This document shows, piece by piece, positions 1 through 12,867 of a DNA stretch of 12,867 nucleotides (position 1 is the first letter of the stretch; every line of letters begins with the position of its first letter). Both the position numbers and the translations under genes were made by a program. This stretch comes from a virus: the UHGV virus genome UHGV-1325408; one strand, written 5' to 3'. Under the pieces are notes generated by a model, which searched no databases, was not told where the DNA came from, and worked only from the letters and a program-made list of their open reading frames with translations.

Positions 1-3660
<3,660 letters not shown>

Positions 3661-3680
<20 letters not shown>

Positions 3681-4980
3681 TCTCCCGCATATTGCCAGCA
3701 TGGCCTTTAATGAGCCACTGATGCTTGAACCCGCCTATGCGCGGGTTTTCTTTTGTGCGCTTGCAGGCCAGCTTGGGATCAGCCGCCTGACGGATGCGGT
3801 GTCCGGCGACAGCCTGACTGCCCAGGAGGCACTCGCGACGCTGGCATTATCCGGTGATGATGACGGACCACGACAGGCCCGCAGTTATCAGGTCATGAAC
3901 GGCATCGCCGTGCTGCCGGTGTCCGGCACGCTGGTCAGCCGGACGCGGGCGCTGCAGCCGTATTCGGGGATGACCGGTTACAACGGCATTATCGCCCGTC
4001 TGCAACAGGCTGCCAGCGATCCGATGGTGGACGGCATTCTGCTCGATATGGACACGCCCGGCGGGATGGTGGCGGGGGCATTTGACTGCGCTGACATCAT
4101 CGCCCGTGTGCGTGACATAAAACCGGTATGGGCGCTTGCCAACGACATGAACTGCAGTGCAGGTCAGTTGCTTGCCAGTGCCGCCTCCCGGCGTCTGGTC
4201 ACGCAGACCGCCCGGACAGGCTCCATCGGCGTCATGATGGCTCACAGTAATTACGGTGCTGCGCTGGAGAAACAGGGTGTGGAAATCACGCTGATTTACA
4301 GCGGCAGCCATAAGGTGGATGGCAACCCCTACAGCCATCTTCCGGATGACGTCCGGGAGACACTGCAGTCCCGGATGGACGCAACCCGCCAGATGTTTGC
4401 GCAGAAGGTGTCGGCATATACCGGCCTGTCCGTGCAGGCTGTGCTGGATACCGAGGCTGCAGTGTACAGCGGTCAGGAGGCCATTGATGCCGGACTGGCT
4501 GATGAACTTGTTAACAGCACCGATGCGATCACCGTCATGCGTGATGCACTGGATGCACGTAAATCCCGTCTCTCAGGAGGGCGAATGACCAAAGAGACTC
4601 AATCAACAACTGTTTCAGCCACTGCTTCGCAGGCTGACGTTACTGACGTGGTGCCAGCGACGGAGGGCAAAAACGCCAGCGCGGCGCAGCCGGATGTGAA
4701 CGCGCAGATCACCGCAGCGGTTGCGGCAGAAAACAGCCGCATTATGGGGATCCTCAACTGTGAGGAGGCTCACGGACGCGAAGAACAGGCACGCGTGCTG
4801 GCCGAAACCCCCGGTATGACCGTGGAAACGGCCCGCCGCATTCTGGCAGCTGCACCACAGAGTGCACAGGCGCGCAGTGACACTGCGCTGGATCGTCTGA
4901 TGCAGGGGGCACCGGCACCGCTGGCTGCAGGTAACCCGGCATCTGATGCCGTTAACGATTTGCTGAACACACCAGTGTAA
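3661..4980 (+). CDS. C: Head maturation protease / scaffold gpC (S49 ClpP-like family), GTG start
   Basis: Frame of ORF 3526..4980. The lambda gpC N-terminus (M)TAELRNLPHIASMAFNEPLMLEPAYARVFF begins at GTG 3661, preceded by AGGAGGAG (about 3648-3655). Overlaps the B 3' end by 20 nt. The upstream ATG at 3526 lies inside B and is not the real start. Confidence 0.9.
4375..4980 (+). CDS. Nu3: Scaffolding protein Nu3, translated from an internal in-frame start within C (co-terminal with C)
   Basis: In-frame ATG at 4375 (MDATRQMFAQKVSAYTGLSV...) with the same stop as C at 4978-4980. This matches the known nested C/Nu3 arrangement of lambda. Confidence 0.8.
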   Translation: MDATRQMFAQKVSAYTGLSVQAVLDTEAAVYSGQEAIDAGLADELVNSTDAITVMRDALDARKSRLSGGRMTKETQSTTVSATASQADVTDVVPATEGKNASAAQPDVNAQITAAVAAENSRIMGILNCEEAHGREEQARVLAETPGMTVETARRILAAAPQSAQARSDTALDRLMQGAPAPLAAGNPASDAVNDLLNTPV

Positions 4981-4989
4981 GGGATGTTT

Positions 4990-5322
4990 ATGACGAGCAA
5001 AGAAACCTTTACCCATTACCAGCCGCTGGGCAACAGTGACCCGGCACATACGGCAACCGCGCCCGGCGGATTGAGTGCGAAAGCGCCTGCAATGACCCCG
5101 CTGATGCTGGACACCTCCACCCGTAAGCTGGTTGTGTGGGATGGCACCACCGACGGTGCTGCCGTTGGCATTCTGGCGGTTGCTGCTGACCAGACCAGCA
5201 CCACGCTGACGTTCTACAAGTCCGGCACGTTCCGTTATGAGGATGTGCTCTGGCCGGAGGCTGCCAGCGACGAGACGAAAAAACGGACCGCGTTTGCCGG
5301 AACGGCAATCAGCATCGTTTAA
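4990..5322 (+). CDS. D: Capsid decoration protein gpD (110 aa)
   Basis: Translation [52 protein letters not shown]...[10 protein letters not shown] matches lambda gpD. The ORF track's start at 4984 adds MF; I take ATG 4990 as the start. Confidence 0.93.
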
Positions 5323-5342
5323 CCTTACCCTTCATCACTAAA

Positions 5343-5364
5343 GGCCGCCTGTGCGGCTTTTTTT
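5343..5364 (+). terminator. GC-rich hairpin followed by a T7 run in the D-E intergenic region (intrinsic-terminator-like or mRNA-stability element)
   Basis: aaGGCCGCctgtGCGGCttttttt: stem GCCGC (5344-5348) / GCGGC (5353-5357), 4-nt loop, then 7 T's (5358-5364), located between the D stop (5322) and the E start (5378). Confidence 0.35.
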
Positions 5365-5377
5365 ACGGGATTTTTTT

Positions 5378-6403
5378 ATGTCGATGTACACAACCGCCCA
5401 GCTGCTGGCGGCAAATGAGAAGAAATTTAAGTTTGATCCGCTGTTTCTGCGTCTCTTTTTCCGTGAGAGCTATCCCTTCACCACGGAGAAAGTCTATCTC
5501 TCACAAATTCCGGGACTGGTAAACATGGCGCTGTACGTTTCGCCGATTGTTTCCGGTGAGGTTATCCGCTCCCGTGGCGGCTCCACCTCTGAATTTACAC
5601 CGGGATATGTCAAGCCGAAGCATGAGGTGAATCCGCAGATGACCCTGCGTCGCCTGCCGGATGAAGATCCACAGAATCTGGCGGACCCGGCTTACCGCCG
5701 CCGTCGCATCATCCTGCAGAACATGCGAGACGAAGAGCTGGCCATTGCTCAGGTCGAAGAGATGCAGGCCGTTTCTGCCGTGCTTAAGGGCAAATATACC
5801 ATGACCGGTGAAGCCTTCGATCCGGTTGAAGTGGATATGGGCCGCAGTGTGGCGAACAACATCACGCAGTCCGGCGGTACGGAGTGGAGCAAGCGTGACA
5901 AGTCCACGTATGACCCGACCGACGATATCGAAGCCTACGCGCTGAACGCCAGCGGTGTGGTGAATATCATCGTGTTTGATCCGAAAGGCTGGGCGCTGTT
6001 CCGTTCCTTCAAAGCCGTCAAGGAGAAGCTGGATACCCGTCGCGGCTCTAATTCCGAGCTGGAGACAGCGGTAAAAGACCTGGGCGAAGCGGTGTCCTAT
6101 AAGGGGATGTATGGCGATACGGCGATCGTCGTGTATTCCGGACAGTACGTGGAAAACGACGTCAAAAAGAACTTCCTGCCGGACAACACGATGGTGCTGG
6201 GGAACACTCAGGCACGCGGTCTGCGCACCTATGGCTGCATTCAGGATGCGGACGCACAGCGCGAAGGTATTAACGCCTCTGCCCGCTACCCGAAAAACTG
6301 GGTGACCACCGGCGATCCGGCGCGTGAGTTCACCATGATTCAGTCAGCACCGCTGATGCTGCTGGCTGACCCTGATGCGTTCGTGTCCGTACAACTGGCG
6401 TAA
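5378..6403 (+). CDS. E: Major capsid protein gpE (341 aa)
   Basis: Translation MSMYTTAQLLAANEKKFKFDPLFLRLFFRESYPFTTEKVYLSQIPGLVNMALYVSPIVSGEV... ending ...ADPDAFVSVQLA matches lambda gpE. The ORF-track start at 5351 is an upstream in-frame ATG inside the hairpin. Confidence 0.95.
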   Translation: MSMYTTAQLLAANEKKFKFDPLFLRLFFRESYPFTTEKVYLSQIPGLVNMALYVSPIVSGEVIRSRGGSTSEFTPGYVKPKHEVNPQMTLRRLPDEDPQNLADPAYRRRRIILQNMRDEELAIAQVEEMQAVSAVLKGKYTMTGEAFDPVEVDMGRSVANNITQSGGTEWSKRDKSTYDPTDDIEAYALNASGVVNIIVFDPKGWALFRSFKAVKEKLDTRRGSNSELETAVKDLGEAVSYKGMYGDTAIVVYSGQYVENDVKKNFLPDNTMVLGNTQARGLRTYGCIQDADAQREGINASARYPKNWVTTGDPAREFTMIQSAPLMLLADPDAFVSVQLA

Positions 6404-6444
6404 TCATGGCCCTTCGGGGCCATTTTCTCTCTGTGGAGGAGTCC

Positions 6445-6843
6445 ATGACGAAAGATGAACTGATTGCCCGTCTTCAGGTGCTGGGTGAGCAACTGAACCG
6501 TGATGTCAGCCTGACGGGGACGAAAGAAGAACTGGCACTCCGTGTGGCAGAGCTGGAAGAGGAGCTTGATGACACGGATGAAACTGCCGGTCAGGACACC
6601 CCTCTCAGCCGGGAAAATGTGCTGACCGGACATGAAAATGAGGTGGGATCAGCGCAGCCGGATACCGTGATTCTGGATACGTCTGAACTGGTCACGGTCG
6701 TGGCACTGGTGAAGCTGCATACTGATGCACTTCACGCCACGCGGGATGAACCTGTGGCATTTGTGCTGCCGGGAACGGCGTTTCGTGTCTCTGCCGGTGT
6801 GGCAGCCGAAATGACAGAGCGCGGCCTGGCCAGAATGCAATAA
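6445..6843 (+). CDS. FI: DNA-packaging / head assembly protein gpFI (132 aa)
   Basis: Translation MTKDELIARLQVLGEQLNRDVSLTGTKEELALRVAELEEELDDTDETAGQD... matches lambda gpFI. GGAGGAG Shine-Dalgarno at about 6433-6439 upstream of ATG 6445. Confidence 0.9.
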   Translation: MTKDELIARLQVLGEQLNRDVSLTGTKEELALRVAELEEELDDTDETAGQDTPLSRENVLTGHENEVGSAQPDTVILDTSELVTVVALVKLHTDALHATRDEPVAFVLPGTAFRVSAGVAAEMTERGLARMQ

Positions 6844-6854
6844 CGGGAGGCGCT

Positions 6855-7208
6855 GTGGCTGATTTCGATAACCTGTTCGATGCTGCCATTGCCCGCGCCG
6901 ATGAAACGATACGCGGGTACATGGGAACGTCAGCCACCATTACATCCGGTGAGCAGTCAGGTGCGGTGATACGTGGTGTTTTTGATGACCCTGAAAATAT
7001 CAGCTATGCCGGACAGGGCGTGCGCGTTGAAGGCTCCAGCCCGTCCCTGTTTGTCCGGACTGATGAGGTGCGGCAGCTGCGGCGTGGAGACACGCTGACC
7101 ATCGGTGAGGAAAATTTCTGGGTAGATCGGGTTTCGCCGGATGATGGCGGAAGTTGTCATCTCTGGCTTGGACGGGGCGTACCGCCTGCCGTTAACCGTC
7201 GCCGCTGA
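6855..7208 (+). CDS. FII: Head-tail connector protein gpFII (117 aa), GTG start
   Basis: Translation (M)ADFDNLFDAAIARADETIRGYMGTSATITSGEQSGAVIRGVFDDPENISYAGQGVRVEGSSP... matches lambda gpFII. GGGAGG at 6845-6850 precedes GTG 6855. Confidence 0.9.
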   Translation: MADFDNLFDAAIARADETIRGYMGTSATITSGEQSGAVIRGVFDDPENISYAGQGVRVEGSSPSLFVRTDEVRQLRRGDTLTIGEENFWVDRVSPDDGGSCHLWLGRGVPPAVNRRR

Positions 7209-7219
7209 AAGGGGGATGT

Positions 7220-7798
7220 ATGGCCATAAAAGGTCTTGAGCAGGCCGTTGAAAACCTCAGCCGTATCAGCAAAACGGCGGTGTCTGGTGCCGCCGCAATG
7301 GCCATTAACCGCGTTGCTTCATCCGCGATATCGCAGTCTGCGTCACAGGTTGCCCGTGAGACAAAGGTACGTCGAAAACTGGTAAAGGAAAGGGCCAGGC
7401 TGAAAAGGGCCACGGTCAAAAATCCGCAGGCCAGAATCAAAGTTAACCGGGGGGATTTGCCCGTAATCAAGCTGGGTAATGCGCGGGTTGTCCTGTCCCG
7501 CCGCAGGCGTCGTAAAAAGGGGCAGCGTTCATCCCTGAAAGGTGGCGGCAGCGTGCTTGTGGTGGGTAACCGTCGTATTCCCGGCGCGTTTATTCAGCAA
7601 CTGAAAAATGGCCGGTGGCATGTTATGCAGCGTGTGGCCGGGAAAAACCGTTACCCCATTGATGTGGTGAAAATCCCGATGGCGGTGCCGCTTACCACGG
7701 CGTTTAAACAGAATATTGAACGGATACGGCGTGAACGTCTTCCGAAAGAGCTGGGCTATGCGCTGCAGCATCAACTGAGAATGGTAATAAAGCGATGA
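7220..7798 (+). CDS. Z: Tail completion protein gpZ (192 aa)
   Basis: Translation MAIKGLEQAVENLSRISKTAVSGAAAMAINRVASSAISQSASQVARETKVRRKLVKERARLKRATV... matches lambda gpZ. Stop overlaps the U start (ATGA at 7795-7798). Confidence 0.9.
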   Translation: MAIKGLEQAVENLSRISKTAVSGAAAMAINRVASSAISQSASQVARETKVRRKLVKERARLKRATVKNPQARIKVNRGDLPVIKLGNARVVLSRRRRRKKGQRSSLKGGGSVLVVGNRRIPGAFIQQLKNGRWHVMQRVAGKNRYPIDVVKIPMAVPLTTAFKQNIERIRRERLPKELGYALQHQLRMVIKR

Positions 7799-8190
7799 AA
7801 CATACTGAACTCCGTGCAGCCGTACTGGATGCACTGGAGAAGCATGACACCGGGGCGACGCTTTTTGATGGTCGCCCCGCTGTTTTTGATGAGGAAGATT
7901 TTCCGGCAATTGCCGTTTATCTCACCGGCGCTGAATACACGGGCGAAGAGCTGGACAGCGATACCTGGCAGGCGGAGCTGCATATTGAAGTTTTCCTGCC
8001 TGCTCAGGTGCCGGATTCAGAGCTGGATTCGTGGATGGAGTCCCGGATTTATCCGGTGATGAGCGATATCCCGGCACTGTCAGATTTGATCACCAGTATG
8101 GTGGCCAGTGGCTATGACTACCGGCGCGACGATGATGCGGGCCTGTGGAGTTCAGCCGATCTGACTTATGTCATTACCTATGAAATGTGA
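7795..8190 (+). CDS. U: Tail tube terminator protein gpU (131 aa)
   Basis: Translation [71 protein letters not shown]... matches lambda gpU. Confidence 0.92.
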
Positions 8191-8197
8191 GGACGCT

Positions 8198-8938
8198 ATG
8201 CCTGTACCAAATCCTACAATGCCGGTGAAAGGTGCCGGGACCACCCTGTGGGTTTATAAGGGGAGCGGTGACCCTTATGCGAATCCGCTTTCAGACGTTG
8301 ACTGGTCGCGTCTGGCAAAAGTTAAAGACCTGACGCCCGGCGAACTGACCGCTGAGTCCTATGACGACAGCTATCTCGATGATGAAGATGCAGACTGGAC
8401 TGCGACCGGGCAGGGGCAGAAATCTGCCGGAGATACCAGCTTCACGCTGGCGTGGATGCCCGGAGAGCAGGGGCAGCAGGCGCTGCTGGCGTGGTTTAAT
8501 GAAGGTGATACCCGTGCCTATAAAATCCGCTTCCCGAACGGCACGGTCGATGTGTTCCGCGGCTGGGTCAGCAGTATCGGTAAGGCGGTGACGGCGAAGG
8601 AAGTGATCACCCGCACGGTGAAAGTCACCAACGTGGGACGTCCGTCGATGGCAGAAGATCGCAGCACGGTGACGGCGGCAACCGGCATGACCGTGACGCC
8701 TGCCAGCACCTCGGTGGTGAAAGGGCAGAGCACGACGCTGACCGTGGCATTCCAGCCGGAAGGCGCAACCGACAAGAGCTTCCGTGCGGTGTCTGCGGAT
8801 AAAACAAAAGCCACCGTGTCGGTCAGTGGTATGACCATCACCGTGAAAGGTGTTGCTGCAGGCAAGGTCAACATTCCGGTCGTATCCGGTAATGGTGAGT
8901 TTGCTGCGGTTGCAGAAATCAACGTCACCGCCAGTTAA
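8198..8938 (+). CDS. V: Major tail tube protein gpV (246 aa), including the C-terminal Ig-like (Big_2-type) domain
   Basis: Translation [73 protein letters not shown]... matches lambda gpV. GAGGA Shine-Dalgarno at about 8187-8191 before ATG 8198; the ORF-track start at 8168 lies inside U. Confidence 0.95.
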
Positions 8939-8953
8939 TCCGGAGAATCAGCG

Positions 8954-9376
8954 ATGTTCCTGAAAACCGAATCATTTGAACATAACGGCGTGACCGTCAC
9001 GCTTTCTGAACTGTCAGCCCTGCAGCGTATTGAGCATCTCGCCCTGATGAAACGGCAGGCAGAACAGGCGGAGTCAGACAGCAACCGGAAGTTTACTGTG
9101 GAAGACGCCATCAGAACCGGCGCTTTTGTGGTGGCGATGTCCCTGTGGCATAACCATCCGAAGAAGACGCAGATGCCGTCCATGAATGAAGCCGTTAAAC
9201 AGATTGAGCAGGAAGTGCTTACCACCTGGCCCACGGAGGCAATTTCTCATGCTGAAAACGTGGTGTACCGGCTGTCTGGTATGTATGAGTTTGTGGTGAA
9301 TAATGCCCCTGAACAGACAGAGGACGCCGGGCCCGCAGAGCCTGTTTCTGCGGGAAAGTGTTCGACGGTGAGCTGA
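8954..9376 (+). CDS. G: Tail assembly chaperone gpG (140 aa)
   Basis: Translation MFLKTESFEHNGVTVTLSELSALQRIEHLALMKRQAEQAESDSNRKFTVEDAIRTGAFVVAMSLWHNHP...PVSAGKCSTVS matches lambda gpG. Stop TGA at 9374-9376. Confidence 0.92.
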   Translation: MFLKTESFEHNGVTVTLSELSALQRIEHLALMKRQAEQAESDSNRKFTVEDAIRTGAFVVAMSLWHNHPKKTQMPSMNEAVKQIEQEVLTTWPTEAISHAENVVYRLSGMYEFVVNNAPEQTEDAGPAEPVSAGKCSTVS

Positions 9377-9792
9377 GTTTTGCCCTGAAACTGGCGCGTG
9401 AGATGGGGCGACCCGACTGGCGTGCCATGCTTGCCGGGATGTCATCCACGGAGTATGCCGACTGGCACCGCTTTTACAGTACCCATTATTTTCATGATGT
9501 TCTGCTGGATATGCACTTTTCCGGGCTGACGTACACCGTGCTCAGCCTGTTTTTCAGCGATCCGGAGATGCATCCGCTGGATTTCAGTCTGCTGAACCGG
9601 CGCGAGGCTGACGAAGAGCCTGAAGATGATGTGCTGATGCAGAAAGCGGCAGGGCTTGCCGGAGGCGTTCGTTTTGGCCCGGACGGGAATGAAGTTATCC
9701 CCGCTTCCCCGGATGTGGCGGACATGACGGAGGATGACGTAATGCTGATGACAGTATCAGAAGGGATCGCAGGAGGAGTCCGGTATGGCTGA
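8954..9792 (+). CDS. GT: Tail assembly chaperone gpGT, produced by a programmed -1 ribosomal frameshift at 9352-9358 that joins G to the T frame
   Basis: The T-frame ORF (…GKVFDGELSFALKLAREMGRPDWRAMLAGMSSTEYADWHRFYSTHYFHDV...) has no independent canonical start and overlaps the G 3' end. The slippery heptamer G GGA AAG sits in the G zero frame at 9352-9358. T stop is TGA at 9790-9792, overlapping the H start. Confidence 0.85.
9352..9358 (+). promoter_or_regulatory. Programmed -1 frameshift slippery heptamer GGGAAAG (G to GT)
   Basis: Sequence cGGGAAAGtg, with codon phasing G|GGA|AAG in the G frame verified from the G start at 8954. This is the known lambda G-T recoding site. Confidence 0.85.
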
Positions 9793-11915
9793 ACCGGTAG
9801 GCGATCTGGTCGTTGATTTAAGTCTGGATGCGGCCAGATTTGACGAGCAGATGGCCAGAGTCAGGCGTCATTTTTCCGGTACGGAAACTGATGCGAAAAA
9901 AACAGCGGCAGTCGTTGAACAGTCGCTGAGCCGACAGGTGCTGGCTGCACAGAAAGCGGGGATTTCCGTCGGGCAGTATAAAGCCGCCATGCGTATGCTG
10001 CCTGCACAGTTCACCGACGTGGCTACGCAGCTTGTAGGCGGGCAAAGCCCGTGGCTGATCCTGCTGCAACAGGGTGGTCAGGTTAAGGACTCCTTCGGCG
10101 GGATGATCCCCATGTTCCGGGGGCTTGCCGGTGCGATCACCCTGCCGATGGTCGGGGCCACCTCGCTGGCGGTGGCGACCGGTGCGCTGGCGTATGCCTG
10201 GTATCAGGGTAACTCAACCCTGTCCGATTTCAACAAAACGCTGGTCCTTTCCGGTAATCAGTCGGGTCTGACGGCAGATCGTATGCTGGTCCTGTCCAGA
10301 GCCGGGCAGGCGGCAGGGCTGACGTTTAACCAGACCAGCGAGTCACTCAGTGCACTGGTTAAGGCGGGGGTAAGCGGTGAGGCTCAGATTGCGTCCATCA
10401 GCCAGAGTGTGGCGCGTTTCTCTTCTGCATCCGGCGTGGAGGTGGACAAGGTCGCTGAAGCCTTCGGGAAGCTGACCACTGACCCGACGTCGGGGCTGAC
10501 GGCGATGGCGCGCCAGTTCCATAACGTGACGGCGGAGCAGATTGCGTATGTTGCTCAGTTGCAGCGTTCCGGCGATGAAGCCGGGGCATTGCAGGCGGCG
10601 AACGAGGCCGCAACGAAAGGGTTTGATGACCAGACCCGACGCCTGAAAGAGAACATGGGCACGCTGGAAACCTGGGCAGACAGGACAGCACGGGCATTCA
10701 AATCCATGTGGGATGCGGTGCTGGATATTGGTCGTCCTGATACCGCGCAGGAGATGCTGATTAAGGCAGAGGCTGCGTTTAAGAAAGCGGACGACATCTG
10801 GAATCTGCGCAAGGATGATTATTTTGTTAACGATGAAGCGCGGGCGCGTTACTGGGATGATCGTGAAAAGGCCCGTCTTGCGCTTGAAGCCGCCCGAAAG
10901 AAGGCTGAACAGCAGAGTCAACAGGACAAAAATGCGCAGCAGCAGAGCGATACCGAAGCATCACGGCTGAAATATACCGAAGAGGCGCAGAAGGCTTACG
11001 AACGGCTGCAGACACCGCTGGAGAAATATACCGCCCGTCAGGAAGAACTGAACAAGGCACTGAAAGACGGGAAAATCCTGCAGGCAGATTACAACACGCT
11101 GATGGCGGCGGCGAAAAAGGATTATGAAGCGACGCTGAAAAAGCCGAAACAGTCCGGCGTGAAGGTGTCTGCGGGCGATCGTCAGGAAGACAGTGCTCAT
11201 GCTGCCCTGCTGACGCTTCAGGCAGAACTCCGGACGCTGGAGAAGCATGCCGGAGCGAATGAGAAAATCAGCCAGCAGCGCCGGGATTTGTGGAAGGCGG
11301 AAAATCAGTTCGCGGTACTGGAGGAGGCGGCACAACGTCGCCAGCTATCCGCACAGGAGAAATCCCTGCTGGCGCATAAAGATGAGACGCTGGAGTACAA
11401 ACGCCAGCTGGCTGTACTTGGCGATAAGGTCACGTATCAGGAGCACCTGAACGCGCTGGCGCAGCAGGCGGATAAGTTCGCACAGCAACAACGGGCAAAA
11501 CGGGCAGCCATTGAGGCGAAAAACCGGGGGCTTACTGACCGGCAGGCAGCGCGGGACGCCACGGAACAGCGTCTGAAGGAGCAGTATGGCGATAATCCGC
11601 TGGCGCTAAATAACGTCATGTCAGAGCAGAAAAAGACCTGGGCAGCTGAAGACCTGCTTCGCGGGAGCTGGATGGCTGGCCTCAAGTCCGGCTGGAGCGA
11701 GTGGAAAGAGAGTGCCACGGACAGTATGTCGCAGGTTAAAAGTGCTGCCACGCAGACCTTTGATGGTATTGCGCAGAATATGGCGGCGATGCTGACCGGC
11801 AGTGAGCAGAACTGGCGCAGCTTCACCCGTTCCGTGCTGTCCATGATGACAGAAATTCTGCTTAAGCAGGCAATGGTGGGGATTGTCGGAAGTATAGGCA
11901 GCGCCATTGGCGGCG
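9785..11915 (+). pseudogene. H: Tape measure protein gpH, N-terminal ~710 codons only; homology ends at a rearrangement breakpoint (about 11915-11917)
   Basis: Translation MAEPVGDLVVDLSLDAARFDEQMARVRRHFSGTETDAKK... through ...MMTEILLKQAMVGIVGSIGSAIGG matches lambda gpH. After this the + frame reads VAVSVDEVHRIQKTG..., which is the antisense of gene L, instead of the expected glycine-rich gpH continuation. The 865-aa ORF 9785..12382 is an accidental read-through. Confidence 0.85.
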
Positions 11916-11917
11916 TC

Positions 11918-12286
11918 GCTGTTTCCGTTGACGAAGTTCACCGCATCCAGAAAACGGGCATAAACCTTACGCCTGACCACCGTTCCGCCGACCAGACTCT
12001 GCAGATCTTCCGCCATCCCGGTGACCATGCCATACAGGTTAGAAACCGTCAGCGTGGGGCGCGTACTGGTGCCTTTGCCATTCAGTTCGAAACCACTCCC
12101 CTGAATGGGATACGCCTGATACTGTCGCCCCTGCCAGGTGACCGGCTCACCTTTTTCGTTCTGCTCATTACAGAAAAAATAACGTTCTCCACCAACCTCT
12201 GTCAGATCGATTTCCCAGAGCACCACGCTGGCCGACTGCTCCGCACGGGTGCATTCATTCAGTGTTTCCTGTCGGATATCCTGCAT
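11918..12286 (-). pseudogene. L: Tail tip assembly protein gpL, N-terminal 123 codons only (inverted relative to the rest of the module); truncated at the breakpoint
   Basis: Minus-strand ORF 11621..12286 starts MQDIRQETLNECTRAEQSASVVLWEIDLTEVGGERYFFCNEQNEKGEPVTWQGRQYQ...RFLDAVNFVNGNS (gpL N-terminus), then continues as antisense of H for 98 codons. Start ATG overlaps the M stop (TGATG). Confidence 0.85.
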
Positions 12287-12615
12287 CAGTTCACCACCTG
12301 TTCAAACTCTGCGCTGAACTCAACACGCAACATACTGACCCGCGACGACCATTTTGCGCAGGTCACCTTTATCTGCCGGTAGCCATAAGGCGGCGTCCAC
12401 AGAAAGGATTTCCAGCCCCCGTGCTCAGCCAGAAACGACTCAAGCGCCGTGGCCTCCCAACGGGGAACAGAAAGCGTCACGCTGTACGTTTTCAGGTCGG
12501 CATTCAGCCCGGCAGGCGCTCGCTGGGAATAGCCATCACCAAAGCGCACCTTTCTTACGGAAGGGGCCGAAGCCACATCCATACCGGGTTTCACTTTCCA
12601 GCGGAAGGTTTTCAT
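12286..12615 (-). CDS. M: Tail tip protein gpM (109 aa), complete but in inverted orientation relative to upstream tail genes
   Basis: Translation MKTFRWKVKPGMDVASAPSVRKVRFGDGYSQRAPAGLNADLKTYSVTLSVPRWEATALESFLAEHGGWKSFLWTPPYGYRQIKVTCAKWSSRVSMLRVEFSAEFEQVVN matches lambda gpM. ATGA overlap with the stop of the H C-terminal fragment. Confidence 0.9.
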   Translation of the reverse strand: MKTFRWKVKPGMDVASAPSVRKVRFGDGYSQRAPAGLNADLKTYSVTLSVPRWEATALESFLAEHGGWKSFLWTPPYGYRQIKVTCAKWSSRVSMLRVEFSAEFEQVVN

Positions 12616-12749
12616 CGTCCACCTCCGGAGAACAGACCACCATCGCGCATCTGCCCGGTCACAACATCCATTGCCGCCTTACGGGCTACGTCATAAACAG
12701 CCTTCAGTGCCTGTGGCCCTATCTGACCGTTCGTGCCGTCGTTGTTTAT
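12612..12749 (-). pseudogene. H: Tape measure protein gpH, C-terminal 45 codons (detached fragment on the - strand)
   Basis: The last 45 residues of minus ORF 12612..12845 (INNDGTNGQIGPQALKAVYDVARKAAMDVVTGQMRDGGLFSGGGR) match the gpH C-terminus. The preceding 32 residues (MPVSIIPEPKSFAISALTRLYTILIVLGKPWG) come from unrelated DNA. Confidence 0.85.
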
Positions 12750-12750
12750 C

Positions 12751-12867
12751 CCCCAAGGCTTGCCTAATACGATCAATATCGTATACAGCCTCGTTAGAGC
12801 CGATATGGCGAATGACTTCGGCTCCGGTATTATGGATACAGGCATTAATTTTATTTAATACTTGTTG
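12751..12867. other. Unassigned lower-GC segment abutting the inverted lambda block; possible 3' end of a - strand gene whose body lies beyond the window
   Basis: I counted 49 G+C in 117 nt (about 42%), versus the visibly GC-richer lambda structural genes. It is stop-free on the - strand in the frame reading QQVLNKINACIHNTGAEVIRHIGSNEAVYDIDRIRQALG, and does not continue the gpH sequence expected here. Confidence 0.4.

Follow-up and report, generated by a model that had tools for sequence, protein, structure and literature searches.

Gene content and non-colinear joins

The window, which is the entire 12,867-nt stretch of the viral genome record UHGV-1325408, carries lambda-like head and tail genes. 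Genes W to T are all full length and no indel was observed relative to lambda over 11.8 kb; the source is therefore a working phage, not a remnant in decay. The window contains three non-colinear joins, namely J1 (127/128), J2 (approximately 11913) and J3 (approximately 12746). At J1, the sequence passes from lambda position 1850 to position 885, jumping back by 966 nt without a change of strand; the overlap is 1 nt. A 620-aa fused ORF on the + strand (17..1879) spans J1 and places terminase A codons 344-380 in frame with codons 59-641.

J2 lies within the tape measure gene H. The match to the H strand of lambda ends at 11913, or at 11915 in comparison with the closest relative, and from 11911 onwards the window carries L, M and the 3' end of H in reverse complement. 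The five nucleotides at 11911..11915 (CGGCG) are common to the H strand and to antisense L. This microhomology is 3 nt (CGG) when lambda is used as the reference, and extends to 8 of 9 positions when mismatches are allowed. At least 5 nt would arise under blunt random joins with P = 0.0046. In the coordinates of the normally ordered prophage of strain KK05-19, J2 connects H at 13629 to L at 14749 in inverted orientation, a span of 1,120 nt. The GC skew flips across this join, from about +0.11 to +0.19 on the H side to about -0.17 beyond it.

The inverted piece downstream of J2 is approximately 836 nt long. It begins with the 5' part of gene L (codons 1-125; 11911..12286, - strand) and continues with gene M (12286..12615, - strand), which is inverted relative to H but intact, encoding 109 aa that match Pfam Phage_min_tail over positions 1-108 of 108. 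The DNA of gene M is 100% identical in 13 finished genomes. The piece closes with the last 44 codons and the stop codon of gene H (12612..12746, - strand), the translation of which is identical to the H C-terminus of KK05-19. The 284 nt of H that lie between this inverted 3' piece and the J2 break are missing from the window. At J3, antisense H meets the region of an alpha/beta-hydrolase gene through a shared GTTGTT (12741..12746; 11 of 13 positions when extended; P = 0.0013 for at least 6 nt under blunt random joins), connecting H at 13914 to the hydrolase gene at 26367 in KK05-19 coordinates. The inverted piece is thus non-reciprocal and runs into a b-region gene located about 12.5 kb away. 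No long inverted repeat able to mediate homologous inversion was found near the joins, where only microhomologies of 5-6 nt are present. Blunt ligation chimeras were rejected for J2 and J3, since the microhomology at both exceeds chance.

The 865-aa frame across J2

Both long ORFs described across J2 in the initial annotation are present, each with an ATG start: an 865-aa frame on the + strand (9785..12382) and a 221-aa frame on the - strand (11621..12286). The + strand frame consists of gpH codons 1-710 (9785..11915) followed by 155 antisense codons (11916..12382). BLASTP aligns residues 1-710 to lambda gpH without gaps and with 692 of 710 identities (97%), and no alignment to lambda gpH was obtained beyond residue 710. 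The H part retains both Pfam domains, PF06791 TMP_2 at residues 54-256 (232 bits) and PF09718 Tape_meas_lam_C at residues 627-701 (74.5 bits), with scores equal to those of native gpH. The fused protein also scores 289 bits against NCBIfam TIGR01541, an equivalog-domain model for the C-terminal region, above the cut-off of 104.75. Of the 332 positions of this profile, however, it covers only 2-231, whereas lambda gpH covers 2-332.

The tail of the + strand frame is non-genic read-through. Its 155 codons lie antisense to L (about 124) and M (32), in codon-aligned register opposite gpL codons 125-1 and the last 32 gpM codons. The earlier proposal that the last 155 or so residues are antisense L and M, not tape measure sequence, is thereby borne out by alignment. 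At the DNA level the tail is the reverse complement of L and M, with 2 mismatches over 843 nt relative to finished genomes. The tail matches no Pfam or NCBIfam family, and its first-position purine bias is 0.50, compared with 0.64 in the H part of the same frame. By tblastn it is placed only under annotated L and M genes; in those listed records that follow the lambda map orientation, the matches are on the minus strand. Its protein matches are Pfam-less hypothetical shadow ORFs opposite L-M. Among 5.8 billion sequences searched, no tape measure protein carries it.

One such shadow product, the 266-aa Pfam-less hypothetical protein UTI89_C1512 of Escherichia coli, is 89% identical to the 155-aa tail and corresponds to this antisense frame in prophages of normal arrangement. 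Unlike these shadow ORFs, the frame in the window continues in phase from the start of a real gene, which supplies it with a strong start, a ribosome-binding context and domain matches. In exchange, the fused frame lacks gpH residues 711-853. These residues include the C-terminal helix 818-842, a coiled coil that is seated on the gpI tripod in the tail tip (PMC10721106). The fused protein is thus like lambda gpH over residues 1-710, with antisense L/M sequence in place of the remainder.

The 221-aa frame and the openness of both strands

The - strand frame lies fully inside the + strand frame and combines gpL codons 1-125 with antisense H. Residues 1-125 are identical to gpL at 122 of 125 positions (98%) by BLASTP, and nothing significant was obtained against gpL past residue 125. 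The initial annotation gave 98 codons of antisense H for the remainder. The composition is correct, and about 96 codons were counted here, a gap that falls within the ambiguity of the 5-nt overlap. The profile coverage of the fused L is partial, with positions 1-97 of 206 in Phage_tail_L (PF05100) and 2-116 of 224 in TIGR01600. Compared with the lambda tail tip protein gpL, the frame is without the C-terminal half. The missing half includes the [4Fe-4S] domain, which comprises residues 154-232 with Cys173, Cys182, Cys205 and Cys212 (PMC10721106).

Like the tail of the + strand frame, the antisense H tail matches no Pfam or NCBIfam family. Both C-terminal tails are thus empty in domain searches, as had been anticipated, and identity is lost abruptly at the join, the gpH match ending at residue 710 and the gpL match at residue 125. 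Neither tail aligns to tape measure or gpL sequences; only antisense L/M DNA and shadow ORFs were matched. Both ORFs are therefore confirmed to be chimeric, and the two long frames are by-products of the join, not genes.

Both strands remain open across J2 because the antisense register is codon-aligned and stop codons are rare in it; TTA, CTA and TCA make up only 1.0% of the codons in the lambda left arm. Among simulated random inverted joins, the read-through reaches 155 codons or more in 9%, and the fused ORF comes within 5% of native length in 8%. The native-like length of the fused H (865 compared with 853 aa) is consequently a mild coincidence and not a signal.

Comparison with normally ordered relatives and sequence databases

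All pieces of the window are colinear in the normally ordered prophage of KK05-19. The H side of the window differs from this prophage by 1 mismatch over 10127-11913 (1.8 kb), an 833-nt M/L query is 100% identical to it, and the 843-nt blastn piece that runs through the join is 99.8% identical. The order H(853)-M(109)-L(232) was observed in 10 of 10 further related loci. Junction-spanning queries were searched with mismatch-tolerant BLAST against 5,426 finished E. coli genomes, requiring at least 80% query coverage at one place. No genome reached this threshold for J1, J2 or J3. The exact junction strings of all three joins have zero matches in IMG/VR, and the exact J2 string has zero matches in GTDB genomes and JGI metagenomes. 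Among 50,697 phage records, none carries H adjoining the inverted L-M piece within a single match, and exact-product look-up returned no record of the fused H, fused L or fused A proteins. The capsid protein is very widespread, with a listing in 9,580 blocks. A recent private rearrangement would equally be expected to be missing from all of these databases.

A related inversion is found in the lambda-like prophage of E. coli STEC1575 (NZ_CP116044.1), on a finished chromosome. In this prophage a reciprocal inversion between H and lom breaks H at one and the same coordinate at both junctions, and its two ends carry complementary halves of lom. As in the window, H is fused to antisense DNA in an ORF of near-native length (841 aa), which PGAP called an intact tape measure protein; the leftover fragments were flagged as pseudogenes. 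The STEC1575 inversion is clean and reciprocal, whereas the joins in the window are non-reciprocal. The H breaks of J3 and STEC1575 lie only 18 nt apart. A shared hotspot was considered, but no common junction sequence was seen on inspection and the proximity was treated as coincidence.

The contig ends are 127-nt blocks that belong elsewhere

Both ends of the window consist of a block of exactly 127 nt from another locus of the same phage. The left block (1..127, + strand) is a perfect copy of window positions 967-1093. The right block (12741..12867, + strand) matches, at 100% identity, the alpha/beta-hydrolase gene region found in the same prophage type, which on the normal map lies about 12.5 kb further downstream. 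Counting in the junction microhomology, both are maximal exact foreign blocks. Blocks of this length are the signature that an edge of a k = 127 assembly graph yields when it ends at a shared vertex, and from them we infer a SPAdes-type assembler and this k value for the record. Overlaps of 127 bp at contig ends are a documented SPAdes signature and an assembly artefact (PMC5923482). In the usual case both ends repeat each other, as in circular or permuted genomes (PMC8104045), whereas here each end repeats a separate internal or distant locus.

The left 127-mer is present at two places in the window and continues differently at each, so the ordinary adjacency exists alongside J1. More generally, the distance of J1 and J3 from the contig ends is exactly one k-mer, which means that the sample also contained other neighbours of those 127-mers. 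The overlaps at the joins are far shorter than k, which implies that junction-spanning k-mers existed in the reads. A mis-join over a repeat common to two prophages was rejected because of these short overlaps.

Origin of the joins

The presence of three joins, the non-reciprocal inverted piece and the 127-nt distances to the ends argue for a chimeric contig over a genome rearrangement. We consider it probable that the record is a lambda-like A-to-H arm from a k = 127 de Bruijn assembly, in which the joins are artefactual or derive from minority molecules and the fused ORFs are by-products. J2, like J1 and J3, would then not belong to the consensus structure of the phage. The source would be a lambda-like phage or prophage, represented by its head and tail morphogenesis arm (A to H). 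At approximately 11913 the contig path would leave H after codon 710 and resume on the opposite strand 1.1 kb downstream, inside L. From there it would cover L codons 125-1, M and the final 44 codons of H in reverse before jumping to the hydrolase gene 12.5 kb away. With both strands open across J2, the 865-aa 'tape measure' ORF and the 221-aa 'L' ORF would arise as by-products.

The joins themselves may have formed by microhomology-primed template switching, or may come from rare rearranged molecules in the sample, and would have been threaded into the contig by the assembler. Chimeras formed by polymerase template switching during multiple displacement amplification (MDA) are inverted with a deletion in 85% of cases, show complementarity of 2-21 nt and are favoured at distances below 10 kb (PMC1855051). 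J2 has the same properties, being inverted with an intervening deletion of 1.1 kb and a 5-nt complementarity (CGGCG), and J3 is likewise inverted, with 6 nt. J1 is unlike such chimeras in being a direct join with an overlap of only 1 nt. Speaking against an artefact, the assembler path crosses J2 with no break, which suggests that this join had reasonable support in the data.

The strongest competitor of the chimeric contig is a real, complex rearrangement that became fixed in a lambda-like prophage, now defective, though we regard it as distinctly the less likely of the two. It would require the deletion of approximately 12.7 kb (the rest of H, M, L, K, I, J, lom, stf, tfa and part of the b region), an inverted 836-nt filler drawn from within the deleted stretch, and, in terminase gene A, an in-frame tandem duplication of 966 nt. 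In such a tail-less prophage, the fused ORFs would exist as real frames resembling pseudogenes. The microhomology joins suit illegitimate recombination in vivo or replication template switching, and the unbroken passage of the contig through J2 fits as well. The genuine inversion of the same module in the finished STEC1575 genome provides a precedent, and other odd L fusions occur in public assemblies (P0011, P0013). Against these points, three independent joins would have to fall in an otherwise pristine, indel-free module, two of them exactly one k-mer from the contig ends, and the left 127-mer has both of its continuations within the window. The joins are also absent from the finished genomes and IMG/VR, and J2 additionally from the phage records, JGI and GTDB.

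Somewhat less likely still is that the three joins are in vivo events on one molecule, a prophage caught just after a replication-based, microhomology-mediated rearrangement that produced the deletion, the inverted filler and the terminase duplication together. Such an event would abolish tail formation and leave an intact-looking tape measure gene.

A simple reciprocal inversion bounded by H and L, of the STEC1575 kind, was implied by the wording of the initial annotation, which had a single breakpoint or inversion being hidden by annotation. H is indeed joined to antisense L at J2 with inverted M beyond, but a reciprocal inversion predicts an inverted segment that reaches the H break (KK05-19 13630), with the remainder of L coming after it. 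The segment instead stops 284 nt short, at 13914, and enters the hydrolase gene 12.5 kb away, so the two ends do not share the same two breakpoints. With three non-colinear joins, a non-reciprocal piece of approximately 836 nt and two joins 127 nt from the ends, this explanation is contradicted by the window sequence and very improbable. Finally, the idea that the ORF encodes a true tape measure variant whose C-terminal module is different yet functional is effectively refuted: only the native-like length and the two retained Pfam domains speak for it, whereas the tail is family-less reverse complement of L and M, is without the purine bias, displaces gpH 711-853 with its tail-tip coiled coil (PMC10721106) and is found on no known tape measure protein in the sequences searched.

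Consequences for annotation

The initial annotation expected automated pipelines to call both frames as intact genes. For the H fusion this is well founded, given its Pfam domains, its score above the TIGR01541 cut-off and the STEC1575 precedent. It does not hold for the two frames together, because the 221-aa ORF is nested in the 865-aa ORF on the opposite strand with an overlap of 666 nt. Standard gene callers are not known to allow a nested opposite-strand overlap of this kind.

When a fused frame retains the start, both Pfam domains and nearly the native length, it clears HMM naming cut-offs and is annotated as an intact gene. Such calls can mislead, since inference of tail length and phage typing sometimes rely on the length of the tape measure protein. 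Partial profile coverage (TIGR01541 2-231 of 332), a flip of GC skew within an ORF and contig-end blocks of exactly k nucleotides are diagnostic of such cases. The locus reveals no new biology; if the joins were real, they would represent one more defective prophage.

Fused reading frames across the H-L join

At J2, a join near position 11913, H codon 710 runs into antisense L codon 125 with an overlap of CGGCG. Both ORFs described in the initial annotation, a plus-strand frame of 865 aa (9785-12382; fused H) and a minus-strand frame of 221 aa (11621-12286; fused L), are present, and the abrupt loss of identity expected at the join was recovered by alignment. In the 865-aa product, alignment to lambda gpH is confined to residues 1-710 (692/710 identical); in the 221-aa product, alignment to gpL is confined to residues 1-125 (122/125 identical). 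At the DNA level, the H-strand match stops at 11913-11915, the reverse-complement match to L starts at 11911, and the GC skew switches sign across J2. The last 155 residues of fused H are, as proposed, antisense L and M: they read opposite L codons 125-1 and the final 32 codons of M. Fused L joins the gpL N-terminus to approximately 96 codons of antisense H, compared with the 98 first noted. Neither tail matches a Pfam or NCBIfam family, also as anticipated.

In tblastn searches, the only places in other lambdoid phages matched by the 155-aa tail are beneath their annotated L and M genes; in the listed records with lambda map orientation, these matches are on the minus strand. No join-spanning protein was found among 5.8 billion protein sequences, in which the matches form two classes. 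H-part-only matches are tape-measure fragments covering just the 40 H-derived query residues, whereas tail-only matches are hypothetical proteins without Pfam domains, such as UTI89_C1512, and are shadow ORFs in the same antisense frame of normal prophages. In UTI89_C1512 and its relatives, which belong to normally arranged prophages, the open stretch antisense to L-M reaches up to 266 codons, and several genomes carry it as a deposited 'hypothetical protein'. This conserved frame is a shadow ORF, not a gene. Both fused ORFs are non-genic, arising as by-products where the contig contains a chimeric join, and therefore represent no new biology.

Length and annotation of the fused frames

J2 places both fused frames in a codon-aligned antisense register, in which stops arise solely opposite TTA, CTA and TCA; these make up 48 of 4,850 codons (1.0%) in the lambda left arm. 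In a simulation of 200,000 inverted joins, 155 or more codons were read through in 9%, and in 8% the fused ORF came within 5% of the native length; where a join fell in L in this register, the median read-through was 158 codons. The native-like length of fused H is only mildly surprising.

The chimeric nature of both ORFs stands, and the expectation that automated annotation would call both as intact genes holds for the H fusion only. Fused H keeps both Pfam domains with native scores and passes TIGR01541 (289 bits; cut-off, 104.75) while covering only profile positions 2-231 of 332. An analogous 841-aa H fusion in the finished E. coli genome STEC1575 (NZ_CP116044.1) is annotated by PGAP as an intact tape measure protein; the annotation warning for fused H is therefore justified. 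Comparable leftover fragments in STEC1575 are flagged by PGAP as pseudogenes. Calling of both ORFs is unlikely because the 221-aa ORF lies wholly inside the 865-aa ORF on the opposite strand (666-nt overlap), a nesting that gene callers are not known to allow.

Three joins in a lambda-like morphogenesis arm

By ORF layout and megablast, the window is the left morphogenesis arm from a lambda-like phage. Its gene order is terminase A, W, B, C/Nu3, D, E, FI, FII, Z, U, V, G, T and H, and all genes from W to T are full length. Positions 127-11913 align without gaps to lambda J02459 884-12670; the 168 substitutions leave an identity of 98.6%. The A, W and B genes (127-3626) are base-for-base identical to lambda (100%), whereas the normally ordered prophage of E. 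coli KK05-19 shows 4-13 mismatches per 500 nt to these first 3.5 kb. The H region (10127-11913) reverses this pattern, being closer to KK05-19 (one mismatch) than to lambda. Either normal lambdoid mosaicism or co-assembly of two related phages could produce this combination; the pattern of identity points to an ordinary mosaic lambdoid as the source phage.

The window contains three non-colinear joins, not one. J1 (127/128) stays on the same strand and jumps back 966 nt (322 codons), from lambda 1850 to 885, with a 1-nt overlap. Window 1-127 is a perfect copy of 967-1093 (127-nt direct repeat, 100%), and a third fused ORF (17-1879) places terminase A codons 344-380 in frame with codons 59-641 across J1. 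On the normal map, the partner site of J2 is found 1,120 nt downstream. The inverted piece that follows is only approximately 836 nt long and comprises L codons 1-125, M and the final 44 H codons. At J3 (near 12746), the inverted H end meets an alpha/beta-hydrolase gene region with an overlap of GTTGTT. Sequence from this hydrolase gene of the phage b region fills the last 127 nt (12741-12867). The hydrolase region matches the b region of related phages at 100% identity, and on the normal map it is located 12,453 nt downstream. A further fused frame, of 77 aa on the minus strand (12612-12845), starts in the hydrolase block and continues into the authentic C-terminus of H.

Rearrangements in related loci

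A reciprocal inversion is ruled out for the window because the 284 nt of H between the J2 and J3 breakpoints are absent. In contrast, STEC1575 carries a genuine reciprocal inversion of the same module, in which one H coordinate is common to both junctions and two lom halves flank the segment. This inversion, located at 18085-18160 and 24900-24975 of locus L002, is clean, and the inverted segment reads lom'-J-I-K-L-M-'H. The STEC1575 H breakpoint is approximately 18 nt from that of J3, which is probably a coincidence, since inspection found no junction sequence shared between them.

Two other loci differ in separate ways. In CP032892.1 (L009, 1-6800), Nu1-A-W-B upstream of gene C is swapped for genes encoding a D5-type primase, SSB, a second Phage_cap_E capsid protein, an HDPD decoration protein, AlpA and a Nu1-like small terminase, a set that resembles a capsid-forming phage satellite adjoining a lambda-like prophage. 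In the related prophage of CP075640.1 (L015), an IS element with an rve-family transposase (14331-15508) lies between T and H and is genuine prophage decay in the same module.

Origin of the joins

The joins are probably an artefact or a minority molecule and not a fixed genome structure. All three lie within an otherwise pristine module, two of them exactly at contig ends, and KK05-19 represents a normally ordered parent type in which all pieces are colinear. Ten further related loci all read H853-M109-L232 (10/10). J1, J2 and J3 do not occur in any of 5,426 finished E. coli genomes or in IMG/VR, nor does J2 occur in 50,697 phage records, GTDB genomes or JGI metagenomes. Polymerase template switching would be the most likely source of such molecules. 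J2 is inverted, with a 1.1-kb intervening deletion and 5 nt in common, and in inversion, deletion size and complementarity it fits template-switch chimeras, 85% of which are inverted with deletions, with 2-21 nt of complementarity and a preference for distances below 10 kb (PMC1855051). In vivo microhomology-mediated recombination would leave junctions of the same appearance. The position of the joins, the normal order in KK05-19 and the ten other loci, and the absence of the joins from finished genomes and IMG/VR make a real defective prophage the less likely reading. Microhomology exceeds the blunt-join expectation at J2 (P = 0.0046) and J3 (P = 0.0013), which argues against ligation chimeras for both.

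Another public assembly, a 36.9-kb ENA contig, encodes a 203-aa product (P0011) in which gpL residues 1 to approximately 98 are followed by antisense gpL. This fold-back type inverted join within gene L suggests that inverted chimeras recur in lambdoid tail modules.

The foreign blocks at both window ends are exactly 127 nt each, junction microhomology included. The largest k of SPAdes is 127. Such blocks would be expected from a de Bruijn graph edge ending at the first k-mer common to another path at k = 127, and 127-bp end overlaps have been documented as an artefact of SPAdes (PMC5923482, PMC8104045). We infer that the 12,867-nt window is the whole contig, with branch vertices as its ends. 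Inside the window, the left 127-mer continues in two ways, once from 128 and once from 1094, so that the normal adjacency is present alongside J1. The join overlaps are far shorter than k, which requires that the reads contained k-mers spanning the junctions; the joins thus correspond to molecules physically present in the library, not to pure graph mis-traversal.

Consequences for tail assembly

Were the molecule real, residues 711-853 would be missing from fused H, among them the coiled coil at 818-842 that rests on gpI within the tail tip (PMC10721106), and the Fe-S domain would be missing from fused L (PMC10721106). The loss would extend to K, I, J and the side fibre genes, and tail assembly would be impossible.

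Follow-up and report, generated by a model that had tools for sequence, protein, structure and literature searches.

A split tape-measure gene and flipped tail block in a lambda-like Escherichia coli prophage contig look like strung-together DNA-copying jumps rather than a real genome arrangement

The DNA considered here (the window) is the whole 12,867-nt sequence of UHGV virus genome UHGV-1325408, and it consists of lambda-like E. coli prophage sequence. Two relatives have served as the main references: contig ABYSXF010000003.1 of the E. coli draft genome GCA_049856055.1, which carries an intact lambda-like prophage, and E. coli KK05-19 (NZ_CM144239), the annotated complete genome that is closest to the window. 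From a truncated terminase gene A to codon 710 of the tape-measure gene H, the window holds an intact and collinear late operon (Table 1), which matches the phage lambda late operon and the lambda-like prophages at the DLP12 site of both relatives in gene content, order and sequence. Indeed, using BLASTN, window 127-11915 was found to align with positions 1174-12962 of the draft contig at 99.98% identity, with no gaps and a single SNP at window position 10035, whilst identity to KK05-19 over the same interval was 98.65%. The canonical G/T slippery site GGGAAAG is also found in the window. Within its 12.9 kb lie three structural junctions, termed J0, J1 and J2, and all bases can be assigned to prophage sequence, with neighbouring segments overlapping by 1, 5 and 6 nt.

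Table 1. Features of the window, numbered from its first base; KK05-19 and ABYSXF010000003.1 are the two reference sequences.
Feature	Position	Strand	Basis
Terminal 127-mer from within terminase gene A; exact copy of window 967-1093	1..127	+	Self-BLAST, 100% over 127 nt
A (5'-truncated), W, B, C, D, E, FI, FII, Z, U, V, G/T, H codons 1-710: intact collinear lambda-like late operon	127..11915	+	BLASTN against ABYSXF010000003.1 and KK05-19; Pfam
Tape-measure gene H, codons 1-710, then chimeric reading frame	9785..11915	+	ORF list; translation; TMP_2 and Tape_meas_lam_C
J1, microhomology CGGCG common to forward H and reverse-complemented L	11911..11915	.	Junction alignment
Inverted block, 836 nt: H3'-M-L5'	11911..12746	-	100% identity to reverse complement of ABYSXF010000003.1 14082-13247
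L, codons 1-123	12286 down to 11918	-	Translation MQDIRQ...NGNSDA; Phage_tail_L
M, complete, 109 aa	12615 down to 12286	-	Translation; Phage_min_tail
H, last 44 codons and stop	12746 down to 12612	-	Translation NNDGTNG...FSGGGR and stop
J2, microhomology GTTGTT common to inverted H 3' end and hydrolase gene	12741..12746	.	Junction alignment
Terminal 127-mer from interior of alpha/beta-hydrolase gene, prophage b region	12741..12867	-	KK05-19 27367-27493, within CDS 26468-27952

The diagnostic domains of a lambda-type tail module (H, M and L) were all detected in the window. Pfam searches matched H to TMP_2 (6e-69) and Tape_meas_lam_C (7e-21), M to Phage_min_tail over its full length (5e-38; 108/108) and L to Phage_tail_L (1e-46), the last over profile positions 1-95 of 206 only. 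The complete-gene, same-strand order H-M-L-K-I-J is not kept: H is broken at codon 710, the block that follows is antisense, and K, I and J are absent. A sequence-only reading had placed the end of forward H homology near codon 710 and had recognized the DNA downstream as the native H-M-L order in reverse complement, and both points were borne out by translation and by BLASTN against the intact relatives, which gave a forward match as far as 11915 and then a reverse-strand match over 11911-12746; the BLAST strands are unambiguous, so that a misreading of strand is excluded. The breakpoints it gave (about 11915 and 12750) were right to within 1-4 nt, and its assignment of L codons 1-123 and a complete M to the block stood, whilst the 45 terminal codons of H proved to be 44 and a stop. 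Translation across the break in H reads '...VGSIGSAIGG' followed directly by 'VAVSV', and the frame then continues through antisense L and M to a chance stop at 12382, which results in an 865-aa chimeric ORF.

Two stretches are missing from the window. The first is a 284-nt piece of H (KK05-19 14630-14913); a gap in H had been correctly recognized, and its size is approximately 95 codons of the 849-aa protein, not 98. The second is far larger, comprising 11,617 nt (KK05-19 15750-27366) that hold the 3' end of L, K, I, J, lom, the tail fibres and part of the hydrolase gene. This stretch of about 11.6 kb is replaced by the 836-nt inverted piece, after which the window jumps into the hydrolase gene. 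What had been taken for missing data at the window's end is therefore hydrolase-gene sequence, and it marks a second junction. In relatives, the hydrolase gene is found on the minus strand and adjoins ompT; the closest complete genome has it some 11.6 kb beyond the L breakpoint, on the downstream side. The 127-mer from this gene that ends the window has a 100% match in at least 1,199 E. coli records and 11 phages; the gene itself occurs at 1,349 places in 1,305 genomes, about 97% of its carriers having a single copy. Also overlooked in the sequence-only reading were the repeat at the left end of the window, where the duplicated piece of gene A marks a third junction, and the exact 127-nt length of the ends.

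In the intact references, H (849 aa), M, L, K, I, J, lom, the tail fibres and the hydrolase gene are collinear on one strand. The H-M-L-K-I-J order is collinear in all of the relatives that were fetched (8/8), and likewise in the phage and in the complete genome nearest to the window; in the draft-genome prophage, which is one SNP from the window, it is also normal. The H3'-M-L5' block and the hydrolase fragment are sequence-identical in the window and in the two reference prophages; the window is unlike these in lacking 284 nt of H and about 11.6 kb, in the inversion of 836 nt, and in a left end that repeats 127 nt of A. The claim that the H-M-L junction region had been inverted was not upheld in its simple form, as the exchange is non-reciprocal and both missing stretches were lost. 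Programmed inversion of tail genes is seen in the G segment of Mu (Gin), the C segment of P1 (Cin) and the P segment of e14 (Pin), in which short inverted crossover sites are found at both ends, with a serine invertase gene adjacent, and in which inversion is reciprocal, loss-free and gives functional alternative C-termini. The window shares with these systems a flipped block of tail-related genes, and it is the bare inverted orientation of this block within a phage tail region that speaks for an invertible segment of the same type, or for a simple inversion between inverted repeats. However, crossover sites, invertase, reciprocity and functional C-termini are all absent from the window, and the breakpoints fall inside the H and L coding sequences. 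A repeat search of both window and wild type found no inverted repeats that pair the two block ends, with only short repeats at chance level, and neither the ORF list nor the annotation of a relative revealed a recombinase ORF within the window. Together with the collinearity of the relatives examined and the absence of J1 from every collection searched, this renders such an inversion extremely improbable; since the junctions are non-reciprocal and crossover sites are missing, inversion mediated by an invertase or by inverted repeats was ruled out.

The anatomy of the junctions points elsewhere. J0, between bases 127 and 128, is a direct-orientation back-jump of 966 nt with a microhomology of 1 nt, an overlap that is uninformative on the question of microhomology. 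J1 and J2 are both inverted joins, with partners that are 1.1 and 12.4 kb apart, respectively. The 5-nt match at J1 can be extended to 9 nt with one mismatch or to 10 nt with two, and the 6-nt match at J2 to 13 nt with two mismatches. When 200,000 random inverted joins were simulated to give the level expected by chance, the probability of a microhomology of at least 5 nt was 0.0054, and that of at least 6 nt was 0.0017. Alignment of the junctions revealed no untemplated bases, such that J1 and J2 both show what is expected of a template switch, namely short microhomology above chance level without untemplated bases. Because these features are accompanied by a lack of IS elements and of flanking inverted repeats, and by a non-reciprocal exchange, the rearrangement is the result of polymerase template switching, not of an invertible segment or a simple inversion. 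Two further mechanisms were rejected: an IS- or transposon-mediated rearrangement, as there is no mobile-element sequence and nothing is inserted at the breakpoints, and homologous recombination between prophages, as 1, 5 and 6 nt are shared at the junctions versus the tens to hundreds of bp that are required.

None of the three junctions was found in 5,426 complete E. coli genomes, in 50,697 phage records or among the plasmids of PLSDB, and the exact junction strings had no match in IMG/VR, JGI metagenome contigs or GTDB genomes. An origin from a lambda cloning vector or plasmid was rejected, as the junctions are absent from PLSDB and the phage records. No protein product on record corresponds to the chimeric H ORF, the chimeric L ORF or the edge-truncated terminase. 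In IMG/VR the string specific to the window's SNP is absent, and the wild-type H-middle string is present in 15 prophage contigs, none of which could be recognized as a product of the window's own assembly.

Both terminal pieces of the window are exactly 127 nt in length, and 127 is the largest k of SPAdes and metaSPAdes. The JGI metaSPAdes recipe likewise has a top k of 127 (PMC7171226). In a toy k=127 de Bruijn graph built from the window and the wild type, the vertices 1-127 and 12741-12867 are the branch points at which J0 departs from the wild-type path and J2 returns to it; divergence starts at base 128 on the left and at base 12740 on the right, and the contig ends are hence k-mers shared with the alternative path. 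The best explanation is that a k=127 de Bruijn-graph assembly of the SPAdes or metaSPAdes type produced the window as a complete contig. As the contig stops exactly at the first hydrolase 127-mer, the normal context of the hydrolase gene would have been present in the same read set. In addition, J1 and J2 are spaced 836 nt apart, which is beyond the span of a short read, so their co-location on one molecule is the assembler's own inference; it was presumably the assembler, and not a single molecule, that placed all three junctions on one sequence.

A purely computational join that involves no chimeric molecule, be it through collapse of lambdoid repeats, gap closing on a short overlap, or IS/homologous recombination between prophages, is very unlikely. 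It would draw on the fact that most E. coli genomes hold several copies of H-M-L sequence (median of 3 places per genome), and on the imperfect overlaps at J1 (10 nt, two mismatches) and J2 (13 nt, two mismatches), which come close to the tolerance of the SPAdes gap closer. A k=127 graph, however, cannot link segments that share just 5-6 nt unless some reads cross the join, and the inverted block matches the H3'-M-L5' of the cognate prophage itself at 100% identity, rather than that of another prophage; there is no IS, and each base of the window is accounted for. An artefact of the gap closer was rejected on two counts, in that the overlap at J0 is just 1 nt and that gap closing acts on dead ends whereas the contig termini are branch vertices.

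On balance, the junctions probably derive from chimeric or minority molecules, similar to those made in multiple displacement amplification (MDA), that were strung together by the assembler. The contig would then be a graph walk in which three non-reference edges (J0, J1 and J2) connect normal stretches of a single, intact lambda-like prophage of the DLP12-site type. At J1 and J2, the growing 3' end of the polymerase product would have come off its template and primed anew at 5-6 nt of complementarity on the opposite strand, 1.1 and 12.4 kb away. The molecules that bear the junctions most likely existed alongside the normal arrangement, either as MDA-type amplification chimeras or as rare aberrant replication products, and would have been in the minority or made in vitro. 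If the molecules do coexist with the normal arrangement, then the 'split H' and 'inverted H-M-L' are not a structure of the phage genome and would have no function.

In MDA, 85% of chimeras have been found to be inverted with intervening deletions, their partners mostly <10 kb apart, and they arise at 2-21 nt of complementarity at a rate of about one per 22 kb (Lasken & Stockwell 2007, PMC1855051; a further source for this profile is PMC10945365). The window is alike in its inverted joins with intervening deletion, in partners from the same molecule at approximately 1-12 kb, in priming complementarity of 5-6 nt without untemplated bases, and in a junction density of the order of one per 10-20 kb. 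It is unlike them in three respects: J0 is direct, spans 0.97 kb and overlaps by 1 nt, and direct short-range (<1 kb) back-jumps are a rare class among MDA chimeras (11/475; PMC1855051); the partners of J2, 12.4 kb apart, are slightly past the typical intramolecular range; and the junctions were taken up into the assembler's path, as chimeras of low frequency seldom are. The profile of J1, J2 and J0 largely fits the published one, yet it is not exclusive to MDA. Two further points count against an origin in chimeric molecules. An assembler normally takes the better-supported branch, and a path via J1 and J2 instead of wild-type H suggests either that molecules with these junctions were reasonably frequent in the sample or that it lacked the middle of wild-type H. 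Furthermore, if the source is a metagenome, the normal hydrolase context could come from another E. coli strain, in which case the contig-end signature would be non-discriminating.

Microhomology-primed, serial template switching is also the basis of the replication-based processes termed MMBIR and FoSTeS. It is less likely, though plausible, that the window reflects a real and very recent complex rearrangement of the prophage, in which a nascent strand switched templates twice at microhomologies (in an MMBIR/FoSTeS-like manner, or through a U-turn and a second switch). In such an event, 284 nt of H and then the stretch of about 11.6 kb from mid-L to mid-hydrolase would have been replaced by an 836-nt inverted copy of H3'-M-L5', whilst gene A would have gained a 966-bp in-frame tandem duplication, at the same time or separately, to leave a defective prophage still capable of forming heads and tail tubes, though without a tape measure or tail tip. 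Microhomology of 5-6 nt without untemplated bases fits replication-based switching equally well, the assembler's path takes J1 and J2 and not wild-type H, defective prophages are common, and 966 is a multiple of 3. Long-distance template switching at homologies of 4-15 bp is known in E. coli (PMC1428787), and U-turn inversions mediated by microhomology are known in other replicating genomes (PMC4417113); like the window, these have junctions that are primed by microhomology with no need for RecA-type homology, and serial switches can give a deletion together with an inverted inserted fragment. They differ in that their definition rests on junctions that are inherited and reach full allele depth, whereas the contig-end signature seen here points to a coexisting normal context. 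Such a rearrangement would also require that two or three rare events took place while the sequence diverged from the intact form by a single SNP, and a contig end one k-mer into the hydrolase gene would need a second, normal copy, in the same sample, of a gene that is nearly always single-copy in its carriers. Finally, there is no sign of inheritance, as the junctions are shared with no other genome, phage, plasmid or metagenome contig searched. It is rather unlikely that the contig represents a real, single-generation, MMBIR-like rearrangement of a live prophage, with the tail-tip module deleted, the inverted 836 nt inserted and 966 bp of the terminase gene duplicated. Were this true, it would be a natural, dated case of chromoanasynthesis-like mutagenesis in which a prophage was inactivated in one step; as such it would add one more private way to kill a prophage, and a modest example of replication-based template switching in bacteria.

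Reading the contig as a genome is doubtful on four grounds: three junctions are found within 12.9 kb, the ends lie one 127-mer from a junction, an intact twin exists at a distance of one SNP, and the junctions are found nowhere else. The sequence-only reading had concluded that the locus cannot make a normal tail. As written, the sequence indeed provides no tape measure, L, K, I, J or tail tip, but the conclusion presumes that the contig is the genome. The chief value of the analysis lies in quality control, as a gene-level reading would take the contig for a tail-defective prophage whose 'tape measure' is an 865-aa chimera, and chimeric ORFs of this kind can contaminate protein databases. A terminal segment that is exactly one k-mer long and lies beside a non-reference junction is a useful flag that a contig walks alternative or chimeric graph edges.

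The window comes from a lambda-like E. coli prophage and holds its late operon, with genes in the order terminase A (truncated by the left edge), W, portal B, C, D, E, FI, FII, Z, U, V, G/T and H. Among complete genomes, that of E. coli KK05-19 is closest (98.65% identity, 0 gaps); in it the counterpart module is part of a complete prophage occupying the DLP12 locus, flanked by rrrD, rzpD and nohD upstream and by the hydrolase gene, ompT, envY and nfrA downstream. A much nearer relative, L003 (contig ABYSXF010000003.1 of the E. coli draft GCA_049856055.1), was reached by looking up the G protein of the window; its H is intact (849 aa), M, L, K, I, J and lom come next, on one strand throughout, and it differs from window 127-11915 by 1 SNP. 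This SNP lies within H, where the window has T and L003 has C, and is the sole substitution across the collinear part; a 35-mer containing it had no occurrence in IMG/VR. The slippery heptamer canonical for the -1 frameshift of lambda G/GT is found at the end of G, directly before the G/T overlap, in keeping with a tail-chaperone pair that is otherwise functional.

BLASTN of the window against three intact references gave one and the same set of four segments each time, meeting at three non-reference junctions termed J0, J1 and J2 (see table). The sequence-only reading had H running forward to about codon 710 and then the 5' part of L, M and the 3' end of H in reverse complement; BLASTN, translations and Pfam bore this out, and its coordinates of 11915-12750 were correct to within a few bases, the forward match ending at 11915 and the reverse-strand match covering 11911-12746. 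The block is indeed reverse-complemented, but it is more than a segment inverted in place: the window has three junctions, and the J0 copy and the hydrolase end had been missed. Part of H is truly absent, though not the ~98 codons proposed; relative to KK05-19 the loss is 284 nt, or ~95 codons in the H allele of this phage. A second absent stretch, of 11,617 nt, comprises the 3' end of L, then K, I, J, lom, the tail-fibre genes, a methyltransferase gene and the hydrolase gene's 3' part. As had been proposed, the locus as written would be unable to build a tail. All bases of the window are traceable to prophage sequence, and base-by-base segment accounting found neither untemplated bases nor an IS element in it. 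In relatives, the hydrolase gene belongs to the prophage b region, with the tail-fibre genes on one side and ompT on the other, and the fragment in the window occurs at at least 99% identity in ~1,200 complete E. coli records and 11 sequenced lambdoid phages.

Features of the window and its relatives (window positions unless a relative is named)
Feature	Position	Strand	Details
Terminase A interior	1-127		100% copy of 967-1093
A through H codon 710	127-11915		collinear with references
Inverted block	11911-12746		100% identical to reverse complement of L003 14082-13247; encodes L codons 1-123, complete 109-aa M, last 44 codons of H plus stop (translations, Pfam)
Alpha/beta-hydrolase gene interior	12741-12867	-	100% identical
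J0	127/128		direct 966-nt back-jump within gene A; microhomology 1 nt
J1	11911-11915		forward H to reverse-complemented L, wild-type distance 1.1 kb; microhomology CGGCG, 5 nt
J2	12741-12746		reverse-complemented 3' end of H to forward hydrolase sequence, at a distance of 12.4 kb; microhomology GTTGTT, 6 nt
Slippery heptamer	9352-9358		GGGAAAG
SNP against L003	10035		
Chimeric 'tape measure' ORF	9785-12382	+	865 aa: H residues 1-710 + 155 aa antisense L/M
Chimeric L fusion ORF	11621-12286	-	221 aa: L residues 1-123 + antisense H
Imperfect inverted repeat, 13 nt	L003 12960-12972 / 13138-13150		GCGGCGCATCAGC / GCTGATGCGCGGC
Satellite-like module	L006 1-7450		Logan SRR24188784_282
Satellite-like module	L008 1-7490		GCA_031469255.1

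All three junctions were absent from 5,426 complete E. coli genomes, from phage records and plasmids, and from IMG/VR, JGI metagenome contigs and GTDB genomes. The two chimeric ORFs are chance products of the junctions, and neither is recorded among a 15-billion-protein collection. When 200,000 random inverted joins inside the prophage were simulated and their microhomology scored, the chance of at least 5 nt was P=0.0054 and that of at least 6 nt P=0.0017, from which it follows that J1 and J2 are annealing-primed joins and not blunt ligations. No inverted repeats pairing the two block ends were found in either the window or the wild type, and the exchange at the block is non-reciprocal; an ordinary inversion is therefore excluded, as is a Gin/Cin/Pin-type invertible segment, to which we give next to no credence. 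Homologous recombination between prophages was rejected because the joined sequences have 1-6 bases in common at the junctions. The mechanism is polymerase template switching, in which a growing 3' end would quit its template and re-prime nearby on the opposite strand. The imperfect inverted repeat of L003 begins precisely where J1 breaks H; it may be a site of polymerase pausing or due to chance.

On whether the joins arose in the cell or in the tube, we rate one detail as most telling: each of the two terminal segments measures exactly 127 nt. A toy de Bruijn graph (k=127) was built from the window, L003 and the hydrolase region of KK05-19; in it, the branch vertices at which J0 departs from and J2 returns to the wild-type path coincide exactly with the first and last 127-mers of the window. 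Since 127 is the top k in SPAdes and in the JGI metaSPAdes recipe (PMC7171226), the window appears to be a whole contig with ends fixed by graph branching. That the joins are purely computational is very improbable. The contig stops at the first 127-mer common with the hydrolase locus, which implies that the normal hydrolase context was also within the same read set; the gene very rarely has more than one copy (1,349 places in 1,305 genomes). In a metagenome, a second strain could provide that context.

We consider it probable that the junctions stem from chimeric or minority molecules which the assembler strung into one sequence. An intact twin prophage just one SNP away and three junctions within 12.9 kb speak for an origin in the tube, and the J1-J2 spacing of 836 nt means that no short read connects the two. 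Chimeras of multiple displacement amplification (MDA) have been found to arise at ~1 per 22 kb, 85% being inverted with intervening deletions, between partners on the same molecule, mostly <10 kb apart, with complementarity of 2-21 nt (PMC1855051); the junction profile of the window largely agrees with this description (PMC1855051; also PMC10945365), a profile not exclusive to MDA, except that J0 is of a class rare among them. Against rare chimeras, assemblers usually take the better-supported branch, and the path via J1 and J2 hints that the junctions were not rare. These caveats leave a smaller probability to a real rearrangement, complex and very recent, that put the tail module of the prophage out of action. 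Kilobase-scale template switching at 4-15 bp homologies occurs in living E. coli too (PMC1428787), and microhomology-mediated U-turn inversions have been described for other replicating genomes (PMC4417113). The back-jump at J0 is a multiple of 3, so that a tandem duplication there, if real, would keep the reading frame. The arrangement holds no new biology, being at best a private defective-prophage rearrangement of known mechanism; an assembly or amplification artefact is more likely, and the locus as written probably does not represent the genome.

In two further relatives, L006 and L008, a satellite-like module replaces the left half of the late operon, from Nu1 to the 5' part of E. It encodes a D5_N/Pox_D5 primase, an E-like capsid protein of its own (346 aa), an HDPD decoration protein and AlpA; L006 also has SSB, and L008 a TIR-domain gene. 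In L006 the E gene of lambda type is cut down to 254 aa, and none was called ahead of FI in L008. The arrangement resembles a capsid-forming phage satellite lying directly against the remains of a prophage.

Follow-up and report, generated by a model that had tools for sequence, protein, structure and literature searches.

What is the GC-poor DNA that closes this phage sequence, and how did it come to lie against the 3′ end of a lambda-like tape-measure gene? The window (the whole stretch of DNA analysed here, 12,867 nucleotides of the virus genome record UHGV-1325408) ends in 117 nt (12751–12867) that a sequence-only reading had set apart as unrecognised DNA, beyond an abrupt break at 12750/12751 in the match to the tape-measure protein gpH. 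Below, we trace this DNA to an accessory gene of the same kind of prophage, locate the break, and consider how the two came to be joined. The outcome is most likely a chimeric contig end rather than new biology.

The whole window was aligned to the prophage of Escherichia coli S19-651 (NZ_CP075852.1; region 1296492–1329411), which served as the reference. The alignment, from which the block identities, junction positions and microhomologies are read directly, divides the window into four blocks and three junctions that are not present in the reference (J0, J1 and J2), with all of the DNA coming from one lambda-like prophage. A short head block (1–127, + strand) is followed by a collinear lambdoid late region (127/128–11915, + strand), which runs from about codon 58 of A through W, B, C/Nu3, D, E, FI, FII, Z, U, V, G and T into H (codons 1 to about 711). 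Beyond it come an inverted block, designated L′-M-H3′ (11911–12746, − strand), and the tail block (12741–12867, − strand). The collinear region was recovered from window position 127 as one 11,793-nt alignment with 98.3% identity, 197 mismatches and 0 gap openings, and the open reading frames up to J1 correspond one-to-one to the gene order of the reference. The same block is 98.6% identical to positions 884–12670 of lambda (J02459), window position 127 corresponding to lambda 884. Near the junctions the match to S19-651 is almost perfect: the final 920 nt of the forward block contain a single mismatch.

Elsewhere, divergence from S19-651 is unevenly distributed: most 500-nt bins contain roughly 5–21 mismatches, and the stretches 6500–8500 and 10500–11918 contain nearly none. 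This is the usual lambdoid mosaicism. The S19-651 element is apparently an intact lambdoid prophage at the ompT/envY (DLP12-type) locus, and its accessory genes include iss, an ompC-like porin, lom, a SAM methyltransferase, an alpha/beta hydrolase and ompT.

At the right-hand end of the window, two exact-match blocks meet. L′-M-H3′ matches the reference exactly up to position 12746, and the match to the hydrolase gene is exact from position 12741; the overlap between the two, GTTGTT, is the 6-nt microhomology of J2 (12741–12746), at which the 3′ part of H on the − strand passes into hydrolase DNA. The partners of this junction lie 12.8 kb apart in the reference and are joined − to +. A true breakpoint at the window end had thus been correctly perceived, with its position displaced by a few bases from 12741–12746 to 12750/12751 because imperfect homology flanks GTTGTT (15/17 positions in GTC(A)GTTGTT[T/A]ATC[C/A]CC). 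The same flanking homology accounts for the claim that the gpH match begins exactly at the INNDG codon: the ‘I’ is a chance product of it, encoded by ATA here and by ATT in native H.

The compositional step is equally clear. The last 117 nt have a GC content of 41.9%, close to the 42% first estimated, compared with 56.6–56.9% for the rest of the window. Among the 12,634 other 117-nt stretches in 1–12750 the mean is 56.9% and the minimum 42.7%, which places the tail below all of them. The observation that the tail does not encode the expected upstream gpH residues also holds, as the sequence with which native H continues in the reference (…AATCACCACATGGTTATTC…; also …GTTGTTAATCACCACATGGTTATTC…) does not resemble it. 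J2 is therefore a breakpoint and not a cluster of substitutions, and we reject the alternative, raised at the outset, that point mutations had merely obscured an otherwise continuous H gene.

The tail DNA could be assigned by nucleotide identity. Positions 12741–12867, exactly 127 nt, match the hydrolase gene of E. coli S19-651 at 100% identity (0 mismatches), covering codons 154–195 of 494. A sensitive blastn search with the 117-nt tail returned 11 phage records, all at 100% and including ev243, 2G7b, Turner and PhiR26_1; none of the 11 is lambda itself. The annotations under these matches read ‘putative lactone hydrolase, alpha/beta fold family’, ‘alpha/beta hydrolase’ or ‘hypothetical protein’. 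Among 5,426 complete genomes of E. coli, 1,525 also carry the segment, at no less than 98.5% identity and under the annotation ‘alpha/beta hydrolase’, some of them in up to 4 copies. In phage ev243 the gene order is tail fibre, methyltransferase, tfa, hydrolase, OmpT and integrase; in E. coli S19-651 the hydrolase gene lies between a tfa remnant and ompT, and the order ends at ompT/envY.

The reference hydrolase (WP_001226375.1; ‘putative lactone hydrolase’ VUF53540.1) is a protein of 494 amino acids with what looks like an N-terminal signal peptide, suggesting that it may be secreted. The 42-residue fragment in the window is too short for a Pfam score of its own; the domains, scored on the full-length reference protein, are Abhydrolase_1 (PF00561; 3.1e-33) and a TAP-like C-terminal domain (PF08386; 1.7e-14). 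Read on the minus strand, the tail gives QQVLNKINACIHNTGAEVIRHIGSNEAVYDIDRIRQALGDKQ, residues 154–195 of this protein, free of stops, and the frame continues for 16 codons into H-derived DNA before it terminates. The stop-free minus-strand frame noticed previously is thus real; it had seemed to read like the end of a globular protein, and is in fact an internal stretch. The fragment ends 7 residues before an AYSYG motif, the putative nucleophile elbow of the hydrolase. With 42.3% GC in the hydrolase coding sequence and 36–49% in its neighbourhood, the low GC of the tail is the native composition of this accessory region of the prophage.

On the evidence of sequence identity, then, the tail is an internal piece of the prophage's own accessory alpha/beta-hydrolase gene and not foreign DNA. 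It shares with that gene its nucleotide sequence (100%), its reading frame and its low GC, and so belongs to the hydrolase family, displaced from its native place. What differs is the context: in place of the order tail fibre/tfa, hydrolase, ompT, and int or envY, the fragment lies immediately next to the 3′ end of H, on the opposite strand. It comprises only 42 of 494 codons, is cut before AYSYG and is fused to H-derived DNA, and therefore no functional hydrolase gene is encoded in the window. Of the sources that the sequence-only reading had offered for the tail, another part of the phage, for example its AT-richer non-essential region, was the right one, and can now be specified as the hydrolase gene between the tail-fibre genes and ompT/int. 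An insertion element and vector DNA drop out, and host DNA applies only in the sense of a prophage-borne gene in E. coli chromosomes.

The block to which the tail is joined is itself out of place. J1 (11911–11915) connects H on the + strand to L on the − strand through the 5-nt microhomology CGGCG, with imperfect homology of 9/10 positions in CGGCG[G/T]CGC; its partners, joined + to −, are 1,120 bp apart in the reference. The inverted block that begins here is 836 nt long, shows 0 mismatches to the S19-651 prophage, and contains the first 376 nt of L (11911–12286), all of M (12286–12615) and about the last 45 codons of H (12612–12746). Absent from the window are H codons from about 712 to 805, together with everything from the middle of L to the middle of the hydrolase gene. 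GC skew changes sign at 11911–12746.

These joins generate reading frames that could mislead. An 865-amino-acid open reading frame (9785–12382, + strand) consists of H codons 1–711 followed by about 154 stop-free codons read antisense through L and M; its tape-measure Pfam domains end at residue 701. Its length is near that of native H (849–853 amino acids), and a gene caller would take it for a full-length tape-measure protein. Across J2, a spurious 77-amino-acid frame (12612–12845, − strand) extends the H frame upstream, out of frame, into hydrolase DNA. Both of these, like the truncated hydrolase frame, are by-products of the chimeric joins.

The left-hand end of the window carries a junction of a different form. 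The head block is an exact second copy of window positions 967–1093, inside the terminase large subunit gene A (127/127 identical), and diverges from that copy at base 128. The junction between the head block and the collinear region, J0 (127/128), joins one site in gene A to another in direct orientation with a 1-nt microhomology, and corresponds to a jump back of 966 nt to lambda coordinate 884. A duplication unit of 967 nt would frameshift A.

The exact matches at the two ends of the window, that is, the head (1–127) and the tail (12741–12867, counted from the first base that is possibly hydrolase-derived and thus including the shared GTTGTT), are both exactly 127 nt long. This number is the largest k of SPAdes, and contigs from de Bruijn assemblies characteristically share exactly k bases with their graph neighbours. 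In a graph with k = 127, the first 127-mer lying wholly past a junction would be the vertex at which the junction edge merges with the normal path, and a contig trimmed at such merge vertices would look like the window at both ends: past J0 and past J2 the terminal block has a length of exactly k, and the first and last 127 nt likewise belong wholly to the ‘other’ sequence at the junction. Two independent and exact coincidences at 127 nt would otherwise be very unlikely.

We infer that the window is a whole short-read contig whose ends lie on branch nodes of a de Bruijn graph with k = 127, with the assembler and the value of k deduced from these ends. A window equal to one entire contig would account for the odd length of 12,867 and leave no parent contig beyond it. 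Because both ends lie exactly one k-mer past a junction, normal sequence would coexist at J0 and J2, and the un-rearranged A and hydrolase sequences were probably both present in the sample. Terminal repeats of 127 bp have been published for a SPAdes phage contig (PMC9009655). In contrast to the contig of a circular genome, the ends of the window are not copies of each other, so the window is not a circular genome; its head repeats an internal segment, which corresponds to a loop in the graph.

The junctions were then sought in other sequences. Megablast searches with junction-spanning stretches found J0, J1 and J2 spanned in none of the 5,426 complete genomes of E. coli, and J1 and J2 in none of the phage or plasmid records. 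For the same two junctions, 36–40-mers across the join gave 0 exact matches in the collections viral_contigs, genome_contigs and metagenome_contigs; for J0, the junction word gave 0 exact matches in viral_contigs, the one collection searched with it. The inverted L′-M-H3′ arrangement occurs in 0 of the 5,426 E. coli genomes, and no exact protein is on record for the chimeric H frame, the 77-amino-acid junction frame or the truncated hydrolase frame. Apparent full-length matches to window 1–330 and 90–165 were discarded, each consisting of two separate pieces that had been joined; the pieces for 1–330 span 967 bp of the record. The lambda prophages of J53 and BLR(DE3) match window 1–330 at 100% identity.

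How, then, did the blocks come together? We think it reasonably probable that the arrangement is an artefact of in vitro or assembly origin, in which template-switch chimeric molecules, presumably made in vitro, were captured at contig ends lying on branch nodes of the assembly graph. An internal piece of the hydrolase gene, normally about 12.8 kb downstream next to ompT, is fused, with its relative orientation reversed, to the 3′ end of H by means of the 6-nt microhomology. That H fragment is part of the 836-nt inverted L′-M-H3′ block, joined in turn to forward H by means of the 5-nt microhomology. At the branch nodes, reads carrying the junctions would leave or rejoin the normal prophage path. 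The microhomologies of 1–6 nt are far below k, and therefore the joins were not made by the assembler; molecules bearing the junctions were sequenced, and these would most likely be in vitro template-switch chimeras. It is unlikely that the phage genome carries the junctions as a fixed feature.

The form of the junctions bears on this account. A microhomology of at least 5 nt is expected at 0.46% of random blunt joins (0.0046 per junction), and at two of three junctions with a probability of about 6e-5; its occurrence at two of the three therefore favours template switching primed by annealing over ligation. In DNA made by phi29 multiple displacement amplification (MDA), an inversion with a deletion between the joined parts characterises 85% of chimeras; the parts mostly lie less than 10 kb apart, priming is at 2–21 complementary nucleotides, and chimeras arise about once per 22 kb (Lasken & Stockwell 2007; PMC1855051). 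J1 and J2 share the A′C form of these chimeras, with an inverted second segment, an intervening deletion (1,120 bp at J1 and 12.8 kb at J2) and priming lengths of 5 and 6 nt, respectively, and the partners of J1 are only 1.1 kb apart. The likeness is incomplete, however. The J2 partners, at 12.8 kb, fall outside the range below 10 kb in which MDA inversions concentrate; J0 has only 1 nt of complementarity and is a join in direct orientation, which is rarer among MDA chimeras than the inverted form; and the junctions of the window belong to an assembled consensus and not to single reads as in the MDA study, from a sample that may have been amplified. Other polymerase steps in library preparation can yield similar chimeras.

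The main competing explanation is that the rearrangement is real, which we regard as unlikely but deserving of weight. Here, a defective lambdoid prophage would have undergone illegitimate recombination or replication template switching in vivo, giving an inversion and a deletion plus, in A, a tandem duplication, either fixed or at high frequency (possibly subclonal); H would have been truncated, and L′-K-I-J-lom-stf-tfa lost along with two-thirds of the hydrolase gene (its 3′ part), leaving a tail-less remnant. Prophage decay by deletion is common, and illegitimate recombination at short homologies occurs in vivo in lambda and E. coli, where it likewise gives deletions, inversions and duplications at a homology of a few bases. 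With microhomologies of 1–6 nt, the junctions must in any case exist in sequenced molecules, as they would in a genuine variant, and the 12.8-kb span of J2 exceeds that of a typical MDA inversion. It also counts against an artefact that the contig runs straight through the points at which J1 and J2 depart from the H path, unbroken, as would be expected if no normal path were present there. A path-extending assembler normally prefers the better-supported edge, so the junction molecules may be abundant, and this fits a real variant as well. Yet none of the three junctions recurs in the 5,426 complete E. coli genomes, and J1 and J2 recur in no phage or plasmid record or contig collection searched. 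A real rearrangement would require three independent gross events within about 25 kb of prophage, whereas the 11.8 kb between J0 and J1 have 0 indels and intact genes; three gross rearrangements unaccompanied by small lesions, in an element that is otherwise undecayed, are not what long natural decay would leave. Both ends, one k-mer past a junction, would moreover demand that un-rearranged sequence coexist at J0 and J2. An end 127 nt into the hydrolase gene would need a second, intact copy of that gene in the genome or sample, and the up to 4 copies of the segment found in some E. coli genomes could create such a terminal branch. Spontaneous rearrangements verified by experiment in Salmonella required at least 8–12 bp of homology at their junctions, and 7-bp candidates failed (PMC3411829); the microhomologies of the window fall below this range. 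A particular version, namely MMBIR-like replication template switching in an induced or replicating prophage that left an abundant defective subpopulation with a terminase duplication, a tape-measure inversion-deletion and loss of tail-tip genes, seems to us doubtful; if it were true, the contig would be the record of a phage genome rearranged in vivo, in a complex way, through microhomology.

Two further explanations fare much worse than template switching. Random blunt-end ligation during library construction from a sample with very high coverage of phage DNA could have produced chimeras drawn wholly from one phage, which is what nearly pure phage DNA should give and what the window shows, and J0 has a microhomology of only 1 nt. 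It is nevertheless very improbable, given that two of the three junctions have exact microhomologies of 5 and 6 nt, extended to 9/10 and 15/17, at the low expected frequencies given above, and that the joined sites are 1.0, 1.1 and 12.8 kb apart and not scattered over the genome of about 48 kb. We give next to no credence to a foreign insertion, whether an IS element, a transposon, vector DNA or an unrelated host gene. The sharp fall in GC from 57% to 42% is what first suggested one, but the tail matches, at 100% identity, a gene that this prophage family natively carries, the low GC is that gene's own, and the phage, plasmid and E. coli searches brought up matches to phage or prophage genes alone; the identity of the hydrolase and its native prophage context refute the insertion. 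No similarity to a transposase or vector was found in those searches. An insertion sequence or transposon in particular would be recognised by terminal inverted repeats, a target-site duplication and a transposase; the window shows no inverted repeats of at least 25 nt, and the tail is a hydrolase fragment. We also rejected an invertible segment of the Gin/Cin/Pin type, which would be marked by inverted crossover sites on its flanks, an invertase nearby and relatives with either orientation: inverted repeats of that length are absent from the window, the arrangement is found in none of the 5,426 genomes, and the segment cuts through essential genes.

With template-switch chimeras ending on graph branch nodes as the preferred account, there is nothing new in the locus: the tail is a displaced known prophage gene, and the junction resembles known template-switch chimeras combined with the known behaviour of contig ends. 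Should the junctions be real, the window would represent an ordinary defective prophage, so the finding is ordinary under either explanation. To take the window for a lambda relative that has acquired foreign DNA, or for the source of a novel fusion protein, would accordingly be a mistake. In genome scans, an automatic flag can be set on any contig in which the k bases at either end (here 127) derive from a different locus. A separate observation concerns the GenBank record MW057783.1, ‘Campylobacter phage CJLB-4’ (48,361 bp; host Campylobacter jejuni), which aligns collinearly with 11.9 kb of the window at 98.6% identity, the same value as lambda J02459, and looks like lambda DNA deposited under the name of a Campylobacter phage.
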